Shown: positions 1 through 64,000 of the stretch, piece after piece
Layout of the letters: each line of letters opens with the position of its first letter
How positions within the stretch are numbered: position 1 is the first letter of the stretch
Sequence record: NC_028903.1
Source of the DNA: Escherichia phage 172-1
Direction: 5' to 3' (one strand)
DNA: 64,000 bases
Made by a program: the position numbers and the translations under genes
The notes under the pieces: model-generated
Told to the model about the DNA's origin: nothing
What the model saw: only the letters and a program-made list of their open reading frames with translations
Database searches by the model: none

Positions 1-21
1 CCCGATTGGGCAGCCTTTTAT

Positions 22-273
22 TTATTTCTGTTTTAAACCAAGCAGACGGTTTTGTAAAAACTCATCTTCTGCGTTATAAAGGAATGCGAACATTAATTCC
101 TTAGCCATATCTCTTGAGCAATTAAGACACTTAGAGATTTGCGTTAGTTGCATGTTGCGATCAGTGTGTTCCATCAAGGCAATGCGAATGATCTCTCGCA
201 TACCTATTACATGGGTTGTTTTAACCGGCATAGGTCCAATTACCTTGCTTATTACGGATGGCTGACATTGCAT
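22..273 (-). CDS. hypothetical early protein
   Basis: 83 aa ORF at distal end of leftward early operon; no recognisable motif. Confidence 0.35.
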   Translation of the reverse strand: MQCQPSVISKVIGPMPVKTTHVIGMREIIRIALMEHTDRNMQLTQISKCLNCSRDMAKELMFAFLYNAEDEFLQNRLLGLKQK

Positions 274-718
274 GAACCCAGAAGCCTTCCAGTTTCAGAG
301 CACCGTTAGCTACTGCATCCATACGTTCAGGGCGGTTCATACGTTTGGTTGATACTTTCATACCTATCTCTCTTTGTTAGTGGAGGCATTATTGCCAGTT
401 GATATAAGGGATAGCCCTAGTCAGTAGACTAATCCTGACCGCGTACTCATTGCCGACCTTCTCTGCCTAAGAGTTCAGGTTCTAGAGCTATCTCTTATTC
501 CAACTGGTGAAGACTCCCTACCCCTAGGAAGTCTCCTGAATCCCAAACCAATACGTACCCCTACATATCAGAAAGTCTTTCGAAAATTGACAGGTTTTAG
601 TCTAGCACCGGATGTTCGAGCAAGCTCTCCCTAGCGGTGTGGCATATGCCTGATTAATAAGTTAATGAGGAACACCCTCACATAGCCCTCTGATAAACAC
701 AAGGGCTATAAGTCGGTG

Positions 719-937
719 TTACTTTTGAGATAAACACAGATCAGGACGTGGCATAACAGTTGTTGATAGACCAAAGACTTCAACATAACCACTGTTCAAG
801 TTAGCAGCTTTACACAGACCATCAGGAGTTTTATCTTCTAGCATCAGCCAGAAACGTCTATCGTAAGAGAAAACATCACCACCCTTAACGTCTTCTGCAT
901 TTGCATATTTAGGATAATCGACTACTTTAATTTCCAT
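719..937 (-). CDS. small early protein, GDVF-motif paralog family (member 1)
   Basis: 72 aa; shares KGGDVF-type N-terminal motif with four neighbouring ORFs. Confidence 0.5.
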   Translation of the reverse strand: MEIKVVDYPKYANAEDVKGGDVFSYDRRFWLMLEDKTPDGLCKAANLNSGYVEVFGLSTTVMPRPDLCLSQK

Positions 938-947
938 CTAATTGCCC

Positions 948-1166
948 TTATTGATAAATAGAAAGGTGGATGAGTTTATTCACATGAGCGAAGTTAGGTA
1001 GGATTTGCATCTCATTGTTGAAGATATTAAAACAACGAACCCCGCCCTCTACAGCATAAGCAGATTTCTGAAACAGACTACCTCCCCACACAAATACATC
1101 ATGTGTTTCAAGAGATCGTAACTGAACAGCCTCGTCAACAACCTTCTTTTCGATGTTCATGTTCAC
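948..1166 (-). CDS. small early protein, GDVF-motif paralog family (member 2, divergent)
   Basis: 72 aa; THDVFVWGG motif resembles the family core; tandem position. Confidence 0.4.
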   Translation of the reverse strand: MNMNIEKKVVDEAVQLRSLETHDVFVWGGSLFQKSAYAVEGGVRCFNIFNNEMQILPNFAHVNKLIHLSIYQ

Positions 1167-1414
1167 TTCCGATTAGTAACTACTGCATCATGGATAACTG
1201 AAACAGGTAAGTTTGAATCTAGCTTCATTACTTGATTGGTGCTTAAACTAAGCACTACACAACCATTCCGAAGATCAGTCTCTGACACATGTGGTGTATA
1301 TAACTGAACGATCATGTAATAATCAATACATGTTGCCTTAACTTGGAACACATCGCCAAGTTTCAAATCACCCACACGCAATTCTTTAGCTTTCATCTCA
1401 AGATCAATCTTCAT
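1163..1414 (-). CDS. small early protein, GDVF-motif paralog family (member 3)
   Basis: 83 aa; LRVGDLKLGDVFQV motif; 4 nt overlap with neighbours. Confidence 0.5.
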   Translation of the reverse strand: MKIDLEMKAKELRVGDLKLGDVFQVKATCIDYYMIVQLYTPHVSETDLRNGCVVLSLSTNQVMKLDSNLPVSVIHDAVVTNRK

Positions 1415-1640
1415 CTTTAGCCTCTATGTTGGTTATGTGGAGATCACTACGCACTTGGCAGACCTCATCCCGTTTAATAGGCATGAGCTTTCCAGTAATC
1501 ACATCAACACAGTTCACATAATTTTCTGCGTATAGAGTGTCAGTTCTGATATAAAGGAACCCTTTAGATTCAAACAGAACCCCCGGCTTCATGTTGTTTA
1601 AGCGAAGCATGGTACGATCAGATTTAATATTGACTTTCAC
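1404..1640 (-). CDS. small early protein, GDVF-motif paralog family (member 4)
   Basis: 78 aa; NNMKPGVLFESKG motif in same relative position. Confidence 0.45.
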   Translation of the reverse strand: MKVNIKSDRTMLRLNNMKPGVLFESKGFLYIRTDTLYAENYVNCVDVITGKLMPIKRDEVCQVRSDLHITNIEAKDED

Positions 1641-1642
1641 TG

Positions 1643-1864
1643 TTAATCCACCTTATTGGTAAGTCGAGCGTTAACTTTCTTAACAACTTCATGAGTGAAA
1701 CCACCATAAATCTCACCAGTTGAAAGGTTAATATATTTTCTCTGATCTCCTGATTTGCTATAAGCACTTGAGGACATATAATAATCACTCGGGTTCAGAG
1801 GGAACTGGAACACATCACCTGATTCTAAATCCCCAAGAGTTAAAACCTTTGGGGCGTTGTTCAT
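1643..1864 (-). CDS. small early protein, GDVF-motif paralog family (member 5)
   Basis: Start moved to internal ATG (MNNAPKV...) just after stop of upstream gene; LTLGDLESGDVFQF motif. Confidence 0.5.
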   Translation of the reverse strand: MNNAPKVLTLGDLESGDVFQFPLNPSDYYMSSSAYSKSGDQRKYINLSTGEIYGGFTHEVVKKVNARLTNKVD

Positions 1865-1865
1865 A

Positions 1866-2162
1866 TCAATTATCACTGTTAATCTCCTGCTGCTTAGCAA
1901 TAGCCACTCGCAAGTCTTCATTAGCACGAGCAAGGCGCAACACTTCATGATTGAGATTCTGAAGACGCTTGTTTCTGTCTTCAACTTGCATAATAAGATC
2001 GTTAAGAGTTGCTTTAACTTTCTCATTATACATCTCATCCACTCGAACTAGGGACTTATACATTCTCTCCCAGCTTGCTGCTTTGTTTCTAAGGATAATA
2101 AATCCTAGAACGCTGATAGTTAAACAGAGTACAAAAAGGAATTTATATACTTCTAAAGTCAT
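1866..2162 (-). CDS. membrane-anchored coiled-coil protein
   Basis: 98 aa; N-terminal hydrophobic helix then heptad-like charged region. Confidence 0.45.
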   Translation of the reverse strand: MTLEVYKFLFVLCLTISVLGFIILRNKAASWERMYKSLVRVDEMYNEKVKATLNDLIMQVEDRNKRLQNLNHEVLRLARANEDLRVAIAKQQEINSDN

Positions 2163-2361
2163 ATTATTTACCCTTTATCAGAGATTAAAAGTAATATTAT
2201 TTAAGTAAGTTATATTTAGTAAACTTATTTTCTAAGAAATTTTCAAAGGGTCTATATACAGAGCATTACCCATAGTCCCAGAATACTACCATCTTTTTCA
2301 ATAAATTTACTAAGTGGTTGGTTTATAAAGGAATTTAGTTTGTCAAATCTGGCACTAGTGA

Positions 2362-2751
2362 TTATTCCCTAGAGCTATTATCGAACACTAAATCGCCACA
2401 ATACATAGGATTGGCATACCATTTTGGCACCCCTTCGCTCTTACTCTGAAAGTAAGTCCCACTATACAGCGGAACATAATTCTTCTTAAGGGCACGTTTA
2501 GCAAGTCGCTCGCTTTCTCCAATGGCTTGCTTAGTCATCGGATTTTTATCACGAATCAGCTTTACATAACGTTTATAAGGTTTCTCCTGTTTTAATAGTA
2601 CCGGAATCCACTCAAACTGGTTCTTTTGTCTTATCACCTGTTCAGCGGTCAGTTTTCGTTGGGCCATTCTATTTATCACGGTATCCGCAACTAAAGCCTT
2701 ACATGCGGTTGGCTGGTTCCCTGCCTCATAATAAATAGTCAATGTCAACAT
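2362..2751 (-). CDS. SleB/CwlJ-like cell wall hydrolase
   Basis: 129 aa; IYYEAGNQP...VADTVINR and NQFE motifs typical of SleB hydrolase domain. Confidence 0.55.
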   Translation of the reverse strand: MLTLTIYYEAGNQPTACKALVADTVINRMAQRKLTAEQVIRQKNQFEWIPVLLKQEKPYKRYVKLIRDKNPMTKQAIGESERLAKRALKKNYVPLYSGTYFQSKSEGVPKWYANPMYCGDLVFDNSSRE

Positions 2752-2864
2752 TAGCTGGGCCGTTGTTATCAGAACTTGCTACCTCCTGTTTTGTTGTTTC
2801 AATAAACACCCTCGAAAAGATGCTTATAGAAACACCCATCCCTTTCGGAATAGGTGCTATCTTT

Positions 2865-3182
2865 CTATTTATAACTTACACCATCACCTTTTACAGCTAT
2901 TGTAAGTGGCGATCTGGTGTTTAATGGGGTGAAGTTCATGTCCAGCTCATATCCCACTTTGAGAATCAATTTCAACAATGTGTCGATGGAGAACTTTGAA
3001 AGCTGTCCATTCATGAGGCTACTAATCCTCGGCTGGCTAACACCTAGCTTCTCTGCGGCAACACACTGCGACCAACCTTGATCACGAATTAACTTCGTAA
3101 GAATAATGATCAGCTTGGACTTCAATGAAAGCATGTTGGCCTCTACAGGGTCTGTACTTATCAGCTCGAACGGGTTTTTCAT
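2865..3182 (-). CDS. XRE-family HTH protein resembling HigA-type antitoxin
   Basis: 105 aa; HTH core AAEKLGVSQPRISSLMNGQ followed by FSIDTLLKLI; ATG at 3180-3182. Confidence 0.6.
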   Translation of the reverse strand: MKNPFELISTDPVEANMLSLKSKLIIILTKLIRDQGWSQCVAAEKLGVSQPRISSLMNGQLSKFSIDTLLKLILKVGYELDMNFTPLNTRSPLTIAVKGDGVSYK

Positions 3183-3206
3183 ATAAAATTCCTATACAAT
3201 AGGCAT

Positions 3207-3232
3207 AAAAAAGCCCCAGCCGTAGCCGGGGC
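3207..3232 (-). terminator. rho-independent terminator-like hairpin
   Basis: GCCCC-a-GC / GC-c-GGGGC stem preceded on plus strand by A6, giving a T6 tail on the minus transcript. Confidence 0.45.
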
Positions 3233-3381
3233 GGTTATTAACGTGATACTGCTTCCATGAATCCTATCATAAGTATCAATAAGGTGATAATAACACCAAA
3301 AAGCATACCACATAGGAAGAAAAATCCACCTTCCCCTAAATATGAAATAGCTGATTCCACGGATAACTCCTACAGCAACGC

Positions 3382-3403
3382 AAAAAGCCGCTCAAAGGCG
3401 GCT
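3382..3403 (-). terminator. rho-independent terminator
   Basis: AGCCGC / GCGGCT stem with 6 nt loop, U-run on minus transcript; follows gene 3484..3927. Confidence 0.5.
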
Positions 3404-3483
3404 ATGTGGAAGCTTCAAATGGGGAGAGGGCACGACGCGACAGAAAGAGCGTCATAGTACTAAAAGAGGGGACTGTATTCCTA

Positions 3484-3927
3484 CTACTTAACCCTTGCCT
3501 CTTTGATGGGGTCAATGTATTTCTCAACGCCCCACTTGTGTTTACTGTCTGCGTAGAAAACATCAGGCGCACACTGGCTACTTTTAGGGAATGCTTGAGG
3601 GTCTTTCGTGCTACCTTTAAACTTCTGCTTACCACGGGTGCGACCATTACAGAAGATTTCTAACTTCTTCTCCTCTTCTGTTTTAGCTCCCCCGCTCTTT
3701 AATAAAGAACGTTTATGATCGGCTAACAATAACGCATCAGCACGATGAACGCGATGGCCTACACGCTTTGCCACACTAGAAGGAATATGAGATTCAGCCT
3801 CAGCCTTTGCAGCACGACGTTTTAAACTGCGCTTACTGACGTGATTGGTTGCCTTTGGCTTCTCTTTCTCCAGTTCAGAGATAGAAAAACAACGCCCGCC
3901 TTTCATGCTGATTTTTGATTTAGCCAT
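3484..3927 (-). CDS. basic hypothetical protein
   Basis: 147 aa, K/R-rich; no recognisable domain. Confidence 0.45.
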   Translation of the reverse strand: MAKSKISMKGGRCFSISELEKEKPKATNHVSKRSLKRRAAKAEAESHIPSSVAKRVGHRVHRADALLLADHKRSLLKSGGAKTEEEKKLEIFCNGRTRGKQKFKGSTKDPQAFPKSSQCAPDVFYADSKHKWGVEKYIDPIKEARVK

Positions 3928-3996
3928 TGTCTTATTCCTTTTAGTGATAAGTTATATCGGGCAAGCCCATCAAGGTGACAGGCTTGAACAAATAAC

Positions 3997-4206
3997 TCAA
4001 TCAAGTAAACCGAATGACTTCCAACTGCGTAGAAGGATTGTACCATCATCCATAGTCACGCATAACTTTAGTAGTTTCTTATTGGCACTGCTTACCGTTG
4101 TAATTCGTCCGGTTGTGCATTTACCTTTATTGCTGTAAAGATATATAACACGACGGCCTAACAAACGAGATGGCGCTTTCTTAAACTCTGAAATATTAGT
4201 GATCAT
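3997..4206 (-). CDS. hypothetical protein
   Basis: 69 aa ORF in tightly packed operon. Confidence 0.4.
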   Translation of the reverse strand: MITNISEFKKAPSRLLGRRVIYLYSNKGKCTTGRITTVSSANKKLLKLCVTMDDGTILLRSWKSFGLLD

Positions 4207-4427
4207 AATGCTTGATACCTTTGAATATGTTCAATACGGGTAGATTGAGCAAATGACGCTTTAACCGCCATCTTTCTAACTTCTTCCTTACGTTGGTTAG
4301 TGTGCACAGTATCCCAATGATTGTTATCACGTTGGCGCTGTAATATCTTACTACATTTGCGATGGTTCCCCGTGCTGCGATGTTTCTCACAAATAGGACA
4401 CTTGCCAAAATTATTACTGAATATCAT
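4203..4427 (-). CDS. hypothetical protein with Cys/His cluster
   Basis: 74 aa; CPICEKHRSTGNHRKC suggests a small zinc-binding motif. Confidence 0.4.
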   Translation of the reverse strand: MIFSNNFGKCPICEKHRSTGNHRKCSKILQRQRDNNHWDTVHTNQRKEEVRKMAVKASFAQSTRIEHIQRYQAL

Positions 4428-4642
4428 TTTCTTAATCCCATCTTTCTTAAGATACGGCCTAACGTTGTTTCTTGCGTGATAATATAGCTGATCGCCTCAC
4501 GTTCCAACGTTTCAATTTTCATTGGCGACGGATACCATTCACCAGTAAGCACGCATTTACATTCAACGCCATACTTTTTAGATAGTCGGTAATGTTGACC
4601 GTTGACAAGATTCCGATAAATCGTGGTATGCGTAATTAACAT
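4424..4642 (-). CDS. hypothetical protein
   Basis: Track start is GTG; nearest ATG at 4640-4642 (MLITHTT...). Confidence 0.4.
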   Translation of the reverse strand: MLITHTTIYRNLVNGQHYRLSKKYGVECKCVLTGEWYPSPMKIETLEREAISYIITQETTLGRILRKMGLRK

Positions 4643-4672
4643 GATCGTCACCTTTGATTATATTCTTTGATT

Positions 4673-4695
4673 AATGCACTGAATCAATGCACTGA
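4673..4695 (-). repeat. tandem decamer AATGCACTGA x2 (3 nt spacer) upstream of gene 4424..4642
   Basis: Exact direct repeat read in sequence; candidate operator. Confidence 0.6.
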
Positions 4696-4729
4696 TAAAA
4701 GAAAAGGCGCTACCCGTTAAGATAGCGCC
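4696..4729 (-). terminator. rho-independent terminator
   Basis: GGCGCTA / TAGCGCC stem, 10 nt loop, UUUUCUUUU tail on minus transcript; follows 4754..5653. Confidence 0.55.
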
Positions 4730-4753
4730 TCATGTTTATTATAATCGTATTAC

Positions 4754-5653
4754 TTATACTGCCTGACGTGCCGCCATAATCTCAGCTGCCTTGCGCAATA
4801 CTTCTTCCTCTTCTTCTTTCGCAGCTTGTTCGGTACGGGTAGCAACCGTTGAAGAGATACGACCGCGCAGACTTTCTAACTTCTCCTGAATAGCCGCAAT
4901 AGTCTTTTCCATTTCATCAGCGTATGAATCGAGCGATTCCAGCTCCTTGCTTGATGCGTTCATCAGATAATCGTCTGAGATCGCTACCGTTGAGGCCGTG
5001 ACTTTCTTGATGAGTGAATCAAAGGACTTTTTAACCTTGCCCACGTCTTCACTCAAGGCAATAGTGTTATCACTGGTAGCGCCATTGCGCTCATCAGCCA
5101 GCAATTTGGCTTCAATACGGATTGCATTCAAGCGTTCAACTAAAGAGTAAATATCCTGATTAAAATCTTCCTTATTTTTCGCCGGGATTTGAAGGTGGGC
5201 CGCCACGTTGTCATTGCAACCTTTGAAGAAGTTAGGATTATCGACTTCAATTTCACGGCCTAAAGCAAAGTTTTCGAAAGCATTTGACCAGCGAGCGCGG
5301 TTTTGTTCCATTTTGGCCTTAATTTGCGCTTCTTTCGCATCTTCTTTCGCTTTCGCTTCACCTTCCAGATTAATCCACTTTTTACGCCCATTTGCCGCAT
5401 CGGTGTTGAACTTGATAGGAGTTAAGAAAGTAATTGCAGTGGCGATCACGTCCATATCGCGGAAACGTTCGGTTAACAGAAAATCAACTGCCGACTGCAA
5501 TACGTCCAGCTTTTTACCGTTACTGCGGAAGTGCTGCAAGTGCCCTAACAGAAAATTAGAAACATCCTGTTTAATCGCCGCGTTATTGCTGCGGATATTG
5601 TTAGCCAGTGCGTTAAAGCCAGATTCTTTTACCAGATTGAAAATTTTAGCCAT
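4754..5653 (-). CDS. first early protein after leader (function unknown)
   Basis: 300 aa; ATG at 5651-5653 with GGTGA RBS; helical, charged C-terminus. Confidence 0.55.
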   Translation of the reverse strand: MAKIFNLVKESGFNALANNIRSNNAAIKQDVSNFLLGHLQHFRSNGKKLDVLQSAVDFLLTERFRDMDVIATAITFLTPIKFNTDAANGRKKWINLEGEAKAKEDAKEAQIKAKMEQNRARWSNAFENFALGREIEVDNPNFFKGCNDNVAAHLQIPAKNKEDFNQDIYSLVERLNAIRIEAKLLADERNGATSDNTIALSEDVGKVKKSFDSLIKKVTASTVAISDDYLMNASSKELESLDSYADEMEKTIAAIQEKLESLRGRISSTVATRTEQAAKEEEEEVLRKAAEIMAARQAV

Positions 5654-5754
5654 GATATTCACCTTTCAATTGTAAGGGCACTATGCCCCGCTCTCTATGA
5701 GCTTTTTAAGTCGCCATTGACTTATCAATAAACACTCATCATTAAGTAATTATT

Positions 5755-5802
5755 GATAAGCGGGGCGGTCTTATCAGGAGTTAACCTTGCCGCCCCCTTA
5801 TC
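5755..5802 (-). other. long stable hairpin in early leader (candidate RNase III or regulatory site)
   Basis: GATAAG-c-GGGGCGG pairs with CCGCCCC-CTTATC, 13 bp stem with one bulge, 21 nt loop, ~100 nt upstream of first early ORF. Confidence 0.4.
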
Positions 5803-6473
5803 CGTGATGTTTCATCTGGTATCTTTAATTAGTCGCTATAAACGAAGCCGACCTGATAGCGATGATCAATCATCACAATAAGGCAGTGCGTCCGACTCTA
5901 TTTAATTACATTGCTGTAACCGTCGGCAATATCGTTTATTATACTTTCGCTCTCGCTTATCCTTTATATCAGCTCTCAATCGCTAGTCATCGCCCACTAC
6001 GGGATACTGTTGCGAAAAAGTCACTAACCGCCTAACATTCCGGCGTTTTATATCTTTCGGCGAGTTTACTACATAAACCGACTATGTACTTTCATCATAA
6101 GACGAATCTCAAGCCGTTCGCATCGTAAACGTTCACACTAAACCTTATTGTTAAATAGCAATTTGCTACCCTTTAACCACCCCCCGCCGCTCTCAATTGA
6201 GCGTTAATTCGTCGGGCTTGTCTGCCCTGATTAGCTTTTTCACTGTAGCACCGTGTTAGCGATGGCCGCCGCTACCCTTAACCGTGGGCGATTAGCTTAA
6301 ACCGTTGCGTGTACTCAATGAGTCCGCTTATCAGTGGTGACGTTTCCAGTTAAGGGATTGTAAAACTGTTTACCCTGATGTTTTAGGGAGTTTTACGCCG
6401 TTTTATCTGGTATGCTTTCCGATGGTTATTATCTTCCAGCATATTTAACCGATATATGGGGACGTTTAAATTA

Positions 6474-6484
6474 TTAAAGAGCGG
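6474..6484 (-). promoter_or_regulatory. boxA-like element (CCGCTCTTTAATAAT on minus transcript)
   Basis: Matches rrn/lambda boxA core GCTCTTTAA. Confidence 0.45.
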
Positions 6485-6572
6485 TAAATCTGTCAGTGTG
6501 CTTTCTCACACTACGCAACTGTTAGCCGTTGTTACGCTTTTCACTGAAGCGGTGTTTTGCTTGAGTGTGCTC

Positions 6573-6601
6573 ATTATGGACCATGATGTTTTCGCTGTCA
6601 A
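6573..6601 (-). promoter_or_regulatory. sigma70-type early promoter P3 (TTGACA-N17-CATAAT)
   Basis: -35 at 6596-6601, -10 at 6573-6578 read on minus strand. Confidence 0.6.
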
Positions 6602-6706
6602 TCGCTTTTTTAATCTTTTTCGTCGTTCCCTTTATTGGGAGGATATATCAATCAGCTTTATTTGATTGAAGATTAAGCGATAAGGCTTAACTCATGATTC
6701 ATATTG

Positions 6707-6717
6707 TTAAAGAGCGG
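6707..6717 (-). promoter_or_regulatory. boxA-like element (CCGCTCTTTAACAAT)
   Basis: Near-identical to E. coli rrn boxA GCTCTTTAACAA. Confidence 0.5.
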
Positions 6718-6834
6718 TTACTACATTCACAGCTTAACACGTCGTGTTAGCTTGTCAAACTCTTTTTATCATCTTCTTTTATTCTTTTCCCTTATCTCGC
6801 GTGAATCTATGCGAAAGGGCAAGATGATAAATTT

Positions 6835-6845
6835 TTAAAGAGCGG
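6835..6845 (-). promoter_or_regulatory. boxA-like element (CCGCTCTTTAAAAAT)
   Basis: ~25-40 nt downstream of P2 start site. Confidence 0.45.
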
Positions 6846-6876
6846 GGATGTTTCACGTCATCGCTGACTTGTGCTC

Positions 6877-6904
6877 ATTATAGGTTAGGCTTTCCAGTTG
6901 TCAA
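6877..6904 (-). promoter_or_regulatory. sigma70-type early promoter P2 (TTGACA-N16-TATAAT)
   Basis: Perfect consensus hexamers; -35 at 6899-6904, -10 at 6877-6882 on minus strand. Confidence 0.7.
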
Positions 6905-6943
6905 ATACTTTTTCAAGTATTTTTTCACTTTCTAGCCTGATTT

Positions 6944-6953
6944 TTAAAGAGCG
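6944..6953 (-). promoter_or_regulatory. boxA-like element (CGCTCTTTAAAAA)
   Basis: Inside repeat copy A. Confidence 0.4.
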
Positions 6954-7092
6954 TTTAAAGCTGTATGGCTCCCATAACACCATTTGATAATCAGATAACC
7001 TGCGATTATTCCGGGGAATGGTATCCGCCTGCCTGCGTCTGACTTGCTTCACTCACTAGGGAGTTACTTGAGCGGTCATCTTGTCTTTCTAA

Positions 7093-7173
7093 GCTCATTA
7101 TAGTTCAGGCTTTCCGGCTGTCAAATACTTTTTCAAGTATTTTTTCACTTTCTAGCCTGATTTTTAAAGAGCG
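7093..7173 (-). repeat. ~81 bp direct repeat copy B (promoter P1 plus AT hairpin plus boxA)
   Basis: Near-identical to 6873..6953. Confidence 0.8.
7097..7124 (-). promoter_or_regulatory. sigma70-type early promoter P1 (TTGACA-N16-TATAAT)
   Basis: Perfect consensus hexamers; -35 at 7119-7124, -10 at 7097-7102 on minus strand. Confidence 0.7.
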
Positions 7174-7174
7174 G
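7164..7174 (-). promoter_or_regulatory. boxA-like element (CCCCGCTCTTTAAAAA)
   Basis: Inside repeat copy B. Confidence 0.4.
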
Positions 7175-7293
7175 GGCAAGTTTCCTTGCCTTGTATGTTT
7201 TACATCGTACCCGATACAAATCAGTATACGCCAGCTTTCACGAAGTGCAATAGGGTAAGGCAAATTATTTTAAACTTTTTCACTATAGGAAGA

Positions 7294-7305
7294 TAAAAGA
7301 GCGGG
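7294..7305 (-). promoter_or_regulatory. boxA-like element variant (CCCGCTCTTTTA)
   Basis: Sixth copy of the AGAGCGG core in the same orientation. Confidence 0.35.
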
Positions 7306-7411
7306 CGCACGTGATACATCAAAGGAAACGGCTTGCATTGCAACAATAGGCGGCCTAAAACGCACTATAGCGAGCTAAAAGGGAGTAAGGTATACAATCA
7401 CCTTATAAAAG

Positions 7412-7436
7412 AAAAAAGCCTCATGGCGAGGCTTTT
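7412..7436 (-). terminator. rho-independent terminator (weaker on plus strand)
   Basis: GCCTC / GAGGC stem, A6 upstream and T4 downstream on plus; ends the 8855..7511 operon. Confidence 0.6.
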
Positions 7437-7510
7437 AGGGAGGTTTTAAAGCATCAGATAGATTATGACCATAGGCATGACCACGGCACAATAAAGGAGA
7501 AAGATCAAGC

Positions 7511-7876
7511 CTATGGATTTACACATTGACCATTACCGGACTCAATTTCATTCATGGACTCATCAAAGAGCGTCAACGATGAGCGCATCAAGTGATTGAC
7601 CGTGATTTGTTTACCAGTGATTTCATTTACCAGTAAAATAGTTTTACTATCTGATTGCACATGATCAAAATCATTTACATGCAAAATAATAACCTTAGGT
7701 GACTTTTTACCGGTTTCATAGTTTTCTATAAGGTAGGTACATTGCAAGCCGTCAACCGTAGCAGGGGAAAACGTTGCAGCCTTAACGCTACCCATAGCCG
7801 ATAACAGCACACCTAACAGAAGAATGACCAGAAAAAAGCCTACAACCGTTTTAATGACGAATCTAATAAACCACAT
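7511..7876 (-). CDS. secreted early protein (signal peptide)
   Basis: 121 aa; N-terminal hydrophobic segment followed by AxA-like cleavage region. Confidence 0.5.
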   Translation of the reverse strand: MWFIRFVIKTVVGFFLVILLLGVLLSAMGSVKAATFSPATVDGLQCTYLIENYETGKKSPKVIILHVNDFDHVQSDSKTILLVNEITGKQITVNHLMRSSLTLFDESMNEIESGNGQCVNP

Positions 7877-8069
7877 AACAATAAACCTCTTTAATTAGTT
7901 TAAGAATATCGAAAGCGGCAACAATCAATAAATAGTTTAAAGAAACGAAGCCAATGACAAACAAAAACAGAAAGAACACAACCGGACACCTAAAAAACGT
8001 AAGAATAAAGCATATCAGCGACGAACAACGCCACTGCAACAACGAATAAGCAACGCAAAAAATAATCAT
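7863..8069 (-). CDS. small membrane protein
   Basis: 68 aa, strongly hydrophobic. Confidence 0.35.
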   Translation of the reverse strand: MIIFCVAYSLLQWRCSSLICFILTFFRCPVVFFLFLFVIGFVSLNYLLIVAAFDILKLIKEVYCYVVY

Positions 8070-8082
8070 GAATCATTTTTTG

Positions 8083-8334
8083 TCACCATTTTGGCAGATC
8101 ACAATCAAGAAGACCAGCAAGCGACAAATCACCGTCAACATAGATCGAACGAAAATCATCGCGATTAATATCAATGCGCACCAATTGGAGCCATCTTTTG
8201 GCCTCGTTAAAACTCATGGAACAAAAGGCAACGGTAGGCAGTATTACGCTACCTTCTTTCAAGCCGAACGAGATAAAAGTATCACAAACAAAACAAGAAA
8301 CACCGCTGGATAATTTGATCACTTTGTTACTCAT
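8083..8334 (-). CDS. hypothetical protein
   Basis: 83 aa ORF in operon. Confidence 0.4.
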   Translation of the reverse strand: MSNKVIKLSSGVSCFVCDTFISFGLKEGSVILPTVAFCSMSFNEAKRWLQLVRIDINRDDFRSIYVDGDLSLAGLLDCDLPKW

Positions 8335-8363
8335 TTTTTTGTTACTCCTGAAAAATAGGTTAT

Positions 8364-8855
8364 TTATTTACTGGCCTTGATGCAGTTGGCTAAATTAATG
8401 TGAACGGTATAAACAGCGTTATCAGCGTTATTGTAAACAGTAGTCGCAATCATCGACTGATTAACCGGGCCATAACTGACCAGATTCGTGACAGCTTTCG
8501 CATGGCTGTAACGTTGTACAGTGCCATACGTCACCATATCCGCATCGTTATCAGTACGCTTGAGAACTAGATCACTGTTAGACTGATTGTCTAGTGTTTT
8601 GGTACTAACGACCAGACCATCACGGGAAACGTTACTAAATTTAACCTTTAAAACGACCTGATTGGTGTCACTATCAGCACCATTGCAAATCATCCAACCT
8701 TTATTGATGGAACTAACGAAGACACTAGCCGCATCAGTTGCAGGAGCAGGACTAGCAACAGCCTTATCAGGAAAGGAAGTTACCAGCGCACTAACACCGA
8801 TCGCGGCGACTAGTGCATAACTTGCCAGATTAATCATCTGCATTGGTTTAGTCAT
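8364..8855 (-). CDS. secreted early protein (signal peptide)
   Basis: 163 aa; N-terminal MTKPMQMINLASYALVAAIGVSALV... signal-like segment. Confidence 0.5.
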   Translation of the reverse strand: MTKPMQMINLASYALVAAIGVSALVTSFPDKAVASPAPATDAASVFVSSINKGWMICNGADSDTNQVVLKVKFSNVSRDGLVVSTKTLDNQSNSDLVLKRTDNDADMVTYGTVQRYSHAKAVTNLVSYGPVNQSMIATTVYNNADNAVYTVHINLANCIKASK

Positions 8856-8890
8856 TTGTGAAGCCTCATTGATATGTAATAGATAGGGAT

Positions 8891-8919
8891 ATAATAGGAC
8901 ACGCTTTCTTACATTGCAA
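8891..8919 (-). promoter_or_regulatory. sigma70-like promoter (TTGCAA-N17-TATTAT) for operon 8855..7511
   Basis: Hexamers read on minus strand ~30 nt upstream of start. Confidence 0.5.
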
Positions 8920-9154
8920 CCATCTTCCTAACTTTCTTTCTTTCTACTAAAAGTAGCGCCATTGAACTTACTAGTCCTATTTCTTGGGCTTAACTTGCTA
9001 TCAGTGAACGATTCGACTACTTCACAAACGATCAGAACAAGTAAAGGAAATACTACAGCCATTGCCATCATTATTAAGATAATCATTTCTATCACTTCAA
9101 TCACTCAATCAATAGGCTTCAATTTACTACTACTTAACAAGGAAGACAAGCGAC

Positions 9155-9222
9155 CACGGGTAAACTATTTCTACTATATAGGACGGGGCATACAACAACC
9201 GCAGAACAGACCACGGGGAAAC
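9155..9222. repeat. three CACGGG(G)-core direct repeats (~28 bp period)
   Basis: ccacgggtaaac, gacggggcatac, ccacggggaaac read in sequence. Confidence 0.5.
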
Positions 9223-9565
9223 ATAGCAAGATAGTGCGGTAATAATATACCACTTAAATAATTGTATAACTCAAACATCAAAGATCATTCGCTACGCTCA
9301 TGCACGCTGAAAAAGAAAGTAATAAAAGAAATAATAACATACATCAATCATTATCCACTTAATTAATACATACATCATTATTGCACTCATAATAATAACT
9401 ATTGAAACTATTTACAATCAAACTATGGGGGAAGTGGGTAGTAACTAGGGGGTATTATTAGCCTATTCATAGTGCCTTAATCTGATTGCTATACAGTGAC
9501 TAGCCTTTCACTCACTCTTTAAAGGGGAACTAAATAAACGGGTAGGTAATGAATAGGATGGTATA

Positions 9566-9605
9566 CACGGGGAAAGAATAACGGGGAGTAGGCACGGGGA
9601 AAGGT
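9566..9605. repeat. three tandem ~14 bp repeats (c)ACGGGGA(AAG)
   Basis: cacggggaaagaat / aacggggagtagg / cacggggaaaggt. Confidence 0.55.
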
Positions 9606-9787
9606 TGGAACGTGGAAGGAGGTGTAAAGGCATTGCCAATAACCATTTTTTATTTGAGGACTCCCCCTTTTTAACAATTCGCCGCAGAGCGCCCAGCCCC
9701 ACTCGGTCAAATCAGAATTTTAAACAGATATATACATCTTTATTTTTTATAAATCTGTATTTTAAACTGTTATATATAAGGTTAAGT

Positions 9788-9949
9788 ATGAATCTAATTA
9801 AAGTATTTAGACGGATGAAGTGTAAGCACAATTACTATCTTCTTCGTAAAGCTTACGGGGATGAAAGGATACATGGTTTGTACCTATCAACATGGAAGTG
9901 TAAGGAATGTGGTAAGTTGAGATTCAGTACATGGGTGGATAGGCCTTAA
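9788..9949 (+). CDS. small zinc-ribbon-like protein
   Basis: 53 aa from ATG 9788; CKHN...CKEC motif pair. Confidence 0.35.
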   Translation: MNLIKVFRRMKCKHNYYLLRKAYGDERIHGLYLSTWKCKECGKLRFSTWVDRP

Positions 9950-9954
9950 CATGA

Positions 9955-10050
9955 CATGGCCTTTATGAGAGTACCCTTTACTTCAGAGTACACGGGTTGT
10001 TGGTATGAGGGTGCCTTTACGGGTTGGTCTTATGATGTGCCCTTTATACT
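9955..10050. repeat. iteron-like direct repeats TATGA(G/T)nGTGCC(C)TTTA(C/T) x3-4
   Basis: Copies at ~9964, 10004 and 10031, with a partial copy at 9955. Confidence 0.5.
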
Positions 10051-10168
10051 TTTATTCAGAGGATAAGAATATGAGGTTTTTAAAAGAACTACACTCCTTG
10101 ATTTATAAGGACATAGTGTACTCAGTATCCCGCAATGCATGGTTCTACCAAAAAGGTGGCAACGGTGA

Positions 10169-10459
10169 ATGGGTAGATTGAATCTTACTCAGAGGAGAAG
10201 AATTATGAATTTAGTATTAGACTTTTTATCAGAGATGGTGCCTCGGTTCAGAACGGAGACATACGCTTTCGTAGTCAACAGTGACTCTGAAGATGGGATG
10301 GAAGCTACGTGCTTAGGTCGTCTTGTTGATTTAGATGATGAAACAGGTTTCGATATTACAATTGATGTGAGTAGCTTAGGTTGGCTCTTCTTCAGAGCAT
10401 TCCGCACTTACAAAGTAGAAACATATAAAGATTACAGTAAGGGAGATACAGATGAATAA
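10169..10459 (+). CDS. hypothetical protein
   Basis: 96 aa; alternative start at 10205 has the better GAGGAG RBS. Confidence 0.4.
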   Translation: MGRLNLTQRRRIMNLVLDFLSEMVPRFRTETYAFVVNSDSEDGMEATCLGRLVDLDDETGFDITIDVSSLGWLFFRAFRTYKVETYKDYSKGDTDE

Positions 10460-11015
10460 TTTAATCAAAGCGATGGACCTTAACGAGTATAATTCACAGC
10501 TATGTCGCTCTGGTTGTAGCTTACAGCATTTAGAAACTATGGGAAACATCTCAGGATTGGCTGTACAAGATTTGTATAGTGGAAGTATTCTTAAACCAAA
10601 TATTACGGAGAACAAAAACATGTTAGATTTGATTCATACTACTCGCCCTAATTCTAAAACACAACCATCTACTCTGGAAGTAGTTGAATACGAATCTACT
10701 AAACATGACCACCTCCCTGACTATGCTCGTGCAATGATTGAGATGATTGAAGAAGCTGAATATGAAATGCTCCATGATTACATTACCTCCAAAGATGAAT
10801 GGCATCGTGATGTTCGAATTGAAGAAGATGGTACAGAAACAATTACGTGGATTCACAAGAGTGAGTTAGTAGACGACGCACTGCGAGACTACGAAAAATT
10901 TTTGGTCGACGGCTCTATTCTTTTAGAGGAAGAGAAGGGTGTAGAACTTCCGTGGGAGGGTGAGGTAGTTACTTTAGGTAAGATGTTTAACCTGTCCGTT
11001 GGTGATTGTAAGTAA
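10452..11015 (+). CDS. acidic hypothetical protein
   Basis: 187 aa, D/E-rich. Confidence 0.45.
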   Translation: MNNLIKAMDLNEYNSQLCRSGCSLQHLETMGNISGLAVQDLYSGSILKPNITENKNMLDLIHTTRPNSKTQPSTLEVVEYESTKHDHLPDYARAMIEMIEEAEYEMLHDYITSKDEWHRDVRIEEDGTETITWIHKSELVDDALRDYEKFLVDGSILLEEEKGVELPWEGEVVTLGKMFNLSVGDCK

Positions 11016-11020
11016 TGTTT

Positions 11021-11041
11021 GCCTCCCTTGGGAGGCTTTTT
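11021..11041 (+). terminator. rho-independent terminator
   Basis: GCCTCC / GGAGGC hairpin followed by TTTTT. Confidence 0.55.
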
Positions 11042-11071
11042 GTGTTGTTGATAATGTAGAAGGAGTATAAA

Positions 11072-11545
11072 ATGTTTGGAGAAAACGGAGAACTCACACC
11101 TGCACAGGTAGCTGAGATTACAGGAAGATTACCCGGAGTAACGGAAGAACTTGAAAGCCGTGGTATGAACCCAAGCAATGGGAAGTTTCAAAAGGGAAAT
11201 AAATTCGGACGACCCAGAGGTAGTAGAGGTAAACTGACACAATTAATGTTGGACCGTGTTGCTGCAAGTCATTTGTCTCCTGATGAAGTGTTAATTCAAA
11301 TTTACGAAGATCCTAATATTCCACCTGATCTTAGATTCAAGGCTGCATCAAAAGTTGCAGATCTGGTATATCCTAAGGCGGCCTCTGTTGAAGTTAAGAT
11401 TGAGGAAGAGAATGTAATTAACGAAGAATCATTGAATGCACAAATCAAGGACTTCTTGACTGGAGCACTTGGTATCGATGTTATGCCTCCAGAAGAAGAC
11501 AACTCTGAGGACGCTGAAAAGGGGGAGGAAGCGGACGAGAGTTAA
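11072..11545 (+). CDS. putative terminase small subunit (position-based)
   Basis: 157 aa, directly upstream of large terminase; basic mid-region and acidic C-terminus; no definitive motif. Confidence 0.3.
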   Translation: MFGENGELTPAQVAEITGRLPGVTEELESRGMNPSNGKFQKGNKFGRPRGSRGKLTQLMLDRVAASHLSPDEVLIQIYEDPNIPPDLRFKAASKVADLVYPKAASVEVKIEEENVINEESLNAQIKDFLTGALGIDVMPPEEDNSEDAEKGEEADES

Positions 11546-11667
11546 TTAAAGGAAACAGGGAGCTGTCGAAGATCATCTGATTAACAATCTAAGGGTTGTT
11601 ATAGTTTTATTGCCACGATGTTCTTTTACAGTGTACCCTTGTAGTGGAGAGGGGAGGTTCTTTGACG

Positions 11668-11692
11668 AAGGGACTTTCCCTTTTCTATTTTT
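11668..11692 (+). terminator. hairpin with T-run (attenuator-like) upstream of terL
   Basis: AAGGGA / TCCCTT stem followed by ttctattttt. Confidence 0.3.
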
Positions 11693-11706
11693 AAACTGGA
11701 GGAAGT

Positions 11707-13248
11707 ATGTCATTAGATAAACAAATTTATGAAGCTCTAACTGGTAACAATCTTAGTGTAGACGAAAAGAAAGCACTATTGAATATGTTGAAAGAGCGTG
11801 ACCAATGGAGGAAGTATAATAGGATTTTGTCTTTCAAGGCGTATGACTTCCAAAAGAAATTTTATGCAGCAGGATTGAAGCATCGCTTTAGATTCTTGTG
11901 TGCAGCGAACCGTGTTGGTAAATCTTATAGCGAGGCATACGAGTTTGCTTGTCATGTCACAGGTCGCTACCCAACTTGGTGGACAGGATATAAATTTAAA
12001 AGACCTATCTTAGCATGGGCAGTTGGTATTACAGGGGATTCCACAAGGAAGGTATTGCAAAAGGAATTGTTTGGTACACCTATCGGAAAGGATACAAATT
12101 TATTAGGGACAGGTGTCATTCCTCGTGATGCTATCGTCATTGATACGATAGAACGAGATGGTAACAAACTTCAAATCGTACAAATCAAACATCAAAATGA
12201 GAGAGGAGAGTTTGACGGTTTAAGTACATTAGAATTCCGTTCAACCCAACAGGGTGAACACACATTGATGGGTGCAACAGTTGACTATATATGGCTTGAT
12301 GAAGAGGATCCATATGAGTCTATGGCTATATTCGCACAGTGCGTCACACGTACACTCACAACTAAAGGTCTAGTTACAATTACAGCTACACCAGAGAACG
12401 GTTTAACTGAACTGGTAGATAAATTTATGAAAGGTGAAGGGGATGAGAACACAGGTTCTCTATATTTCCAGAATGCTTCTTGGTGGGATGCTCATGCAGA
12501 CCTAGGTGGACACATCACTGACCAAGATATAAAAGATATGACTGAAGGTATTCCAGCATGGCAGTTAGAGATGCGTTCAAAAGGTATGCCATTGTTAGGA
12601 AGTGGTTTGATATATGATGTATCGGATGACACAATTAAATGTGAACCATTCGAAATTCCTGATACGTGGAAACGTGTCTGTGCAATTGATATTGGTATCG
12701 ATCACCCAACTGCTGCTGTTTGGACAGCTTACGATGCAAACACGGATACTATCTATGTTTACGACTCATATAAAGAAGGTGGCTTTACTCCAGTGTATCA
12801 TGCTCCAGCTATTAATGGTCGTGGTCAGTGGATTCCTGTCATCCTACCGCATGATGCGGACAATACTGAGAAAGGTAGTGGTTCATCTGTTGCTCAATTC
12901 TATAAGAATGCAGGAGTTAACGTACAGAGTGAGACCTTCTACAACAAAATTGGAATGGATGGTAAAAAGAACTTCTTTGTAGAACCGGGAATCACAGATA
13001 TCCGAGAAAGAATGATGAGTGGACGCTTTAAAGTCTTTAACACAGCCGCTAACGCTAAGCTATTCGAAGAGAAAGCTAGATATCACCGTAAGGTTGGTAA
13101 GATTATTAAAGAACATGATGACTTAATGGATGCAATGCGCTATTCAGCGTGCTCTGTTACACATCGTGGTCGCTCTAAGCATGATGTTAGCTACGGAAGC
13201 GCTTCTTTGTATGAGGCAAACGTAAGCAGATGGAATCAGAGCTACTAA
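11707..13248 (+). CDS. terL: terminase large subunit
   Basis: 513 aa; Walker A-like AANRVGKSY, Walker B-like IWLDEE; precedes portal. Confidence 0.85.
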   Translation: MSLDKQIYEALTGNNLSVDEKKALLNMLKERDQWRKYNRILSFKAYDFQKKFYAAGLKHRFRFLCAANRVGKSYSEAYEFACHVTGRYPTWWTGYKFKRPILAWAVGITGDSTRKVLQKELFGTPIGKDTNLLGTGVIPRDAIVIDTIERDGNKLQIVQIKHQNERGEFDGLSTLEFRSTQQGEHTLMGATVDYIWLDEEDPYESMAIFAQCVTRTLTTKGLVTITATPENGLTELVDKFMKGEGDENTGSLYFQNASWWDAHADLGGHITDQDIKDMTEGIPAWQLEMRSKGMPLLGSGLIYDVSDDTIKCEPFEIPDTWKRVCAIDIGIDHPTAAVWTAYDANTDTIYVYDSYKEGGFTPVYHAPAINGRGQWIPVILPHDADNTEKGSGSSVAQFYKNAGVNVQSETFYNKIGMDGKKNFFVEPGITDIRERMMSGRFKVFNTAANAKLFEEKARYHRKVGKIIKEHDDLMDAMRYSACSVTHRGRSKHDVSYGSASLYEANVSRWNQSY

Positions 13249-13253
13249 AGTAA

Positions 13254-13283
13254 GGGGAGGTTTGTCCTCCCTTCTTTTATTTA
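13254..13283 (+). terminator. rho-independent terminator
   Basis: GGGGAGG / CCTCC(C) hairpin followed by T-rich run. Confidence 0.5.
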
Positions 13284-13308
13284 AGCTATCAACCGAGGGA
13301 GAGAATAG

Positions 13309-15552
13309 ATGGCTAAGCAAAAATATAGTGAAGAGGTGTTGGACGAGTTACGTGTTGACCTTCAACGTCGTTTTAATTACGCTCAAGGCTACGTAGACAC
13401 AGCTGTTAAGGGCTATGCTCGTGAAGCTTGGGAATATTTCTATGGTAACTTACCTGCACCAGTAACTGCTGGCAGCTCTAGTTGGGTAGATCGTACTGTT
13501 TGGGAATCTGTTAACGGTACACTGCAAGATATTATTAACGTATTCTGTTCTGGTGATGAAGCAGTTACTTTTGTAGCTGACAACCAACAGGACTCTGATG
13601 CTGCTGATGTAGCAACTAAATTAGTTAACCAAATTCTTCTGCGTGATAATCCGGGATACAATATTATCTCCTCTGCTGCACAAGAATGTCTGGTTACTCG
13701 TAACTCTTTTATCAAATACTATTGGGATGAGCACACTTCTACTCAAACTGAAGAAGCTGAAGGTGTACCACCGGAAGCATTGGCTGCATATGTTCAGGGA
13801 TTAGAAGCTGGTGGACTCAAGAATCTGGAAATCTTCACTGAAGAAAACGAAGATGGTACAGTTGATGTTAAAGTTACTTACGAACAAACTGTTAAACGTG
13901 TGAAAGTTGAATATGTTCCTTCAGAGCAAATCTTTGTTGATGAACATGCTACCTCTTTTGCAGATGCACAATACTTCTGTCATCGTGTACGTCGTTCTAA
14001 AGAAGATCTGGTTGCTATGGGCTTCCCTAAAGATGAGATTGAAGCATTCAACGACTGGACAGACACGATGGATACCACTCAATCTACAGTTGCTTGGTCT
14101 CGTACTGACTGGCGTCAGGACATTGATGCTGACATTGGTACAGATACTGAAGATATCGCTACTATGGTTTGGGTTTATGAGCACTACATCCGTACTGGTG
14201 TTCTAGATAAGAATAAAGAATCTAAACTCTATCAGGTTATTCAAGCTGGTGAGCATATCCTTCACACTGAAGAAGTAACTCACATTCCGTTTGTAACCTT
14301 CTGTCCGTATCCGATTCCGGGTTCCTTCTACGGTCAATCAGTCTATGACATTACGAAAGATATTCAGGATTTACGTACCGCGTTAGTTCGTGGTTATATT
14401 GATAACGTCAACAATGCTAACTATGGTCGATACAAAGCTCTTGTTGGTGCATACGATCGTCGCTCTCTGCTTGATAACCGTCCCGGTGGAGTGGTTGAAA
14501 TGGAACGTCAGGACGCTATTGATCTGTTCCCATACCATAACCTACCTCAAGGTATTGACGGCCTCCTAGGCATGTCTGAGGAGCTTAAAGAGACACGTAC
14601 CGGTGTAACTAAACTTGGCATGGGTATCAACCCTGATGTGTTTAAGAATGATAACGCTTATGCAACCGTAGGATTGATGATGAATGCTGCACAGAACCGT
14701 CTCCGTATGGTATGTCGTAACATTGCTCACAATGGTATGGTTGAATTGATGCGTGGTATTTACAGCCTTATCAGAGAAAACGGTGAAGTTCCTATTGAGG
14801 TACAAACCCCTCGTGGTATGGTTCAGGTTAACCCGAAACAATTACCAGCTCGTCATAATCTTCAAGTTGTTGTAGCCATCTCTCCTAATGAGAAAGCAGA
14901 ACGTGCACAGAAACTGATTAGCTTGAAACAGCTGATTGCAGCAGATGCACAGTTAGCACCTCTCTTCGGTTTGGAGCAAGACCGTTACATGACTGCACAG
15001 ATCTTTGAGTTGATGGGTATTAAGGACACTCATAAATACTTACTGCCTCTGGAACAGTATCAGCCTCCTGAGCCGTCTCCGATGGAAATCCTCCAGCTTG
15101 AGATGACTAAAGCACAGGTTGAGAACGTACAGGCTTCTTCTCAGAAGATGATTGCTGATGCATTCGACCAGCGTGAACGTACTACATTCGAACAGCAGAA
15201 AGCTGCGGATGAATTAAGTCTGCGTCAGGAAGAGTTGCAGTTCAAGCAAGAAAATGCAGCAGATGCTATGACTCTGGAAAACCGTAAAGAAGATAACAAT
15301 GCAACTCTGGAACAAGCTAAGCACAAGTTAGCTCTTATGCAACAGCAGGTCCGTCAGTATGAGTCTGTACTGAAAGAATTGCAGATGGTTATGGAACATC
15401 AGGTTGACCAAGAGAAGATTGTTCAGCAAACTCGTGTTCAGGATAAAACTTTGGAACTCCAGAAGAAAGAAGCAAATGTAACTAAGAAAGAGCAACAAGC
15501 TTCTCTCAAAGATTCACGGATTCCAGGCAAACGTCTTGGAAGTAAAAAGTAA
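13309..15552 (+). CDS. portal protein
   Basis: 747 aa, immediately after terL; size and order typical; C-terminal coiled coil. Confidence 0.75.
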   Translation: MAKQKYSEEVLDELRVDLQRRFNYAQGYVDTAVKGYAREAWEYFYGNLPAPVTAGSSSWVDRTVWESVNGTLQDIINVFCSGDEAVTFVADNQQDSDAADVATKLVNQILLRDNPGYNIISSAAQECLVTRNSFIKYYWDEHTSTQTEEAEGVPPEALAAYVQGLEAGGLKNLEIFTEENEDGTVDVKVTYEQTVKRVKVEYVPSEQIFVDEHATSFADAQYFCHRVRRSKEDLVAMGFPKDEIEAFNDWTDTMDTTQSTVAWSRTDWRQDIDADIGTDTEDIATMVWVYEHYIRTGVLDKNKESKLYQVIQAGEHILHTEEVTHIPFVTFCPYPIPGSFYGQSVYDITKDIQDLRTALVRGYIDNVNNANYGRYKALVGAYDRRSLLDNRPGGVVEMERQDAIDLFPYHNLPQGIDGLLGMSEELKETRTGVTKLGMGINPDVFKNDNAYATVGLMMNAAQNRLRMVCRNIAHNGMVELMRGIYSLIRENGEVPIEVQTPRGMVQVNPKQLPARHNLQVVVAISPNEKAERAQKLISLKQLIAADAQLAPLFGLEQDRYMTAQIFELMGIKDTHKYLLPLEQYQPPEPSPMEILQLEMTKAQVENVQASSQKMIADAFDQRERTTFEQQKAADELSLRQEELQFKQENAADAMTLENRKEDNNATLEQAKHKLALMQQQVRQYESVLKELQMVMEHQVDQEKIVQQTRVQDKTLELQKKEANVTKKEQQASLKDSRIPGKRLGSKK

Positions 15553-15561
15553 GGACGTCGA

Positions 15562-15798
15562 ATGAACATTAGGCATCAATTCAATAAAGAGCACGCCGCC
15601 GCTTTGGCGGCTCTCAATCTTAACGGCAGTCTTGACGCAGCATTAGAGGCATTGAAAGAAAGACTCATGACAGAGATAGTTCAAACTGAACCTCATGAGA
15701 ATAAGAAACGCGAAGATTGTTATCAAAAGTATAAAATGGTGGGTAGCTTAAAAGAGGTCATAAAAGCTGCTATCAATAGTGCAGGAGATGTTTCATAA
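15562..15798 (+). CDS. hypothetical head-module protein
   Basis: 78 aa between portal and scaffold. Confidence 0.4.
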   Translation: MNIRHQFNKEHAAALAALNLNGSLDAALEALKERLMTEIVQTEPHENKKREDCYQKYKMVGSLKEVIKAAINSAGDVS

Positions 15799-16883
15799 TG
15801 CCACAAGATAATTATATTGACCCGAACGATTTTAAATCTTTCCTCCAACTGGATGACCTGAAAGGCTCTTTTAAAGAAGAGCTTGGTCGATTAGAATCTG
15901 AACAAGAACCAGAAGTGGACATTGACGACGAGTTCCCGGAAGATACCGGTGACAACTTCGACTTTGATACCGACCTTCTCGGTGAAAGCGATGAGCTTAA
16001 GTTCGAAGATGAAGATGGTTGGGAAGATCATGATGAGGAAGGCGAAGTCGAAGAAGATGGGGATGACTCTGACGAAGGTGATGAAAACACTGAAGCAGAA
16101 GAGGAAGACTCAAGCGATGCAGGATATGAAGATGATTCTGCTGACGGTGATGGTGAAGTCTTTGATGTAGACTACGAAACCGTTATCACCCTTCCTGATG
16201 GACGTGAGATGACTATTGAAGAACTCTCCAATGGCTATCTTACTGGTGCTGACATGACTGAACGAGAATCAACTCTTCAGCGTCACATGGAAGCATTTGA
16301 GGAACGTGTAGTAGGTTTGAAGGATGTATTAGAATTAGCGTCTTTAGAAGCAGACCGAGTAATTGAAGATTACAACGGATTTGATTGGGACAAGCTTGCA
16401 GTAGAAGATCCTCAAGCATATGTTGAAAACAAACGTTTCCTAGAGAAGTACACAGCTCGTCGTAACCAGCTTGAACAGGCTCAGATGCGTGTTAAGCAGG
16501 AAGCAGCAGCTAAAGAACAGGAAGCTTTCCAAGCCAAAAGTGTTGAGTGCGTTAATATTCTGAAACGTGAGATTCCAAATTGGGATGAAAACTTATATCA
16601 AAACTTAATGCAATATGCAATTGACTTAGGTGCTACTGAAGAAGAAGTATTGAAGGAAAACCGTCCGTCTATTTTCCTAGCTCTCCATAAAGCATACCAA
16701 TTTGATAAAGGTAAGCAGCAGGTGATGGCTAAGATTAAACGTCCCGGTGCTCCACGCAAGGTTGTGAAGTCTGATGCTGCAAAGTCTCGTACTTCCAATA
16801 AGCCAGACAACGCTAAGGTTGCCAAGGCATTCGCAGAGGGTCGCGTTAGTCACGAAGACGCATTCAAATTCCTCGTAGATTAA
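15798..16883 (+). CDS. putative scaffolding protein
   Basis: 361 aa, extremely acidic N-terminus, helical; sits between portal and capsid genes. Confidence 0.5.
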   Translation: MPQDNYIDPNDFKSFLQLDDLKGSFKEELGRLESEQEPEVDIDDEFPEDTGDNFDFDTDLLGESDELKFEDEDGWEDHDEEGEVEEDGDDSDEGDENTEAEEEDSSDAGYEDDSADGDGEVFDVDYETVITLPDGREMTIEELSNGYLTGADMTERESTLQRHMEAFEERVVGLKDVLELASLEADRVIEDYNGFDWDKLAVEDPQAYVENKRFLEKYTARRNQLEQAQMRVKQEAAAKEQEAFQAKSVECVNILKREIPNWDENLYQNLMQYAIDLGATEEEVLKENRPSIFLALHKAYQFDKGKQQVMAKIKRPGAPRKVVKSDAAKSRTSNKPDNAKVAKAFAEGRVSHEDAFKFLVD

Positions 16884-16924
16884 TCGACAAATTAATTATT
16901 TAATAGTATAGGAGCTAACATAAC

Positions 16925-17986
16925 ATGGCTAATCCAACTTTATTTGTATCGTATGACCAGAATGGTAAAAAACTTTCTTTTGCTAACTGGATTTCTGTTC
17001 TGTCCCCTCAGGATACTCCGTTCGTATCTATGACCGGTAAAGAGTCTATCAACCAGACTATCTTTAGCTGGCAGACCGATGCACTGGCAAGCGTTGATGG
17101 TAATAACGCACACGTCGAAGGCTCTCGTGCTGAAGACGGCGAAATGAAACCGACTGTTATCAAGTCTAACGTTACTCAGATTCTGCGTAAGGTTGTTCGT
17201 GTTTCTGACACTGCTAACACCACCGCTAACTACGGTCGTGGTCGTGAACTGATGTATCAGCTGGAGAAGAAAGGTAAAGAGATCAAGCGTGACCTCGAGA
17301 AAATCCTTCTGTCCGGTCAGGCTCGTACCGACGTTCTGGCTGACCAGTATCTGACTAACTCCGCAGCTGATCCGACTCAGATTGGTAAGAACGACACCCA
17401 TGCAGCTCGTAAGACTGGTGCATTCCAGTTCCTGTGTGCTCACGGCGGTCTGACTGGTGGCGTTGTTGACAAAACCAAGAATGGTCCTGCTGACCCAGAT
17501 ACCGGTGCTGTAACTGTTAAAGTTGCACAGAACACTTCTAACCCGGCTACTAACATCGGTTTTGATGAAGCAGATATCTTTGATATGACTCTGCAACTTT
17601 ACACCGCTGGTTCTGAAGCAGATATCATCATGATTAACCCGGCTCATGCTAAGATCTTCGCTGGTCTGCAAGAAAACACTCAGGGTTCACGTAAGCGTAT
17701 CTTTGAGAACACCAAGCAGTTCATCTACGAAGTTAACAGCATCACTGACCCGCTGGGCCAGAGCTACAAAATCATCGTTAACCGTTGGATGCCTACCGAT
17801 GCAGTTTACTTCTTCCGTAGCGCTGACTGGACCCAGATGGTTCTGCGTGCTCCGAAACGTACCGAACTGGCAAAAGATGGTTCTTACGAAAAATGGATGA
17901 TTGAGATGGAAGTTGGTCTGCGTCACCGCAACCCGTATGCTTCCGGTGTTCTGTTCACTGCTGCGGGAAAGGCAGTGGCGGCGTAA
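16925..17986 (+). CDS. major capsid protein
   Basis: 353 aa; canonical position after scaffold; slippery heptamer near its 3' end. Confidence 0.8.
   Translation: MANPTLFVSYDQNGKKLSFANWISVLSPQDTPFVSMTGKESINQTIFSWQTDALASVDGNNAHVEGSRAEDGEMKPTVIKSNVTQILRKVVRVSDTANTTANYGRGRELMYQLEKKGKEIKRDLEKILLSGQARTDVLADQYLTNSAADPTQIGKNDTHAARKTGAFQFLCAHGGLTGGVVDKTKNGPADPDTGAVTVKVAQNTSNPATNIGFDEADIFDMTLQLYTAGSEADIIMINPAHAKIFAGLQENTQGSRKRIFENTKQFIYEVNSITDPLGQSYKIIVNRWMPTDAVYFFRSADWTQMVLRAPKRTELAKDGSYEKWMIEMEVGLRHRNPYASGVLFTAAGKAVAA
17965..17971 (+). other. -1 programmed ribosomal frameshift slippery site G GGA AAG
   Basis: Canonical X XXY YYZ heptamer in capsid frame, 13 nt before capsid stop; -1 frame stays open to 18513. 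Confidence 0.6.
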
Positions 17987-18513
17987 CAGTAGATACCATA
18001 ACTGTTAGTCCTTCGTCGGTTGCAAGCCTTCCGACGGGGGCTACTCAGCAGTTTACAGCTACAGCACAAATGAGTGATAGCTCCACATCAACAACTGGAT
18101 TTGTTTGGTCCGTTGAGGGTGGTGGGGCTATTTCTGTTTCTGGACTGTACACTGCACCGAGTGCGTCGCAAGAAACCCCGATCACAGTGAAAGCTACTAA
18201 AGGTGGTAAATCCGGTACATCTACAATCTCAGCTATTGCTGACCCTGAACCTACAATTGTAAGTCGTGGTCCTATTGCTGGTAAAGTCGGTGGTTCTACT
18301 ACTGCCTTCTCTACAATGTTTACTGTAACCAATTCTGCTGGTAGTGATTATGATTTTGTTGTAACCCCTACTGAAGCAGGTGCTGTCAGTGCAGCTGGTC
18401 TTTTGACTCTTGCTGATGCTGCTACTGGTACAGTCTCTGTTGCAGCTACACACAAGACTAAACCTCTTGTAACAGCCACTTGTGAATTCACAGGTGTTAC
18501 CCCCAAAGCCTAA
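17965..18513 (+). CDS. capsid C-terminal Ig-like extension reached by -1 frameshift
   Basis: -1 frame open from 17905 to 18513; encodes Thr/Ser/Gly-rich beta-strand repeats resembling bacterial Ig-like (Big_2) domains; first ATG only at 18070. Confidence 0.55.
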   Translation, partial: GKGSGGVTVDTITVSPSSVASLPTGATQQFTATAQMSDSSTSTTGFVWSVEGGGAISVSGLYTAPSASQETPITVKATKGGKSGTSTISAIADPEPTIVSRGPIAGKVGGSTTAFSTMFTVTNSAGSDYDFVVTPTEAGAVSAAGLLTLADAATGTVSVAATHKTKPLVTATCEFTGVTPKA

Positions 18514-18519
18514 AACTAA

Positions 18520-18548
18520 AGCTGCCTTCGGGTGGCTTTTCTTGTTTT
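18520..18548 (+). terminator. rho-independent terminator
   Basis: AGCUGCC / GGUGGCU stem (two G-U pairs), UUCG loop, U-run. Confidence 0.5.
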
Positions 18549-18580
18549 AAGACCTATACAAGCTAGTGTGTAATGTATAT
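18549..18580 (+). promoter_or_regulatory. phage middle/late promoter (AAGACCTA-N14-TAATGTATAT)
   Basis: Core at 18571-18580, 33 nt upstream of ATG 18613. Confidence 0.55.
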
Positions 18581-18612
18581 TCTTTGTCTACATATAACAA
18601 GGAGGACAACCT

Positions 18613-19365
18613 ATGGCGATGCCAGAAGTGCAAAACCCGATTAACACGTATGGCTGGCTTAAGAAAGCTGTTGCCTTGTGGGCCGATCGAGACGATGATG
18701 AATTTGTTAATCAAATTCCAAACTTTATTAACTTTGCAGAGAAAGAGATTTATCGTAACTTACGTATCCCTCCTCTGGAAAAAGAAGTGTATTTAGATAT
18801 TAAAGATGGAGTAGCTTACATTCCTCCTGATTACTTAGAAGCTCAGTGGATGATGAGAGCCAAAGATGGTACAATCTTCCAAGTAACGTCTCCTGAAGAG
18901 ATTAGCTATCGTAGACAGCATGGAACAATTAACCCATCTCATTGGAATAACCAACCTGTTAACTTTGCTCGTTTCGGTAGTCGTTTCATTTTCTATCCTA
19001 GCATCGAAGCAGATACTCCTGTTTATCCTGATGATGGAAGCCCTTTGATTCCAGCAGAAAACTCAGTAATTCTCAGTTATTATGCAGACCCACCGGAATT
19101 CCATGAAGATACAGACACTAGTGCTATCCTTACTATTGCACCAGAACTTCTTCTATATTTCACTCTACGTCATGCTTGCTTGTTTGTTCAAGATGATAAT
19201 GGAGTTCAGAAATGGTCTGCATTAGGAAAAGCTATCCTTGATGAAATGGTAGAGCAGAATAAGAAACAAGAGTACTCAGGTTCACCTATCGCAATTCCGA
19301 ATAACATGACTCGGCTTCAGAGCAGCTTGCCTGACATTTATGGTATTCGTACTTCTCGTGTATAA
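18613..19365 (+). CDS. virion structural protein (possible head-tail adaptor)
   Basis: 250 aa, own promoter and RBS; between capsid and tail fibre genes. Confidence 0.4.
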   Translation: MAMPEVQNPINTYGWLKKAVALWADRDDDEFVNQIPNFINFAEKEIYRNLRIPPLEKEVYLDIKDGVAYIPPDYLEAQWMMRAKDGTIFQVTSPEEISYRRQHGTINPSHWNNQPVNFARFGSRFIFYPSIEADTPVYPDDGSPLIPAENSVILSYYADPPEFHEDTDTSAILTIAPELLLYFTLRHACLFVQDDNGVQKWSALGKAILDEMVEQNKKQEYSGSPIAIPNNMTRLQSSLPDIYGIRTSRV

Positions 19366-19374
19366 GGAGATAAT

Positions 19375-21933
19375 ATGATCGTTTATAATAACCAAGCACC
19401 TGATGCAGTGAATAACGTTGGGCAGTTTGGTGCTACTGAAGGCTCTATCGGAGCTTACAAGCAAGCAGCAGAATACGCAGCTGACTCCAAATATTGGGCA
19501 CTGCTAGCGGAATCTAAGTTTGGTACAATTGATGACTTGATCGCTGAAGTAGAACGTCTGTATCAACAAGGTGTTCTGATGAAGCAGGATATTGAAGATC
19601 TTAAACAAGATTTTAAAGATCAAGATGCTCGTCTTATGACCTTGATTGCCCAGACTAACGCAGCTGTTTCTGATGCGAATAACGCTGTTGCTTTAATCAA
19701 TCAGAAACTTATTGAAGTCCAGAATCAGCTTGACGTTCTGTTAGGAATGTCCGTTGATGTAACCACACTTCCTCCGGGAACTCCGGCTACTGGTTCTTTT
19801 AATCCTAACACTGGTGTAATCTCTCTAGGTATCCCAGAAGGCGAACCCGGAAAGGATGGTTCTGTTAAGGATTTAGACACAGCTCCTACTGGTGTTCCAG
19901 AGCTAGGTGATTTAGGTTTCTATGTTGACAAAGATGACAATACCGTCCACAAAACTACTCTAGATAACATTGCTAACTTAATCCCATCTGTTCGTTCTGT
20001 CTCTATTAACGGCGGTCCAGCTCTTGATGGAGAGGTTGCTCTAACACTTAACAAAGAGACGGTAGGTTTAGGAAATGTTCTGAACGTCGCTCAGTACAGT
20101 CGTCAAGAGATTAATGACAAATTTGACAAGACTACCAAGACATACCAATCAAAAGCAGAAGCTGATGCTGATGCTCAGTATCGTCAAGTAGGTGAGAAAG
20201 TTTTAGTTTGGGAAGCTACTAAGTATGAATTCTATACTGTTGCTGCTAACAAAACACTGACTCCTGTTAAAACTGAAGGTAGAATTCTTACCGTTAACTC
20301 TCGCTCTCCAGACTCAAGCGGTAATATCGATATCACGATTCCAACAGGTAACCCGTCTTTGTATCTTGGTGAAATGGTAATGTTCCCTTACGACCCATCT
20401 AAGAATATCTCCTACCCAGGAGTTCTTCCTGCTGATGGTCGTCTGGTATCAAAAGAATCTGCTCTCGACTTAGGCCCATCTCTTGTCAGTGGTCAGCTTC
20501 CTGTAGTCTCTGAAACTGAATGGCAAGCAGGGTCTAAACAATATTTCTCATGGGGTAAGCTAGCAGATGGGATTACTGATGCGGATTCTACTAATTTCAT
20601 CAATATTCGACTTCCTGATTGGACTGGAGGGGAGGCAATAAGAGCACCAGATTCTGATAAAGATTCTCAATACAATGGGTCTGTACAGGCTCAGAAACCT
20701 TATGTTGTCACGGTAAATAACCAAGCTCCTGATGAGATTACAGGGAACGTAACCCTCTCCAGATCTATCTTGGGAGCAGCTTCTTCTGGTGCAAACTCTG
20801 ATATAACATCCCTGACAGGACTCACTACAGCTCTCTCTATCGCTCAAGGTGGTACAGGAGGGAAAACTCCATCTGAAGCTAGGGCAAACCTAAATCTTGA
20901 AAGATTTCAACAAGACAACTCGCAGACTTTGATATATTCTCCTGATTATGCCCGTCGTGTTTATGTTGACAACACTGGTGGTTCTTGGGGGTGCCAGAAC
21001 GTAACAGATGGCGGTTTTATTGCTCTTGGTATTCCTCAAGGGGGTACAGGAGCTAAGGATGCTGCTGGTGCACGAAGTAATCTCGGTTTGGGTTCAGTGT
21101 CCACACTAAACAATATACCCGTAGCTAATGGAGGTACTGGAGCAACTACTGCTGCTGGTGCTCGTTCCAACTTAGGTCTTGGGAGTGTTTCTACTCTGGA
21201 TAATGTACCTATTGCTAATGGTGGGACAGGGGCAGCTGATGCTGCTGGTGCAAGGTTTAATATTGGAGCACTAAGTAGCACCCCAGCAAATACAGGTGTT
21301 GGTGGTACTGGTAATCGCGTCCAACATGCATCCGGGAATGGCCTGTTTACTTTAGACATGTTTAACTGCTACTGGTATATGCAGCCAGAGGATACTAACT
21401 TCTGGGTTGCCCACAGTGTATCATATGCAGGATCTGGTGGCGAAGCCTCTGGATACGGTCGTATAACTTACGCAATAAAGATTGCAGATGGAACAACAAA
21501 ATATGTCCATTGTCTTACAAACAAAAATACTATTACCGATGTAAGCGGTTTTATCAAAGCGGCATCTCCGGTAGTTAATATTTACGCCAACGGTCGATAT
21601 GAGACGAACGATGAATCTGAGGGGGTCAATGTCATTCGGCAAGGTGTCGGTGAGTATTTGATTACCGGTTGCCTAGGCTTAAACGCAGATGCAAAATGGG
21701 GAGGTATCGACGGCGGCTTTGAAATCCCTATTGACCGCAACAAACAGCCTAGGGTTTGGCTTGATTATGAGGTTAAAGAAGATGGTTCTATTTTAGTCAA
21801 GACCTATCACAGAACCCATTCAACATCCCCAGTTTTTGCTAGAAACGAGTTGGAAGGTTTTTCTGACGGTGACCCAATCGATATCCCTGCCGATGCTTTC
21901 GTATCAGTTCGTGTTGAAATGCCTTCTAATTAA
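19375..21933 (+). CDS. tail fibre protein with phage-fibre repeats
   Basis: 852 aa; repeated GGTGAxxAAGARSNLGLGS motifs typical of phage tail-fibre repeats. Confidence 0.75.
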   Translation: MIVYNNQAPDAVNNVGQFGATEGSIGAYKQAAEYAADSKYWALLAESKFGTIDDLIAEVERLYQQGVLMKQDIEDLKQDFKDQDARLMTLIAQTNAAVSDANNAVALINQKLIEVQNQLDVLLGMSVDVTTLPPGTPATGSFNPNTGVISLGIPEGEPGKDGSVKDLDTAPTGVPELGDLGFYVDKDDNTVHKTTLDNIANLIPSVRSVSINGGPALDGEVALTLNKETVGLGNVLNVAQYSRQEINDKFDKTTKTYQSKAEADADAQYRQVGEKVLVWEATKYEFYTVAANKTLTPVKTEGRILTVNSRSPDSSGNIDITIPTGNPSLYLGEMVMFPYDPSKNISYPGVLPADGRLVSKESALDLGPSLVSGQLPVVSETEWQAGSKQYFSWGKLADGITDADSTNFINIRLPDWTGGEAIRAPDSDKDSQYNGSVQAQKPYVVTVNNQAPDEITGNVTLSRSILGAASSGANSDITSLTGLTTALSIAQGGTGGKTPSEARANLNLERFQQDNSQTLIYSPDYARRVYVDNTGGSWGCQNVTDGGFIALGIPQGGTGAKDAAGARSNLGLGSVSTLNNIPVANGGTGATTAAGARSNLGLGSVSTLDNVPIANGGTGAADAAGARFNIGALSSTPANTGVGGTGNRVQHASGNGLFTLDMFNCYWYMQPEDTNFWVAHSVSYAGSGGEASGYGRITYAIKIADGTTKYVHCLTNKNTITDVSGFIKAASPVVNIYANGRYETNDESEGVNVIRQGVGEYLITGCLGLNADAKWGGIDGGFEIPIDRNKQPRVWLDYEVKEDGSILVKTYHRTHSTSPVFARNELEGFSDGDPIDIPADAFVSVRVEMPSN
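21042..21266 (+). repeat. intragenic ~90 bp tandem repeat (2.5 copies) in tail fibre gene
   Basis: Repeated DNA units encoding the fibre-repeat peptide. Confidence 0.6.
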
Positions 21934-21942
21934 TTTAACAAC

Positions 21943-21961
21943 GCTCCCTTCGGGGAGCTTT
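21943..21961 (+). terminator. rho-independent terminator
   Basis: GCTCCC-ttcg-GGGAGC hairpin followed by TTT. Confidence 0.5.
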
Positions 21962-21973
21962 AAGGAGATTTAA

Positions 21974-24181
21974 ATGGCTAGAGAATTAATGCCCAAATCT
22001 GGCATAATGATGCCTCATGTAGTTGTGACTAGAGATGCGGCAGTTGTTGGTGTTTCTACAGTAGATGGTCAGGCAGGAGCTGTGAATCTGACTGATAAAT
22101 ACTTACAGAAGACAGACGCAGCTGCTACATATCAAACTAAAGTGGAAGGAGCATCTAAAGATTTTGTACTGGATTCGATTCAACCTATTATGTCTGGTGC
22201 CCTATTCAGGGAAGATCCTTGGGTTGTTAACGACACTCCTTTCCGTTCTACTGGCGCTAACGGTGTAGAGTCAGTTGATATGATGAAGGTTACTTCTGAT
22301 AACTCAATCAAGATTGGTAGCTATGCCTCTTCAGTTCAAGGGGTAGAGATTCATTCTGCCGGACGTCTTCAAGTAGTAGACCAGAACGACTCTGGAGTAG
22401 AAACTAAATATCCAGTTTATTCTAAACGTTATCGCCCAGAGATTGAGGATTTGCCTTTTGCTGCAATTGGTTCTTATGTCAAAGATTCTAAGGGTCGTAC
22501 TGTTGGGGTTACTCGTACAGGGATTAACTCTGATATCAAACAACTCACACAGAAGGTTACTTTCTCTCAACCTGTAACTGTTCCTGATGCAGTTGGAGAT
22601 TATGATGCAGTTACTTTGAGGCAGCTTCGTAATAGCGGTGGTGGTTCTGGTGGTCCTACAATGAGTGGCATTTCTAACTTTGGGGTTGGGGATTTTCATT
22701 TACGTGATAGTCGTGCTTTCATCCCAGCTTTTGAGGTGGTGTCTGATGGTCAGCTTTTAAACCGCGCTGACTATCCAGATCTGTGGGCTTACGCTCAGCT
22801 CTTATCCCCTATTTCTGACGAGGTTTGGAAATCCTCAATGTACAACAGAGGTAAGTACTCTACTGGCGACGGTTCTACTACTTTCCGCGTCCCTGACCGA
22901 AATGGTGTGCAGAGAAATGGTGTTAATGGCTTTACTGGTGAAGACTCTCTCGGTGCCTTATATGGTAGAGGTGATGGTGGAGGGTCTTCTAGCAATGGCC
23001 TCGTTTTTGATTCAGCAGCGCCTAATATCACTGGTTTTATTAGAACAGCTACAAATGCTTCTGTTTTCGAGTCTGGGTTAAATGGAACATCTGGTGTTTT
23101 TTATGGAGAAGAGTTTCAGAGGTATGCAAACATACAGCCAACAGAGGGGGCGACAAGCTCCTACCCAAGAACTGTCCAGTTTAATGCATCTAGGAGTAGC
23201 CCTATCTATGGACGCTCTGATGGTGAAATCATGGGTCGTAACTTTGTTGGTGTTTGGACTATTCGTGCTCATGGTGGCTTTACTGCTGCTAACACTTCTT
23301 GGTCTGTTATTAATAGTGATGCTTCAGAACAACCTTCAGGTACTCCTATTACTGGTGGATTGGTTTCTTCTAAGTATGTAGTTGGAGGTGTGGATAAGTA
23401 TCGGTCTTCTATCCAGTTGATAGGGTCTAATGAAGTTGATTTATCAACTAGAATTACGACTATAAATGATAGATATTCCATCGGGGCTGCAACTTGGGAT
23501 TTTAAGTTAGATGGTAAACTTGTGTTCAACAAGAGTCTGAATCCTATGGGAACAGGGAATTCTCCTGGAAACACCTATTTAACTCTAGCTAATACTTGGA
23601 TGAGTTCTTCATACGCTGGATATGTAGGGCTTGTTGGTGGTGGGGTTGGGGTTTCTAACGGAGGTTGGAGAAACTTCATTTCTTTAGGCGCTCTAATCTA
23701 CCCGAACAGTGCTCACCCAACTGCTGTTATTTCTCAGGTTTATGACTATGACCTTCCTACAGGAAATCAACCTAATGGAGATATTGTCAGAAACACCTCT
23801 TTCAATGCGGAGAGCTATGATATCACTTTCGGGAACAACAGTGGGACTACTAATTACATCTTCAGTAAATCTCCAGTCTCTGACGAGCGTCTAAAACATA
23901 GCATCAAAGAGGAGGGGACAGCCACAGCTCTTTCTAACCTAAACAAGATGGAGTATAAAACCTTTATCTATAATTATGATGAGAAAGCAACTGTAAGGCG
24001 TGGGTTTATTGCCCAGCAACTTGAAGCTATTGACCCTCAATATGTTAGGAAGTATAAAACCTTCAAAGGTACTGATACCCTAGCTTTAGATGAGAATGTG
24101 TTGCTTTTAGATGCAATTGCTGCTATCCAAGAGCTTTCTAAAAAGGTTGAGGCTTTAGAAGCAAAACTAGCAGAGAAGTAA
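21974..24181 (+). CDS. tail fibre/spike with collar domain and C-terminal intramolecular chaperone
   Basis: 735 aa; GDGSTTFRVPDRNG collar-like motif; C-terminal SDERLKHSIKEE...coiled coil typical of S74 auto-processing chaperone. Confidence 0.7.
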   Translation: MARELMPKSGIMMPHVVVTRDAAVVGVSTVDGQAGAVNLTDKYLQKTDAAATYQTKVEGASKDFVLDSIQPIMSGALFREDPWVVNDTPFRSTGANGVESVDMMKVTSDNSIKIGSYASSVQGVEIHSAGRLQVVDQNDSGVETKYPVYSKRYRPEIEDLPFAAIGSYVKDSKGRTVGVTRTGINSDIKQLTQKVTFSQPVTVPDAVGDYDAVTLRQLRNSGGGSGGPTMSGISNFGVGDFHLRDSRAFIPAFEVVSDGQLLNRADYPDLWAYAQLLSPISDEVWKSSMYNRGKYSTGDGSTTFRVPDRNGVQRNGVNGFTGEDSLGALYGRGDGGGSSSNGLVFDSAAPNITGFIRTATNASVFESGLNGTSGVFYGEEFQRYANIQPTEGATSSYPRTVQFNASRSSPIYGRSDGEIMGRNFVGVWTIRAHGGFTAANTSWSVINSDASEQPSGTPITGGLVSSKYVVGGVDKYRSSIQLIGSNEVDLSTRITTINDRYSIGAATWDFKLDGKLVFNKSLNPMGTGNSPGNTYLTLANTWMSSSYAGYVGLVGGGVGVSNGGWRNFISLGALIYPNSAHPTAVISQVYDYDLPTGNQPNGDIVRNTSFNAESYDITFGNNSGTTNYIFSKSPVSDERLKHSIKEEGTATALSNLNKMEYKTFIYNYDEKATVRRGFIAQQLEAIDPQYVRKYKTFKGTDTLALDENVLLLDAIAAIQELSKKVEALEAKLAEK

Positions 24182-24184
24182 GAT

Positions 24185-24203
24185 AAGCCCCTTCGGGGGC
24201 TTT
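24185..24203 (+). terminator. terminator-like hairpin
   Basis: AAGCCCC-ttcg-GGGGCTT. Confidence 0.45.
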
Positions 24204-24273
24204 AGTAGTGAGTACCCTTAGTAAGTAATGAAACTAATATATCCCAAGAGGTTAATATATAGGAGACAATCAA

Positions 24274-24492
24274 ATGAAAATGATGAAACAGGCTGCATAC
24301 GGTTTAATCTGTTTAGGTGCAGGTGTTGTGGTGTCAACCGCAGTTCCTGTAAGCGCAGTTCATCCATTAGTAACTGTCCCTGCTCCAGTAGAGAAGCTTA
24401 GCTCTCAATGTAAGCAGAGAACAATTCAAAATAACCTAGTTGTTATTTGTCCTGATGCTGAATCTAACGCTCTGAGAAAGATACTACCTTAA
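24274..24492 (+). CDS. small secreted/membrane protein
   Basis: 72 aa; N-terminal hydrophobic signal-like segment; immediately upstream of lysozyme. Confidence 0.4.
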   Translation: MKMMKQAAYGLICLGAGVVVSTAVPVSAVHPLVTVPAPVEKLSSQCKQRTIQNNLVVICPDAESNALRKILP

Positions 24493-24520
24493 TTTAAAGG
24501 GACTACAAAGGAGGTTAGAA

Positions 24521-25012
24521 ATGGATAACGCCGCATTGCCACCTGTACAACTAAACTTAAGCCCAGCTGGAATGGAATTCATCATGAAGCATGAGGGTAT
24601 GAGAACCAAAGCTTATAAAGATTCCGCAGGTATCTGGACGATATGTGTAGGGGCTACGCGCGATATGAATGGTTATCCGGTTAGACAAGGATTAACGTAT
24701 TCTATAGAGGATTGTCTAGCTCTGCTAGATAGAGACACACAAGACTCTGTTCGTGCTACTCAGAAGAACATAAAGGTTCCTTTACTAGTTCACGAGTTTG
24801 ATGCACTCACTTCTTTCAACTTCAATGTTGGCAGTGGTGCTTTGAGAACATCTAAGTTAAGGAAGGTTATCAATGGAGAAGTGAAAGGGGATGTTTATTC
24901 CGAATTTCTTCGTTGGGATAAAATAACGGTCAGGGGAGAAAAGCAGAGAAGTCAGGGTCTTCATAACAGAAGGGTTGCAGAAGCTGATCTTTACACTGAA
25001 GGTAAATATTAA
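24521..25012 (+). CDS. GH24 (T4/lambda-type) lysozyme
   Basis: 163 aa; MKHEGMRTKAYKDSAGIWTICVGAT is the classic phage lysozyme N-terminal motif. Confidence 0.75.
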   Translation: MDNAALPPVQLNLSPAGMEFIMKHEGMRTKAYKDSAGIWTICVGATRDMNGYPVRQGLTYSIEDCLALLDRDTQDSVRATQKNIKVPLLVHEFDALTSFNFNVGSGALRTSKLRKVINGEVKGDVYSEFLRWDKITVRGEKQRSQGLHNRRVAEADLYTEGKY

Positions 25013-25024
25013 TGGAGGTGCCTT

Positions 25025-25828
25025 TTGGCTATCGAAACTAATGCGGTAGTTATTACCGACTTAAACCCACTCTATCCTAGAGACAGGGATTACATCTACG
25101 AAGGGGCGGCTCAAATCCGCCTCATTAAACAAACACTACAGAATACATTCCCCAATGTTACAGAACCAGTTGATATAGATTCTGATACCTTTAAGATTAT
25201 GTCAGAGAAGCTCAAGTTTACTGGCGATGCAATGGATGTTGGTGGTCTGATGATTAAGAACGTCACTCCGGGGACTGGTGACAAAGATGTTGTTACTAAG
25301 GGTCAGATGGAAGCGTTCATGAAGAACTGGATGGAGAATAAACTCTATCGAATTGGCTCTTACTATATCACTGAAGAAGATATTAACCCCGGTGATTCTA
25401 TCTCCTTAGGGTTTGGCTCTTGGGCTAAAGTGACTGGTGTTATCATGGGTACTGGTGTTGTAAACCCTGATGGCTCTGTTCCTAATGCTCAGAGAGTTGA
25501 GTTCCAAGCAGGTGGCACAGGTGGTCGTGTCTTCAATACTATTCGTACAGAGAACGTACCTTTGATGACAGTTAATGGCTCTAGCTTCTCCTTATCCAGC
25601 AACACCCATAGTCACAACATGGTGTTTGGTCGTGGGGATGCTAGTGGTCATAACAGCTCACCTAACTGGTATAGTCCGGGTGGTGGTTACAGTCAGAGAA
25701 CAGAGAATGATACACACTCTCATACAATCTCTGGTAGTGTAAGTCTTGGTCGTGATGATATCTCTCGTCAACCTATTAACACTTTGCCACCATTCAGAGC
25801 GGCTCACATTTGGAGACGTATTAGCTAA
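25025..25828 (+). CDS. tail fibre-like protein (TTG start)
   Basis: 267 aa; GGAGGT RBS 5 nt upstream of TTG; N-terminal GDxMxGxL...DVVTKGQ fibre-adaptor motif. Confidence 0.5.
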   Translation: MAIETNAVVITDLNPLYPRDRDYIYEGAAQIRLIKQTLQNTFPNVTEPVDIDSDTFKIMSEKLKFTGDAMDVGGLMIKNVTPGTGDKDVVTKGQMEAFMKNWMENKLYRIGSYYITEEDINPGDSISLGFGSWAKVTGVIMGTGVVNPDGSVPNAQRVEFQAGGTGGRVFNTIRTENVPLMTVNGSSFSLSSNTHSHNMVFGRGDASGHNSSPNWYSPGGGYSQRTENDTHSHTISGSVSLGRDDISRQPINTLPPFRAAHIWRRIS

Positions 25829-25837
25829 GGAGGAATT

Positions 25838-28800
25838 ATGGCGCTGTATCCAATAAAGTCACTAGGTGCTGTAGGCGTTATCGCTGATCAAGCTCCGACA
25901 GACTTAGCTCCTAATGCTTTCACTAATGCTATAAATGCTCGATTTGTTGAGCAGAGAGTATTTAAGACGGGGGGCAATGCCCCTCTTTCTTATGTAGACG
26001 AAGATAAGGACTTAACCCCTCTGTCTTTCGTGTCTATGCCTTTCGATTATTATAGCGCAGGTAATAGCTTTCTTGTTGTAGGTACGGATAAGAAGTTATA
26101 TAAACTGACAGATGAAAGCTTGACTGACATTAGCCGTAAGGTTGCTACAGTCACTAAAAAGGCTTCTGCCTCAATTAAGATTTATCCAGTTGTTTCTCAA
26201 ATCGTTCCTAAAGAATCAACCATCTCAATGAACTTCAATCAGACTAAGAATCTAGAAGTTTCTCTTCTTCCTGCTGATGCTAACAATACCGATCTTGTTT
26301 GGGAGGTTAGTAATTCAACCTATGGGAGTATTACAGTAGACCCTGATGATTCTAAACTTGCTACTCTAACATCTTTTGAGAGAGAGGGTAATCTTGTAGT
26401 AACCATCTCTACTGCTGATGATTCTGTAGTGGCTCAGATTGCTGTGAACATTATAGATGGTGATTCAGGCATCTTCTTGAGTCAAGATACTGTTACTATC
26501 CGTAAAGGAGGGACTACCACTCTTACGGCTGTTACTGGTAAAACCCCTGTAACTTGGTCCAGCAGCAATGCTTCTATTGTATCCGTAACCCCTAACGCTA
26601 ATTCCCTAACTGCTGTTATTGCTGCTAATGGTGAGGGCAATGTAACAATCACTGCTGATAATGGAACGAAGACTGCTTCTTGTGAGGTTGTTTCCATTCC
26701 TCAGATTGACAGTATCACTTTAAGCCAGTCAGATGTGATAGTTAGTAGAGGTTCTCAATACATCTTAACTGCTACCCTTTCTCCTGCTAACGCCCCTAAT
26801 CAAAACATTACTTGGACTTCTTCTAATCCAAATATTGCAACAGTATCAGGGACCAGCACACAAGGGACGATCAATGCTTTACTTGCAGGCTTTACTGAGA
26901 TTACGGCTACCACTGAAGAAGGTAACAGGGTTGCTGTCTGTACTGTACGTGTAGATTTAGCTGGTAGGACAATGAGAACAAGTGCTATGGCATTTGCTGC
27001 TCCTGTATCAGAGCCAATTGGATCACAAGAGGAAGAAGTAGTAACTCCACCTGAAAGTGAAGAGACGGTTTATTTTGCTGAGCCTACGTCTGGTATTGAC
27101 ACATCTGGTATGTACGAAGGTAACAGCTTCTACGACTATTCTAACGTAAACGATATTGAAGGTTTTGCAAGAGCTTCTTTGTTCGCAACTCCTTTGTCAT
27201 CCGTAACCTTAGATGTTGTCAGCGCTTCTCTCGATGTTGGTGAAGAGATTGTTATCACAGCTACAGCTTCTCCAGAAGGTGAGTATTCCTATCAGTGGTC
27301 TGTTGATAAGACTGGTTATGTTTCTACAACTTCAGTTACTGGTAAATCTATCAAACTGGTTGCTCTTCGTAAAGGAGAGGTTAACGTAACATGTACTGTC
27401 AGTCAGATGACTCAGAAGGATTACGATGCTTTTGATGACTATCCTTGGTATCACGCTGTTATCTCTAACTGTGCAGTTGCTACAACCCACTATGAAACTC
27501 CTCAGGTAAAAGAATTCGAATCAGAATACTTTGTAGACCTTCCGGGATGGGGTGAGCAAACAGTTGTTGATAACGATGGAAACCCTTCAGTCAAGAAGTT
27601 TAACTGGAAATGTGAGAGAGTAAGATCTTTTAACAACCGTCTTTTTGCTCTGAATATGAGAGAGGCTAATGCTTCTGGTGTTACCACTAACTACCCGCTT
27701 CGTCTTCGTTGGTCTAACTTTGCCAATGAGAACAAAGCTCCTACACTGTGGGATGACTTTGCCTATGATCGAGTTGTGTCTTCGGACTTAGCTTCTAATA
27801 TCGTAGGACAGACTCAGGCTTTGGAGAATGGGTATGCTGGTTACATTGACCTAGCGGACTCTAATGGTAGCTTGATTGATATTCTTCCTCTTAAAGATTA
27901 CTTGTTCGTTTATACAGAGTTTGAAACGTATATTGGTTCTCCGACTAATAACACATACCAACCTCTGATGTTCAAGAAACTCTTTAATGACTCTGGTATC
28001 CTTGCTCCTGAGTGTGTGGTTGAAGTAGAAGGTAGCCACTTCGTAGTTACTCAGAACGATGTAATCCTACACAATGGTGCAACCAAGAAGTCAATTGCAT
28101 CTAACCGTGTTAAGAACATGCTGATTAATGAGGTGTGTCTGGTTAACCCTCTAGCAACTCGAGTACACTTGCATCAGGATAAGAAAGAAGTTTGGGTTCT
28201 CTATGTAGGTCCGGGAGAGCCGAAAGAAAGCTTCGCTTGCACTAAAGCTGCTGTATGGAACTACGAGTTTGATACTTGGTCTTTCCGTACTATCCCTTAT
28301 GCTCAGTGTATCGGTCTGGTTGATCCTCCTGTTCTAGAGAGAGGTCCAATCTGGTCTGACTTCCAAGAGATCACTTGGGATGACCCATCTATCAAAGAAC
28401 TCGTTTGGAGAAAGGATGCAACAAACTTTAGACAGAGGGTTACGATAGTAGGTTCGTTCTTGAGGGGATTCTACCAAGTGGATGTAGGTGCTCTTGATTA
28501 TTTCTATGACAGGTTAAATGATGTTGTTATAGAGAAGCCTCTGGAGATGAGGTTGGAGAGAACTGGTCTAGATTTTGATAATGTGACAAATGAGTGGAAT
28601 CAGAAGCATATTAACAGATTCCGTCCTCAGACAACCGGCTCAGGCACTTATACCTTTGAAGCTGGAGGTAGTCAATTCTCAAATGAATATGGACACCCAC
28701 ACACATCTAAGACTTATACAATCGGTGTTGACAGGCATGTCTCGGTGAGACTGAACCATCCATACCTTTTCTATAATGTTATAGATAATGATGTTAACAG

Positions 28801-28855
28801 TAATGCTGCTATCAATGGGTTAACGATAGAGTTTGCTGTTGGCGGACGGAGATAA
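25838..28855 (+). CDS. large tail/virion protein with multiple Ig-like domains
   Basis: 1005 aa; several ~80 aa Thr/Ser-rich beta-repeats resembling Big_2 domains, large C-terminal domain. Confidence 0.55.
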   Translation: MALYPIKSLGAVGVIADQAPTDLAPNAFTNAINARFVEQRVFKTGGNAPLSYVDEDKDLTPLSFVSMPFDYYSAGNSFLVVGTDKKLYKLTDESLTDISRKVATVTKKASASIKIYPVVSQIVPKESTISMNFNQTKNLEVSLLPADANNTDLVWEVSNSTYGSITVDPDDSKLATLTSFEREGNLVVTISTADDSVVAQIAVNIIDGDSGIFLSQDTVTIRKGGTTTLTAVTGKTPVTWSSSNASIVSVTPNANSLTAVIAANGEGNVTITADNGTKTASCEVVSIPQIDSITLSQSDVIVSRGSQYILTATLSPANAPNQNITWTSSNPNIATVSGTSTQGTINALLAGFTEITATTEEGNRVAVCTVRVDLAGRTMRTSAMAFAAPVSEPIGSQEEEVVTPPESEETVYFAEPTSGIDTSGMYEGNSFYDYSNVNDIEGFARASLFATPLSSVTLDVVSASLDVGEEIVITATASPEGEYSYQWSVDKTGYVSTTSVTGKSIKLVALRKGEVNVTCTVSQMTQKDYDAFDDYPWYHAVISNCAVATTHYETPQVKEFESEYFVDLPGWGEQTVVDNDGNPSVKKFNWKCERVRSFNNRLFALNMREANASGVTTNYPLRLRWSNFANENKAPTLWDDFAYDRVVSSDLASNIVGQTQALENGYAGYIDLADSNGSLIDILPLKDYLFVYTEFETYIGSPTNNTYQPLMFKKLFNDSGILAPECVVEVEGSHFVVTQNDVILHNGATKKSIASNRVKNMLINEVCLVNPLATRVHLHQDKKEVWVLYVGPGEPKESFACTKAAVWNYEFDTWSFRTIPYAQCIGLVDPPVLERGPIWSDFQEITWDDPSIKELVWRKDATNFRQRVTIVGSFLRGFYQVDVGALDYFYDRLNDVVIEKPLEMRLERTGLDFDNVTNEWNQKHINRFRPQTTGSGTYTFEAGGSQFSNEYGHPHTSKTYTIGVDRHVSVRLNHPYLFYNVIDNDVNSNAAINGLTIEFAVGGRR

Positions 28856-28859
28856 CAAC

Positions 28860-28888
28860 AAGGGGCTTCGTGCCCCTTTTATTGTTTT
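28860..28888 (+). terminator. rho-independent terminator
   Basis: AAGGGGC-ttcgt-GCCCCTT followed by T-rich run. Confidence 0.55.
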
Positions 28889-28898
28889 GGAGGAACTT

Positions 28899-29867
28899 AT
28901 GGGTGCAGGTGGTTTTCGTAAGAACACTGGTCGTAATAACACCACACTCCCGTACAACGTTGGGTTTCTCAATAATGTACAGGACACAGAAACATATAAC
29001 GTAGCCGTATATGACGAGCTACAGAAAGTCAGTACAGCTACTAACCAAATGTTCCAAGCTATTGATGAGATTCACGATGAGATTGATGTTCGTATCAAAG
29101 CTCTTCATGCGATGAATCTACAATTTGATGAGCTTGAGAACAGAATTACCACAGAGATTGAAACAGCTATCGCAGATATTATAACACAGATGGGGAATCT
29201 CTCCACTGAAGATATTTGGGATAATTCTGTTCAACCTCCTGTAAAATTAGAAAGCACTGTATCTGGCTTTAAGACAAGTATTGAAGGTAACACAACTAAG
29301 ATTCAAACGGTAGAAGGGATTGTTAACGACCAAGGTCAAGAGATTGCTTTAGTTCAGACAGAGATTCAAAATATCAATGGAAGCCTCTCTCAGTATATGA
29401 AGCTTTCTGAGTATGAAGCTACTTGGGGTGTTAACTCTACGGTCAACGGAAGATACGCTGGGGTCAAGTTAACTAACAACGGAACAAACAGTCAATTCCA
29501 AGTAACAGCTAACAAGTTTATTGTTGGTGATGGCAGCTCTGGTAATACCCCTTTTGTATTTGAAGGCGGAAGAGCTAGGATGGAATTCGCTGACATAAAG
29601 AACGTCAACATCACAACAGCTCAGATTGCCAACGCTAGAATTCAATGGGCACAGATTGATAACGTATCTATCTCCAATGCTCAAATTCAGAACTTATCAG
29701 CGGATAAAATCACTGCTGGTTCTATGTGGGGTTCTAACTGGAGACTTACTGTTGGGGGTGACTTTGTTATGGGTGGCACAGGTGGTTCTCAGTTGTGGAT
29801 GAATGGTAATAGAATAGATTTTTATGATGGGAGTGGAACTCTTCGCATAAGAATAGGGAGTTGGTAA
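28899..29867 (+). CDS. tail-associated protein
   Basis: Start moved to ATG 28899 (GGAGGA RBS) downstream of terminator; 322 aa. Confidence 0.45.
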   Translation: MGAGGFRKNTGRNNTTLPYNVGFLNNVQDTETYNVAVYDELQKVSTATNQMFQAIDEIHDEIDVRIKALHAMNLQFDELENRITTEIETAIADIITQMGNLSTEDIWDNSVQPPVKLESTVSGFKTSIEGNTTKIQTVEGIVNDQGQEIALVQTEIQNINGSLSQYMKLSEYEATWGVNSTVNGRYAGVKLTNNGTNSQFQVTANKFIVGDGSSGNTPFVFEGGRARMEFADIKNVNITTAQIANARIQWAQIDNVSISNAQIQNLSADKITAGSMWGSNWRLTVGGDFVMGGTGGSQLWMNGNRIDFYDGSGTLRIRIGSW

Positions 29868-29868
29868 T

Positions 29869-30903
29869 ATGGCGTATGGAATATGGACAAGACCGGTCGG
29901 TCCGGGGCCAGCAGCACCTGCTGATATTTACATTGACAGTGGTAGCACATTCCCTCAGTTAAGAAACAGGGTCAGTGGTAATTTTTCTTTTAATGGTAAC
30001 ACATGTGATCTACCTATAAGCGGTTGGGATGGAAGTGGTCAGATAGTTGTAGTCCCAACAGGGTCTGTTGTTTGGGAGAGATACATACCTCCTAATGTAA
30101 CATCTGATGTGTATTGGCTAACGGATATATCTGTTATTAATAACTCAACCTTCAGAGTTACTATGGATTATAATGTAAACGGTTGGGTATTTGATATGGC
30201 TTTTAATGTATATCAAATATGGCCTAGAGCTAACAGGAACTATGGAATCACATTCTCCAACTCTGCTGACTATTTCTCAATCTCTGATTCTGGAGTTGTT
30301 GGTCAATGTATTTGGGCTTGGGAGGGTGACATAAATGGTGCTCTTCAAATACCAGATATTGGTGGTTTTGATATGAGCCGAGCAACTGTCTACGCGAATT
30401 GGAGTAACGGCGGAGCAGGTCTGCTATACAACCCATCCAATAGGGTTGTTTATGTGTACCAGAACAGGTCTCATGATAATGGTAACACAAACCAAACAGG
30501 GTACATTGGTGGTGTTAGGATTGCCGTCTTCTGTGATGGTTCGGGAGTACCAACCCACAATGGAGGTTTAAATATCTTTTCTCCAAATGGGTCTCAGTGT
30601 GTTTTTTCTACATATAGAACCCCTTTTAGTGTTGAGGGGTTTATGCCTATGAGTGGTGGTAACACATCTTTGGCCTATCCAATGATACCTCTATCTTATG
30701 GTGCTGGAGCAATAAGAGGTAAGGCTAGTGGTTGGTATTTTCAACACACAAGATCTCACATGATGAATGGCTCTTCTTTTGGTACAGGTTTCGGAAGGAT
30801 GATTTACTCTTGGAGTAGTCAATATGATTTAGGAGGGGGTGGTGCCCTCGGGTTAAGTATTCCAATATTAGATGCTAGAAAGATATTCAGGAGTATACAA
30901 TAA
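29869..30903 (+). CDS. tail-associated protein
   Basis: 344 aa; Gly/Ser/Asn-rich beta-type composition. Confidence 0.45.
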   Translation: MAYGIWTRPVGPGPAAPADIYIDSGSTFPQLRNRVSGNFSFNGNTCDLPISGWDGSGQIVVVPTGSVVWERYIPPNVTSDVYWLTDISVINNSTFRVTMDYNVNGWVFDMAFNVYQIWPRANRNYGITFSNSADYFSISDSGVVGQCIWAWEGDINGALQIPDIGGFDMSRATVYANWSNGGAGLLYNPSNRVVYVYQNRSHDNGNTNQTGYIGGVRIAVFCDGSGVPTHNGGLNIFSPNGSQCVFSTYRTPFSVEGFMPMSGGNTSLAYPMIPLSYGAGAIRGKASGWYFQHTRSHMMNGSSFGTGFGRMIYSWSSQYDLGGGGALGLSIPILDARKIFRSIQ

Positions 30904-30912
30904 GGAGATATT

Positions 30913-31695
30913 ATGGCAATTAGAATGGGTATCGAAGAACTAGACCCAATGGTACAGCAAGCTTCAAAGAAGTATGGGATTCCTGCTGCTTTGATTCATG
31001 CTGTAATCCAAAGAGAGTCTAGTGGACGTCCTAAAGTAGCCTCTGGAACTGGTCCTGTAGGTCTAATGCAGATCAGTAAAGGGTTGGCTAAAGACTATGG
31101 ATACAAACTAGAAGATAGACTGGACCCAGCAAAGAATATTGACATGGGTGCTCGTTATATCAGAGATAACTTAAAAGCTTTTAATGGTGATGTTAAGAAA
31201 GCAATGGTTGGTTACTCTGAAGGGACAGGGGGTGCTAGGCAGATGTTTGCTGGTAAGAAAGGGTTTACCCCTCAGGCTCTAGACTCAATGAACAATAAAC
31301 ATTTTCTTCCTTTTTACGGTGATGCAGCTTCTCAGATTGCTAACCCAATTGGGGCTTTACAAGCTGTTCAACCAGCCAATCAGTTTAATCCTGACCTGTT
31401 AGATAGAGAGAAGGCTGCACAAGCTCCCACTCAGGCAGAGATTGCTGCTTCTAAGACGGGTGCTTTAGGTGGTAATCCGGTAGAGTTTTACTCTGATGAA
31501 GTACAGGAGGGTGAAGACCAGAAGCCTCAACAGAACTTTGGTAATGCAGTATTAGGAGTAGCTGCTATGCTTGCTGGTAAACCTCCTACTTCTCAAACAG
31601 TTCAGAGGGCAAGTGCACCTCATGCAGCAGGTTCTCAGTACAGTCCACAAACACAAGCAGTGCTTAGACGTTTGGCTAGCATTGGTGTTAAGTAA
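30913..31695 (+). CDS. lytic transglycosylase (SLT domain) virion protein
   Basis: 260 aa; AVIQRESSGRP and PVGLMQISKGLAKDYGY motifs. Confidence 0.75.
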   Translation: MAIRMGIEELDPMVQQASKKYGIPAALIHAVIQRESSGRPKVASGTGPVGLMQISKGLAKDYGYKLEDRLDPAKNIDMGARYIRDNLKAFNGDVKKAMVGYSEGTGGARQMFAGKKGFTPQALDSMNNKHFLPFYGDAASQIANPIGALQAVQPANQFNPDLLDREKAAQAPTQAEIAASKTGALGGNPVEFYSDEVQEGEDQKPQQNFGNAVLGVAAMLAGKPPTSQTVQRASAPHAAGSQYSPQTQAVLRRLASIGVK

Positions 31696-31714
31696 TAGTC
31701 ATTAAGGAGGACTT

Positions 31715-32767
31715 ATGTCTTTATTTGGAAAATCAGCTTCTAGCAAAACCACAGTGGCTCCTTCCTCTCAGGTTGATGCCCTGCTGAAGCAGATTGTTGC
31801 TAATGCTCAGAATATGCAGAACAACGATCAGGGATTTATTTCCCAACAGCTGGCTGGGTTTAATGGCAACCAACAAGGTGCTCTGAATAACTTAGCAGCT
31901 TCTACAACTCAAAAACAATTGGCTGATATGTACACACCTCGTACACAGCAAGGTTTGGACCAACTGAACTCTCTTGCCAAACAGTATCAGAATATTGTTA
32001 ATGGTGGCGGTTTAACTGCTGATGGTGTTAACAACTTTAGTAAAGGATTAAATAGCTCAGCTCTTTCTCAGGCTACTAGCAAAGCAGCTTCTAATGTTTC
32101 TCTTGGCAATGGCTCTGATTCAGGCTCTCTCCGTAGGGCTGCGGCTCAAGGGGCGGCTTTGAATGGTGCTAATACAAATCTATCTCGTACCATCAATGGT
32201 AAGAACATGGGAATCAGTGCTCTTCAACAAGACCAGAACTTCCAGAGAGGTTTGCTTGGTGCTCAGTCTGGTTTAGCTGGACAGAATCTCAATCTTGGTG
32301 CTCAAGGTGTTCAGTCAACTCAGCAAGCTATCCAGAATCAACTTATGGCTGGTAATCTACAACAGCAACAAGCTCAAGCTCAAGCAGATATCAATTGGCA
32401 AAACGCTATTGGTTCTCAGCAGTATGGATGGAATCAGCTTAACAACCAGCTTAATGTATTAAACAGTGTAAGCCCGATGGCTGGATACACAATTAAGAAT
32501 GCTGCTCCGGGAGTTAATACTGGACAACAGCTCCTAGGTGCTGGTATCACTGGCTTGGGTATTGCAGGTCGTTTGGGTGCTTTCTCTCCTAACCAACAGA
32601 CCCAGAATGCTTGGAGTTCCTATAACAACTCAGGTGGGCAGTCTGGTATGGCTGGTCCTATGATTGGAGGTTCTAATCTTTCTCAACAGAAAGGTCAGTC
32701 TAACTGGTTATCCACAACGGGTAATAATATCTTAGGCGGCGTCTTAGGGGCATTCGGAGCAAACTAA
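31715..32767 (+). CDS. Q/N/G-rich virion protein
   Basis: 350 aa low-complexity, poly-Q stretches. Confidence 0.45.
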   Translation: MSLFGKSASSKTTVAPSSQVDALLKQIVANAQNMQNNDQGFISQQLAGFNGNQQGALNNLAASTTQKQLADMYTPRTQQGLDQLNSLAKQYQNIVNGGGLTADGVNNFSKGLNSSALSQATSKAASNVSLGNGSDSGSLRRAAAQGAALNGANTNLSRTINGKNMGISALQQDQNFQRGLLGAQSGLAGQNLNLGAQGVQSTQQAIQNQLMAGNLQQQQAQAQADINWQNAIGSQQYGWNQLNNQLNVLNSVSPMAGYTIKNAAPGVNTGQQLLGAGITGLGIAGRLGAFSPNQQTQNAWSSYNNSGGQSGMAGPMIGGSNLSQQKGQSNWLSTTGNNILGGVLGAFGAN

Positions 32768-32779
32768 AGGAGATTTAAT

Positions 32780-33748
32780 ATGGCACTTTTCGGAGGCGGG
32801 GGTAGTAAGACTACTTCTCAAATGATTCGCCCTGAATACATCCAACAGTATATTGACCAGCTTAATCAACAGATTGGTAATACTAGTTCAGGGGATTATG
32901 TTTATCGTGACAATGTAGGATTCAATAACAACCAGACAGAAGCTCTTAACAACTTAGCACAATCTGGTGCCCTAGGGACTCTCTCACAGCAATACATGGA
33001 TGCAGCAGGTCAAGGGTTGGGTTATCTAGATAATGCCTATAAAGGCTATCAGAGCCTCTCTGGACAAGGTGGGATTACTGGGGAACAGATTGGTGCTCTT
33101 GCTGGTCAACTGTATGATGACGATGCTGTTCAGGCAGCTATTACAGCTAATAATGAACAAGTTCAGCAGAACCTAGCACGCAACGCTCTTCCTCAGCTAG
33201 CTCAGCAGTATGCTGGTCAGCAGGGTTCAGGTGCTCGTATGGCTAAATCTTTTGCTCAAGGTGATGCTCTGAATCAGATGCAAAGCCAAGCAACAGATAT
33301 TACTAACAGTGCTTATAACTCGGCTATCAACCAAGCTGAAAGCATTCTCTCTGGTAATAGACAGAATCAGGCAGCTGCTCTCTCAGGTCTTTCTACTATT
33401 GGTTCTAACCTTTCCAATTTAGGTCAACAAGGTGCTGATCTATCTCAACAACAAATATTAAACCAATGGAAGGCTGGGTTGCAGCAACAACAGCAACAAC
33501 AGAATGAATATGATAATGCCTACCAGAATGCTCAGAACGCAGCTAATTGGGGATGGCAAGATATCAACAACCAACTCGGTGCAGCAGGTGTACTTAACGG
33601 CGCTCTCGGACAAACTACAACTACTAAAACATCTGGTGGGGGTGGTGGCTTCTTAGGTGGAGCTATGAGTGGTGCAGCAGCTGGCTCTTCTTTTGGTCCT
33701 TGGGGTGCCTTGGCTGGAGGGGTGATTGGCGGGATGGCTAGTTCTTAA
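32780..33748 (+). CDS. Q/N/G-rich virion protein
   Basis: 322 aa, similar composition to upstream gene. Confidence 0.45.
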   Translation: MALFGGGGSKTTSQMIRPEYIQQYIDQLNQQIGNTSSGDYVYRDNVGFNNNQTEALNNLAQSGALGTLSQQYMDAAGQGLGYLDNAYKGYQSLSGQGGITGEQIGALAGQLYDDDAVQAAITANNEQVQQNLARNALPQLAQQYAGQQGSGARMAKSFAQGDALNQMQSQATDITNSAYNSAINQAESILSGNRQNQAAALSGLSTIGSNLSNLGQQGADLSQQQILNQWKAGLQQQQQQQNEYDNAYQNAQNAANWGWQDINNQLGAAGVLNGALGQTTTTKTSGGGGGFLGGAMSGAAAGSSFGPWGALAGGVIGGMASS

Positions 33749-33761
33749 TTAGGAGATAAAT

Positions 33762-35417
33762 ATGCAACAGACAACTTACGCTCAGGTCAGAAGTCGTGAC
33801 CCGAGAAATACTTTCTATGGTGTTAATCCGGGAGCGGCTTCGGCCTCTCCTTATATGGCTAGACCTACTCAGACAGCGGATGTTTCTATGTACCAGCGTC
33901 CTGCTGTACCTTCATCTCTCGCAGGTCTTGTCTCTCAGGCAGAAGAAGATCAGAATGCTATGGTGAATCCGGGATTCCAGCAACGTCTTATGGAACAACA
34001 GAATCAAGGAACCCCAACAAGTCTTCAGGGTATTGACATTGGAGCACCAGCCCCTGTAGCAGCTAATCCTAATTTATCTACTGATCAAGGTTTGCAGGAT
34101 GCTGGACTTATGCCTAGTGACCCTCTTCCGGTGACACCTCCTGCCAAGCCACTAGAAACTGGTCCTATGGAGTTTACTCCTTCTCAGGTTGAACAAGCAC
34201 AAGGTGTTGTTAATACTCTTGCTCAAGGACAAGACACCGGTGACGGAATGGCTGCTGCTACTCGTACTAAAGATCAAGAGCGTGTTAACAATGATATCTT
34301 GCAAGTTGCAAAAGCTAAAGATCCTTCAGAAGCTTGGAAGAAGTTACAGAAAGAACCTTTCTATCAGAACTCTAGTTTCTATACAGGTTTAATGGGTGTA
34401 GGTCTTTCTATCATGTCAGGTAAATCTCCTATCGAAGCATTCCAGATTGGTCAGGGGATGGCTAATCAAGATGAGACTAAAAAGCAACTGGAAGCTAACC
34501 GTGATGCTCTGATTGAACAAGGTTTCTCTCAAGACTCAATTGCAGCTGCTATAGCTCAGGGTGATCCTTCTCTTCTGAAGATGAAAGCTAAAGACCCTCT
34601 TCAACAGGAAGCTCTGTATGCTGCTCGTGAAGAACGTCAGAATGCTGAATGGGATAGACGTCAACAGATTCAAGAGCAGTCTATGCGTGAACGTGCTGAG
34701 GAAACTCGTCGTGCTGCTGAAAAGAGAACTGACATGAACTTTGAACGTCAGAAAGAGTTGATTGGTTATCGTGATAAAGTTAAGGCTGAACGTGCTGAAC
34801 AAGTTGCTCAGAGTTTTAACTTCCCCACGAAAGAAATTCGTAACGCTCAGAATACAGCTGAAGGTACAATTGCTAAGCAGTGGGCAGAGAAAGGTGGCCT
34901 GTTTAACCAGTCTAACAAAGACTTGGATTTGGCTGATAAAGCTGTTAAGGACAAGGATTACCAGACGGCCCGTTCTGCTTACATGCAGGCTATCATGAAC
35001 TCCGCAAGGGCTGAAATCGGCTCTACTCGTTCTCTTACTGAAGAAGACTTGGGACATTTTGCAGAAGACCCATCAATCTTTATCCGTGTAGGTAACAAGT
35101 TCGCTCTGAAGTCTGGGTGGCGTCCTACTGATTCTGCTCTTGCTTATGCTCGTAAACAGGCTAACGTCGGTCATACCTCTGCTATGAAAGGTGTTGCTGA
35201 TGCTAAGAGAGATACTATCAACGCTTATGTTGGTTCTGGTATGGATAAGAAGAGAGCTACTGCATTGGTTAACCGTGCAATTCCTTCTGGCGGTTTCTAT
35301 GACCCTCTCGGTGTTTTCTCTGATGAAGCAGAAGATTATGTTGGTGGTGCAGCAACCAACCCTAAACTGAACGGTGCTTTATCAGCTGTCGAAGACACTA
35401 GCTGGTTCACGCAATAA
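33762..35417 (+). CDS. virion-associated protein
   Basis: 551 aa; position between internal proteins and large virion protein. Confidence 0.45.
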   Translation: MQQTTYAQVRSRDPRNTFYGVNPGAASASPYMARPTQTADVSMYQRPAVPSSLAGLVSQAEEDQNAMVNPGFQQRLMEQQNQGTPTSLQGIDIGAPAPVAANPNLSTDQGLQDAGLMPSDPLPVTPPAKPLETGPMEFTPSQVEQAQGVVNTLAQGQDTGDGMAAATRTKDQERVNNDILQVAKAKDPSEAWKKLQKEPFYQNSSFYTGLMGVGLSIMSGKSPIEAFQIGQGMANQDETKKQLEANRDALIEQGFSQDSIAAAIAQGDPSLLKMKAKDPLQQEALYAAREERQNAEWDRRQQIQEQSMRERAEETRRAAEKRTDMNFERQKELIGYRDKVKAERAEQVAQSFNFPTKEIRNAQNTAEGTIAKQWAEKGGLFNQSNKDLDLADKAVKDKDYQTARSAYMQAIMNSARAEIGSTRSLTEEDLGHFAEDPSIFIRVGNKFALKSGWRPTDSALAYARKQANVGHTSAMKGVADAKRDTINAYVGSGMDKKRATALVNRAIPSGGFYDPLGVFSDEAEDYVGGAATNPKLNGALSAVEDTSWFTQ

Positions 35418-35448
35418 GACCTAAGTCCTGCCTTCTATAATGTATATA
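35416..35448 (+). promoter_or_regulatory. phage middle/late promoter (AAGACCTA-N14-TAATGTATATA)
   Basis: Same bipartite arrangement and spacing as 18549..18580; 36 nt upstream of ATG 35485. Confidence 0.55.
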
Positions 35449-35484
35449 GGGGGTAGGACATTTTTATTTATAAAAGGAGACGTT

Positions 35485-38400
35485 ATGGCTAACATTAAAC
35501 CGTGGGAAGAAGCTTCCAAAGCTCCTGCGTATCTGAATGCCTCTCCGGAGCAGCAAGCTCAAATGAGAGAACAATATAAGGCAGCAGGTGGCTCTATTCC
35601 TGAGGAACAGCCAGTAGCACAACCACAACAAGAAGAACGTGGTGTTATAGGTGAGTTTGCTCAAGGTGTGTCAAATGCTCTTCAATCTGGTGGTGCAAAT
35701 ATTGCAGCTAGTGCTGCTAAAGGTATTGGTGGTTTAGTTGAGATTGGTGAGAATCTAGCTGGAGCACAAACTAGTTATGGAAAGCGTATCCAAGAGAACT
35801 CTCAGAACCTTCTGAAAGAACGTATGGATAAGATTGAGGATGGGATTGGTAAAACTGCTGGGCAATATGCTGGCGTTGTTGGTGATATTGGTTTGACTGT
35901 TGCTAACCCATTAGCTGCCGCTGCTATCATTGCAGGTCGTGAGACAGGTCGTGCATATGCAGACCAAACTCCTGAAGAGGGAGAAGATAAGTCTGTTCTG
36001 GATGCCGCTCTAGTTGGTGGTGCTAACTATGCAGCTCAGAGAATCCTTCCGGGTGCTGTTGGTACAGCTGAGTCTACACTTGGTCGTATTGGTCAGAACG
36101 TTGCTAGTAACGCAGTGGCTGGTGCTAAAGGTGGTGCTCTTGTAGGTGCTGCTGAAGCTCAGAACAAACATGGTGATGACACAACCTTTGCTAATGTCTT
36201 AGAAGGTGCTATTGAAGAAGGCGCTATGGGTGCTGCATTCGGTGGTGCAGTTGGTGGTGTTCATGGTTTGATTAGTCGTCCAGATTCTACTGTCTTCAAG
36301 AATACTCCAGAGTATGCGAAGACTGATATTGCTGCTGATGATGAACTGATTCGTAGTGCTAAGAATGTTGATGAACTGAAAGAAGCTTATTCTAAAGCTG
36401 AAACTGCTAACGCTGCTTCCGCTCTTAATCTTCTGGATGAGAATGGATTCCGTATTACTGATGCTGTTGCTGTAGACTCTCCTGCTGCTCAGCGTATTCT
36501 TAATACAGACCAAGCTCGTGCTGAGAAAGCTGCTTCTGCTCAGAAAGAGCATTCTAACATTCCAGGACTCAATCCTTTGGCTTCTCCTGCTAAGGTTCGT
36601 GGTAAAGCATTCGCTGATAATGAGCACAATCAGAAGCAAGCTGTCGCTATGAAAGATGCAATGGCTGACTACACCAAGGATAACACGAAAGCTCTTACAG
36701 ATGTTCTAGATAACCTAGACCGTGAATTAACTTCTCTTAGAGCATCTGGACACTTCACCGGTAGTCCACTTGACGTTAAGAATCGCACACAAGCTGACCG
36801 TGATTTCATTGATGCTTACAAGACTTTCTACAACGAGGCGAATCGATTCAAAGCTCGTGATGGTGAAGACTTTAATAACTTTGTAGAGAAAGCTGCTGAG
36901 CTACAGAAGATGGCTGATAACGTTTCTCCAGAGATGAAGAAAGCTATTGGCGGGTTGAAGAAACTGAAAGGTATGCCTGAAGGTTTTAATCCCATTCAAG
37001 ATGCCTACACTCTGAACAATACAGCTAAATTCATGAGCAACCAAGACCGTGGTTGGACTTCCCTGACTGATGATGGCTTCCGTGAGACTTCTTCTCCTAG
37101 TCTGGTTATGAACACCCTTGGTGCTGCTAAGTATGCTATAAACCGCTTCTCTTCTCAGCGTGCTCGCTCTCAACGTGTTAAGCAACAAGAGGCTAACAGT
37201 GAAGCTATCCGCTCTCTGGCTCGTGGTGATTTGGAAGTTGCTCGTGCTAAATCTACTGCTGATGAAGCTCGTGCTAAAATGGAAGAAGAACCAGTTGTTG
37301 ATGACATTAAATTCAAGACGCAAAATGACGTAGAAACCGAACCGGTTCGGGAGCCTTCTTCTAGTACTGTGACGGAAGAAAATCTTCCTTCTTCTGCTCC
37401 TCAAGAATCTCCTCTTACAGCTCGTGATTTAGTTGCGCAAAGACGTGCTATCCGTCAGGCTGAACAGCGTCGTGCTGAAGAAGAGGCAGCTGCTGCTCAA
37501 GAAGCTCCGGTTGAACAGGCTCCACAGGCTGAACCACTCCCTGCTCGTAATCCTTTAGAGGAACGTCGTGCAATGGAACAGCAACGTGCTCAAGAAGAGG
37601 CCGCACAGGCTCCAGAACCAACCGTAGAGGAACCAACAGCCAAAGCTGAGCCATTACCTGCTCGTGCTCCTAAAGCTCCTGAGGAAGCTGTACAGGACGT
37701 TAAACCGGAAAGCGGTATAGAGTACCTAGCTGCTATGTCAAGTACTGCTCGTCAAGTTGCTAGAGATCGTGCAACACGTTTTGCTAAATCCTTATACTCT
37801 AAGGCTGCTAAGGCTAAAGCTACTGCTGAAAACTTCTTAGCTTACAAAGGCGACCCTTTGGAGTTGATGCGTCGTATTCGTCGGGAAGATAATGCTATCA
37901 ACACTGAACGTCATGAAGAGATGGCTCGTAATCAGTTAGCTTCTCAGCAAGGTATTGCTACTGCTAAGAACAACACTGTACGAACTAATTTTGCTGAATG
38001 GGTTAAGGAACGTGGTCTGCCAGAAGACATTGCTACTAAGGCATTACGTGCTGAAGAGAAAGGTTTAGGTGGGAACGTGACTAACTTAGATAGTCTGAAA
38101 CGTCGTGCTGAGAGATTGTATCAGAAGCAGCGTGAGGATGAGTTTGATAGGCTGTACCAAGAAGCTCTGGAAGAGAACAAAGCTTTCGATAAGAAGGATG
38201 CTCCTAAATTGGTTGACCAGAAGAAAGAGCTTCAGTCTGAGATTGATACTTTGATTGATTCAGAACCTTTACGTCCTGCTCAGAAAGATGCTATGCGCAA
38301 GCTGATGAATGATTATGTAGATGGGAAGTTTAAATCTTCAGAGAAGGCTGGTAGAGAAGAGGCTTTGGAAGTTGGTCAGATGAAGGATGTTTGGGATGGG

Positions 38401-39906
38401 TTTATTAACACCTATAACAGAGAAGTGAATGCCTTCAACAAAGCTAACAAGAACTCTCAATACGAAGCTGCTGCTAAACACTTGCAGGCTCGTGAAGAAC
38501 GTCTTGCTACTCTGAGAAATAAAGCTCAGGCTCGTTCAGATGCTAAAGCTGCTGTTGAAAATGAACGTAAAACTCTAGAGGCTATTGCAGCTCAGAAGAG
38601 TGAGATTGAGAAGATGATGGAAGGTTTACCTAAGCCTGTTCGTGAAGCTCAGGAATCTCGTACATTGAAACAGTTGGCTGCTCACCATGATAAGAACTCT
38701 CCAGTTCCTCCAGAGAAGTTCCGTAGTTACATTGAACGTATCCATAACGCCGAGTCAGATTACCTTGACCGTCAGCGTCGTTTAACTGATGCAGAGGAAG
38801 ATGCTCGTCAGGCTAAGTGGAATAAGATGTATGAGCAAGCGGAAGAGATGGACCGTAAATTTGATATAGACAAAAGAGTTAAACGCAGTGAAGAGCTTAA
38901 AGCGGCTCAGAAGCGTGAGAATGATCTCATGGCAGTACAACGTCAACGTGACGACATTCATCGTCGCCTGATGCATACTTTGGAAGATAAAGGCATATCT
39001 AAAGAGGATGCTGAAGCATTTGCTGGTTCCTACATGGATAACCGTTATGCACTTCTTGATAAGCCTATGACTCCTACTGAACATCAGAATGCTCGTTCTC
39101 GTATCGAAGCTGATGTTGAGAAGTTTGCTAAGAAGTACGAATCAATGACCCCTATCGAGAAAGAGATTGTTAAGATTACTGGAGATACTGAAGGTAAGCT
39201 TGATAACTTGGATGCGGATACTAGGAAGGCTGTTGAGGAGGCTCAGAAGGTTGACTCTGATATTAAGAAACTGCAAGAGGAAGAGTTGGAGATGGAGAAG
39301 ATTCGTTCTGCTCTGCCTGACGATGAAAAATCTCAAGCAAATTCTGATATCTTGGAAAGTATTAAACAGCAGGAAGAAGTCTTTGCTGATAAAGTAGAGA
39401 AAGCTTTCTTGAGTGGGAAGAGCTTGGATGAGTTGGCTAGTGTGGCTGAAGTTTTAGACAGGGTTCATGGTGCAGACAAGGCTGGTAACAACCGTCGCTT
39501 TGTACGTGCATTGCAGACTGCTGCTGAAAACAAGAAGAAGTATGGTGATAATCCGGTAGCTTGGTTTAGTGCTGATGATTATTCTGCTATTGCTAAACTT
39601 GGTGCTTCTTCCGCAGGTGGTAACAAATCTAGAGCACTGGAGAAGATCTTTGGTTCTACAGCTGAACAAGCTAAGAGTAAGTTGCTTGGTAGGGATGATG
39701 TAGCGAAGATGAGACGTGTAATTGAAGAGAACCCTGATGTTAAGATTCCTTCTTACAAGACAACGAATCGTACTGAGTACTTGCAGTTCTTGGAGAAGTT
39801 TAATGACGAAGGGAAGCCGAAGATTAAACGTGGCTCATTGTCAGAGAAGCTTGAACGCAGTAAGCGTCAATCGAGACTCCGTGTAAGAGTTCGACCTAAG
39901 GAGTGA
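35485..39906 (+). CDS. large virion protein (~1470 aa; ejection/internal protein or tape-measure-like)
   Basis: Start placed at ATG 35485 with AAGGAG RBS; track start 35440 lies inside the promoter motif; A/E/K-rich with long helical regions. Confidence 0.5.
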   Translation: MANIKPWEEASKAPAYLNASPEQQAQMREQYKAAGGSIPEEQPVAQPQQEERGVIGEFAQGVSNALQSGGANIAASAAKGIGGLVEIGENLAGAQTSYGKRIQENSQNLLKERMDKIEDGIGKTAGQYAGVVGDIGLTVANPLAAAAIIAGRETGRAYADQTPEEGEDKSVLDAALVGGANYAAQRILPGAVGTAESTLGRIGQNVASNAVAGAKGGALVGAAEAQNKHGDDTTFANVLEGAIEEGAMGAAFGGAVGGVHGLISRPDSTVFKNTPEYAKTDIAADDELIRSAKNVDELKEAYSKAETANAASALNLLDENGFRITDAVAVDSPAAQRILNTDQARAEKAASAQKEHSNIPGLNPLASPAKVRGKAFADNEHNQKQAVAMKDAMADYTKDNTKALTDVLDNLDRELTSLRASGHFTGSPLDVKNRTQADRDFIDAYKTFYNEANRFKARDGEDFNNFVEKAAELQKMADNVSPEMKKAIGGLKKLKGMPEGFNPIQDAYTLNNTAKFMSNQDRGWTSLTDDGFRETSSPSLVMNTLGAAKYAINRFSSQRARSQRVKQQEANSEAIRSLARGDLEVARAKSTADEARAKMEEEPVVDDIKFKTQNDVETEPVREPSSSTVTEENLPSSAPQESPLTARDLVAQRRAIRQAEQRRAEEEAAAAQEAPVEQAPQAEPLPARNPLEERRAMEQQRAQEEAAQAPEPTVEEPTAKAEPLPARAPKAPEEAVQDVKPESGIEYLAAMSSTARQVARDRATRFAKSLYSKAAKAKATAENFLAYKGDPLELMRRIRREDNAINTERHEEMARNQLASQQGIATAKNNTVRTNFAEWVKERGLPEDIATKALRAEEKGLGGNVTNLDSLKRRAERLYQKQREDEFDRLYQEALEENKAFDKKDAPKLVDQKKELQSEIDTLIDSEPLRPAQKDAMRKLMNDYVDGKFKSSEKAGREEALEVGQMKDVWDGFINTYNREVNAFNKANKNSQYEAAAKHLQAREERLATLRNKAQARSDAKAAVENERKTLEAIAAQKSEIEKMMEGLPKPVREAQESRTLKQLAAHHDKNSPVPPEKFRSYIERIHNAESDYLDRQRRLTDAEEDARQAKWNKMYEQAEEMDRKFDIDKRVKRSEELKAAQKRENDLMAVQRQRDDIHRRLMHTLEDKGISKEDAEAFAGSYMDNRYALLDKPMTPTEHQNARSRIEADVEKFAKKYESMTPIEKEIVKITGDTEGKLDNLDADTRKAVEEAQKVDSDIKKLQEEELEMEKIRSALPDDEKSQANSDILESIKQQEEVFADKVEKAFLSGKSLDELASVAEVLDRVHGADKAGNNRRFVRALQTAAENKKKYGDNPVAWFSADDYSAIAKLGASSAGGNKSRALEKIFGSTAEQAKSKLLGRDDVAKMRRVIEENPDVKIPSYKTTNRTEYLQFLEKFNDEGKPKIKRGSLSEKLERSKRQSRLRVRVRPKE

Positions 39907-39914
39907 TAAAAGAA

Positions 39915-39950
39915 AAGCCCCAACCGAAAGGAAGGGGCTTTATTTATTTC
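39915..39950. terminator. bidirectional rho-independent terminator between convergent arms
   Basis: AAGCCCC / GGGGCTT stem with T-rich tails on both strands. Confidence 0.6.
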
Positions 39951-40575
39951 TAGATTTTCTTGTAAGTGATAGTTCCTTCTTTAACAGCTTTATCATAAGC
40001 CGCTTTGAACTTTTTCATCATATCAATTTTGCTCTGTTTTATCTTTTCAAAAACCATCAAATTCGTCATACATCCCAATTCTCTTCAGAAGTCTGGATGT
40101 TCATCTTCAAAGCATCCTGAGATGCCTCCGTAGAACCAATCTGATTTACTGCCAAGGATAACAACTTCTTCATTCATATACCCTCCTAGATTGTGTTTAT
40201 AAAATTAGTAAGTTTCTCTTCGCTTTCATCAAAAGCTTTTCCAGCTGCTTCCATCTCCCAAGTCTCGGCATTGTCAATAAAGCTCTGAGCTTCTAATAGA
40301 TCGTGGATTAAGTCGAAGAGTTTATTTTTATCTGCTTGTGTGATCATGTCAGTTCCTAGATTAAATCGTAATACTGAATAATGTCAGAGAGTTTGAACTC
40401 TCGAATCTCATCTTTCTCTATATCTATCGCTGTCATAATCCAACAAGGTTTGCCACCGTTATGAAAACGGGAGCTAGCAACGGAGGTTCGGAGTGGAATA
40501 ACGGACCGGTCAGCAACCTCGCCTCTCCAATTGCGATAGCGAAAGCGAAGCACTTGTTGCGTAGATTTTTGATCA

Positions 40576-41028
40576 TCACTCATTTCCTTTTTTGAATTGT
40601 TTTCTTGCATCATTCTCTTCTTTTGTTTTAATCTTATGACAAGGGTCTTTACATAGAACCTGAAAACCCTCTTTCTCACACAGAGCACGAGAGATGATTT
40701 CATCCCAAGTTGCTTCATGGTCAAGAGGAACTATAGGCTCTATGTGGTCAATAGCCATATCCTTTACAGGGTGGTCAGAACCACACATGGCACACTTAAA
40801 GTGCATTGCCAGTCTGCCTGTCTTTGGATTAATCTTCTGCTCTGTCTTGGCGTCTGCTAGTGCATCGAACATGGGCTTCCACTTTCTAGTCAGAGAACGA
40901 ATCCCTGACTTGATGAAAGAATTATAACGAGCTTCAGTCCACATGCCGGAGCATCTAGTTTTCTCAGACTTCGCCATAATCAGCTTCTTCCCATACGCGC
41001 TTACCCACTCGATGTGATACTTTTTCAC
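40576..41028 (-). CDS. HNH endonuclease
   Basis: 150 aa; CAMCGSDHPVKDMAIDHIEPI ... CKDPCH metal-binding HNH signature. Confidence 0.55.
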   Translation of the reverse strand: MKKYHIEWVSAYGKKLIMAKSEKTRCSGMWTEARYNSFIKSGIRSLTRKWKPMFDALADAKTEQKINPKTGRLAMHFKCAMCGSDHPVKDMAIDHIEPIVPLDHEATWDEIISRALCEKEGFQVLCKDPCHKIKTKEENDARKQFKKGNE

Positions 41029-41156
41029 GCTTTTCTTTAATATAGCGACTTCCTAATTCATGGCTATACTTAATGCGCTGCTCCTTACGAGATTCACGAT
41101 TGGAGGAGTTTTCATCATATGAACGATAATCAAATTTACCCATTATAATATCCTTA

Positions 41157-41975
41157 TTACCAAGATTTGTCTAACCATGTCCAGTCGAACAGGTCTTCCG
41201 GAGTCTGACCAACAAAGAGCAGCCGAGCATTCTCAAGCATCTTCTCTTCATCTTCAGTATCGAACTTCTTATAATACTCCATTCGTACTATATGATACAT
41301 GGTCCATTTGTCTGTAACACCAGCCAACAACTTAGCTGCTGCTTTCTTCCCTACTCCTTGGCGTCGAAGCTGAAGCTTACCGCCCCACATAACTTCTTTA
41401 CGTTCTCCACATCCGGGGATATTATCTGTTCCATCTCCAATCAACATCTGATAGAAGAAGTTTTGCCATGAAACTAAATCAGATACATAGTGAGGAGGAA
41501 CTTCTTTCTGCCTTTCTCCACAAGCCCAACGGTAGTGCCATCCGGGAGTTATCAACAAATCTTTGTCTCTAGTACAGATGATAGTGTTCTTATCTCTACG
41601 TTGCCTTTCAGCTAGTGCATCATCAGCCTCTCTCCCAAATACATCTATGTATTCATATTTACCTTTAATATAATCACCAACATTTTGCCAGTGAAAAGGT
41701 CTTTCTCCGGGAGGTCTATTTGCCTTGTAGTCTTGCTGCTTAGCAACATCGAAACGGAAGTTACCACCTTCGCTGAAGTAGAACACAACCTTACTGCAAC
41801 CTGAGCGAGCAATGATAGTATCTATCTTGTACTGAAGTCGTTCAATCATGAAATTGTAATCAACTGGAACACGTCCTGTGTCAAGGAAAGGATGCTCCTG
41901 AGTAAGAGCACCCACTTCATATCGAAGAACGTCAGCATCCACTATAGCTACTTCAGGGAGCTTAACGTCTTCCAT
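41157..41975 (-). CDS. T7 gp6-like 5'-3' exonuclease
   Basis: 272 aa; YKANR and IGDGTDNIPG motifs as in T7 gene 6 / FEN-like nucleases. Confidence 0.6.
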   Translation of the reverse strand: MEDVKLPEVAIVDADVLRYEVGALTQEHPFLDTGRVPVDYNFMIERLQYKIDTIIARSGCSKVVFYFSEGGNFRFDVAKQQDYKANRPPGERPFHWQNVGDYIKGKYEYIDVFGREADDALAERQRRDKNTIICTRDKDLLITPGWHYRWACGERQKEVPPHYVSDLVSWQNFFYQMLIGDGTDNIPGCGERKEVMWGGKLQLRRQGVGKKAAAKLLAGVTDKWTMYHIVRMEYYKKFDTEDEEKMLENARLLFVGQTPEDLFDWTWLDKSW

Positions 41976-41976
41976 A

Positions 41977-42500
41977 TTATTCTCCTAACAGCTTACGAAT
42001 TTCATTGCGGAAATTATCATACTCTTCAGGGTATTCAAACCCACATTCGAGAAGAGCGTAGTGAACAACCTTCAACAAATCCTGAGCCTTATTCTTATCC
42101 TTGTGTCGATAAGCATATTTGATCATGTTGGTTTGTTGGAAGTTCAACTGAGGGTTTGCATGGTAAAACTCAACAGGCTGAATTATCTTATTATTGGGAT
42201 TGTAGTGAGAACCTCCCACCATAGATGCTAGTGCTGGATTGCCTTGAGATGCCATTTCTAATTGCTCCGTGTGGTCATGTGAGTAGTCTACTAAAGAAGC
42301 CTTGTTACCAGTCACTTTAGGTAAAATTGCTCTAGCTATTTCTATGTACTTACCGCCATCAACATTAATTTGAAACTCCACAAGTTCATCCTGTAGTTCA
42401 TACCCTGATAAACTTGATAGCCCCTCTAGCTCATCTCTGAGAAAATCTAAAAGTTTGCTTTTAATTGCAAGAGCTTTCTTTAAAGATATCATCCCTTCAC

Positions 42501-42510
<10 letters not shown>
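41977..42510 (-). CDS. hypothetical protein (possible DUF3310-like)
   Basis: 177 aa; KYAYRHKDKNKAQDLLKVVHYAL resembles a recurrent phage motif; weak. Confidence 0.3.
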
Positions 42511-43794
<1,284 letters not shown>

Positions 43795-44042
43795 AATGCA
43801 TCTCTTTATAAACGGTTTCCGTGTTCTTCTTCCAGCTAGATAAACCGGTAAGAACTCTCTGAGCAACTTCATCGGCTGCCTTACTTCTTTCAATCTCTAA
43901 CTCTTGTTGATGTTTCTCTTTGTCTAGATTACTACTGTCTGTTTGGTACTCATTAAACTTCATACCACCAAAGAATACAAGAGCTGAGAAAACGATAAAC
44001 CCTAAGTTATCACTTAATGTGTTTTGCATGTTGTCTCCAACG

Positions 44043-44065
44043 AAAAAAGCCACCCGAAGGTGGCT
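44043..44065 (-). terminator. rho-independent terminator after SSB gene
   Basis: Perfect AGCCACC / GGTGGCT stem, cgaa loop, U6 on minus transcript. Confidence 0.6.
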
Positions 44066-44087
44066 AAGCTATAACAAGGAGAGTTAC

Positions 44088-44834
44088 TTAGAATGGGCTA
44101 TCGTTGTCGTCTTCATAAGTAGAAGCAGGTTCTTTATCAATCGTAGGGATTGAAGGAGTAGCTTCTTTCTGTTCTGTTTCAGAAGCACGAGTAATTTCAC
44201 GACCAGCCAGAGGCATGTTCTTAGCGTCATTAGCTTGAGTAAGCAGGTTGCGCTGGAACGGGAACATCAGTTGATAGGATGCTACGTTCTCATCGGTTTC
44301 TGCATACGGTTCGAAGAATACCAGAGGACTGCGAGCTTCACCAACTGCTGCACGATATTTGGTTGGGATTGGAGAAATGGTTTTGATGGAGTTTTTAACT
44401 TCACCAGCTTTATTAGTGTAAGAGTTAACCAGAATGTTAACAGGCTGACCTAACAGCACATCCTTAAACCAAGACAGATCACCTTTCAGTGCTTGAATGC
44501 TTGGGTCAATCATCTTGCAGAGATCAAGGATACCAGAGTTCTTAGCTCGTGGGTTTACATCATAGCTCTTGAACTGGCAAGCAGGACGTGGTTCTAATGC
44601 CTTACCATCGGAATCTTTACCAGTAGCATCAACACCAATCAGCTCGAAAGCCAAATCCATACGGAAAGCTGGATTCTTAGGAGTTACTGCTTTGGTCTTC
44701 GGGTCAATCCAAGGGTCACGATTGTGAACACCCAAACCTACTACACGAACAATACGTGCTTCGTACTCACCATCAGGGATGACGTCGTAGTTGGATTTAC
44801 GGGAAGAAGTTGCGATAGTTGGAATCATAGACAT
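44088..44834 (-). CDS. T7 gp2.5-like single-stranded DNA-binding protein
   Basis: 248 aa; acidic C-terminal tail ending YEDDNDSPF (terminal Phe as in gp2.5). Confidence 0.55.
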   Translation of the reverse strand: MSMIPTIATSSRKSNYDVIPDGEYEARIVRVVGLGVHNRDPWIDPKTKAVTPKNPAFRMDLAFELIGVDATGKDSDGKALEPRPACQFKSYDVNPRAKNSGILDLCKMIDPSIQALKGDLSWFKDVLLGQPVNILVNSYTNKAGEVKNSIKTISPIPTKYRAAVGEARSPLVFFEPYAETDENVASYQLMFPFQRNLLTQANDAKNMPLAGREITRASETEQKEATPSIPTIDKEPASTYEDDNDSPF

Positions 44835-44893
44835 ATTTTAATTTCCTTATTTAATTTGAAAGATTGTTGCTCTCTTTGAGCGGTTATGTATAG

Positions 44894-44902
44894 TATACAT
44901 TA
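44894..44902 (-). promoter_or_regulatory. phage promoter core TAATGTATA (leftward, upstream of SSB)
   Basis: Read on minus strand ~60 nt upstream of ATG 44834. Confidence 0.45.
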
Positions 44903-44943
44903 CGCTTATACCGATAAGAGTACTATATAATATAAGTATCTTT

Positions 44944-44976
44944 GGTAGTAGATATAACACACTAGTAATGTATATA
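44944..44976 (+). promoter_or_regulatory. phage promoter (GGTAGTAG-N14-TAATGTATATA), rightward into ORF-free AT-rich region
   Basis: Core at 44966-44976; no plus-strand ORF downstream. Confidence 0.45.
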
Positions 44977-45380
44977 TTGTATAGCTGATAAAGTTATTGC
45001 AGGCTTGTATATTGGGCAATTCACAGAATCCCTTGCAAGTACCGAAGGGCAGGAGCCACCTGCGAGATAAAAATAGAGAATTAAGGAATCCTTGATTTAG
45101 GTTGTAGGGACTCCTAGGGACTTTGATTCTCTATTTAAAAGAATATTAATTACTTACTACCTAAATAATTAACTAACTTACTTAAACCAAATTCAAGAAT
45201 GATAGATAAAAAGATTATTCCTAAGAAAGCTAAGAAGTAAAGTATATAAGTTACCATTCAAGTAAACCTTTAAAGTTAGATTGTTCTACTATCCTCTGAT
45301 AACGAAGATTAGAATCAGCTTGTTTCTTTAACATCTCATTATATTTATCTCTGATAGAGTCTTTATAAACTACAGGTTCT

Positions 45381-45881
45381 TTAAATAACGAGATCTTCTT
45401 TTCTTCTTTCATCGAAAACCTTCCTAATCTCTTGCAGAGAAACAGCTTTATAATCAATTTGCTCCATTGATGTACAGAAATATCTCCAATCATCAATTAC
45501 ATGGTTATGTGTATGAGCATAAATATTAAACTTCCCTCTCATTTCATCAGAGTGAATAGGGATATGAGTTACCCAAAACTCTTTATATTTAAAATCACCA
45601 GAGATTCTACGAAAGACTTTCATCATATCAGGGAGAAGTTCTAACCTATCATGATTCCCTAAGACCAGATGCTTCTCTCCTTTTACTTCAGCGATAATAT
45701 CAAGGGCATACTTTTCAAATACCCAATCACCAGTAAAAAAGATTTTATCACGTTTGGTTACGTGGTCAAAAGCAGCTAGAATTGCTTTGTCATGTTCTTC
45801 GATGTTTTTAAATTGCTTACGAAAACTACAGATGTTTCGATGACCTAAGTGACCATCTCCTGCAAAATAAACTTCAGCCAT
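45381..45881 (-). CDS. calcineurin-like metallophosphoesterase
   Basis: 166 aa; GDGHLGH, GDWV, GNHD and HTH metallophosphatase motifs. Confidence 0.65.
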   Translation of the reverse strand: MAEVYFAGDGHLGHRNICSFRKQFKNIEEHDKAILAAFDHVTKRDKIFFTGDWVFEKYALDIIAEVKGEKHLVLGNHDRLELLPDMMKVFRRISGDFKYKEFWVTHIPIHSDEMRGKFNIYAHTHNHVIDDWRYFCTSMEQIDYKAVSLQEIRKVFDERRKEDLVI

Positions 45882-45890
45882 AAAGACCTC

Positions 45891-46373
45891 TTAGATAGTT
45901 AATTTGTGATCTTCCTCCGCTCTGTTTCTAACAGAGACGGCTTCCTCTAGGGTTGAGAAAGTTCCTAGGTATTTAGTTTTACCCTTAATGTGGATATTGG
46001 CTATGTACTTCCCTCTTGAATTGAGGTATACACCCTTAGCCCCTGATGTGTTGTTAGAGTTCAAACCCTTGTTCCAAGAATTATTCTCGTTGTTAACTTC
46101 TCTAAGGTTGCCTATGGAATCATTGGAAGGGTTTCGATCAATGTGATCTATTTGATCTTTAGGTAAAACGCCATTAGCAAAATACCAAATGATGTGGTAT
46201 CTGTAAATGGATCTTCCTTTCACTCGGATAAGTACTCTTCCATCCTTTTTTGAAGTTCCTGCCTCATCGCCCCGCCTGCATTTTGTTCCGTTGTGAATTC
46301 TCCAGAACACTTTTCCAGATGATAAATCACAAACAAAGAACTCATCCAGAAGATCTTCTATCATATCATGCAA
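45891..46373 (-). CDS. HNH homing endonuclease with AP2-like DNA-binding domain
   Basis: 160 aa; DHIDRNPSNDSIGNLREV HNH core and GVYLNSRGKYIANIHIKGKTKYLGTF AP2-like segment. Confidence 0.6.
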   Translation of the reverse strand: MHDMIEDLLDEFFVCDLSSGKVFWRIHNGTKCRRGDEAGTSKKDGRVLIRVKGRSIYRYHIIWYFANGVLPKDQIDHIDRNPSNDSIGNLREVNNENNSWNKGLNSNNTSGAKGVYLNSRGKYIANIHIKGKTKYLGTFSTLEEAVSVRNRAEEDHKLTI

Positions 46374-46874
46374 CCATCACATACGAAATCCCCGCTCAGA
46401 GATTCTTGTAACAAACGACTTTGTTCATCGGAGACTAATTGATTAACAACTTTCTGTAACTCCAGCAGTTGATCAAAATCTATATATCCCCCTTCTTCAA
46501 GGACATTGGTTTCAATTCCCCATAAAGGTGATGGCATGTTTCCACTTGCTTTAAAAATCATTATATCTCCTTAGCTCCAAGATTTAGCTTTTACTTCAAC
46601 GTAGGTTTTAACCTCACCTTTCAGTACTTCCTGAGAAGCATTTGCACTTTCTTCAGAGGTGTGCACAACGGTGATCTCTTTCTTTCCAATCTTATAAGTG
46701 TGAACCCAAATCATTCCTCTTCCTCGTATTCCCAATTTCTTTCATAATATCCAGAGTTGTAGTTTAGGGCGCATTTCTCAGCCTCTTCTATGTCATCGGT
46801 ATTTAGGATATTAACCCATCCACCAACTTCATCAAAACCTTCATCTACTTCATTAAACCATACACTGTACTTTT

Positions 46875-47267
46875 TCATCGAATCACCAGAGGCTCTTCAG
46901 AGTACACAGGAGCGGCTATTTCTACAGGAGGTGCTGCCCTAAGGTCGTTGAGTCTTACGCCCTTCAGCATCCCATCTAGGTGGTCCTTTTTGGGGATTCC
47001 AACAGGGAAGTCGTCAATCCAGATATCTACAAAGAAACCTAGTTGTCGACATACATCATCCTTCTGGACACCATTGCAAAAGATGATAGGAATTTGCAAA
47101 CACTCTGCATCAATCTTAATGTCGTGATTATCATATCCATTAGGCTCTGCAAAGCGATAAGTTACAAAACGTACATCATAACCCTTCGCTTGCATTAATG
47201 TCACCACAGAGCGCCACAGCTCCTTATCTGAGGTGTAAGTATCATCATAATCTAAACCAATATTCAT
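46875..47267 (-). CDS. HAD-superfamily phosphatase (nucleotidase-like)
   Basis: 130 aa; N-terminal IGLDYDDT (DxDxT) and WIDDFP motifs. Confidence 0.5.
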   Translation of the reverse strand: MNIGLDYDDTYTSDKELWRSVVTLMQAKGYDVRFVTYRFAEPNGYDNHDIKIDAECLQIPIIFCNGVQKDDVCRQLGFFVDIWIDDFPVGIPKKDHLDGMLKGVRLNDLRAAPPVEIAAPVYSEEPLVIR

Positions 47268-47287
47268 TTCTAAATCCTTTAGACAAG

Positions 47288-47310
47288 AAAAGCCGCCCTA
47301 AGGCAGCTTC
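47288..47310 (-). terminator. rho-independent terminator-like hairpin
   Basis: GCUGCC / GGCGGC stem (one G-U) followed by U-rich tail on minus transcript. Confidence 0.4.
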
Positions 47311-47500
47311 TTATTTAACTATTCACTTTAGCTTCAAGAGTTTCATTTTCAATACTCAAGTCAATCACTACACCAGTAAGCTCAACAACTGCTTGGCGAA
47401 GGGCATCTTTACCCATAGAGTGTACTTGAGATAAGAAGAAAGCTTTACCTTCTTCAGTGGACAGGGTTTCTTTTAATTCAGAAGCAGTCATTGATATTCC

Positions 47501-47695
47501 TTATGTTATGTTATAAATTCGCATGATTGTACCGCCATTGGCTTCAATAGCAGCAACCATTTGGTTTCGTTCTTCATCCGTGTAAACTAACACACTTCTA
47601 AACTCACCCGTTGCATCAGTATAAAGGATGTTGTATTTCGGAGGTGGCTTACGGTAGATACCTTCCATCATTCTTTCTCCTCTCGTTCTTTCCAC
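47501..47695 (-). CDS. hypothetical protein
   Basis: 64 aa ORF. Confidence 0.3.
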   Translation of the reverse strand: MERTRGERMMEGIYRKPPPKYNILYTDATGEFRSVLVYTDEERNQMVAAIEANGGTIMRIYNIT

Positions 47696-47851
47696 AGTTC
47701 AGCAAGTTCTAAATAAAACTCAGCTTCATCAGGACGTCCTTGTTCATTACAGATGGCGCTCTGACGATAACACCAATCCGATGGCATCTCTTCCACTTCA
47801 ATCTCCTTGTTACGAACCAATCAATAAGAATAGTTCATTCGTCTTATTTAT

Positions 47852-48043
47852 TCACTCTACCAACGCAGGCACTTCTATCCTTTTAACTGTGAATGTCTTG
47901 TTTGGAAACTTTCGAACTAACTCTGCTGCTTTGGTTATTGCTAAGTTCTCTGTCTCAAAGATACACAGTTGACCATTTAATGCTACAAGAGTGGAGCCAC
48001 CACTGAAGATGGCCCAAGATTCATAATAACCTTTAACACTCAT
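47852..48043 (-). CDS. hypothetical protein
   Basis: 63 aa ORF immediately downstream of DNA polymerase. Confidence 0.3.
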   Translation of the reverse strand: MSVKGYYESWAIFSGGSTLVALNGQLCIFETENLAITKAAELVRKFPNKTFTVKRIEVPALVE

Positions 48044-48051
48044 AATTTACC

Positions 48052-49896
48052 TTAGTGCGTATGCATCCAGTTGAGTCCAATCTGACAATCAGATGCCAGA
48101 GGACATTCCATGTTCAAATACTCACCAGCCTTCTTAACACAAAGCTCGGTGTGCTCTTTGAGTTTCTGTACATCATTACGATTAACTGAGAACTGGCCCT
48201 CATCATGCATATCAATTACCTTAGCACAACGAACTCCATCCTTCTCAATCCACTTGTTAAGGAACATCATAGCATATTTCATAACAACAGCACCAGCACA
48301 TTGCAGGAGAGTGTTAAGTGCTTTATGAACCATAACCTTACCAGTGGCATCTCGTCTCATTGTAATCTTACGACCATCAACACCAATCAAGTACCCTTGA
48401 GCTGCTTTCTCTGTCATACGATCAATGAGGATTGCAATACATGGGTTCTCTGCCAAGAAACGTGCTCGCATCACTGAACCTTCATCAGCCCCACCACCTA
48501 CAATTGAACCAAGCTTAGCATCACCAGCACCATAGTTGAATGCGTAGATAAACGTCTTAGCGTTGTCACGAGTAGGAAGACCAGCAAGTCTCTGGTTGTG
48601 GGAGTGGATATCACCTTCAAGGAGAATATCACGATACATAATAGCAGAAGCTAAACCACGTTCTGCCAGAGCTTTCTTAGCTGGATTATTCTCTTCTATT
48701 GCTTCAGCAAGCATATCCCTACACTCTTTAATGAGGTAGTGTGCGAGCATACGCAATTCTAATCCAGAACCATCATACCCTAAGAATACTTCTTTACCAG
48801 CGGGTATGTAATATTTGTAAGCACCTACAGGTTTGTCTTTCTTCCCCGGCTTACCTTTCTCATAAATTACGTTAGTACCTTTTCGTATATAACAACCATC
48901 AGGAACAACGTTAGTAATAACGAAAGGACGAGAGTGATCATCATCTGAGTTATAGTCAGACTCAAACAAACCGCGACACTCATGACCAAACAAACCACGG
49001 GAGGGAATATTAACCACGATACGATGTTTGAATCGAAAAGTCGGAGTAGCGCAGCTGTTAGCTTCTGCCGAAAGTTTACCATCTTCGCGTTCCTTTGCTA
49101 TAAGTCCACTGATAAGACCTAGCCTGTGAGCCGCTACAACGCGTCTCTTAAGCAAACTTCCGACACTCCCTAGCTCACCCCCTAACCCTTCTTCAAGAGT
49201 CTCCTCGAGGTTTGTAGGAGCTGTAGGCCACTTGTTTGAGGTAGCTAGTGCTATCTTAATCTCATCAAAAGTGATAGGTCTACGTCGGTTAGGATTTAAA
49301 CCTAAACCAAAAACATAAGCCTTCATGTAGTTCTTAGTTTTAAACCTAAAGTGCTTCTCTAAGAACTTTCTGATATCAGCGTCAACCATCTCGGCTGTCT
49401 GCTTCTGTTTAGAATTACCTCGCATCCAAGCTGAATACCATGCTTGGTATGTTCCATACTTTCGCATATCTTTCTTGATTTCAAAAGTATTCCAAGGTTT
49501 CTTTGATACGTTAAACTCTGGAGGAAGAAAACCCTCATCCATAAGGGCTTCTTTAACTCGTGCATCTTTCGATGGGTCAAAGTCCACGTATTCAACACAG
49601 GTGAATGCTCCACCAATGTCCTCTCTCTTAAGTCCAACTCTATCACAATAGGCTTGAGGCCACTTCTGTAAAGCTCCAGACTTCTTAAATGGCTTCATAT
49701 AAGTAGAGCCATCTAATCTCATCTTAGGTAAGAGAGGAATTAATTCTTTGTCAATATTAACAATAATCTCTTTAAGGAGGTGAACATACCACCGAGCATT
49801 TCTTTGGTTGAAACTCACTCCGTGCTTCGCTTGCTTAGAGATTATATCAGCGACAGTCATCTCTGTCAAAAATGGGAGAGCGTCCGGGTTGCTCAC
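48052..49896 (-). CDS. family A DNA polymerase, polymerase domain only
   Basis: 614 aa; motif A DGSGLELRMLAHY, motif B RDNAKTFIYAFNYGAG, motif C HDE; no exonuclease motifs in N-terminus. Confidence 0.85.
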   Translation of the reverse strand: MSNPDALPFLTEMTVADIISKQAKHGVSFNQRNARWYVHLLKEIIVNIDKELIPLLPKMRLDGSTYMKPFKKSGALQKWPQAYCDRVGLKREDIGGAFTCVEYVDFDPSKDARVKEALMDEGFLPPEFNVSKKPWNTFEIKKDMRKYGTYQAWYSAWMRGNSKQKQTAEMVDADIRKFLEKHFRFKTKNYMKAYVFGLGLNPNRRRPITFDEIKIALATSNKWPTAPTNLEETLEEGLGGELGSVGSLLKRRVVAAHRLGLISGLIAKEREDGKLSAEANSCATPTFRFKHRIVVNIPSRGLFGHECRGLFESDYNSDDDHSRPFVITNVVPDGCYIRKGTNVIYEKGKPGKKDKPVGAYKYYIPAGKEVFLGYDGSGLELRMLAHYLIKECRDMLAEAIEENNPAKKALAERGLASAIMYRDILLEGDIHSHNQRLAGLPTRDNAKTFIYAFNYGAGDAKLGSIVGGGADEGSVMRARFLAENPCIAILIDRMTEKAAQGYLIGVDGRKITMRRDATGKVMVHKALNTLLQCAGAVVMKYAMMFLNKWIEKDGVRCAKVIDMHDEGQFSVNRNDVQKLKEHTELCVKKAGEYLNMECPLASDCQIGLNWMHTH

Positions 49897-49912
49897 TTTA
49901 TACTCCTTTAAA

Positions 49913-50335
49913 TTATTGGTAAATCAAATCCGTAAATGCTTGATTGTCTTCTATCACATCTAACACGGTAGCTTCATAACTGTAAGCCCTAACCGCCCCG
50001 TTAACAACTATCCGAGGAGTAGGTGGAGGTGGTGCATGGTTAGCCCTAGCTTCACGAGGTTGCTCTCGTACTAAATGAGCCACAACCCTTTGGTTAGCGA
50101 CTTCTTCTCTTTCTCGAATAGCTCTCTGAATGTAAGCTAACTTCATACCCCAAACTTCTTCAAACTCTTGAGGGTGTTTATCGCTGATAACTACATACTG
50201 ACGTTCAGGAATACCAGAGCGAATCTCTGACAAAAGCTCATGGAACAAATCAAGTTCATGTTCAGTGAGATTCATTTCGATATCATCCCACTTGAGAACT
50301 AGGAATCTGTTTTGGTGTCTAGCTGGTAATGGCAT
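49913..50335 (-). CDS. hypothetical protein
   Basis: 140 aa. Confidence 0.4.
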   Translation of the reverse strand: MPLPARHQNRFLVLKWDDIEMNLTEHELDLFHELLSEIRSGIPERQYVVISDKHPQEFEEVWGMKLAYIQRAIREREEVANQRVVAHLVREQPREARANHAPPPPTPRIVVNGAVRAYSYEATVLDVIEDNQAFTDLIYQ

Positions 50336-50498
50336 TCTACTCCACCTCTACTCTAACGTAAGTTCTCTCGCCAACATCATCTTTCCAGACCCATGCCTTG
50401 GCATCTTCTTCAGACTTAAAAGCTTTCACAACGCTGTATCCACCTTCCCATTCATCACCGAACCAGCGCTGTCCTACGTAAACATATTCTTTCATTAT

Positions 50499-50774
50499 TT
50501 AACCTTTTGGGAATGGCATTAAAGATTCCATAGCAGATTTAATTTCGCTATTGATTCGAGCATCTCGATAAGAGATAAACTTACCTTTGCTATCTCGTAA
50601 CATCACATGGGTTCTAGCTGTTACGTGGGGAAGTAATGTAATACTAGTTGGGATAGTGTCAATCCCTACAGAAAATTTGTCAATAGTCTTGCTTTCACTT
50701 AACAGATAAGACCAAGTTTGCTTCGGATGGTTAGGGTATGTGTCTCGAATTTGAACCATAGCTAACTTATTCAT
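50499..50774 (-). CDS. small protein, GKFISY/PFPKG paralog family (member 2)
   Basis: 91 aa; shares ...GKFISY...PFPKG C-terminus with adjacent gene. Confidence 0.45.
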   Translation of the reverse strand: MNKLAMVQIRDTYPNHPKQTWSYLLSESKTIDKFSVGIDTIPTSITLLPHVTARTHVMLRDSKGKFISYRDARINSEIKSAMESLMPFPKG

Positions 50775-50775
50775 A

Positions 50776-51027
50776 TTAAACTCCTTTAGGGAATGGGATG
50801 AGGTTTTCTACTGCAACACGGAACTCTTTCTCTACGTTTTTATTCTTATAAGAAATGAATTTACCATCAGCCCCACGGAGGATTACGTTAGTACGAGCTG
50901 TTTTTGGGTTATGACCAATCTGGTTTGCAATAATATTAGCAATGCCGTGGTTATTGGTAAATTTCCATTTAACCATACGATTGTTAGACATTACATCAAT
51001 GATATTTACAGATTTTACAATAGACAT
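50776..51027 (-). CDS. small protein, GKFISY/PFPKG paralog family (member 1)
   Basis: 83 aa; tandem paralog. Confidence 0.45.
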   Translation of the reverse strand: MSIVKSVNIIDVMSNNRMVKWKFTNNHGIANIIANQIGHNPKTARTNVILRGADGKFISYKNKNVEKEFRVAVENLIPFPKGV

Positions 51028-51061
51028 ATTTATTACCTAAGAAGTTTAATTTGGTTTATAT

Positions 51062-51090
51062 AAAAGAAAAGGCCACCCATTTGGGTAGCC
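51062..51090 (-). terminator. rho-independent terminator
   Basis: GGCUACCC / GGGUGGCC stem followed by UUUUCUUUU on minus transcript. Confidence 0.5.
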
Positions 51091-51095
51091 TCATA

Positions 51096-51419
51096 TTACG
51101 ATGAGCTTAAAGCTCCTTTTCGCTTAGCAGCACCAGCTGCTTTTCCAGCTCGATTACCACTTTTGCCGCCGTTTGAACGGTTTGAGCTGACTGATTCAAC
51201 ACGTAAGTTGCTTGACGCATTAGAGCCTCCAGACTTGACAGCTCGTTTGTGTCCAACATCTTTACCTCTGACAGCAGCTTTTCCATCGCGCTTTTCAACG
51301 ATGCGACGTGCACGGTGGCGCTGAGCATCTCCGCTCTTGCTCCCAACGCCTGTCTCACCACGGGCAATTGCGGTACGTCTTTCTTGTGCATAATCTCTCT
51401 TTCCTACATGATCTGCCAT
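51096..51419 (-). CDS. basic low-complexity protein (possibly nucleic-acid binding)
   Basis: 107 aa, R/K/G/A-rich; own promoter and AAGGAG RBS. Confidence 0.4.
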   Translation of the reverse strand: MADHVGKRDYAQERRTAIARGETGVGSKSGDAQRHRARRIVEKRDGKAAVRGKDVGHKRAVKSGGSNASSNLRVESVSSNRSNGGKSGNRAGKAAGAAKRKGALSSS

Positions 51420-51455
51420 TTAAAACTCCTTAATATATCAGTGTACACTAAGGAG

Positions 51456-51466
51456 TATACATTATA
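51456..51466 (-). promoter_or_regulatory. phage promoter core TATAATGTATA (leftward)
   Basis: 37 nt upstream of ATG 51419. Confidence 0.5.
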
Positions 51467-51475
51467 AGTTGCTGT

Positions 51476-52213
51476 TTAAGCTTTCTTTTCCATTGCTTTA
51501 ACAATAGCTTTACAGAAACCAGAACGAACAATGTCATCTGATTCGCCGTCTACAATCTCAGCGAACTCATACAGATCATGTTCATCAATAAAGTTAGTAG
51601 CCCAAGTAAGACCACTCTCACGACCACGCATATCATGCTGGTTAGTGTCACCCATGCAGAACAATTGAGAGGTTTCTCCCAATCGAGTCATGATTGAGAA
51701 GGCTTCATCTTTAGTGGTGTTCTGGAACTCATCTACGATAACAATAGCATCGTTGAAAGAACGACCACGGAGATACTCCAGAGGTACGAACTCAATATTA
51801 CTGTTACCGAGCTGGCATTCATAGAACCCTTTACCATATCGCTGAGTAATAACATCAATGATAGGCATCAAATATGGTTCAAACTTCTCACGCATCCCTC
51901 CCGGAAGCAACCCAAGAGAATTACCCATGCCGACCGAAGGGCGACTCAGGATAATCTTCTGAATCTTACCACTCTTCAGTGCATCGATAACCGTGGAAGT
52001 GATTACAAAGGTCTTACCACAGCCCGCAGGAGCGTCTGTGAACACAACTTGTTTAGTCTTGATAGCATTGAGCAGTTCAGACTGGAACTGGTTCTGAGGG
52101 ACTACAGGCTTTGCTAAAACCACCTCTTCAAACTCGCGCTTACCCTTACGAGTGACAAGTACTTCCCGACGAAGGTCTTTCCGTGATTCTTTCCGTGATT
52201 GACGACGACTCAT
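51476..52213 (-). CDS. phoH: PhoH-like ATPase
   Basis: 245 aa; Walker A PAGCGKTF, IVDEFQN, and GDTNQ motifs. Confidence 0.8.
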   Translation of the reverse strand: MSRRQSRKESRKDLRREVLVTRKGKREFEEVVLAKPVVPQNQFQSELLNAIKTKQVVFTDAPAGCGKTFVITSTVIDALKSGKIQKIILSRPSVGMGNSLGLLPGGMREKFEPYLMPIIDVITQRYGKGFYECQLGNSNIEFVPLEYLRGRSFNDAIVIVDEFQNTTKDEAFSIMTRLGETSQLFCMGDTNQHDMRGRESGLTWATNFIDEHDLYEFAEIVDGESDDIVRSGFCKAIVKAMEKKA

Positions 52214-52422
52214 TTACGCTCTCCAATTTCTTCGTAATGACATTCAGTAGTTAAACAATCTTTACAGATTGCTGTATAAACCCTGACGTTAGTAAATCGT
52301 TTGTTCTTCCCTTTGGTTGGAGAGCCTTTGGCAAGCTCTCTGATAACCTTGTTACTTAAATGAAGGTTTGTCCCTTCACATCTAGAGCACTTCACCACAA
52401 TGTCCATTCGGTAAGAGACCAC
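52210..52422 (-). CDS. small zinc-finger protein
   Basis: 70 aa; CSRC...CKDC...CH cluster. Confidence 0.35.
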   Translation of the reverse strand: MVSYRMDIVVKCSRCEGTNLHLSNKVIRELAKGSPTKGKNKRFTNVRVYTAICKDCLTTECHYEEIGERK

Positions 52423-52588
52423 AGAGAGTCACCTATGTGGGCATTGTCATTCCTGATGAGGTCTTTGATTTTATCAACATCAGTTAAGTGAGTCACATTC
52501 AAAATATCCTCAACATCTGGGGCATATTTAAATATGGCAACAATACTGTTGTGATCTTCAGCATATCTTTCTAGAACATAAACTACGC

Positions 52589-52912
52589 TCATGCGAAGTT
52601 AACCTCTTTATGAAGTCTGTAAACAGCTGTCGCCATACAAGCAACAGCTTCGTTATGTGGGAGATGCATCCCTGTAGAACCATCCCAATCTTTGAACTCA
52701 TTGTCAAAGACTCCGGTAGGCTCTGGATACAAGGCTTGCAACTCAACCAAATCGTTAGCAACTTGTTGCCATTTATCATCAGACCAGATAGGGTCATCCA
52801 ACCAGTAATACAAATAGGAATGGATGATCAATTGCCTTCTGTGCCGATTGATTACTTCAGCGGGACTTATCTCACTTCCATTTGAAGTCCTAAATGTATT
52901 ACTGTCAATCAT
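52589..52912 (-). CDS. small protein resembling NAD-dependent ligase domain Ia
   Basis: 107 aa; HSYLYYWLDDPIWSDDKW...LQALYPEP resembles the LigA N-terminal motif; weak. Confidence 0.3.
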   Translation of the reverse strand: MIDSNTFRTSNGSEISPAEVINRHRRQLIIHSYLYYWLDDPIWSDDKWQQVANDLVELQALYPEPTGVFDNEFKDWDGSTGMHLPHNEAVACMATAVYRLHKEVNFA

Positions 52913-53157
52913 TTCACAACCTTAAATTTGAATGTTGTTGGGTGATAATAATGCAACCTGTTAATGGTGTGCTTTGTTTCAAGATATATCCTACAAGAGT
53001 GACACATCACATGATTCAGACCAGTTACAGGATTAGGTTTAAAGTTGGCGATAGGCTTCTCTTTCTTACAGAAGCTACAGACTTTCTTTTCCATCTTTTC
53101 TCCAGTGGTCAACGAACTGCTGAAACACTTTACGGTCAAATGTGAAATTACGAGCAA
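52909..53157 (-). CDS. zinc-ribbon protein
   Basis: 82 aa; CSFC...CHSC pairs. Confidence 0.35.
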   Translation of the reverse strand: MLVISHLTVKCFSSSLTTGEKMEKKVCSFCKKEKPIANFKPNPVTGLNHVMCHSCRIYLETKHTINRLHYYHPTTFKFKVVK

Positions 53158-53454
53158 TTCCGCATTCTCTAAAAGTGGCAGGCATATAATCTACATCACC
53201 TTCAGATGTATGACCATAGACTTGAATAAGTTTCTTAATCTTATCCTTCTCTCTTCGAGGAAGCATTCTAAATGCCTCCTGAATATCTGTAATATGTTTT
53301 ATCTTCATCAGAAATTCCTGCTAATCCTCTGAGTTGTGGGAACAGCAATATTCACATACTCCACAACAAGGGCAAATTTCTACACTTGGGTCATATGCAT
53401 CATCAACTGTCATCCCACACTTGGTGCAGAACACATCATCATCTTCTTCCAATA

Positions 53455-54111
53455 TTAATTCTCCAAAGTTTTCTTCAGAGCTGCCCACGAGATTGGGTAG
53501 AGTTTAGCCATCTCTTCATCCAGAGATTGAGCAAACACTCGAACTTCATACTGAGCATGGGAGGATAGTCGCTGACGACACAACTCAAACCAGCCATACA
53601 AAGAACCAGTCCACACCCACTCAGTGATCATTCCCTGAGGAAGAACAAATCGGGCTTGTTCTGGTGCAACGAACTCAATCAACTTGTCATATGCTGCTAG
53701 AGAAGCTTCATATGCATCGTTAATCAACATTAATGCTTCAGCTCGCTCTCCATTGATGAGTTGAACCCCTGAACCTGCATGGAGGTCCGAAGGTCTCGCA
53801 AAAATCTCTTTAGGGATGAAGACTTCAACTGCTCCGTCTTTATACCTCCGGGACATTTCGTTCCACGAAAACCCAATTTGGTGCTTGCCCAACTGTCTCG
53901 CAATTGCGATAGGTGCTTTGCATCGGAAACTGACTTGTGGGTGTCGGAATGGAGTAACATGCTTCTCTCTTGCGAGGAAGTTGATGAGACGTTCATCACG
54001 TTCATTTAAATCACCTTCACGGGTTACGCCAAAGGAAACTCGAGCTGCGTTTACTACGCTACGATCACTTCCCATAGCTTCGATTAATGTTGCTTGTAAT
54101 TGTTCATTCAT
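53455..54111 (-). CDS. thyX: flavin-dependent thymidylate synthase ThyX homolog (variant active-site motif)
   Basis: 218 aa; recalled ThyX-like core (VVNAARVSFG, HVTPFRH, KAPIAIARQ, SHAQ); RHR-x7-S motif replaced by KHQ-x8-S. Confidence 0.7.
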   Translation of the reverse strand: MNEQLQATLIEAMGSDRSVVNAARVSFGVTREGDLNERDERLINFLAREKHVTPFRHPQVSFRCKAPIAIARQLGKHQIGFSWNEMSRRYKDGAVEVFIPKEIFARPSDLHAGSGVQLINGERAEALMLINDAYEASLAAYDKLIEFVAPEQARFVLPQGMITEWVWTGSLYGWFELCRQRLSSHAQYEVRVFAQSLDEEMAKLYPISWAALKKTLEN

Positions 54112-54126
54112 CCGTGAATTTCCTTA

Positions 54127-54336
54127 TTAATATTCTTTTACATAATAAACCACTAAGGTTCCCATCTCTGACAATGTTGATTTATGTAAGCTTACTTTAC
54201 TATAAATCTTTGGGGCCATCTTAAGAGCCTTCTTAAAACGGCGAGCATCTTTACGAGTAGCAAAGTGCTCTGTAACAGGTATAGCCGGGTCTTGGTAGAG
54301 GTAATATACCACCGTCCAATATTTTTTCATAATCAA
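54127..54336 (-). CDS. small protein, TRxxAR/YY paralog family (member 4)
   Basis: 69 aa; ATRKDARRFKKALK core and C-terminal YY-type ending. Confidence 0.45.
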   Translation of the reverse strand: MIMKKYWTVVYYLYQDPAIPVTEHFATRKDARRFKKALKMAPKIYSKVSLHKSTLSEMGTLVVYYVKEY

Positions 54337-54605
54337 ACACCTAGGGCAGTAGTTAAGAATGCTTTCAGGTTTGCTTCGGTCTGCATACCAGAGAGACTAT
54401 AGTGTGCACCACTATTACGGTCAGGTACAACGAAAGCAGGGATGCTTCTTACACCATACTTAACAGCTTGTTCACGACCATCACCTTCAAGGATGTTAAT
54501 CTCTTCTACTTCTACATCGAACTCCTTAACAACCTTCTCAAAGGTAGGAGCCATTGCTTTACATGGAGCACACTGATCACTATAAAACTTAATCACTTTA
54601 GACAT
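54333..54605 (-). CDS. thioredoxin/glutaredoxin-like protein
   Basis: Start at ATG 54603-54605 (MSKVIKFYSDQCAPCK...); CxxC active site. Confidence 0.55.
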   Translation of the reverse strand: MSKVIKFYSDQCAPCKAMAPTFEKVVKEFDVEVEEINILEGDGREQAVKYGVRSIPAFVVPDRNSGAHYSLSGMQTEANLKAFLTTALGV

Positions 54606-54795
54606 TCTATTCCTTGTTAATAAACAGGTTGATATGACGTTGGGTAGCAGGAACAACAATAAAAGATTTATACTGACCTTTTGCTAAGTCATGAGCAATC
54701 TTCTTTGTCTGACCAAGACCCATCACACAGCCACTAACAATAATGGCGTGTGCTTGCAACTCTTCAGGGAGTTTTAGTTTCATTCTTCAGGTTCC

Positions 54796-54981
54796 TTACA
54801 GCATAGCAAGAATGATAATAAGAGGTAATGTTATAGCGAAATTAATAAGAACAGCGCTGCCTAGCTTGATAGCTTTAACATCCTCTTCTGATGGGTTTTC
54901 TTTAATTGCTAAATTTCGAGCTTTATATATAACAGTACCAATTATTAACGACCACACGGCCCACACAATCAGTGAAATCAT
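54796..54981 (-). CDS. small two-TM membrane protein
   Basis: 61 aa; two hydrophobic helices. Confidence 0.4.
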   Translation of the reverse strand: MISLIVWAVWSLIIGTVIYKARNLAIKENPSEEDVKAIKLGSAVLINFAITLPLIIILAML

Positions 54982-54990
54982 ATCAAACCC

Positions 54991-55170
54991 TTATGCAGTC
55001 AGGAGGTGAAGCAGGAATGGGATAACAACAGCTACGACAACCATGATGGTTGATGCTGTTTGAATCTCACCTTTCTTGTCAGGAGTTTCTTCAATAAGCT
55101 TGCCAGAAGCCCAATAGATACCACCACCAATAAAGACAGCCCAAATACCCCATACGATTGCTGATAACAT
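54991..55170 (-). CDS. small two-TM membrane protein (paralog of 54796..54981; not in ORF track)
   Basis: 59 aa ORF found by hand (MLSAIVWGIWAVFIGGGIYWASGKLIEETPDKK...); same architecture as neighbour. Confidence 0.35.
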   Translation of the reverse strand: MLSAIVWGIWAVFIGGGIYWASGKLIEETPDKKGEIQTASTIMVVVAVVIPFLLHLLTA

Positions 55171-55231
55171 ATATCTATATCCTTATAAATAAGTTCGCCC
55201 CACCTCGGGTTAGGAGACAGGGCGGAGGTTT

Positions 55232-55795
55232 TTAGTAAGACACATCGCCACTTGAGTGGGACATGTTGCTCTTGACGAAGTAGCAATACTTGCCAAGACC
55301 TTCATTAATTTCTTGAAGCATACTCTGATCAACTGGATAAGTGGCTAAATCACCATCAAACTCATCCATCTTCTCAATAATACACATCAAGGTCATGCAC
55401 ATATCAGAGAGCATACCGTCCATATCTAGGTCAGCATTACCCTCTGAGAACCAAGCATGGGAGAGATAATTGGCTGCTGTGGCGTCCACTTTAACACAGT
55501 GGTAACGCATACGTTCAGCAATACGATCTCCTACTTGTCGTGCGTAATCTTCCAGCTCATCAAACATACCATGAACACCCTGAAATCCTGCACCAGAGAC
55601 GTTCCAATGGTAGTTTTTAGCTTTGATATGCAAGAGTTCCATGTTAGCTTGTAAGCAGCTCAGGATGTGTTCTAGGCTGTTTCCACTAATCATACCCTGC
55701 ATTGTTTCAAGGCGAGAGATTGAAAGCTCGGACCGGTCTAACATATTGTATTCGACACGACCAATATCAGGTAAATCAAAGACATTCTTATGCAT
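55232..55795 (-). CDS. dps: Dps-like ferritin (DNA-binding ferritin-like protein)
   Basis: Start at ATG 55793-55795 with GGAGAT RBS; NYHWNVSGAGFQGVH (H-x11-H) and GDRIAE (D-x3-E) match recalled Dps ferroxidase-centre spacing. Confidence 0.6.
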   Translation of the reverse strand: MHKNVFDLPDIGRVEYNMLDRSELSISRLETMQGMISGNSLEHILSCLQANMELLHIKAKNYHWNVSGAGFQGVHGMFDELEDYARQVGDRIAERMRYHCVKVDATAANYLSHAWFSEGNADLDMDGMLSDMCMTLMCIIEKMDEFDGDLATYPVDQSMLQEINEGLGKYCYFVKSNMSHSSGDVSY

Positions 55796-56117
55796 TTGGG
55801 TTATCTCCATCAAGTTCAACTGAATTAGCAACGTTACGTTCGATGTTTGCCATCACTTGCTGCGTTATGACAATACAGTTCTGTGGGTCTACTGACTTAG
55901 AACGCCCCATTTCAGGGTCATACACCTTAACTCGCTTAGCAGTTGAACCTGTAACCTGAAGAACCTTCAACAGATATCCCTGATTACCAATAGACCAAGC
56001 AACAACATCACGATTCTTGATAAAGCGACCAAGCATATCACGATGATAAAACTGTTGCATCACCTTGGATTTTGTAATCTCTTCAGTGGGCGGGGCCACT
56101 TTACTCAAATCTAACAT
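55788..56117 (-). CDS. hypothetical protein
   Basis: 109 aa; preceded by promoter motif. Confidence 0.45.
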   Translation of the reverse strand: MLDLSKVAPPTEEITKSKVMQQFYHRDMLGRFIKNRDVVAWSIGNQGYLLKVLQVTGSTAKRVKVYDPEMGRSKSVDPQNCIVITQQVMANIERNVANSVELDGDNPNA

Positions 56118-56155
56118 AACTCTCTCCTGTAAAAATACAAATTCTTATTGTACTC

Positions 56156-56188
56156 TATATACATTTGAGAGTTACCATATCTACTACC
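56156..56188 (-). promoter_or_regulatory. phage promoter (GGTAGTAG-N14-AAATGTATATA, leftward)
   Basis: Same upstream octamer and spacing as 44944..44976; 39 nt upstream of ATG 56117. Confidence 0.5.
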
Positions 56189-56190
56189 AA

Positions 56191-56400
56191 TCAGTAGTAA
56201 ACATTCCGAGATAGCATACAAGTACTTTCTGAGAATTCAACCCAACGGTGTATGCTAACATGCTCAACCGTACCGACCAGAGCTTTCATATTCTTTTTAG
56301 CAATACGAGCCTCTTTGCGAGTGTTAAACAGTTTGATATTATCTTTTCCCAAGTGTTGCTCGTGATTCCAAACAACACGAATAGCCCACATCTTTTTCAT
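56191..56400 (-). CDS. small protein, TRxxAR/YY paralog family (member 3)
   Basis: 69 aa; NTRKEARIAKKNMK core, ends VYY. Confidence 0.45.
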   Translation of the reverse strand: MKKMWAIRVVWNHEQHLGKDNIKLFNTRKEARIAKKNMKALVGTVEHVSIHRWVEFSESTCMLSRNVYY

Positions 56401-56609
56401 CAGTAGTGTACCTTTCCGCTGATATAAACACGACCAGAGGAATACTCTCTGGCCTTATGAATACTGATGCTCTTGATCATATCTATATTAAACATGGACT
56501 TTTTAAAATCTCGAGCTTGTTGGCGAGTAGGTAGTGCAGTCATAGTCATACCGCCTGATGCCCACTTAATCTTTGCTAACCAAAACTGTCTCATAGTGAT
56601 TGGTCTCAT
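56400..56609 (-). CDS. small protein, TRxxAR/YY paralog family (member 2)
   Basis: 69 aa; PTRQQARDFKKSMF core, ends VHY. Confidence 0.45.
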   Translation of the reverse strand: MRPITMRQFWLAKIKWASGGMTMTALPTRQQARDFKKSMFNIDMIKSISIHKAREYSSGRVYISGKVHY

Positions 56610-56806
56610 TAATAATAAACCTTGCTGTTGGCAAAAAGAGCACCTTCGTTATTCACAATAGCTTTTCCTATTGTAACCTTATTGAGTCTAAAAGTAGACT
56701 TGTATTGGTTTTTGACCCTACGGGCGTGTTCTCGAGTATTAACAAAATCTACAGCTACTAACTCTCCAGTCGTGTTATCATGTACACGAACAATCCACTT
56801 TTTCAT
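56609..56806 (-). CDS. small protein, TRxxAR/YY paralog family (member 1)
   Basis: 65 aa; NTREHARRVKNQYK core, ends VYY. Confidence 0.45.
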   Translation of the reverse strand: MKKWIVRVHDNTTGELVAVDFVNTREHARRVKNQYKSTFRLNKVTIGKAIVNNEGALFANSKVYY

Positions 56807-57009
56807 TTTACTAAACCCTTCATAAAGTTATAAAGATCATTAGAGGCTTTACCCCATTCAAGGTGCTTCTTATCCATATAGCTCTTACATGCTTCTTTAC
56901 TACTTTCGACGCATATATCAAATTGATGACATGCTCGACCAAATGTCATAGCTTTTAATTGAACCTCGGTAGTCAAACCTTTCAGTTCTTGGAACTCTTC
57001 TTCAGTCAT
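56803..57009 (-). CDS. hypothetical protein
   Basis: 68 aa. Confidence 0.35.
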   Translation of the reverse strand: MTEEEFQELKGLTTEVQLKAMTFGRACHQFDICVESSKEACKSYMDKKHLEWGKASNDLYNFMKGLVK

Positions 57010-57543
57010 TTACACACCCTTAGATGCAACAACACCTTCAGAGTTATTATAACGACCCTTCACTGCATAGGAATGTTCCCCTGCATGAGAGTGCTCAAAC
57101 ATCACCATCTGACCAACACGCATACCAGCACGAACTCGTAAGCTATGATGCTTGGTTACGTTGTGGAATTCAAACGTCAGCTTACTGCTATTAAATCCAG
57201 CATCAGCCCATCCAGCATGTAGGTGGTTCAAACCACAACGAGCCATAGATGAACGAAGAACAAACAGGCTTGAGATATTATCTGGAAGATTAAACTCCTC
57301 CATGGAGTGAGCCAAGAAGAACTGACCCGGAGTGATAACCAAACCCTCTTCAGGAATCTTTACTTCCTTCCACTGAAGATTTTCTTTCGCATCAATATCA
57401 ACGATGCCATCAGCCTGTTCTTCAACAAGGATAGTATCACCAATACGGATATCCACACTAGCAGCGTTAACATACTTATGCTCCGCATCCAGATAGCCAT
57501 TGTCAATTACATCGTGCAGTTCAACACTTCCTAGTAAACTCAT
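57010..57543 (-). CDS. dcd: dCTP deaminase (dUTPase-fold)
   Basis: 177 aa; ASVDIRIG, RSSMARCGL, AGWADAGF and YNNSEGVVASK align with the recalled E. coli Dcd sequence. Confidence 0.7.
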   Translation of the reverse strand: MSLLGSVELHDVIDNGYLDAEHKYVNAASVDIRIGDTILVEEQADGIVDIDAKENLQWKEVKIPEEGLVITPGQFFLAHSMEEFNLPDNISSLFVLRSSMARCGLNHLHAGWADAGFNSSKLTFEFHNVTKHHSLRVRAGMRVGQMVMFEHSHAGEHSYAVKGRYNNSEGVVASKGV

Positions 57544-57552
57544 TCTTATTCC

Positions 57553-58908
57553 TTAGTTATTTGTTTCCATGTCAAAAGAGATTCCACGACCCGCTTCATC
57601 GGCAAACCGAACTGTACGGGTTTGAGGCTGCAATACTTCAGGGTTATCAGCAACAAAGCGATCAGCGAGACTGCGGCTGACGGTCTCAGCTAATTCACCA
57701 TGAGAAGGGATATTAAGATCGGCGAGATTATCAACCACATCTTGGGCCACGTCTTCATCAGTCCATACAGCCCTAACAGGTGCGTTGAAACTCTGACCAG
57801 AGAACTGGTGACGGCTAACAGTCAAACCATTTGATTGACCATTAGAACGTCTAGACAACCACTGCTCAAATGAATCGCCAGTAACACCAAGAGCTTCTTC
57901 AAAAGATGTTCTACGAGTAGAGCTTAGATTTCGTGCTTCGTTTGCTCGACGTCTTGCAGGGGCTACAAACACCCCTTCAACTGCATTGTGCCGATTAGGT
58001 TCATCTTCTCGACCAAGGAGATCTCCTCCTGTATTAGTTGTTAAGTTTGTCAACCCTTCAGACCAATATGCACGAATCTGGCTAGAGCCATGAACACTTG
58101 ACATTAACTGAATCTCTTCGTAAGGTATTCCAAAGAATAGACTCATGTCTCGGTTAACACAGTATTGAGCACTTGTTGTATCCTCAATAAGAGAAACCTG
58201 ACCTAATCCATTAACCAGATGACTAACTGGCTGAGGTGTAGGAAGGTATCGAGTTTGGGCCATATATTGATATGCAACAGATGGAGCTGAGAATCTTAAC
58301 ACTTGTGAATTAGGCCACTTTTTGTGAACGTATCTGATTTCACGACTAGAAACAACCACAGGGCAAGGAGCGGTCATAGCTAAATATCCATGAGGAGTCA
58401 TGAATAGGTTGTCAAGAGTCATCGCACCACGGCACATCATAGGAAAATTATCCAATACCTCTTCAATAGAAGTAGGATAATTAAACATGAATTGAATGCG
58501 GGTTCCATTCCACTGAAACTCAATAATATCAGTGAATGTTAATTGAGAACCCCCAGCATATGATTCGTTTGTAGCTTCAGCAAGAAGGGATGCATACTCG
58601 ATATCTTGTGATTCAAGCCACTCTTTCACATTGCTTTCAATCTCTCGTCCAAGAGCTTGCCAATGATCAACTGTAGTGAAAGTATTTTGAGTCCCTGGCG
58701 TCTGTCCTCTGACAACGAAGATATCAATATCGTGAGGTGCTATGTTATTAAGCACGGCATCACGAACAGCCCCACCAGTAATGATAGGGCAAATGCCGTC
58801 TGGAATCAAGTTGTTGTTAATCAACTGTTCAATGAAGTGACGACCAACAGTGATATCAGGTTGTTGAGCAACCTTATCTTCAATTCGGTTAATCGGGATA
58901 ACAATCAT
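57553..58908 (-). CDS. nucleotidyltransferase, tRNA-NT/poly(A) polymerase head-domain family
   Basis: Start at ATG 58906-58908; ITGGAVRDAVLNNIAPHDIDIFV = GGxVRD...DxD pol-beta signature; C-terminal ~300 aa unrecognised. Confidence 0.55.
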   Translation of the reverse strand: MIVIPINRIEDKVAQQPDITVGRHFIEQLINNNLIPDGICPIITGGAVRDAVLNNIAPHDIDIFVVRGQTPGTQNTFTTVDHWQALGREIESNVKEWLESQDIEYASLLAEATNESYAGGSQLTFTDIIEFQWNGTRIQFMFNYPTSIEEVLDNFPMMCRGAMTLDNLFMTPHGYLAMTAPCPVVVSSREIRYVHKKWPNSQVLRFSAPSVAYQYMAQTRYLPTPQPVSHLVNGLGQVSLIEDTTSAQYCVNRDMSLFFGIPYEEIQLMSSVHGSSQIRAYWSEGLTNLTTNTGGDLLGREDEPNRHNAVEGVFVAPARRRANEARNLSSTRRTSFEEALGVTGDSFEQWLSRRSNGQSNGLTVSRHQFSGQSFNAPVRAVWTDEDVAQDVVDNLADLNIPSHGELAETVSRSLADRFVADNPEVLQPQTRTVRFADEAGRGISFDMETNN

Positions 58909-58909
58909 T

Positions 58910-59464
58910 TTACATTTTCCAATATAATGAAGGTGGGTCGTAAGGGTCAAATCCCGTGAGTTCACACAAGTATTTATAAACCTTAACGGTTAAGTTAACG
59001 TCCTGTTCACAGTAAGTAAACATATCTTCAGTGAAAGCATCCCATGCTTCCTCTTGCTCACCGTAGTCTCCTTTAAGTTCCTCTAAGAACTCACCCCATT
59101 GCTTCAAACCATGACCTCTTGGGCCATGTCTAGGGTCACCTTTCGGATACTCAGGACTGTCACCAATACGGTCAGGTTTAAGATATCGACTAAGACACAA
59201 GGTGTCGAAGACGTTAAAACGATAGTCGATCAGATTGGGATACATCTTCTTCAGAGCACAAAGGTCGAAGTCAATAATATTATGACCTACGAGCACATCA
59301 GCTTCTGTAAGTTTACGAATCCCATCTTCAATTTGGTGAGGCCGATAGCCCCACCTTTCACCAGTTTCAACATCGAAGATGTAAATACACCACACTTTAG
59401 TTATGTCATCGTACAGTGCATTACTCTCGATATCAAATGCAAACACTTTCTTTTTCTTTACCAC
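58910..59464 (-). CDS. DnaQ-like 3'-5' exonuclease (stand-alone proofreading domain)
   Basis: 184 aa; Exo I FDIES, Exo II HNIIDFD, Exo III YCEQDV motifs. Confidence 0.7.
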
Positions 59465-61248
59465 GGTGAAGCTCCATCTGCTTGATTGACGAGAGAAGCT
59501 GCATCCTCTCCGTTAGTCAAAACGAATGGATTATCTTCATCAACTTCAAAGTCTTCCCTTTCTACAAGTCTACCGGTTTCGCTGATATACTTAGTATAAC
59601 AGACACCCGTCTGACCATAGTTACGTTCTTTCAGTAATCGAATGACTGAGAGGTTCTTAGCTAAGCCGTCAGCTTGCTTATCACGCTCAAAGCCAATGAT
59701 ACACTGACACCAACGCATAAGAGAACGAGAGCCAGTGAACTGTACTTCACGTACCTGTCCACCTTCTTCGTGAGGAGCACCACCTGCCGGAGCATTAAGG
59801 TGAGATAGCACGAAAGCGGTAAAGTCTAATTCTTTACACATACCAGCAAGCTCGGAAGCAATCTTACTGATTTCAGTGTTAATCTCTGAAGGTGTTAAAT
59901 GAGATACCAGAGCGGTAATGTTATCAAGAATGATGAACTTACACTGGTTTTCAACTACCCAGAAACGGATACACTGTTTAATATCTTCCCATTCGTTCTG
60001 CCCAAAGTTGTCATACAAGAAGAATTTGTCTGCATAACGAAGTGCTTCATTACGCAAATCCTCCTCGTCATATTCAACATCGGGTCGGTGGAAAGGAATT
60101 GATGCTGACTTACCAGCGATGTTCTTAACAGACATGCCTACCTTCTCTTCCAAGAAGAAGCCACCCCCATTAAAGCCATGCTCTAAGCACAGATGAGCAA
60201 CCAGTTCGTGAGCAATTAGTGTTTTACCACTACCTACACCACCACCGATGGCTACTACCTCTCCCCATCGAATACCGAAGGTCATCTCATTAAGAGTTTT
60301 CCACGGATATGGAATACCCCACTCCGCTTTCTTCAGAGCATCATCAAGGCAATCAAAGATTGTTACAGCACCAGCAGGAGATTCCCGCTTTGCTGAATAC
60401 TTGAGAATGTTGAATAACTCTTGACCACGACCAGACAGAAGCATGTCATTCGCATCCTTAATCTCTTTCTCCACACCGTTGTATGGGAAAGTTCCTTTAG
60501 GAATACGAGCAAACTTGACATGAGGGAATAAAGAACGACCTTTTGTTAAAGCTATCTCACCTGCATCGTCATTGTCCATGCAGAGCACAACCTCCTCAAA
60601 ACCATTTACGAAGTCTCGATTACGAGACAACACAGAAGAGATTGAACCTGCACCGAACGGTAAAGAAACACATGCTGGCTTAATATTTGTTGCATTTGTA
60701 AAAGCTGTAAGGACATGGAAACCAGACATACAAGATAGCGGGTCTTCAAAAATAAACAGCTTCTTGTTGTACACATCTCCACGTTGAGCTTGTGCCATAC
60801 CAAATAAGTCTGCTTCTTTCACACTGCCAACGTAATAAAACTTCTTACTATCTAGCAGCTTAACCTCGTAACCAACAATGTTTCCATCACGTTCACGAGG
60901 AAAGAAGTAGCTGTCTGGAGTCTGACCATCAGTCTGACTTAGACCAATGCGACACTCAAAACGCTCTGATACAGCTTTAGGGATTAAACGTCGAGTAAGT
61001 TCACCCTGAGGAAGCTCTAAGCAATCATCTAAGACTTCTCTCAATTCTTCAGGGGATAACTCTTTCTTCTCGTTTGGAGTGGGTGTAGTGCCCTTTTCGA
61101 ACACTTCGTAATTCCCACAACGGTTACAACTTCCCCACTCCTCACCTGTCTCTTCGTTACGGAAGAGAATCATGTGGTTGTGGGTTTTATCACGACCATG
61201 AGAGATACATTCCTTACAACCTGTGTCTCCCAAAATGATCTTTGACAT
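59458..61248 (-). CDS. T7 gp4-like primase-helicase
   Basis: 596 aa; N-terminal Cys4 zinc ribbon, TOPRIM region, Walker [10 protein letters not shown] and Walker B ILDN helicase motifs. Confidence 0.85.
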
Positions 61249-61274
61249 GCTCTTCCTCCTTGGAATCCTTGAGC

Positions 61275-61478
61275 TTAGTAGAACGAACGAATTTCATCCC
61301 ACACTTGTTCCTGTTCTTTCCTATAAAAAGAAAGTTGGGTCTTGAACATCTCCACTGATGATTCAAAGTTTTTAGATTGTGCAGCTTCAACGAAACGTTC
61401 ATGTCGGTTGATTTTGCACCGTAGCATTAAATACTTGGCTTCAAGTCTCCGAAGAGCCTGTCTTTTCTCAAGATTCAC
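61275..61478 (-). CDS. hypothetical protein
   Basis: 67 aa. Confidence 0.3.
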   Translation of the reverse strand: MNLEKRQALRRLEAKYLMLRCKINRHERFVEAAQSKNFESSVEMFKTQLSFYRKEQEQVWDEIRSFY

Positions 61479-61887
61479 TTTTCAGATACTCTGACCAGTC
61501 GCCAGATTCAACCAGAACGTCTTGTTCTTCGTCAATGTGATAAATCCAAGCGATAACAGTTTCACCTGAGTCCAGCTTAACGGCAATCTGGGTGCGTTGA
61601 TAGAAGCTATCTTCAGGGCTACGTTTGTTGTAACCTTCCAGTCGGTCATATGGACCTTCCAGACCTGCTTTGTCAGTAGCAAACACTTCTACACGAACAG
61701 GCTTATTGTTATTGCTGTGTGCGAGAGAGATGCTTGGGAAGTAGGAACCACCATAACGGAACAGATCGAAGTTGTCTTCAGTCCAACCTTCACCGATTGA
61801 CTTAGCACCAGCTCGGTCATTAACTAAATAGTTAGCTTGACCACGACGAAGAGAACCATAAGTTGCTACGTAAATTACTTCTGACAT
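61468..61887 (-). CDS. AIG2/GGACT-like gamma-glutamyl cyclotransferase-fold protein
   Basis: 139 aa; N-terminus VIYVATYGSLRRGQANY matches the YGTLKRGxxNH signature of GGACT/AIG2-like enzymes. Confidence 0.55.
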   Translation of the reverse strand: MSEVIYVATYGSLRRGQANYLVNDRAGAKSIGEGWTEDNFDLFRYGGSYFPSISLAHSNNNKPVRVEVFATDKAGLEGPYDRLEGYNKRSPEDSFYQRTQIAVKLDSGETVIAWIYHIDEEQDVLVESGDWSEYLKSES

Positions 61888-61956
61888 TATCTATACCTTT
61901 GTTGGTTTGTTTAGTTTATCCGAACTAGCCTCCTCTTTCGAAGAGGCTAAAGCAGA

Positions 61957-62142
61957 TTACTCTGTAATAAAGATTTTGATTACACCGCAGATTACTTCAT
62001 CATTAAAAGAAGCAACAACTTCTTTATCCTGACAGAACTCTATCTTATTGTTATAAGAGTTGAAGTAATCAGCGTCAATATCCATTGCTCGCATTTCGCC
62101 AGCTGCATTGGTATCTTTAAACAGAACTTTATATTTATTCAT
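61957..62142 (-). CDS. hypothetical protein
   Basis: 61 aa. Confidence 0.3.
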   Translation of the reverse strand: MNKYKVLFKDTNAAGEMRAMDIDADYFNSYNNKIEFCQDKEVVASFNDEVICGVIKIFITE

Positions 62143-62387
62143 AGATAAGTTACTCCCTTGTCTTGTTGTGCTTCAGTGATGATACGTTCTACGCATTCCA
62201 TAGAGTATTTATCACCACGTTTTAGGAAAGTCACAATTGCGGAGAACTGATTACCAATCATTCGCTGATTAGTAATACCCCACTCCTCACACAAATTACG
62301 CAACTCTTTACGAGAGCCTACAATAAGAGGCTCTTTTTGTTCCATCATTCCATTTTGTACTAGATCTTCCAATGAAAACATATCCAT
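62139..62387 (-). CDS. hypothetical protein
   Basis: 82 aa. Confidence 0.35.
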   Translation of the reverse strand: MDMFSLEDLVQNGMMEQKEPLIVGSRKELRNLCEEWGITNQRMIGNQFSAIVTFLKRGDKYSMECVERIITEAQQDKGVTYL

Positions 62388-62393
62388 ATATCC

Positions 62394-63590
62394 TTAGTAG
62401 TTTACAACAGTGCCATCATTCAGGGTAAGGCTATTAATCTGCAACACACGACCAAGCTGACGATCACTAATTGGTGCGTTCCATCCAGAGCGGTAGAAGT
62501 TACGACCACAGAAGAACAAGATCACATTACTTGCTACAGTCGAACCGTTTTCAGGATGCTTGATGTTAGCGATATAATAGCCACGACGTAGATTACGACG
62601 GGTTACCGGGTTGATCTCTAACCCTTGTTCTTCAACTTGCATTGTTTCAGGAACAGGCTCCGAAGACTCTTCAGCAACTGGCTCAGCTGACAATGCGAAG
62701 TTCTCGTCATCTGCTGATTCAGCAAATTCTTCTTCCACTTCTTCAACAGGCAGTTCGTAAGCAACGCGGTAGTCAGGATCAACACCAGAGAAGCTCTTAA
62801 CAAACTCAACAATATTATGAGTGTAAGTTTCTAGAGTTGTTCCAGTCAGGCCCGGAGCTGTATTAACTTCCAGAACCCAAGCGTTAGTACCTTTGCTAAT
62901 CAGGTCAACAGCACCGAAGTTCAAACCCAGAGCAGATACAGCTTTGTGAGCTTGAATCAGAACTTGATCAGGAGGCGCTTCAGTGAAGGAGTTAGAATAA
63001 ACCCAACCAGTGTGATGGTTACGAATATCTTCACGATATGTTGACAGATCGCGATAACCGTTACGACGAATCTTCTTCTGAACGTAAGTGATAACGCCTT
63101 CGAACACATGAACACGCCATTCACGACGTGGGCCTTGAATACCTTTGGTATATAGAGGGGCACGGGAAATACCTTCCGTCGGAAGACGAACAATAATACC
63201 TTCACCGGAGTGCCCATTTAGGATTCCACGCTCATAAACAATTTCGTTCTGGTTCCAATCTGAAGCCACACTCTGACTTACGGTATACTCTACAGTAGAT
63301 ACTCCAGCAGCTTCCAAAGTTTGAAAAGCTGTAACCTTATTAGCTGCTCGGTTCAATGCCACTACAGAGTTCAATACAGTTGCCCCACCAAAGAAAGAAT
63401 CGTTGTATCGACGGTTTCCGTAGTTGACAACAATATCACCAACCCGAGAACGATAACGAGAACCCTCTGATACCAGAGACATTACGTTAGCGTTTAAGCG
63501 GAGTTCCTGAATCTTAGTGTTAATTGCAGAAGTAAGTTCACGAACTGAATCAGAAGGGCCATAAGGAAGAACACGGATACGAGTAGTCAT
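62394..63590 (-). CDS. ATP-grasp ligase (RimK/GshB-like) with C-terminal extension
   Basis: 398 aa; GHSGEGIIVRLP, REWRVHVFEGV, and WVLEVNTAPGL motifs typical of ATP-grasp amide ligases; acidic linker plus ~90 aa C-terminal domain. Confidence 0.65.
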   Translation of the reverse strand: MTTRIRVLPYGPSDSVRELTSAINTKIQELRLNANVMSLVSEGSRYRSRVGDIVVNYGNRRYNDSFFGGATVLNSVVALNRAANKVTAFQTLEAAGVSTVEYTVSQSVASDWNQNEIVYERGILNGHSGEGIIVRLPTEGISRAPLYTKGIQGPRREWRVHVFEGVITYVQKKIRRNGYRDLSTYREDIRNHHTGWVYSNSFTEAPPDQVLIQAHKAVSALGLNFGAVDLISKGTNAWVLEVNTAPGLTGTTLETYTHNIVEFVKSFSGVDPDYRVAYELPVEEVEEEFAESADDENFALSAEPVAEESSEPVPETMQVEEQGLEINPVTRRNLRRGYYIANIKHPENGSTVASNVILFFCGRNFYRSGWNAPISDRQLGRVLQINSLTLNDGTVVNY

Positions 63591-63592
63591 TG

Positions 63593-63817
63593 TTAGATAC
63601 CTTTAAGTTTAAGAATTTCGTTACGAGTTTTTTGAATCTGAGCTTCAATTTCGAAGTAGTCGTTGAACGCATCGTTCTCTACTTCATCGGATGGTGCATC
63701 AATCAGACCGAAAGCGAACGGATACAGCTTTCGCTGCTCCGTTACTAATTCGATATGAACTCCTATGTAATACTGTAGGAGAGTGATCTTCGGTTTCTTA
63801 GGAACCAGATTTGACAT
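63593..63817 (-). CDS. hypothetical protein
   Basis: 74 aa, 3 nt upstream of ATP-grasp gene. Confidence 0.35.
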   Translation of the reverse strand: MSNLVPKKPKITLLQYYIGVHIELVTEQRKLYPFAFGLIDAPSDEVENDAFNDYFEIEAQIQKTRNEILKLKGI

Positions 63818-64000
63818 GAGGTTCTACCTTAATGCCTTTGATTTTTACATAATCAGCAAGTACGTTATTGATCACCGTTGGGAAAGGAACCTCAACCTGT
63901 GTCTCAAGTACTTGACCAATACCAGCTTGCATCCACTTCTGGATTGCACGAAGGTTGTCACATCCTGTGCTCGTCATCGGGATACGTCGAGTAGTTACAA
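63798..64000 (-). CDS. partial ORF (C-terminal end only; continues beyond window)
   Basis: Open minus-strand frame from window edge to stop at 63798-63800; ends ...GIKVEPHVKSGS. Confidence 0.3.
   Translation of the reverse strand, partial: VTTRRIPMTSTGCDNLRAIQKWMQAGIGQVLETQVEVPFPTVINNVLADYVKIKGIKVEPHVKSGS

Follow-up and report, generated by a model that had tools for sequence, protein, structure and literature searches.

Gene content of the cassette

The window, that is, the whole stretch of DNA analyzed here, comprises 64,000 nt of a Kuravirus, the phiEco32-like podophage 172-1 (NC_028903.1). A cassette of genes runs leftward in it from 8855 to 7511, and the late genes run rightward from ~10.2 kb. 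The closest relative record is that of NJ01, with 93.8% identity across the cassette region. The cassette sits ~650 bp inward from the 193-bp direct terminal repeat described in PMC4281155 and PMC9965538. The window holds a single collapsed copy of this repeat (~193 bp, 9502..9694), which marks the physical genome end; its coordinates were obtained by comparing the window sequence with the phiEco32 ends by eye and are approximate.

The two larger genes of the cassette exist on the minus strand, as the preliminary description had proposed, and both are conserved coding genes. The ORF at 8364..8855 encodes p163 (163 aa; phrog_21410, E = 6e-106), which consists of an N-terminal hydrophobic export/anchor segment, a Pro/Ala linker and a predicted beta-barrel. 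The ORF at 7511..7876 encodes p121 (121 aa; phrog_13168), in which a 22-residue N-terminal hydrophobic helix precedes a beta-rich domain. Among ~96 Gordonclarkvirinae records, p163 was found in 92 and p121 in 85. The two proteins were rejected as paralogues of each other (hhalign probability 0.1%). Each cassette gene is preceded by a Shine-Dalgarno sequence, such as the GAGG located 8 nt ahead of the p163 ATG, and five hydrophobic-helix products are packed into 1.6 kb.

Two genes had been omitted from the earlier gene list. The first, at 8334..8083 on the minus strand, encodes p83, a small soluble protein of 83 aa orthologous to phiEco32 gp127 (phrog_14176), with AGGAG ahead of its ATG. No window of p83 reaches a KD value of 1.6, and the protein is presumably cytoplasmic. 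The p83 family is restricted to kuravirus-sized contigs, and the gene is missing from L013. A paralogous relationship between p83 and gp126 was not significant (E = 0.2). The other omitted gene, at 9086..8928 on the minus strand, encodes p52 (also p58; phrog_7482), a 52-aa peptide with one membrane-spanning segment and a basic C-terminus. NJ01, O18-011, MN05 and N1203 have it annotated, and its substitution pattern is coding-like. The proposal of an operon of secreted and membrane proteins is borne out in silico for p163 and p121, given their hydrophobic N-termini, but p83 does not fit it.

Database labels attached to two of these genes are spurious. The 83 aa of p83 contain no Pfam or NCBIfam polymerase domain and the 121 aa of p121 no terminase domain; the true large terminase gene lies at 11707..13248. 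The "polymerase" and "terminase" labels are carried by the NJ01, phiEco32, ECBP2 and Paul records and by the PHROG family names.

The region between p83 and p121 required a new gene model. A small membrane protein had been placed at 7863..8069, where a 68-aa ORF (8069..7863) does exist. However, this ORF is a chimera in the wrong frame: its first 30 codons run off-frame over one small gene, pep28, and its final 38 codons belong to another peptide, pep38. The ORF was discarded as a gene: in N1203 an interruption leaves only 43 aa of it, 5/10 genomes do not have it at all, and the conserved frame differs. The conserved gene pep28 (7990..8076, minus strand) encodes a single-helix hydrophobic peptide of 28 aa, MIHDYFLRCLFVVAVALFVADMLYSYVF. 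Its frame and stop column are conserved in 10/10 genomes, with TAA, TGA and TAG all occurring as stops, and it is annotated in Bas92 as a 29-aa CDS. In P0115, a 75-kb contig, a natural pep28::p121 fusion carries the pep28 N-terminus in place of the p121 signal segment, which indicates that the pep28 helix is able to replace that segment. The hydrophobic 38-aa pep38 (7863..7979, minus strand) starts at a GTG located 7 nt behind an AGGTG, overlaps the p121 start by 14 nt and lies in a 112-nt insertion. It is found only in genomes with this insertion, namely the window, NJ01, N1203, XT32 and ES17. In the latter three, a 1-nt indel upstream shifts the insert frame relative to the pep28 region, and the pep38 sequence is kept; several of the differences among genomes are synonymous. 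We hold pep38 as a putative gene with lower confidence than pep28.

The middle of the cassette is variable among relatives. A deletion has removed the p121 gene from O18-011, and MN05 retains a truncated copy. In Bas92, the p163-p83-pep28-p121 block is part of the main early operon, to which it has moved as a unit; its downstream junction falls inside the terminator loop.

Regulatory elements and relation to the phiEco32 early unit

A promoter scan recovered the sigma70-like sequence TTGCAA-N17-TATTAT that had been proposed at 8919..8891 (minus strand), with a 9/12 match; transcription is expected to start near 8884, ~29 nt ahead of the p163 ATG. Matches of 9/12 occur here at chance frequency (11 found vs. 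11.4 expected in shuffles). The match score alone is thus weak, and the promoter is credible because its hexamers are conserved across genomes. Both hexamers are invariant in the window, NJ01, PGN6866, O18-011, MN05 and N1203, while the spacer and flanks vary. An alternative allele occupies the same place in four genomes: TTGACA-N16-TATAGT stands at the homologous position of phiEco32, Ptacy1532 and IME267, and ES17 shares their -10 but reads TTTGACA instead of GTTGACA at the -35. This allele is a near-consensus promoter (11/12, counted by hand). XT32 has no promoter at the 8919-type position. Given that XT32 lacks the site and that Bas92-type phages are without this promoter, a promoter of its own is not essential to the cassette. 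We also considered a promoter for gp36, the phage sigma factor. The -35 region contains AATGTA (AATGTG in MN05) without the flanking consensus bases of tAATGTAtA, and this candidate was rejected; none of the 8 exact gp36-type AATGTATA sites lies in or near the cassette.

Whether 8919..8891 is a functional start needs to be weighed against a start further upstream, in which the promoter or promoters would reside in conserved non-coding blocks located after the terminal repeat and ahead of the 52-aa gene, and the unit would begin at or beyond ~9250. Such an arrangement would accommodate the chance-level 9/12 match and the missing site in XT32. The -35 hexamer follows the stop codon of the 52-aa gene at a distance of 9 nt with no intervening terminator; p52 is a possible extra first gene of the transcription unit in the 172-1 lineage. 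In addition, the upstream blocks, which are nearly invariant in 8 genomes, hold an extended -10-like TGGTATATT and TTGATT-N18-TATTAT. However, the hexamers at 8919..8891 stay invariant in six genomes while their surroundings vary, the homologous site bears a near-consensus allele and is an early promoter, ahead of CDS125, according to SU10 Table S2, and a hairpin followed by a T-rich stretch at 9216..9199 separates the upstream blocks from the genes. We therefore regard an exclusively upstream start as quite improbable, and both starts could hold together.

The terminator that had been placed at 7412..7436 was recovered by scanning and folding. It spans 7405..7436 on the minus strand and consists of the stem AAAAGCCTC/GAGGCTTTT, a loop and a T-run. 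The hairpin at 7436..7414 with its T-run folds at -12.5 kcal/mol (z = -2.5). In phiEco32, SU10, O18-011, MN05 and L013 the stem is conserved and the loop is variable, and the element is also given in SU10 Table S2.

As a separate observation, the adjacent spacer contains an undescribed, covariation-supported structured RNA of ~0.9 kb, modelled with 43 helices. An Rfam scan of 5000-10500 returned two matches only, close to E = 1 and far under the gathering scores. This structured RNA is the larger prize of the neighborhood.

The cassette is orthologous, gene by gene, to phiEco32 genes 128-125 and SU10 CDS125-121. Identities to phiEco32 are 82% for p163 (against the C-terminal half of gp128), 55% for p83 (gp127) and 90% for p121 (gp125). 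Gene order, leftward orientation and the terminal-repeat position at the right genome end are all common to the cassette and the phiEco32 unit. The phiEco32 and SU10 units have a homologous promoter site, a matching terminator hairpin and then a matching spacer with several promoters. They differ from the 172-1 cassette in several respects. The ~125-aa N-terminal domain of phiEco32 gp128 is not present in p163, and phiEco32 gp126 and a neighboring small ORF are missing from 172-1. On the other hand, 172-1 carries the 112-nt insert with pep38, the upstream 52-aa peptide gene and the weaker TTGCAA/TATTAT promoter allele.

In phiEco32, the leftward cluster belongs to an experimentally defined early, sigma70-dependent class that is shut off by gp79 (PMC8948821, PMC12276001). 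The temporal class is known for phiEco32 alone, from macroarrays to which PMC8948821 refers. From the sequence and these relatives, we infer early timing for the cassette in the 172-1 phage. The idea that the genes form an early operon, with a sigma70-like promoter and a terminator of its own, therefore holds by orthology with phiEco32 128-125 and by position. As stated, it adds little, since the transcription architecture is already published for SU10 and phiEco32. Table S2 of the SU10 paper gives the homologous promoter and terminator and the arrangement in SU10 is described as being "like phiEco32". The text and supplementary tables of that paper assign neither function nor localization to the CDS125-121 proteins and contain no 28-aa cassette gene.

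Predicted export and fold of the cassette proteins

The N-termini of p163 and p121 had been described as signal-peptide-like. Both follow the Sec-type layout of a positive n-region, a hydrophobic h-region and small residues at -3/-1. In p163, K3 precedes an uncharged hydrophobic stretch at residues 4-29 (segment 9-27), and a candidate cleavage site, AVA|SP, follows residue 34 in the Pro/Ala linker. In p121, R5 and K9 precede an uncharged stretch at residues 10-31, and VKA|AT follows residue 33. These calls of export, cleavage and topology are inferences from simple sequence rules. The h-region of a Sec signal is typically ~7-15 residues long and evolves freely; the uncharged stretches of p163 and p121 are 22-26 residues long. 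Thus, the hydrophobic stretches and (-3,-1) sites stand, but the two N-termini are at least as anchor-like as they are cleaved-signal-like. The lipobox [LVI][ASTVI][GAS]C was absent from the first 40 residues of every cassette product, which ruled out a lipoprotein reading for p163 and p121.

Conservation in p163 peaks in the hydrophobic segment. Compared with phiEco32, all 7 changes in the 17 helix codons are synonymous; the 118 barrel codons have 25 synonymous and 20 non-synonymous changes. Between the window and the distant clade, identity is 87% in the helix, 41% in the barrel and 18% in the linker. The helix is weakly hydrophobic (mean KD 1.29), with 38% Ala/Gly/Ser/Thr. Homologues of 286-291 aa carry this segment internally, behind KKNKKQPIK, a position in which it has to serve as an N-in/C-out anchor. 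Both p163 clades show gain or loss of the ~125-aa N-terminal domain of such long forms. Judged from the sequences and relatives together, the cassette products of 172-1 would have a corresponding membrane topology.

The AF2 model of p163 shows an 8-stranded up-and-down beta-barrel with an N-terminal helix (pLDDT 88-92 over residues 41-160). C57 and C158 are invariant (alignments A1 and A6), and we model the barrel as periplasmic and closed by a predicted disulfide. The beta-rich domain of p121 likewise has two invariant cysteines, C46 and C118, and mean column identity in alignments A2 and A7 is 88-95%. The AF2 model of p121 was poor (pLDDT 52.7), with only the helix at 2-28 confident.

With its N-terminal helix, 8-strand up-and-down barrel and predicted disulfide, the p163 model may be akin to calycin/lipocalin-like barrels. 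However, the matches were weak (E at least 4e-4, TM ~0.4, 10-16% identity) and no lipocalin motif is conserved; the distant clade does not have the G53-W54 pair of p163. In a Foldseek search against the PDB, the best matches of the p163 model were designed barrels and lipocalins (TM ~0.4), with no bacterial inhibitor family among the top matches, and the BFVD fold search found family members and generic barrels only. A profile search of 1.84 billion representatives for remote p163 homologues returned only 5 family clusters and three giant proteins. The latter (Ig/cadherin-repeat or otherwise unrelated) were attributed to composition and repeats.

For the cassette proteins as a whole, searches of Pfam and NCBIfam gave no match above threshold, PADLOC none at E ≤ 1, and a sequence search against solved structures none. 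Sub-threshold Pfam matches to PknH_C, EF-hand_10, Imm19 and YobH were below the gathering cut-offs and were set aside; those to Imm19 and YobH fell on hydrophobic stretches. The PHROG families of the cassette have no assigned function or are mislabelled. Sequence, profile and fold searches revealed no likeness to exclusion, immunity, inhibitor or defence proteins, and database searches revealed no host homologues. The cassette proteins are clade-restricted orphans.

Possible roles during infection

Known phage systems offer analogies for such a cassette. T4 Imm and Sp are small early superinfection-exclusion proteins, expressed from host-polymerase promoters, with N-terminal inner-membrane anchors; they act from the membrane or periplasm and are dispensable in laboratory growth. 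The cassette resembles them in encoding small early proteins with a predicted N-terminal hydrophobic membrane anchor, but it shares no sequence or fold similarity with them and comprises a predicted barrel, a tether and mini-peptides. T5 Llp and phi80/T1 Cor are receptor-blocking phage lipoproteins that guard an infected cell against renewed adsorption or injection. Like them, p163 and p121 are predicted to be phage-encoded exported proteins; unlike them, they have no lipobox cysteine. The kuravirus receptor is a glycan and not FhuA. Iap, encoded by the temperate Pseudomonas phage D3, whose receptor is O-antigen, is an inner-membrane peptide of 31 aa; it inhibits Wzy, the O-antigen polymerase, and takes part in lysogenic conversion. 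The cassette also has tiny single-helix peptides, two to three in number (pep28, pep38 and p52), and O-antigen is likewise required by kuraviruses (PMC11990801). The peptides have no detectable similarity to Iap, and the parallel is no more than an analogy.

On balance, we lean towards reading the cassette as the terminal-repeat-proximal immediate-early unit of a Kuravirus, equivalent to phiEco32 128-125, that is directed to the envelope and serves an accessory modification or guarding of the envelope after genome entry. Host sigma70 RNA polymerase would initiate at the 8919..8891 promoter; some transcripts might also begin further upstream and run through the 52-aa peptide gene. About 1.5 kb would be transcribed until the hairpin at 7436..7414, keeping the unit apart from the main early region, which would be driven by four much stronger promoters. 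By analogy with phiEco32, a gp79 homologue may later shut the unit off. The conserved Ala/Gly/Ser-rich helix of p163 would insert N-in/C-out and present a disulfide-bonded 8-stranded periplasmic barrel on a flexible Pro/Ala tether, and p121 would likewise contribute a periplasmic beta-rich domain held by a disulfide. As mini-proteins of a single helix, pep28 and pep38 would sit in the inner membrane, and p83 would remain cytoplasmic. The role would most likely be accessory, either exclusion of superinfecting phages or interference with an envelope/O-antigen pathway. We read the cassette as accessory because O18-011 and MN05 have lost p121, L013 has no p83, the middle is variable and the Bas92 block has moved. 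A core replication function is unlikely.

The near universality of p163 (92 of ~96 records) fits a more important role than that of a dispensable accessory gene. The cassette might instead serve the phage's own infection cycle in the envelope, by sealing or steadying the envelope at the entry nozzle, helping genome entry or timing lysis in the manner of the T4 antiholin RI. Its genome-end position next to the terminal repeat plausibly puts it among the first DNA expressed, and the helix of p163 is Ala/Gly/Ser/Thr-rich, weakly hydrophobic and under strong purifying selection. Such a composition resembles that of signal-anchor-release domains; T4 RI combines a weakly hydrophobic helix of this type with a small periplasmic domain. 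That domain, however, is helical, and a beta-barrel is predicted for p163. Moreover, p121 and p83 are lost in viable isolates, and the fast divergence of the barrel (41% identity between clades) points to a variable external partner more than to a conserved one of the phage. We consider a role in the phage's own cycle unlikely. Equally doubtful is that the cassette proteins are host-takeover or anti-defence effectors acting on an inner-membrane or periplasmic machine, for instance a protease, enzymes of division or of the cell wall, or a membrane-bound effector of abortive infection. In phiEco32-like phages, early genes have been described as likely host-takeover genes (PMC8948821), and Gordonclarkvirinae resist most of the defence systems tried on them, with no known mechanism (PMC11990801). 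The conserved p163 transmembrane helix suggests a specific intramembrane partner, and the 125-aa N-terminal domain was gained or lost in both clades; as an optional cytoplasmic domain of the long forms, it would add a second activity. Against this, Pfam, PADLOC and NCBIfam revealed no similarity to known anti-defence or takeover proteins and no host homologues were found; in silico, takeover is also inseparable from the exclusion hypothesis.

All of these readings presuppose that the proteins are made and reach the envelope. It is conceivable that the hydrophobic N-termini are incidental and the proteins cytoplasmic, or that the ORFs are not expressed; the export calls follow simple rules, and the part of the SU10 virion and lysate proteomics considered here contains no CDS121-125 product. 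But the reading frames are conserved, many of the p163 changes between the window and phiEco32 are synonymous and every gene has its Shine-Dalgarno sequence. Stretches of 22-26 hydrophobic residues with positive-inside flanks, paired invariant cysteines and the crowding of five hydrophobic-helix products within 1.6 kb further argue against it, and we consider it exceedingly improbable.

The envelope-directed accessory unit could also take a more specific form, which we put forward tentatively and consider improbable as it stands: a new immediate-early envelope effector set, in which the p163 helix docks on a host inner-membrane machine, for example, that of O-antigen/LPS assembly or export. 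If so, the p163 barrel, p121 and the mini-peptides would block or rewire the machine that makes the kuravirus receptor, and competitor exclusion or protection of the infected cell would rely on a mechanism with no relation to that of T4 Imm/Sp or of receptor-masking lipoproteins.

Kuraviruses are common therapeutic-candidate coliphages, and their early biology is almost unstudied. The present analysis corrects the gene model, with the 28-aa and 38-aa peptides replacing the 68-aa ORF, and does away with two propagated labels, "polymerase" and "terminase". In silico, the first Kuravirus transcription unit appears to be an envelope-directed cassette. The cassette thus offers a testable target for how Kuraviruses may exclude competitors or change the O-antigen-bearing surface.

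Genome position and gene content of the cassette

The 1.8 kb around the leftward cassette (8855..7511) was 93.8% identical to phage NJ01, whose record places it in Kuravirus, Gordonclarkvirinae. A total of 79 phage records matched, all from phiEco32-type Escherichia/Shigella phages, and the first cassette protein, p163, was 100% identical to a phage 172-1 protein. Comparison by eye with the two ends of the phiEco32 record located one collapsed copy of the 193-bp direct terminal repeat in the window (approximately 9502-9694). Late genes are read rightward, starting at about 10.2 kb; the cassette genes are read leftward from 8855. Given the repeat position and the gene directions, the cassette is the first gene set inside the right genome end in phiEco32 coordinates. 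Judged by sequence, it is the counterpart of phiEco32 genes 128, 127, (126) and 125.

The preliminary description, an early operon of secreted and membrane proteins, was largely correct and needed three gene-model corrections. The ORFs at 8855..8364 (p163, 163 aa) and 7876..7511 (p121, 121 aa) matched PHROG families end to end (E = 6e-106 and 7e-80), and a Shine-Dalgarno sequence precedes both. p163 occurred in 92 phage records and p121 in 85, for a reference count of about 96 records whose large terminase is at least 80% identical to that of the window. These features indicate that both ORFs are real genes. Between them lies p83 (83 aa, 8334..8083, minus strand), previously omitted, which has no hydrophobic segment and is presumably cytoplasmic.

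A ten-genome alignment translated in all frames was used to assess the small ORFs. The 68-aa ORF at 7863..8069, proposed as a small membrane protein, proved to be chimeric, and the conserved peptide pep28 uses another frame. pep28 (28-29 aa; MIHDYFLRCLFVVAVALFVADMLYSYVF in the window, 8076..7990) was conserved in all ten genomes, with its stop codon in one alignment column throughout, variously TAA, TGA or TAG. Beyond the pep28 region, five of the ten genomes, including the window, carry a 112-nt insertion encoding a second conserved hydrophobic peptide, pep38 (38 aa, GTG start, 7979..7863). Immediately upstream of the insertion, N1203, XT32 and ES17 have a 1-nt indel that alters the frame of the insert relative to the pep28 region, and in N1203 the frame of the 68-aa ORF meets a stop after 43 codons. 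The pep28 frame is independently supported by a fusion in L013, a 75-kb metagenomic genome, where the pep28 N-terminus (MIRDYFWRVLFVATVALFA...) replaces the p121 signal segment. The fusion protein (P0115, L013 2501..2848) carries this N-terminus in frame with the mature part of p121. The pep28 gene is annotated in Bas92 as a 29-aa CDS.

Hydrophobic N-terminal segments and structure models

The N-termini of p163 and p121 had been described as signal-peptide-like. In p163, K3 precedes an uncharged stretch (residues 4-29) and AVA/SP follows it; in p121, R5 and K9 precede the uncharged stretch (residues 10-31) and VKA/AT follows. These features fit the description, but the segments may equally well be membrane anchors; that of p163 is conserved and, in long homologues, internal. 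The hydrophobic segment is the most conserved part of p163. Compared with a distant clade (about 45% identical overall), identity to the window protein was 87% in the segment, 41% in the barrel and 18% in the linker, which holds the putative cleavage site. Against phiEco32, the segment (17 codons) showed 7 synonymous and 0 non-synonymous changes, and the barrel (118 codons) 25 and 20, respectively. Since the segment has only synonymous changes, it is the protein, rather than the DNA, that is constrained. In the 286-291-aa homologues of both clades (phiEco32 gp128, Ptacy1532, the proteins P0083-P0090 and L013), the segment lies at approximately residues 135-152, after a 125-aa domain and KKNKKQPIK, a basic run. 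This internal position leaves an N-in/C-out membrane anchor as its only possible role in those proteins. For p121, the 22-residue hydrophobic stretch was modelled as one confident helix. The N-terminal sequences of p163 and p121 contain no lipobox. Each protein has exactly two cysteines, invariant across homologues (C57 and C158 in p163, C46 and C118 in p121), as expected for disulfide-bonded periplasmic domains. We conclude from these sequence features that the C-terminal domains of both proteins probably face the periplasm, either anchored or released by signal peptidase.

Both sequence clades contain p163 in a short form of about 163 aa and a long form of 286-291 aa, implying that a cytoplasmic module was gained or lost more than once. 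The long-form loci are L003 7945..8817 (phiEco32 gp128), L010 1044..1916, L013 1355..2230 and P0083-P0090. The extra N-terminal domain of about 125 aa had no Pfam match.

In the AlphaFold2 model of p163 (25-sequence alignment), residues 41-160 reached a pLDDT of 88-92 and form eight antiparallel strands after a short helix. The N-terminal 38 residues had low confidence, matching the expectation for an anchor and tether. Foldseek matched the model weakly to de novo beta-barrels and lipocalins in the PDB (E >= 4e-4, TM about 0.4), and among viral models to family members and generic barrels only. The p121 model was poor (pLDDT 52.7). The cassette proteins had no significant match in Pfam, NCBIfam, PADLOC or solved structures. 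In large-database searches, p163, p121 and p83 were confined to kuravirus-sized contigs. The only additions from a profile search of 1.84 billion representatives were three giant proteins, of which two have Ig/cadherin repeats; we regarded all three as compositional or repeat matches rather than remote homologues. We found no domain to justify calling the 83-aa p83 (phrog_14176) a 'polymerase' or 'DNA polymerase B region', or the 121-aa p121 (phrog_13168), which has a signal or anchor segment, a 'terminase', and rejected these labels. Besides the PHROG families, many GenBank records carry them, as do the NJ01, phiEco32, ECBP2 and Paul records.

Transcription signals and the downstream spacer

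A motif scan placed the proposed sigma70-like promoter, TTGCAA-N17-TATTAT, at 8919..8891 (minus strand). With a 9/12 score, the match alone is no better than chance: 11 of that quality were found in the region versus 11.4 expected from shuffles. Both hexamers are unchanged in six genomes (the window, NJ01, PGN6866, O18-011, MN05 and N1203), and the spacer and flanks vary. phiEco32, Ptacy1532, ES17 and IME267 have TTGACA-N16-TATAGT at the homologous place; in ES17 the base that precedes the -35 is different. The promoter is therefore credible because of its conservation, not because of its match score. The scan also found the terminator, a hairpin with a T-run at 7436..7414 (minus strand; -12.5 kcal/mol, z = -2.5), whose stem is constant and loop variable in phiEco32, SU10, O18-011, MN05 and one metagenomic genome. 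Table S2 of the SU10 paper lists the promoter at the homologous site and the terminator aagcctcactatgaggcttttttctttt. In phiEco32, experiments assign the leftward cluster at the right end to the early class, which the sigma70 holoenzyme transcribes and gp79 later shuts off (PMC8948821, PMC12276001). By orthology, expression of the cassette would be early, sigma70-dependent and later shut off. The transcription architecture first proposed thus appears to be right; it is not new, being already published for SU10 and phiEco32.

We also considered that the true start of the transcription unit lies elsewhere. The -35 hexamer lies 9 nt downstream of the end of a 52-aa single-pass peptide gene (9086..8928, minus strand; phrog_7482). 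Since no terminator lies between, transcripts of this peptide gene would read into the cassette in this lineage. Farther upstream, at about 9130..9500 (minus strand), two non-coding blocks are near-invariant in eight genomes and conserved above neighbouring genes. Within them are an extended -10-like TGGTATATT (about 9262..9250), TTGATT-N18-TATTAT (9421..9392) and a hairpin (9216..9199), all on the minus strand. The blocks may act as promoters, encode a small RNA or serve as a signal for packaging or replication.

A motif scan of the window found no gp36-type AATGTATA motif near the cassette. This motif is the core of the phage sigma (gp36) middle/late promoter consensus tAATGTAtA. Exact sites numbered 8 versus 2.8 expected: 2057..2064(-), 18572(+), 30205(+), 35439(+), 44894(-), 44967(+), 51456(-) and 56158(-).

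Just downstream of the cassette terminator is a 1.75-kb spacer found in 96 records at 82-94% identity, most of which annotate no gene there. It contains four tandem sigma70 promoters by motif scan (6573..7174, minus strand; 7124, 6904, about 6756 and 6601). Those at 7124 and 6904 are perfect TTGACA-N16-TATAAT and lie within an 81-nt direct repeat (6873-6953 and 7093-7173), so the window phage has one promoter copy more than the three listed for SU10 in Table S2. Four copies of CCGCTCTTTAA are present on the minus strand (6474, 6707, 6835, 7164; 0.06 expected), one of them predicted to pair with the Shine-Dalgarno region of a 302-aa gene (start 5662). From the last early promoter (6601..6573) to that Shine-Dalgarno, the segment 5680..6570 (minus strand) showed 92% column identity in an alignment of twelve genomes and no conserved ORF. 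Its consensus fold has 279 pairs in 43 helices, with 98.9% of cells paired. Covariation supports this fold strongly: compensatory double changes occurred in 39 pairs versus 17.5 +/- 2.5 in column shuffles (0/500 reached 39), and sliding the pairing partners gave 0-6. Rfam gave no match, and a literature search found nothing on such an RNA. This segment of about 0.9 kb is a candidate structured RNA, either an apparently undescribed early RNA or a leader.

Variation among relatives and possible role

Gene content between p163 and pep28 differs among genomes. p121 is cleanly deleted in O18-011 (L007 ~4100..4200), only its signal segment remains after an internal deletion in MN05 (L008 ~4050..4200), and p83 is absent from L013. 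In Bas92-type genomes (67-69 kb), the p163-p83-pep28-p121 block follows the gene 120 homologue within the main early operon and has no 8919-type promoter. Its downstream junction falls in the cassette terminator loop and destroys the terminator. The block spans 2690..4440 of Bas92 (L011) and is preceded by two intrinsic terminators. This behaviour indicates that the four genes travel together, that they typically have, but can do without, a promoter and terminator of their own, and that individual members are not essential.

The cassette products would be located in the envelope, as periplasmic disulfide-bonded domains and inner-membrane mini-peptides. The cassette might serve the phage's own entry or lysis timing, or it might have an anti-defence or takeover function. 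We favour an accessory envelope function straight after entry, by which the cassette may exclude superinfecting phages or interfere with an O-antigen or other envelope pathway. Such envelope jobs are done by T4 Imm and Sp, early membrane or periplasmic proteins, and by D3 Iap, a tiny membrane peptide, and this analogy is one reason for our preference. The accessory envelope role is further favoured because the cassette is modular and partly dispensable, because the periplasmic domain evolves fast and the anchor is fixed, and because kuraviruses depend on O-antigen (PMC11990801). The cassette proteins are uncharacterised and clade-restricted, and of a familiar kind, early phage envelope proteins.

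Follow-up and report, generated by a model that had tools for sequence, protein, structure and literature searches.

The region between the small leftward genes that end at 8855 and the rightward arm that begins at 9788, in the 64,000-nucleotide stretch of Escherichia phage 172-1 (NC_028903.1) analysed here and called the window below, raises the question of what short G-rich direct repeats on either side of a very AT-rich segment are for. An earlier note on this DNA had seen in them either the classic architecture of an iteron origin or operator arrays controlling divergent early transcription. According to our analysis, the region almost certainly brings together both physical ends of a Kuravirus (phiEco32-like) chromosome. 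The chances appear about even that the arrays are conserved signals for end recognition and packaging rather than a classical replication origin, a proposal that we base on sequence comparison. We give this explanation as a whole a probability of roughly 0.55, a figure that is set by its weaker, mechanistic part.

The repeats themselves are present in the sequence as the earlier note had described them. Three copies lie at 9155..9222 (CACGGGt at 9155, gACGGGG at 9182, CACGGGG at 9212; core spacings of 27 and 30 bp) and three close copies at 9566..9605 (CACGGGG at 9566, aACGGGG at 9580, CACGGGG at 9593; spacings of 14 and 13 bp). The pentamer ACGGG occurs seven times on the plus strand of 9150-9605, where 0.15 copies are expected (Poisson, P about 3e-10, or about 1e-7 once corrected for all windows and strands), and 0 times on the minus strand of the same interval. 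This is the densest ACGGG cluster in the 64-kb window, other stretches of 456 bp holding at most 2 copies on either strand. The asymmetry extends to G-runs of at least 3 bases, of which there are eleven between 9158 and 9599, all on the plus strand; from 9100 no C-run of this length appears until 9663. Beyond the six copies reported earlier, we recognised AAGGGGA at 9522, ACGGGTA at 9538 and G-runs at 9427-9452. The description of the close trio as 14-bp tandem repeats fits the spacing of the copies only: the true unit is a conserved core of 5-7 bp separated by variable spacers, and Tandem Repeats Finder made no call on these repeats because the common core is only 5-7 bp long.

The identity of the locus follows from comparison with related phages. 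A megablast search with positions 8300-10500 returned 86 phage records, all from Escherichia or Shigella phages except two named only "phage". The nearest relative is Kuravirus NJ01 (92% identity), whose record taxonomy (Caudoviricetes; Gordonclarkvirinae; Kuravirus) corresponds to the phiEco32-like group; the idea of an N4-like phage with hairpin promoters was dropped in view of this taxonomy. When only the 935-bp gap was used as the query of a sensitive search, the records with physical ends were those of phiEco32, SU10, YF01 and IMEP8. In these linear records the match reaches to about 20 bases from the last base and recurs at the opposite end. The YF01 record labels 1-193 and 78434-78626 as "direct terminal repeat" (DTR), and alignment of the window with both ends of phiEco32 and YF01 placed the 193-bp repeat at 9502-9694 with zero gaps, at an identity of 158/193 to the phiEco32 DTR and of 172/193 to that of YF01. 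More generally, the sequence of 172-1 is homologous to the Kuravirus DTRs of phiEco32, SU10, YF01 and Paul (193 bp, ungapped, 82-89% identical). The termini of phiEco32 were established by experiment, through restriction profiling as well as primer walking and sub-cloning (PMC9965538; also PMC4281155), those of YF01 come from full-length nanopore reads and those of Paul from PhageTerm (both PMC9965538). By homology, the termini of 172-1 are predicted at 9502 and 9694.

The genomic setting is the same as in these relatives, with the early genes of the right arm on one side of the repeat and the terminase and structural genes of the left arm on the other. In the window, the DTR homologue sits between the leftward early (right) arm and the rightward arm, which starts a few small genes ahead of those for the terminase (putative TerS at 11072-11545, TerL at 11707-13248). 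To the left of the DTR homologue, about 9150 to 9501 form the non-coding tip of the chromosome's right end; to its right, the left arm begins and runs toward the terminase genes. Early genes have been reported at both chromosome ends (PMC4281155). The known Kuravirus DTRs stand at the ends of their records, whereas here the sequence is present once, in the middle of a permuted window. This single copy indicates a permuted or circularised assembly, like the NJ01 record, and a junction is the form expected in such an assembly or in a replicative concatemer. What had been read as a divergent intergenic region is the collapsed junction of right end and left end, and it is "intergenic" in the circularised map only. 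With the DTR at 9502-9694, the three close copies at 9566-9605 fall inside it and hence at both ends of the virion DNA, while the right end alone carries the three distal copies and the AT-rich block. In the virion, the arrays consequently do not simply flank an AT-rich core, as the earlier note had it, since one of them is present at both ends. The features of the junction are collected in Table 1.

Table 1. Features of the predicted chromosome-end junction of phage 172-1, in window coordinates (in boundary sequences, ^ marks the predicted cut).
Feature	Position	Strand	Remarks
Sigma-70-like promoter TTGCAA-17-TATTAT	8891..8919	-	Consensus match only; precedes the rightmost leftward gene, 8364-8855
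Small hydrophobic ORF, 51 aa	8928..9083	-	phrog_7482, E=4.6e-14
Distal array, three AYGGGKA copies	9155..9222 (9156, 9183, 9213)	+	Right-end unique DNA
Box 1, CCACTTAAATAAT	9250..9262	+	Fixed 33-34 bp past the last distal motif
Invariant ACGCTGAAAAAGAAAG, then AAAAGAA-type A-tract units	9305..9337	+	
Box 2, CCACTTAATTAAT	9355..9367	+	
Strongly conserved AT-rich block (ACATACATCATTATTGCACTCATAAT...ATTGAAACTATTTACA.TCAAACTATGGGG)	9368..9431	+	Conservation in alignment
Poorly conserved spacer directly ahead of DTR	9432..9499	.	ECBP2 mosaic breakpoint inside
Left DTR boundary CT^AGCC, candidate terminase cleavage sequence	9500..9505	+	Cut between 9501 and 9502
Homologue of the 193-bp DTR, single collapsed copy	9502..9694	+	Ungapped alignment to phiEco32 and YF01 DTRs
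DTR-internal array	9522..9600	+	AAGGGGA 9522, ACGGGTA 9538, ACGGGGA 9567, 9581, 9594
TGAGGACTCCCCCTTTTTA 19-mer	9655..9673	+	22-40 bp ahead of right DTR boundary
Right DTR boundary CC^AGCC	9693..9698	+	Resembles left boundary
Invariant left-end promoter-like element CACTCGGTCAAATCAGAATTTTAAAC..TTATATATAAGG	9700..9785	+	Directly outside DTR
First left-arm gene, 53 aa, CxxH...CxxC	9788..9949	+	phrog_7696

Both boundaries of the repeat are recognisable in the relatives. The left one reads CT^(A/G)GCCT(T/C)TC in most of 24 genomes and AT^AGCC in three (YF01, EC.W2-6 and Bas91), and the right one reads CT^AG(C/G)(C/T)(C/A)CA. A common sequence at the two cut sites would be expected if one nuclease cuts both. 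Between the boundaries there are 192-194 bp in the 16 genomes of junction type I (the types are defined below) for which both could be located; type II junctions measure 205-206 bp, and those of type III, like that of phage ECBP2, 249 bp. Toward the right boundary, the 19-mer TGAGGACTCCCCCTTTTTA is identical across the junction types compared, with TH34 and EP335 alone departing from it by one or two substitutions. It matches the "highly conserved region ~130-170" of the DTR noted previously (PMC9965538). Its scan against IMG/VR gave only 6 loci, mostly known isolates. The 275-bp "repeat_region" annotated in PAS59 lies off the conserved boundaries and was discarded; it looks like an assembly overlap.

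Relative to these boundaries, five copies of the motif, which can be written AYGGGKA, fall within the DTR's first 100 bp, and another three about 300 bp upstream. The internal copies stand at offsets of 21, 37, 66, 80 and 93 from the left boundary (spacings of 16, 29, 14 and 13; the array spans 21-99), and the distal array lies 288-345 bp ahead of the DTR. Our junction alignment comprised 21 genomes, whose identity to the window over the junction ranges from 63% to 88%. The copies keep their number, position and strand in more than 20 relatives, down to about 63% identity, with the AYGGG cores at homologous positions and always on the plus strand. The conservation of repeat phasing in relatives, which the earlier note had named beforehand as a check, was therefore borne out, and the cores are better conserved than the spacers: the mean majority frequency of the array columns is 0.88 for cores vs 0.68 for spacers (Mann-Whitney P=8e-6, which is only indicative, as the sequences are related). 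This conservation beyond the spacers agrees with the note's supposition that the repeats are functional elements, probably bound by protein; their chromosome-end context it had missed. Further conserved elements are GTGCGGTAATAATATACCACTTAAATAATT (9234-9263) and the block 9354-9431. In most relatives, the homology starts at about 9183-9195, inside the distal array, and the DNA to the left, including the rightmost genes, has been replaced, which indicates that the module travels with the chromosome end and not with a gene or promoter. No homologous arrays were found in the distant relatives 7-11 and in GAP52; GAP52 has DnaA boxes instead.

Between the two arrays, the very low GC content that had been noted for 9230-9420 was confirmed (26.7% vs 42% for the window, within the lowest 0.4% of 191-bp windows). 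The segment holds a pair of boxes, whose type I consensus, CCACTTAAwTAAT, occurs twice and brackets a variable A-tract; CCACTTAAWTAAT has only two exact occurrences in the window, separated by 105 bp. Among the relatives, the distance from box to box ranges from 105 to 133 bp because the number of A-tract units varies.

Comparison of the boxes and the G-rich motifs separated the junctions into three types. Type I, which includes the window, phiEco32, NJ01, YF01, Bas90-94 and others, combines CCACTTAAwTAAT boxes with a motif that is mostly ACGGGG. In type II (Bas89, EP335 and KBNP1711), CCAATCwAA boxes occur together with ACGGGG, and in type III (Bas87, TH34 and PAS59), CCAGTCwAA boxes occur with AYGGGTA in both arrays. 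The two copies of the box thus change together in three lineages (CCACTTAA, CCAATCwAA and CCAGTCwAA). The two arrays also shift together, CGGGG cores being found in 0/9 copies in type III vs 5/8 in the window (Fisher P=0.009). Such a coordinated change of the box pair and both arrays is the pattern that would be expected from a co-evolving, sequence-specific reader protein. ECBP2 is a natural hybrid that carries a type II right-end module and a type III repeat, with the breakpoint in the poorly conserved stretch around 9430-9500, and it shows that the right-end module and the DTR module are recombinable.

One alternative is a replication origin, in which the AYGGGKA motifs and/or the CCACTTAA boxes would bind an initiator, or a promoter within the conserved block would prime synthesis, and 9230-9430 would melt near the right end. 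We consider this unlikely. As in iteron origins of plasmids and lambda-like phages, the direct repeats adjoin an unusually AT-rich segment, and the variable A-tracts lie between two co-varying boxes in a conserved block for which no other role is obvious. The repeat unit, however, at 5-7 bp, is far shorter than the 17-22 bp of iterons, and its spacing of 13-16 or 27-30 bp is not in helical phase. In addition, one of the arrays is part of the DTR, so that a second copy of it lies at the opposite chromosome end, remote from the AT-rich block. No IHF consensus was found, the single DnaA near-match is at chance level (59 in the window at that stringency), and none of the eight flanking proteins checked matches a known initiator family. 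Of the classic iteron architecture, the AT-rich element is present, while phased repeats of iteron length, DnaA or IHF sites and, among the flanking proteins, an initiator were not found. Origins of T7 consist of promoters that precede AT-rich DNA, and the sigma-70-like hexamers within the conserved block (minus strand, 9421-9389) together with its AT-richness are reminiscent of this arrangement; the number of these hexamers, however, equals the shuffle expectation, and sigma-70 promoters in the block were rejected, as the hits occur at chance frequency for the composition. The cumulative GC skew has its minimum at about 9350-9450, as would suit an origin, but it is not independent evidence because it coincides with the switch in transcription direction. 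A positional precedent does exist in the distantly related GAP52, with five DnaA boxes in the equivalent non-coding DNA between the arms. No origin has been reported for a Kuravirus in the literature searched.

The genes and promoter-like elements around the junction bear on a different alternative, namely that the arrays are operators or activator sites of the early promoters at the chromosome ends, or pause or termination signals at the junction. In SU10 and phiEco32, early sigma-70 promoters have been described for the rightmost gene, and others have been suggested upstream of CDS1. The sigma-70-like element at 8891..8919 stands where an early promoter of the rightmost CDS has been reported for SU10, and a "potential sigma-70 promoter" upstream of CDS1 is given in the S2 table for SU10. 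The invariant promoter-like element directly right of the DTR is likewise compatible with such control, and 42 bp of it are duplicated in 172-1. The motifs, however, are asymmetric, confined to one strand and more than 100 bp away from both 8891-8919 and 9700-9785. The module also holds its distance to the DTR rather than to the leftward gene, for which many relatives carry a replacement. Near-consensus sigma-70 promoters (TTGACA-16-TATAAT) are found instead at about 6.9 and 7.1 kb, and no regulator gene was recognised among the eight flanking proteins. Inside the DTR, TAATGAATA at 9547 differs by one mismatch from the phage-sigma element tAATGTAtA, but hits with one mismatch are at chance level (22 vs 20.9), and a phage-sigma (gp36) promoter at this position was rejected. 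In T7, DNA maturation is connected with pausing of RNA polymerase at the junction, which speaks for the pause variant. Altogether, we regard transcription control as quite improbable; the features expected of the operator arrays that the earlier note had proposed, namely sites beside promoter hexamers, usually with dyad symmetry, and a regulator gene among the nearest ones, were not seen.

As to the flanking genes themselves, the gap is not wholly non-coding, since it includes the conserved 51-aa ORF at 8928-9083 on the minus strand, which was found in NJ01_011, O18-011, MN05 and Bas93/94 and is absent from phiEco32. The eight nearest proteins matched only PHROG families of unknown function or with inherited labels, with no significant Pfam domain and neither an initiator nor a regulator family among the matches.

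Secondary structure was the remaining alternative, in the form of a structured non-coding RNA or, at the DNA level, a hairpin or cruciform that might, for instance, prime duplication of the repeat. A weak hairpin resembling a terminator lies at 9216-9199 on the minus strand, and 9577-9589 / 9660-9672 form an imperfect inverted repeat, the GGGGAGT arm of which is absent from the type III DTRs. The DTR folds worse than shuffled sequences (z=+2.17), and significance is reached neither by the AT-rich block (z=-1.55) nor by the right boundary folded as DNA (z=-0.41). The Rfam search returned no family and ARAGORN no tRNA. This explanation seems to us highly improbable.

The reading that we prefer, in which the arrays serve end recognition and packaging, would work as follows. 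Concatemers would carry one DTR per junction, as in T7-type phages; the terminase would recognise the junction and cut at the two CT^AGCC-like sites, and duplication of the DTR would provide every packaged genome with a copy at each end. The arrays and boxes would be protein-binding landmarks that place or orient the machinery, in a role like that of cosB, pac or the T7 SRL/SRR. The extreme clustering of the motif and its strict confinement to one strand support this proposal, as do the beginning of the internal array 21 bp from the left cut site and the CT^AGCC-like sequence common to both cut sites. In cos and pac systems, repeated elements lie within about 100-200 bp of the cleavage site, a range that includes the internal offsets of 21-99.

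The candidate reader would be TerS or another phage protein. The putative TerS is at least 90% identical across all three junction types, and its lack of clear co-variation with the flavour of the motif counts against the packaging proposal. The TerS of ECBP2 is closest to those of two type III phages (97% and 96%), and the remaining type III TerS are no closer to it than the type I TerS are. Either TerS would read only the invariant GGG core or other invariant elements, or a different protein would be the reader. Two further observations weigh on the same side: some 300 bp separate the distal array from the nearest cut site, more than is typical of cosB or pac elements, and ECBP2 is viable with a type II right end and a type III DTR, which means that the two arrays need not match or that the reader tolerates both forms. 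Overall, we hold the packaging reading with moderate confidence. Its most elaborate version, a modular strand-specific junction with AYGGGKA arrays, a co-evolving box pair, common CT^AGCC cut sites, a putative phage reader and at least three specificity types, is a tentative proposal that we think doubtful as a whole.

Phage T7 offers the closest analogue. Its short-repeat arrays SRL and SRR were reportedly described by Dunn and Studier in 1983, and T7 packaging is said to depend on junction sequences according to work by Chung and Hinkle in 1990; to our knowledge, the function of the T7 short repeats is itself unproven. Our measurements on the T7 ends showed CCTAAAG on one strand only, with three copies within the first 66 bp of the terminal repeat (at 17, 41 and 60 of 160 bp), an array with a period of 13 bp directly after the left repeat (175-334), and copies before the right repeat at 39671 and 39700. 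T7 and 172-1 thus have in common a core of 5-7 bp confined to one strand, with copies in the early portion of the repeat and in the unique DNA beside it, as well as a period of 13-14 bp or its multiples. In both, the two repeat boundaries resemble each other in sequence, with promoters and AT-rich DNA not far off. The motifs CCTAAAG and ACGGGG have no sequence similarity, however, and the two systems are analogues and not homologues. Moreover, the T7 arrays abut both sides of the repeat, whereas in 172-1 there is none to the right of 9694 and the outer array stands about 300 bp off, beyond an AT-rich block with co-varying boxes.

Similar parallels can be drawn with cos and pac sites. Like the R sites of lambda cosB, the P1 pac hexamers and SPP1 pacL/pacR, the junction has several short repeats at most about 100 bp from a putative cleavage site; further elements occur on the other side, as in cosQ and in the 4+3 hexamers of P1, and intrinsically bendable A-tract DNA lies between the elements. 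Lambda, P1 and SPP1 do not make exact terminal repeats; they yield cohesive ends or headful cuts. No IHF consensus was found in the junction of 172-1, and TerS does not clearly co-vary with the motif.

The DTR itself has been known since 2008, and our result is incremental and not surprising in this respect. Published descriptions give the length of the DTR and the conserved stretch at about 130-170 only (PMC9965538). The arrays, the box pair, the common boundary sequence, the variants and the ECBP2 hybrid are undescribed in the Kuravirus literature examined, the primary phiEco32 papers aside.

In conclusion, the appropriate annotation for this region is a terminal-repeat junction in a permuted Kuravirus assembly, and not an ordinary divergent promoter region or an origin. 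Kuraviruses are in use in therapeutic phage cocktails. The way in which phages with short exact DTRs recognise and duplicate their ends is understood in outline only, mainly from T7 and T3, and the arrays, box pair, boundary sequence, three variants and natural hybrid are concrete and cheap targets for mutagenesis and binding experiments. If the modular reading of the junction set out above is true, Kuraviruses would provide a second tractable system, with natural variants, for the study of one-strand short repeats at T7-type terminal repeats, and a packaging signal and an origin could prove to be combined in one end module.

ECBP2 (NC_018859) is naturally mosaic in its junction region, where the right and left chromosome ends are joined. 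The right-end module carries the CCAATCwAA boxes and the distal ACGGGG array of the Bas89/EP335 type, and the terminal repeat contains the AYGGGTA array of the Bas87/TH34 type and extends over 249 bp from boundary to boundary. Using the conserved CT|AGCC-like boundaries, which are putative terminase cut sites, we predict terminal repeats of 205–206 bp for the phages with type II junctions (Bas89, EP335, and KBNP1711) and of 249 bp for ECBP2 and those with type III junctions (Bas87, TH34, and PAS59). These predicted lengths disagree with values published or annotated for related phages: a PhageTerm-derived repeat of 53 bp was published for SU7, a value that its own authors call doubtful, and the PAS59 record annotates a 275-bp "repeat_region" that does not fit the conserved boundaries.

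The 53-aa product of the first gene of the left arm (see the table for coordinates) shows a CxxH...CxxC pattern and is possibly a zinc ribbon. A nearly identical version is encoded by ECBP2 despite its different type of terminal repeat; thus, differences in motif type are not mirrored in this protein. The window, NJ01, and O18-011 carry the invariant promoter-like element of the left end in duplicate; the remaining seven genomes of the alignment have one copy each.

Features in the window and in two distant relatives
Feature	Genome	Position	Details
Direct repeat, 81 nt	Window	6873-6953, 7093-7173	Two copies separated by 220 bp, 95% identity
Small ORFan proteins near the junction	Window	7511-7876, 8083-8334, 10452-11015	Also NJ01_006/007/009/015
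TAATGAATA	Window	9547-9555	Within the terminal repeat; one mismatch to tAATGTAtA
Tandem duplication, 42 bp	Window	9709-9734, 9751-9776	Left-end promoter-like element, AAATCAGAATTTTAAAC..TATATA
First left-arm gene	Window	9788-9949	
DnaA boxes (TTATCCACA)	Cronobacter phage GAP52, NC_019402	443-631	Five: four on + strand, one on - strand
Run of nine G	Salmonella phage 7-11	about 1079	Non-coding
ATCAGTG(T), 4-6 copies on one strand	Salmonella phage 7-11	about 1556-1660	Non-coding

Both copies of the 81-nt repeat contain a near-perfect sigma-70 promoter (TTGACA-16-TATAAT) on the - strand, preceded by the inverted repeat AAATACTTGAAAAAGTATTT. In SU10, a cluster of strong early promoters has been reported between CDS120 and CDS121, and the promoters of the 81-nt repeat are probably its counterpart. 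The site within the terminal repeat resembles the published promoter element of the phage sigma factor (gp36), and its equivalents are AAATGTATA in Bas92/94 and TAATGTATT in XT32. As a putative gp36 element it is only a lead, because one-mismatch matches occur across the window at chance frequency, with no excess.

In RefSeq and PHROGs, the small ORFan proteins close to the junction have inherited names that are implausible, including "terminase" (121 aa), "polymerase" (83 aa), "ABC transporter" (187 aa), and "cathepsin L-like proteinase" (55 aa); no domain backing these names was found in Pfam.

In both distant relatives, repeated motifs occur in a long non-coding stretch that precedes the gene for the small-terminase homologue. 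The ATCAGTG(T) copies of 7-11, which lie at most about 140 bp from the start of that gene, are unrelated in sequence to the Kuravirus arrays; the run of nine G occurs in the same stretch. The DnaA boxes of GAP52, a cluster without a counterpart in Kuravirus or 7-11, are packed within 190 bp of a 1.7-kb stretch, which makes this region a candidate for a DnaA-dependent origin or a DnaA-regulated region.

Follow-up and report, generated by a model that had tools for sequence, protein, structure and literature searches.

The recognition of DNA by the small terminase (TerS) is considered the least understood step of packaging (PMC9611059). How the terminase recognizes T7-type genomes, which carry direct terminal repeats (DTRs), is poorly defined. 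In lambda (R3, R2 and R1 of cosB), SPP1 (pacL and pacR) and P1 (the pac hexamers), repeated asymmetric boxes lie between the cut site and terS. In lambda, R3 is inverted with respect to R2.

Another kind of array is found in T7, where 11 plus-strand copies of CCTAAAG lie in the first 340 nt, in and beside the terminal repeat, at a period of 13 bp or its multiples. These arrays are the SRL and SRR of Dunn and Studier. To our knowledge, no function has been established for them, and the T7 analogy therefore names an architecture and not a mechanism.

The array described here, found in a phiEco32-like coliphage, resembles in kind such terminus-associated and terminase-site repeat arrays. It is not mentioned in the papers on SU10 (PMC4281155), YF01 (PMC9965538), 7-11 (PMC8948821), Paul and Privateer; an earlier account in the original phiEco32 papers is possible. 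For T7-type DTR genomes, it provides a candidate recognition element that can be tracked phylogenetically. We tentatively favour the view that a protein, most likely TerS, docks on this array to serve genome-end or packaging functions; the binding, the protein involved and its role are all predicted.

Setting and layout of the array

The window, that is, the whole stretch of 64,000 nucleotides analysed, was placed by its matches. For positions 9000-12000, 97 phage records match at 80-99% identity, nearly all of them Escherichia or Shigella phages, and the top matches are MN05 and NJ01. The latter is a Kuravirus of the subfamily Gordonclarkvirinae (phiEco32 group). Judged by these similarities, the window is a Kuravirus (phiEco32-like) coliphage in a circularly joined assembly. 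Alignment of window positions 9500-10215 with the leftmost 600-700 nt of phiEco32, Paul and SU10 put their base 1 (AGCCTTTCTC...) on position 9502, and 8850-9694 aligns with the phiEco32 right end together with the terminal repeat there. It follows from these alignments that the assembly is circularly joined, with the physical ends meeting at 9501/9502. The record of Paul annotates a DTR of 193 bp. A scan for tRNA genes detected none. The features of the terminus and of the genes beyond it are as follows.

9502..9694, plus strand: direct terminal repeat (DTR) of 193 bp, in single copy here, from the left-end alignments with phiEco32, Paul and SU10 and the right end of phiEco32
9625..9638, minus strand: inverted full 14-nt unit (TGGCAATGCCTTTA) at DTR position 124-137, from the motif search
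9643..9673, plus strand: two C-run/T-run/A boxes, CCATTTTTTA (9643) and CCCTTTTTA (9665), resembling the unit core sCCCTTTA
9156..10023, plus strand: ACGGG(G/T) family, 10 copies across the concatemer junction, from 5-mer enrichment
9709..9787, plus strand: AT-rich promoter-like segment 5' of gene 1, from the sequence and the left-end alignment
9788..9949, plus strand: gene 1, a 53-aa zinc-ribbon-like protein (CxH...CxxC), from phrog_7696 and a weak zinc-finger phrog match
10071..10181, plus strand: accessory 36-codon ORF with its own Shine-Dalgarno-like sequence, outside the array and present in only some relatives (NJ01, ES17)
10205..11015, plus strand: genes 2 (84 aa, 10205-10459) and 3 (187 aa, 10452-11015) of the left early operon
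11021..11062, plus strand: intrinsic terminator (GCCTCCCTTGGGAGGC and a T run, 11021-11041), then a late gp36-type promoter element (GATAATGTAGA, ~11050-11060)
11072..11545, plus strand: putative small terminase (TerS), directly 5' of TerL (11707-13248), from a profile match, its position and the YF01 annotation

The array itself begins within the end of gene 1 and occupies the stretch 242-352 bp beyond the left DTR boundary, a point absent from the initial annotation.

9936..9980, plus strand: first cluster, units 0-2 head to tail
9936-9949, plus strand: unit 0, TGGATAGGCCTTAA, within which the last codons and the stop codon of gene 1 fall
9952-9965, plus strand: unit 1, TGACATGGCCTTTA
9966-9980, plus strand: unit 2, a 15-nt variant, TGAGAGTACCCTTTA
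9981..10005, plus strand: spacer with a TTCAGAG box and ACACGGGTTG (holding the first ACGGGTTG), the place of small-gene insertion in relatives
10006..10046, plus strand: second cluster, consisting of unit 3, the second ACGGGTTG (10019-10026) and unit 4
10006-10019, plus strand: unit 3, TGAGGGTGCCTTTA
10033-10046, plus strand: unit 4, TGATGTGCCCTTTA

Three copies of a repeat had earlier been placed at ~9964, ~10004 and ~10031. They are indeed present, and further copies were found at 9936-9949 and 9952-9965; the unit is, however, 14-15 bp long and bipartite instead of the ~17 bp first given. The spacer sequence said to occur twice is likewise there, as ACGGGTTG at 9992 and 10019, with one further copy in 64 kb. 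The start-to-start distances of units 0-4 are 16, 14, 40 and 27 bp.

The array of direct repeats is genuine and non-random. On both strands of the whole window, ATGA-N3-6-CCTTTA has four matches, every one of them in 9951-10047. For the degenerate 14-nt unit TGRNNNNSCCTTWA, 64 kb hold five strict matches where 1.06 +/- 0.93 are expected; none of 100 shuffles reached five. All five lie within 9625-10046, a stretch of 420 bp starting inside the DTR, and the 15-nt variant at 9966 comes in addition. In the portion of NJ01 outside the coverage of the window (13.6 kb), no match to TGRNNNNSCCTTWA was found, the total searched being ~77 kb. An exact 16-mer search of IMG/VR returned 28 loci, of which just four were Kuravirus-like, the others being chance matches in coding DNA.

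Other boxes were observed at the terminus. The inverted DTR unit has the same position and strand in phiEco32, Paul, SU10, ES17 and O18-011. As for the C-run/T-run/A boxes, SU10 is described as having CCCTTTTTTA-N10-CCCTTTTTTA at 21 nt from the end of its terminal repeat (PMC4281155), and in YF01, DTR positions ~130-170 are the most conserved (PMC9965538). The boxes sit in this most conserved part of the DTR; their likeness to the unit core is suggestive only. ACGGG is the most enriched 5-mer of 9100-10100, with 10 copies observed against 0.27 expected (at 9156, 9183, 9213, 9538, 9567, 9581, 9594, 9855, 9992 and 10019). The family includes both ACGGGTTG copies, and its members in the DTR and at the right end are kept in phiEco32.

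The likeness to T7 can be stated on this basis. Both are podoviruses with a short DTR and a plus-strand array of a short asymmetric box, with copies both within the terminal repeat and a little way into the unique sequence. The ACGGG family straddles the junction in the same way, and it is this family that has the makeup of a short terminal-repeat array. The match of the TGR-N4-SCCTTWA array is partial, since this array is confined to the left side and stands 240 bp away from the DTR. It also differs in the sequence of the box and in its bipartite unit; moreover, it comes after a promoter and a gene, and just one full unit, an inverted one, is present in the DTR.

Iterons are direct repeats of ~17-22 bp that bind a replicon-encoded initiator. 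Like the iterons of lambda ori, P1, pSC101 and R6K, the repeats here are direct, arranged in tandem and placed in a short non-coding stretch close to AT-rich DNA (9709-9787 lies 150-250 bp upstream). A replication origin of this type, with initiator-binding repeats beside an AT-rich unwinding region, would also accord with GAP52 and A24, whose homologous non-coding region at the left has three perfect DnaA boxes and further repeat families. However, the DnaA boxes of GAP52 are ~900 bp away from its array, and in the window, TTWTNCACA has five matches, none of them between 977 and 23388 and so none near the array. Pfam and PHROGs searches of the genes in 9788-11545 gave no Rep-, O-, helicase-loader- or initiator-like match, and no Rep or initiator gene was seen in the five downstream genes. 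The units of 14-15 bp are shorter than typical iterons, their four central bases are unconstrained and their spacing is 14/16 bp. Further, the AT-rich 9709-9787 is a promoter region, with gene 1 between it and the array, and T7-type replication is assumed for the Kuravirus-like group (PMC9965538). The terms 'iteron-like' and 'origin-binding' of the initial annotation are not upheld by these results, and an iteron-type origin is highly improbable. A partition-like role, suggested at the same time, fares no better, as no ParA/ParB or ParM/ParR match was found in the five downstream genes (Pfam/PHROGs) of this lytic phage.

Anatomy and conservation of the unit

The motif was built from clustered CCTTWA cores of 16 related sequences (73 distinct 21-mers), and the upstream flank was not used as an anchor. 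A second conserved block was observed upstream of CCTTWA, with A/G at position -9 in 68/73 units, T at -8 in 67/73, G at -7 in 68/73 and A/G at -6 in 68/73. At -1, 71 of the 73 have G or C, and there is little constraint on the four bases that separate the half-sites (0.10-0.45 bit). The unit is bipartite and asymmetric, RTGR-N4-S-CCTTWA. An upstream half-site and a free centre form, as far as a base pattern can tell, the signature of a protein site with two contacts. The repeats had been called phased, but no helical phasing was found; across the relatives, spacings of 16 bp (26 cases) and 14 bp (19 cases) prevail. CCTTTA runs straight into TGR (period 14); after CCTTAA, which contains a stop of its own, come two extra bases (period 16).

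Conservation in related genomes had been named as a check on the repeats, and it is borne out. The array is kept in 15/15 Kuravirus, Nieuwekanaalvirus and Suseptimavirus sequences examined, as two clusters with 4-7 units; these three genera were sampled through NJ01, phiEco32, Paul, SU10, ES17, KBNP1711, O18-011, LAMP, EK010, SU7, Bas86, UKE3, E20-1 and an IMG/VR contig. The half-sites are constant in these relatives, and the central bases and the number of units vary. The distance from array to DTR is variable, and up to ~180 bp are inserted between the clusters in phiEco32 and ES17. Small genes have been inserted at the array lineage by lineage; for example, phiEco32 and ES17 have phi32_2 between their clusters, KBNP1711 has a hydrophobic ORF of 26 codons, and O18-011 has a 49-codon ORF for a membrane peptide. 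Unit 0 is missing where the C-terminus of gene 1 differs (KBNP1711, O18-011). With its inserted genes, the locus is like the T4-type PeSL (promoter-early stem-loop) cassettes, where intergenic modules recur beside small, variable early genes and the repeats are the places at which gene content changes. The units differ from PeSL modules in having no detectable promoter or stem-loop, and there is one locus per genome.

More distant genomes were found with the terS-like protein as query. Homologous arrays, in part drifted, were found in all phiEco32-like clades examined other than L067; they are on the strand of terS, in the interval from the left end to that gene. The sCCTTWA core is found where the identity of TerS is >=91% (Kuravirus-like) and 75-78% (the clade L065/L066). 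In L065/L066, such units are present in two places. Two or three of them lie directly 5' of terS, the last forming the 5' arm of a terminator hairpin. The others are in frame in a gene of 269/321 aa, within its 5' part; the C-terminal portion of this gene shows homology to gene 3 of the window. These in-frame units have a period of 15 or 27 and encode a Pro-Leu/Pro-Phe-rich linker. In the clade L054-56 (TerS 66%), sCC(A/C)TTCAT boxes lie between a gene-3-like gene and terS, with no RTGR half at the equivalent position. The Grimontviridae 7-11, GAP52, A24, Privateer and BUCT695 (TerS 48-50%) have ATGA-N4-sCCATCWA units ending 30-150 bp 5' of terS, and PJNS034 (TerS 43-46%) has TGGCATGWA units. 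In L067 (TerS 62%), no unit of the motifs tested was found.

For 7-11, a late-promoter consensus GTAAtg-16-aCTA has been reported, and the promoter P1 was mapped (PMC8948821). The units of this phage lie directly upstream of 1637-1662, which fits the consensus; by our own reading of the sequence, 1637-1662 would be P1, with the units just upstream of it. The array is, then, intergenic in Kuravirus, within a gene in L065/L066 and upstream of a late promoter in 7-11. That the unit is maintained whether its surroundings are intergenic, coding or upstream of a promoter speaks for selection acting on the nucleic acid, and not on a peptide or one transcript. By the comparisons made here, the array family spans most of the phiEco32-like supergroup, its core drifting as the phages diverge.

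The same comparisons bear on whether the repeats do anything at all. They could be passive, either junctions of a gene-cassette hotspot or remnants of Pro-Leu/Pro-Phe linkers, kept by recombination or gene conversion and binding nothing. The differing tiny genes at the clusters (phi32_2, the 36-aa ORF, the 26-aa one of KBNP1711 and the 49-aa one of O18-011), the PL/PF-rich linker that the L065/L066 units encode in a gene-3-like protein and the variable copy number all agree with this. However, the half-sites are near-invariant while the central four bases turn over across three genera, and they have drifted across families; neutral remnants would be expected to decay in non-coding DNA at such divergence. 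The unit is also absent elsewhere in ~77 kb, and its inverted copy in the DTR is conserved. Passive repeats are quite unlikely, and a protein-binding array is the most economical reading that the repeats suggest.

Early genes, transcripts and promoters around the array

The flanking genes had been described as early, and they are so classed by homology in the SU10 paper (PMC4281155). The start of the downstream gene had been put at 10169; it is most likely 10205, with the 36-codon ORF (10071-10181) in between. For genes 2 and 3, the label 'ABC transporter' lacks Pfam support. In the promoter-like segment, a 42-bp tandem duplication (9709-9734 / 9751-9776) is shared by this phage and NJ01. The S2 table of SU10 lists the homologous stretch as a potential sigma-70 promoter and gives 'gttgataatgtagaaggag' as the late promoter.

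Gene 1 always adjoins the array in the E. coli Kuravirus-like phages, and in many of them its stop codon lies within unit 0. Small zinc-ribbon proteins are able to bind DNA. An early regulator, such as the gene-1 protein, might use the array as an operator or roadblock to govern the left early operon, and the position between early genes (PMC4281155) fits with this. By tblastn, however, gene 1 was found only in E. coli and Shigella Kuravirus-like phages, apart from a few weak unrelated matches. No homologue was detected in the array-bearing Salmonella, Cronobacter, Proteus and Aeromonas phages (the Grimontviridae among them) or in L054-56 and L065/66, all of which have terS. The zinc-ribbon protein, proposed earlier as an example of a product to test for binding, is confined to the E. 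coli clades and unlikely to be a general binder; it could be a lineage-specific partner of the array. Against an operator also stand the loss of unit 0 with an altered gene-1 C-terminus, the inverted DTR unit, which has no obvious operator role, and the asymmetric, unphased boxes. An operator array is on the whole unlikely.

Several simpler elements were looked for and set aside. A sigma-70 scan found no promoter in the array, the count for the region being below the shuffle mean. TATACT after the last unit is conserved, but it has no -35 element and is absent in Suseptimavirus. The gp36 late-promoter element tAATGTAtA has near-matches only (TAATGTGA), in the phiEco32/ES17 lineage only and none in the window. 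A Rho-utilisation (rut) site is unlikely, as the array has more G (31) than C (20).

An element of the early transcript at the RNA level is another way to explain the repeats, either as a relay of overlapping mini-ORFs or as sites for an RNA-binding protein (boxA-like sites). In the relay, a frame would read AUG-x-x-Pro-Leu-UGA, its stop sharing AUGA with the start that follows, or would end ...Pro-UAA; such frames could hand ribosomes on from gene 1 or behave as the lambda bar minigenes do. With these and with upstream mini-ORFs, the array shares ORFs of 2-5 codons in a phage early transcript, some of them two codons long. Every unit is on the sense strand, and A/G at -9 in 68/73 makes RTG compatible with a start codon. 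CCTTTA is directly followed by TGA at period 14, CCTTAA has its own stop and two extra bases at period 16, and gene 1 ends in Pro-stop. The Grimontviridae units read M-T-S-H-Q with varying third positions.

However, the RTGR half, which would hold the start codon of any minigene relay, is not conserved in L054-56, and units of Paul, LAMP, SU7 and phiEco32 have an in-frame TAG or TGG for TGA. The units are without a preceding Shine-Dalgarno sequence, a difference from lambda bar, and conservation follows the nucleotide and not the codon position; the wobble positions of CCT-TTA and CAT-CAA (CAT, CWA) are invariant. In a simulated translational relay, starts followed all stops automatically from the unit, and gene 2 was not reliably reached. 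The array of 7-11 lies upstream of the only mapped rightward promoter. Folding of 9930-10075 was not significant against shuffles (z = -0.49 for plus, +0.27 for minus), and an Rfam scan of the whole window gave no family at gathering thresholds. A Ser TCC/AGC switch in 7-11 was discounted as proof of coding, because both AGC units share their downstream sequence and are probably one duplication.

An RNA-level element is, overall, rather unlikely, and a peptide or mini-ORF reading does not hold across the clades. Its particular form as a chain of minigenes of 2-5 codons from the Pro-stop end of gene 1, which would recycle ribosomes or make them stall, or would tie up peptidyl-tRNA as lambda bar does, is improbable to a high degree. 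Such a chain, if true, would tune host translation or the downstream early genes, and the same sequence might also serve as DNA. Even less likely than this is a sponge of boxA-like sites titrating NusB/NusE; the site in question, GCCCUUUA, we take to be one base off the rrn boxA core GCUCUUUA.

Lastly, the late (phage-sigma) promoter of the packaging operon might use the boxes as activator sites lying upstream of it, or as architectural ones. In 7-11, GAP52, A24, Privateer, BUCT695 and L054-56, the end of the array is 30-150 bp 5' of the late promoter or terS, and L065/L066 carry two or three units at the equivalent place. However, all Kuravirus, Nieuwekanaalvirus and Suseptimavirus arrays are ~1 kb upstream, with two genes and a terminator between, and no gp36-type element follows the array. 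The late promoters of phiEco32 consist of a single element and were active in vitro with the gp36 holoenzyme alone (PMC8948821). Sites of this kind are very unlikely. If the array is regulatory or acts at the RNA level instead, it would still be an undescribed conserved element at the first-expressed end of the genome.

The small terminase as candidate binder

The gene terS is the sole neighbour common to every array-bearing locus examined. Its product in the window matches the profiles of the small terminases 6w7t and 7joq (PaP3, NV1) with E = 0.0012 and 0.0037, and the homologue in YF01 is annotated as a putative TerS. The AF2 model is of low confidence (pLDDT 69, pTM 0.35); a Foldseek search with it gave no significant match (E > 1), PaP3 TerS standing at ranks 2-4.

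The presence of the array in several contexts, its restriction to the left end and its inverted copy in the DTR point to a DNA-level element of the terminus or packaging module. Being conserved just inside the left end and recurring near terS, it is probably a docking site for genome-end or packaging functions and not a plasmid-style origin. In the proposed mechanism, an oligomeric, sequence-specific DNA-binding protein would dock on the bipartite boxes, which are 14-16 bp apart. The best candidate for such a binder is the small terminase, encoded ~1 kb downstream of the array. Its subunits would occupy the direct boxes and the inverted DTR box, and possibly the related CCC-Tn-A boxes. The occupied boxes would then mark the concatemer junction for cutting by TerL and for the initiation of packaging, comparable to gpNu1 at the R sites of lambda cosB.

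As in the small-terminase sites of lambda, SPP1 and P1, repeated asymmetric boxes here lie between the cut site and terS, and they are co-inherited with terS. The location also agrees, with the array near the genome end and terS and one unit inside the DTR; of the boxes, the one closest to the end points the opposite way from the rest, as in cosB. The distance to terS is ~1 kb in Kuravirus and 50-200 bp in other clades. The differences are that binding is here only predicted, that the copies are more numerous (5-7) with a tighter head-to-tail spacing, and that this phage is of the DTR (T7) type, not cos or headful, with no IHF site identified.

Co-inheritance is seen in the four core variants, which follow TerS identities of 91-100%, 66%, ~49% and ~45%; L067 was the one clade examined in which no unit of these motifs was found. 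The joint inheritance and drift of array and terS are compatible with binding by TerS and not specific to it; motif drift would follow the divergence of any phage protein or co-evolving factor, or neutral drift. The varying distance from the DTR, the tolerance of insertions of up to ~180 bp between the clusters and a copy number ranging from 4 to 7 weigh against a packaging role. A transcriptional role is equally compatible, since the array abuts the late promoter or terminator of terS in several clades and lies inside the early transcript in Kuravirus. The bipartite box, its inverted partner in the DTR and the four natural variants that drift with TerS make specificity swaps straightforward. 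Kuraviruses are candidates for phage therapy, and their packaging signal matters for engineering and for the assessment of transduction risk.

A related observation comes from PaP3, whose TerS is reported to bind a cos oligonucleotide containing GGCCCCTTTCC (PMC9611059). The resemblance of GGCCCCTTTCC to the sCCCTTTA core is suggestive only.

Genome ends and the motif at their junction

The window assembly is the circularly closed form of a linear genome with direct terminal repeats (DTRs). At 9501/9502, the junction, the unique sequence of the right end runs directly into the sole DTR copy.

Features at the left end, in window coordinates
9502-9694: DTR, 193 bp, a single collapsed copy
9709-9734 and 9751-9776: 42-bp tandem duplication of an AT-rich, promoter-like segment 5' of gene 1
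10071-10181: 36-codon ORF (MRFLKELHSLIYKDIVYSVSRNAWFYQKGGNGEWVD) equipped with a Shine-Dalgarno-like sequence of its own

Around the concatemer junction (9156-10023), the top-enriched 5-mer is the ACGGG(G/T) motif, with 10 plus-strand copies against 0.27 expected. These copies are spread over the right-end unique region, the DTR, the zinc-ribbon-like gene 1 and the spacers of the direct-repeat array; phiEco32 keeps those of the DTR and the right end. The duplicated segment upstream of gene 1 may represent a doubling of the early left promoter. It is shared with NJ01 and is absent from phiEco32, Paul and SU10.

Small genes and inserts at the array

The 36-codon ORF is found in some relatives only (NJ01 and ES17), and it gave no family match. 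The tiny genes found at the array in further relatives are different ones, and the array therefore behaves as a hotspot for cassette insertion. In phiEco32 (~465-490), TTAACTTTA stands directly before the Shine-Dalgarno sequence of the inserted gene phi32_2; it is identical to the 'epsilon' translational enhancer of T7 gene 10. A palindromic mini-insert of 18 bp, AGTCATCAAAGATGACGT, with the arms GTCATC/GATGAC, lies within the free centre of array units, and the unit that hosts it differs between phages. The 3' arm of the insert remakes the ATGAC half-site.

Positions of the AGTCATCAAAGATGACGT mini-insert (also present in L030/L051)
ES17: ~445-462
O18-011: ~835-855
KBNP1711: ~825-845

Left-end elements in distant clades

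Upstream of the putative small terminase gene (terS), two groups of distant phages carry further elements, and the Crifsvirus phages GAP52 and A24 hold DnaA boxes.

Elements in distant clades
L054 2385-2450, L055 2395-2460, L056 2395-2455: conserved GC-rich segment, ~65 nt (GCGTAAGCGACACGCCGACGACCCCGCGTAGCTGGGGGCGGAGGTGGAACCGGCGCG)
L065 2930-2975, L066 2935-2975: intrinsic-terminator-like hairpin
GAP52 462-633, A24 57-231: three perfect DnaA boxes (TTATCCACA within ACTTATCCACAGG)

In the uncultivated clade L054-56, the GC-rich segment sits between the box array and a TATAATGAAAG element upstream of terS, and it may be a structured element. The hairpin of L065/L066 is located where the early left operon ends; here, the last box before terS (GCCTT...) and an AAGGC downstream of it form the stem, and a T run follows. 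The left region of Crifsvirus phages, ~1.3-1.7 kb without genes, also holds several other repeat families; it has the look of an origin or of a region that titrates DnaA.

The label of gene 3

Homologues of the 187-aa protein encoded at 10452-11015 are labelled 'ABC transporter' in many records, and likewise in phrog_12176; this label found no support in Pfam or in PDB sequence comparison. In L065/L066, the homologous domain forms the C-terminal part of a larger protein (269/321 aa), which has a CxxC...HxC motif.

Follow-up and report, generated by a model that had tools for sequence, protein, structure and literature searches.

Programmed -1 ribosomal frameshifting late in the major capsid gene is no new feature among the phages closest to the one described here: papers and database annotations already report it for phiEco32, SU10, Paul, Privateer and YF01. 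The feature note of phage Paul in GenBank gives a joined coding sequence with 'Frameshift at GGGAAAG' and also names the PhiEco32 major capsid product (PMID 18294652); sources citing the original work report the trans-frame capsid product of phiEco32. YF01 has a joined coding sequence both in its record and in its paper. For Privateer, two bands are seen by SDS-PAGE and the minor capsid form was detected by mass spectrometry. For SU10, no long form is seen by cryo-EM or SDS-PAGE (PMC9509320; PMC9965538), an absence put down to a 1-nt insertion that truncates the -1 frame, and the 352-aa short form makes up the solved capsid. The SU10 mass spectrometry table lists gp9 with 23 peptides (78.1% coverage) and '9+10' with 22 peptides (50.3%); since the number of covered residues is about equal for the two entries, it is not proof of peptides from the Ig part. 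More generally, Ig-like modules occur at the C termini of virion proteins, often by way of a +1 or -1 frameshift, as the work of Fraser et al. 2006 is cited in PMC5009743 and PMC9965538, and the passages on these domains in the same two papers propose an accessory role in adhesion.

Here we analyse a window of 64,000 nucleotides from Escherichia phage 172-1 (NC_028903.1), a phiEco32-like Kuravirus with 99.8% identity to Escherichia phage NJ01. A first-pass annotation, made from the letters of the window, had proposed that an Ig-like extension is appended to the capsid protein by frameshifting, as known elsewhere; our analysis supports this reading, which the five published cases show not to be new. 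What we add is a conserved downstream hairpin with compensatory changes, alternative and non-canonical shift sites in related genera, and gaps in the annotation.

Two-frame layout of the capsid gene

The 0-frame product (Table 1) matches Pfam family PF17236 (SU10_MCP) over residues 12-344 (E 2.4e-76; 257.5 bits against a threshold of 24.1) and the solved SU10 major head protein, gp9 (7z45_A; E 1.6e-230). The homologous gene is named major head or capsid protein in the records of phiEco32, SU10 and Paul. In the -1 frame no stop occurs from 17905 to 18510 and a TAA follows at 18511-18513, so that translation reproduces the open frame of 17905-18513 claimed at first pass. Slippage at the heptamer is predicted to yield a product of 529 aa and 55.98 kDa (computed), with the junction ...TAAGK-GSGGVTVD..., beside the short form of 38.82 kDa; as predicted products, the 529-aa fusion and the 353-aa capsid protein of the first-pass annotation both follow from translation of the ORFs. 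The junction peptide TAAGK-GSGG is not obtainable with trypsin, because the junction Lys inside it is a tryptic site. With chymotrypsin, the peptide expected across the predicted junction is TAAGKGSGGVTVDTITVSPSSVASL. Readthrough of the TAA was rejected, a second 0-frame stop (TAG) lying two codons further on.

Table 1 Features of the capsid locus of phage 172-1 (positions within the window)
Feature	Position	Strand	Details
Major capsid protein gene, 0 frame	16925..17986	+	353 aa, 38.82 kDa, HK97 fold, SU10_MCP family
Slippery heptamer G GGA AAG, -1 shift site	17965..17971	+	In X XXY YYZ frame of the capsid ORF
Extension in -1 frame, 180 codons + TAA	17971..18513	+	Two tandem Ig-like beta-sandwich domains, predicted
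0-frame stop TAA, ends short capsid form	17984..17986	+	4 codons past the heptamer
Candidate hairpin H1, 7-bp stem	17984..18007	+	17984-17990 pairs with 18001-18007; MFE fold
Conserved hairpin H2, 11 pairs, 11-nt loop	18008..18041	+	18008-18019 with 18031-18041; RNAalifold
ATG-initiated ORF, 147 aa	18070..18513	+	'Ig domain containing protein' in NJ01 annotation; apparent truncated gene call
Intrinsic terminator-like hairpin, 9 bp, loop TTCG, T-rich tail	18518..18549	+	Directly 3' of the extension stop
Phage sigma (gp36-type) late promoter motif TAATGTATA	18571..18579	+	Upstream of adaptor gene at 18613

Of the six copies of GGGAAAG in the window, the one at 17965-17971 alone combines the X XXY YYZ frame of a long ORF with an extended -1 reading: 180 aa follow there in the -1 frame, versus 1-33 aa at the other five copies, which were rejected as frameshift sites. 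Checked against the ORF at 16925..17986, the canonical heptamer is in frame, as claimed at first pass, and it is indeed close to the capsid stop, at a distance of 12 nt (4 codons) before the TAA rather than the 13 nt given there. It is unchanged in 15 of 15 Kuravirus loci and in both Privateervirus loci, at 57% capsid identity. Heptamer and stop are 9 or 12 nt apart in all Kuraviruses examined (12 nt in 172-1 versus 9 nt in the phiEco32 subgroup) and directly adjacent in Privateervirus. In E. coli, G_GGA_AAG is listed as highly shift-prone (PMC5009743). The same heptamer, G GGA AAG, is the shift site of lambda G/GT (PMC3296357 Table 1), where about 96% of reads stay in the 0 frame (PMC3296357).

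A programmed -1 ribosomal frameshift that yields a minor, Ig-tailed form of the Kuravirus major capsid protein is very probably the correct reading of this layout. Most ribosomes would pass G GGA AAG without changing frame and terminate four codons on; their product would be the HK97-fold capsid protein of 353 aa. Others, a minority, would slip one base back, with the P-site tRNA-Gly moving from GGA to GGG and the A-site tRNA-Lys from AAG to AAA; these ribosomes would pass the TAA and add 180 residues folding as two tandem Ig-like domains. The 529-aa long form would then be built into the prolate head in minor amount, as a subunit with surface decoration; going by SU10, a head should hold about 715 capsid copies. 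We infer that slippage takes place in 172-1 and that the long form is incorporated into its virions. Given the identical heptamer in lambda G/GT, the rate of shifting in 172-1 is probably a few percent.

The arrangement recurs, with a conserved 0-frame TAA, in 15 independently sequenced Kuravirus genomes, among which capsid identity is 92-99%. The -1 extension is 178-545 aa long in 14 of the 15 loci: 180 aa in 172-1, 178 aa in phiEco32 and 543-545 aa in YF01 and Paul, with 11 aa in the SU10 record. Substitutions within the -1 ORF are concentrated at third codon positions.

Structure of the extension

The extension is Thr/Ser/Gly-rich and about 180 aa long, as the first-pass annotation had described it (180 aa, of which T, S, G, A and V make up 66.7%). 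Its AlphaFold (AF2) model has a mean pLDDT of 95.5 and is nearly all beta-strand, arranged as two Ig-like domains that span approximately extension residues 5-90 and 93-180. A Foldseek search with this model returned the tandem Big domains of LigA (E 5.8e-11, TM 0.57) and many further Ig/Big matches, including the BIG2 domain of the phi29 capsid protein gp8 (32% identity over 95 columns). By sequence, phmmer aligned the first Ig domain with residues 343-418 of phi29 gp8 (E 0.001), and the extension matches PHROG 13745, 'Ig domain containing protein' (E 2.9e-80). The Pfam family Big_2 (PF02368) scored 19.8 bits over fusion residues 356-428, below its gathering score of 22.8, and the second Ig-like domain had no Pfam match; precomputed PF02368 hits exist on some homologues of the extension. 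The sub-threshold match begins at fusion residue 356, ahead of ATG 18070. Thus, of the Big_2-like character suggested at first pass, the Ig-like fold stands by structure prediction and fold search, and Big_2 membership by sequence does not.

Terminator and promoter

Immediately downstream, a terminator and then a promoter had been claimed, and both are found (Table 1), the terminator as a terminator-like hairpin with a T-run at 18518-18539 and the promoter as one of the phage-sigma (gp36) type. The SU10 and Paul records annotate a terminator at the same place. There are 6 copies of the motif TAATGTATA in the window where 0.71 would be expected, and both the phage-sigma motif and this intergenic location have been described for phiEco32 and SU10 (PMC4281155). 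A sigma-70 consensus scan of the + strand downstream of the extension found nothing; a sigma-70 promoter was rejected there, with the phage-sigma motif in its place.

RNA structures around the shift site

Elements that stimulate frameshifting would be expected 5-9 nt 3' of the heptamer, as a hairpin or pseudoknot, and/or upstream of it, as a Shine-Dalgarno-like sequence. No stimulatory structure was found at the canonical 5-9 nt spacing downstream of the heptamer in 172-1. By eye, the alignment has no conserved Shine-Dalgarno-like stimulator of the dnaX type in the 20 nt that precede the heptamer; GGTG at 17946-17949 was rejected in this role, as it is GGCG in relatives. To our knowledge, the lambda G/GT heptamer functions with no known stimulator.

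Two hairpins lie further downstream. H1 starts 12 nt past the heptamer in 172-1 and 9 nt past it in the phiEco32 subgroup. It is 100% paired across 11 distinct sequences with every pair invariant, and it therefore offers no covariation evidence, because none of its pairs varies; it also competes with an alternative pairing of 18000-18006 with 18047-18053. H2, which starts 36 nt downstream of the heptamer, is paired in 97.5% of cells and appears in all single-sequence MFE folds. Three of its pairs show compensatory changes, one being seen as GC, UA and AU. The whole consensus structure is 98.5% paired, versus 26-50% after sliding. H2 is a candidate stimulatory or regulatory RNA element, or else a structure unrelated to frameshifting.

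The SU10 paper proposed a stem-loop that encloses the heptamer (CTGCTGC...GCGGCGG). This stem-loop also folds in 172-1 (z -1.9); it was rejected as a classical stimulator because its 5' arm would be inside the ribosome when the heptamer fills the P and A sites. The H1-H2 element differs from it. A three-way junction closing right past the heptamer in the MFE fold of 172-1 was likewise rejected as a conserved structure, being absent from the folds of relatives and from the consensus.

Alternative explanations

The Ig-like ORF could instead be a separate gene, started at ATG 18070 or by termination-reinitiation after the capsid stop, whose product would decorate the capsid as a free, non-covalent protein. 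A distinct 'Ig domain containing protein' is annotated in most database records, the capsid stop and the Ig ORF are as close as reinitiation would need, and the SU10 cryo-EM study considered that gp10 might be a minor capsid protein of low affinity (PMC9509320). However, the -1 frame between 17905 and 18120 contains no ATG, GTG or TTG ahead of ATG 18070, and no Shine-Dalgarno core was found in the 20 nt 5' of that ATG, both in agreement with the first-pass annotation. Starts also vary among relatives: the first possible -1 frame start falls at codon 8, 15, 16, 33 or 46 depending on the phage, gene callers begin the Ig-like ORF at four different places, and the position of ATG 18070 is Lys, Leu or Met, with no start codon conserved in the -1 frame. 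Variable sites at the three codon positions number 10/6/22 from junction to ATG and 10/6/24 past the ATG; because the two patterns match, the segment ahead of the ATG appears to evolve as -1 frame coding sequence, and the coding signature reaches back to the junction. In the AF2 model, a start at ATG 18070 (extension residue 34) would remove three beta-strands of domain 1 (E7-13, E25-27 and E29-34). Since the first of these, extension residues 7-13, lies at least 20 residues before that ATG, the 147-aa 'Ig domain protein' is, on the model, a truncated gene call and not an independent gene. The NJ01 records list this 147-aa protein, with no capsid coding sequence and no frameshift annotated. 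Covalent fusions of major capsid protein and Ig domain are moreover known in 7-11 and phi29, and we consider a separate gene very improbable.

Equally, the heptamer and the -1 ORF might be a decaying or dispensable relic, with negligible slippage and an extension that is not usefully made, as is apparently the case in SU10, which propagates with a truncated extension and a uniform capsid. The position of the first hairpin, 12 nt downstream and beyond the usual 5-9 nt optimum, points the same way. Yet the -1 ORF is intact in 14 of 15 Kuraviruses, with substitutions mostly at third codon positions; the number of domains has grown in several lineages, up to 545 aa; other genera show the same arrangement with different Ig modules; and the same bare heptamer serves as the lambda G/GT shift site (PMC3296357). 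A relic is therefore very improbable. The frame change coincides with short G3 and A3 runs, which is all that would specifically favour transcriptional slippage by RNA polymerase, or a sequencing or assembly error within one continuous ORF. Transcriptional slippage is generally supported by homopolymer runs of 7 or more bases, and three-base runs fall far short of this. With the two frames and the conserved 0-frame TAA present in 15 independently sequenced genomes, and the solved SU10 capsid consisting of the 352-aa short form, we give this explanation almost no credence.

Discussion

For annotation, the analysis means a correction: the locus is predicted to encode a capsid protein of 353 aa and, through frameshifting, a fusion of 529 aa. 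The locus would be a further clean case of recoding that sets the stoichiometry of a decorated capsid subunit. Ig-like domains have been linked with adhesion, both to mucus and to cell surfaces, and, following the general proposal for such domains in phages, those of 172-1 may act in weak surface adhesion. Kuraviruses are under development for phage therapy, and a low-frequency C-terminal extension predicted to be surface-exposed would offer a natural display site, comparable to T7 gp10B.

H2, possibly stacked on the invariant H1, may set the long:short capsid ratio in Kuraviruses. Among the SU10_MCP phages, an Ig-tailed capsid subpopulation appears to be reached by interchangeable routes. Next to G GGA AAG in Kuravirus and Privateervirus, the candidate shift sites are C CCA AAA in PJNS034, A AAA AAG in one metagenomic phage and, in Lahexavirus and related phages from metagenomes, G GUA AAG, which is T7-like and carries no annotation. 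Phage 7-11 appears to show a route of another kind, the capsid gene being duplicated into two paralogues, one of them fused in frame. The combined reading, in which H2 (perhaps stacked on H1) tunes the ratio of the two forms and the Ig-tailed subpopulation is reached interchangeably, is a tentative one that we would not yet call probable. Interchangeable routes, if true, would imply that what is selected is the mixed-subunit capsid and not frameshifting as such. Three observations offer a small comparative system for studying why a minority of subunits should be Ig-tailed: the hairpin with compensatory changes, the range of shift sites, and the duplication of paralogues as opposed to frameshifting.

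Comparison with known systems

The nearest counterparts are phiEco32 gp11/gp12, SU10 gp9/gp10, Paul CPT_Paul_009/010 and YF01 gp8, which share with 172-1 the homologous capsid protein, the same heptamer in the same position and the -1 direction. In these phiEco32-like phages, as in 172-1, the Ig-like extension is followed by a terminator and a phage-sigma promoter; they differ from it in extension length, domain number and the heptamer-stop spacer. In Privateer (Privateervirus), the same heptamer ends the capsid gene and the extension (I-set + Big_2) is unrelated in sequence.

Gene 10 of T3 and T7 (10A/10B) also gives a minor, C-terminally extended capsid form through -1 frameshifting close to the 3' end of the gene (PMC5009743; PMC9965538). 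The T3 extension is Ig-like, as is that of 172-1, and a terminator follows gene 10 (PMC5009743; PMC9965538). By contrast, the T7 extension is not Ig-like, and T7 shifts at G GUU UUC and needs a distant element in the terminator (PMC5009743). The 172-1 capsid protein belongs to Pfam SU10_MCP, with the HK97 fold common to it and T7 gp10. Lambda G/GT has the heptamer of 172-1, is likewise translated in E. coli and has a stop soon after the site (PMC3296357), whereas its gene encodes a tail assembly chaperone and not a capsid protein. Bacillus phage phi29 gp8 and 7-11 gp009 resemble the predicted 172-1 long form: in each, a Big_2-type Ig domain comes directly after the HK97-fold capsid portion in a prolate podophage, and in phi29 gp8 it is a related C-terminal BIG2 domain at the same position. 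Salmonella phage 7-11 gp009 combines SU10_MCP and Big_2 in a single 585-aa ORF; because the fusion is in frame in both proteins, every copy of them carries the Ig domain. The trans-frame product of lambda G/GT is an assembly factor, not known to be present in virions, and no structural decoration. Where 172-1 would recode, phage 7-11 apparently relies on a tandem pair of paralogous capsid genes for its two forms. Set against the pattern of Fraser et al. 2006, as the papers citing it present it, the 172-1 locus is one more instance, with no substantial difference.

Shift site and reading frames of the capsid gene

The capsid ORF encodes 353 aa and matches both the Pfam family SU10_MCP (2.4e-76) and the SU10 head protein of known structure (1.6e-230). 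When the frames were checked, the heptamer GGGAAAG was found within this gene, read as G GGA AAG, with the -1 frame open across it, as the first-pass annotation had described. The 0-frame TAA lies 12 nt 3' of the heptamer; the nearby stop of that description thus stands, and its spacing of 13 nt does not. A -1 slip is predicted to yield a long form of 529 aa and 55.98 kDa (junction TAAGK followed by GSGGVTVD) beside the short form of 38.82 kDa, matching the fusion of about 529 aa that had been proposed. The absence of an earlier start and of a ribosome-binding site was also borne out: no ATG, GTG or TTG occurs upstream of ATG 18070 in the -1 frame, and no Shine-Dalgarno core was found 5' of it. 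Apart from trivial details, the earlier description was accurate.

Six copies of GGGAAAG are present in the 64-kb window. The copy at 17965 alone both falls into the X XXY YYZ frame within a long ORF and has a long -1 continuation. The copies at 9570 and 9597 lie 27 nt apart within a 130-codon open frame; they were rejected as frameshift sites, since their frame does not suit canonical slippage and the -1 continuation runs for only 1-23 codons. Both probably belong to a short direct repeat.

Coordinates of features in and around the capsid gene
Feature	Position	Remark
Portal	13309-15552	followed by a small ORF
Scaffolding protein	15798-16883	
Major capsid protein	16925-17986	followed by the Ig-like ORF
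Open -1 frame	17905-18513	TAA at 18511-18513
Heptamer GGGAAAG	17965-17971	
Hairpin H1	17984-17990/18001-18007	7 bp
Hairpin H2	18008-18019/18031-18041	11 pairs
Terminator-like hairpin	18518-18539	with T-tail
Phage-sigma motif TAATGTATA	18571-18579	after the terminator-like hairpin
Adaptor	18613-19365	followed by tail fibre
Exact copies of TAATGTATA	18571, 30204, 35438, 44966 (+); 44902, 51464 (-)	

Fold of the extension

Over fusion residues 356-428, beginning seven residues past the junction, the extension matches Pfam Big_2 below threshold (19.8 versus 22.8 bits), and its PHROGs family is 'Ig domain containing protein'. An AlphaFold2 model built on 21 homologues (mean pLDDT 95.5) displays two beta-sandwich domains, with the first strand formed by extension residues 7-13. 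Against the PDB, Foldseek matched many Ig/Big proteins, such as Leptospira LigA in its tandem Big domains (E 5.8e-11, TM 0.57) and the prohead capsid protein of phi29 (95 columns, 32% identity); by phmmer, fusion residues 351-426 resemble residues 343-418 of phi29 gp8 (E 0.001). The proposed likeness to Big_2 domains is thus upheld by the fold and not by the profile score.

Conservation among Kuraviruses

Across 16800-18700 the window shares 99.8% identity with Escherichia phage NJ01 and 87-98% with about 90 further genomes of Kuravirus, the phiEco32-like prolate C3 podophages, and the local gene order is that annotated in phiEco32, SU10 and Paul. Both the GenBank and RefSeq records of NJ01, the closest to the window, are without a major capsid CDS (L001, NC_018835.1, 3126-4187; window 16925-17986): locus tags skip from NJ01_020 to NJ01_022, no feature lies beneath the tblastn match, and the Ig ORF is called from an internal ATG (147 aa). 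In EcoN5 (L023, MN715356, 499-2049) a scaffolding gene of 516 aa is annotated, versus 361 aa in the window and phiEco32, and megablast matches it to the window in two pieces, a pattern that suggests an insertion.

Fifteen Kuravirus loci from GenBank and IMG/VR were compared. Heptamer and 5' context are retained in every one, a 0-frame TAA lies 9 or 12 nt 3' of the heptamer in each, and indels directly 3' of it come in lengths divisible by three. Of the 15, 14 continue into a -1 extension, 178-545 aa long. Length differences among Kuraviruses (Paul, L015; YF01, L016; SR02, L024; Bas87, L027; E20-1, L028; and L025 and L026) reflect the copy number of the second domain type (motif GPITGK.GG.TTAFTTMFT.TNS..DY.F.VTP) and inserted Big_2 modules, which marks the extension as a modular hot spot.

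Translation of the downstream ORF from its own start is the alternative to frameshifting. The place of the first potential -1-frame start codon varies among the phages (codon 8, 15, 16, 33 or 46); other lineages carry Lys or Leu in place of the Met codon at 18070, and automated gene calls of homologues use four different start points. In the window this ATG is extension residue 34, and a start there would, according to the model, remove three strands of the first domain. Variable columns at -1-frame codon positions 1/2/3 number 10/6/22 between the junction and the ATG and 10/6/24 3' of it; the stretch 5' of the ATG therefore evolves as -1-frame coding sequence. The overall reading, a programmed -1 frameshift appending Ig-like domains to the capsid protein, accordingly holds.

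RNA structure and downstream signals

Twelve Kuravirus sequences were folded jointly with RNAalifold, and the pairs were then counted explicitly. In H2, 97.5% of cells are paired, with compensatory changes at three pairs, one of which is seen as GC, UA and AU. For the two-hairpin structure the figure is 98.5%, versus 26-50% with the 3' partners slid. H1 adjoins H2 and is perfectly conserved; because its pairs never vary, covariation neither supports nor contradicts it, and in some relatives the MFE structure swaps it for an extended H2. H1 begins 12 nt past the heptamer in the window and 9 nt past it in the phiEco32 subgroup. H2 begins 36 nt past, too far for a textbook stimulator, so that any role it may have in frameshifting is putative. 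The stem-loop enclosing the heptamer itself, suggested in the SU10 paper, also folds in the window sequence; it was rejected as a classical stimulator, since the ribosome would unwind it at the moment of slippage.

Both a terminator and a promoter directly after the -1 ORF had been predicted, and a terminator-like hairpin and a promoter motif were found. The promoter is not sigma-70-like; it is TAATGTATA, the phiEco32 gp36-sigma middle/late motif, with six exact copies in the window versus 0.71 expected. The SU10 paper places this motif and a terminator in precisely the same intergenic spacer (PMC4281155). Two copies on opposite strands about 65 nt apart, at 44894-44902 (-) and 44966-44974 (+), suggest divergent promoters.

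Other members of the SU10_MCP family

In Privateervirus (57% capsid identity), TAA immediately follows G GGA AAG, and the -1 extension (I-set plus Big_2) has no sequence relation to that of the window. In Escherichia phage PJNS034 (42% identity; L022, ~3375-3800), C CCA AAA lies two codons 5' of the capsid stop, and the Ig_3/I-set -1 extension is annotated as a separate hypothetical protein. Locus L014 (~3921-4060) has A AAA AAG 3 nt 5' of the stop and a 42-aa Pro/Lys/Val-rich -1 extension.

At 57-66% identity, Lahexavirus LAh_8 and three phages from metagenomes lack a canonical X XXY YYZ heptamer. Common to them is GAAGGTAAAG, read as G GUA AAG, with a P-site G_GU reminiscent of the T7 gene 10 site (PMC5009743). 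Capsid genes of L009-L012 (~3905-3925) and LAh_8 (L029, ~2405-2700) end CTG AAG GTA AAG GCG/CCC TAA. The -1 frames open in LAh_8 and the metagenomic phages code for a pair of Big_2 domains or a single I-set domain; in the record of Aeromonas phage LAh_8, all that is annotated there is a 75-aa 'tail protein' fragment. From sequence, LAh_8 and L009-L012 look like cases of unannotated frameshifting at a non-canonical site.

Salmonella phage 7-11 (L018) instead has tandem capsid genes (1482-2420 and 2501-4258), the second a continuous 585-aa SU10_MCP-Big_2 fusion; this duplication is a predicted non-recoding route to short and Ig-tailed capsid forms. Tandem paralogues also occur in ECO319P1 (L021, 2492-3430 and 3511-4596) and in IMG/VR locus L013 (3001-3945 and downstream). 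In ECO319P1 the second copy (361 aa) ends within a partial match to Big_2; 3 nt past its stop, an ORF of 146 aa begins. The capsid gene of Vibrio phage Vp_R1 has no extension. Given Privateervirus, PJNS034, LAh_8 and 7-11, the covalent capsid-Ig architecture is recurrent in the family, by recoding or paralogy.

Mechanism and comparison with known systems

The window feature is a predicted -1 programmed ribosomal frameshift of textbook type, correctly interpreted and already known for Kuravirus. GenBank lists a joined CDS for Paul, annotated 'Frameshift at GGGAAAG; Frameshift in PhiEco32 major capsid protein product as well (PMID: 18294652)'; YF01 also has a joined CDS, and its paper covers heptamer, -1 frame and Ig-like extension for the entire group. 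Privateer shows two capsid bands, with the minor form detected by mass spectrometry (MS).

In the SU10 record, a 1-nt insertion shortens the -1 extension to 11 aa. It lies 25 nt past the capsid stop (L003, KM044272, ~3195-3200; window ~17999; TGTCTACTG versus TGT-GACTG), shifts the Ig ORF into the capsid 0 frame behind two stops, and represents a genuine loss or else an error of 454 sequencing. The long form was absent from SU10 by cryo-EM and SDS-PAGE (PMC9509320, PMC9965538); its lack in cryo-EM fits the truncation. The insertion also weakens the SU10 MS claim (22 versus 23 peptides), which gives no independent proof of fusion because the gp9 and '9+10' peptide lists are almost equal.

As the best-supported mechanism, tRNA-Gly and tRNA-Lys would slip in tandem by -1 at low frequency, passing the nearby TAA and producing a minor Ig-tailed subunit that would co-assemble with the short form. 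For a head of about 715 subunits, as in SU10 (PMC9509320), we infer that a rate of a few percent with proportional incorporation would give a few tens of long subunits.

The modest additions made here are candidate features: the covarying hairpin and, in related genera, the alternative or non-canonical shift sites and the recourse to paralogues. In E. coli, G_GGA_AAG ranks with the heptamers most prone to shifting (PMC5009743); the same site serves lambda G/GT, with the 0 frame retained in about 96% of cases (PMC3296357). In phi29 gp8, by contrast, the C-terminal BIG2 domain of the capsid protein is encoded in frame, whereas here the extension lies in the -1 frame.
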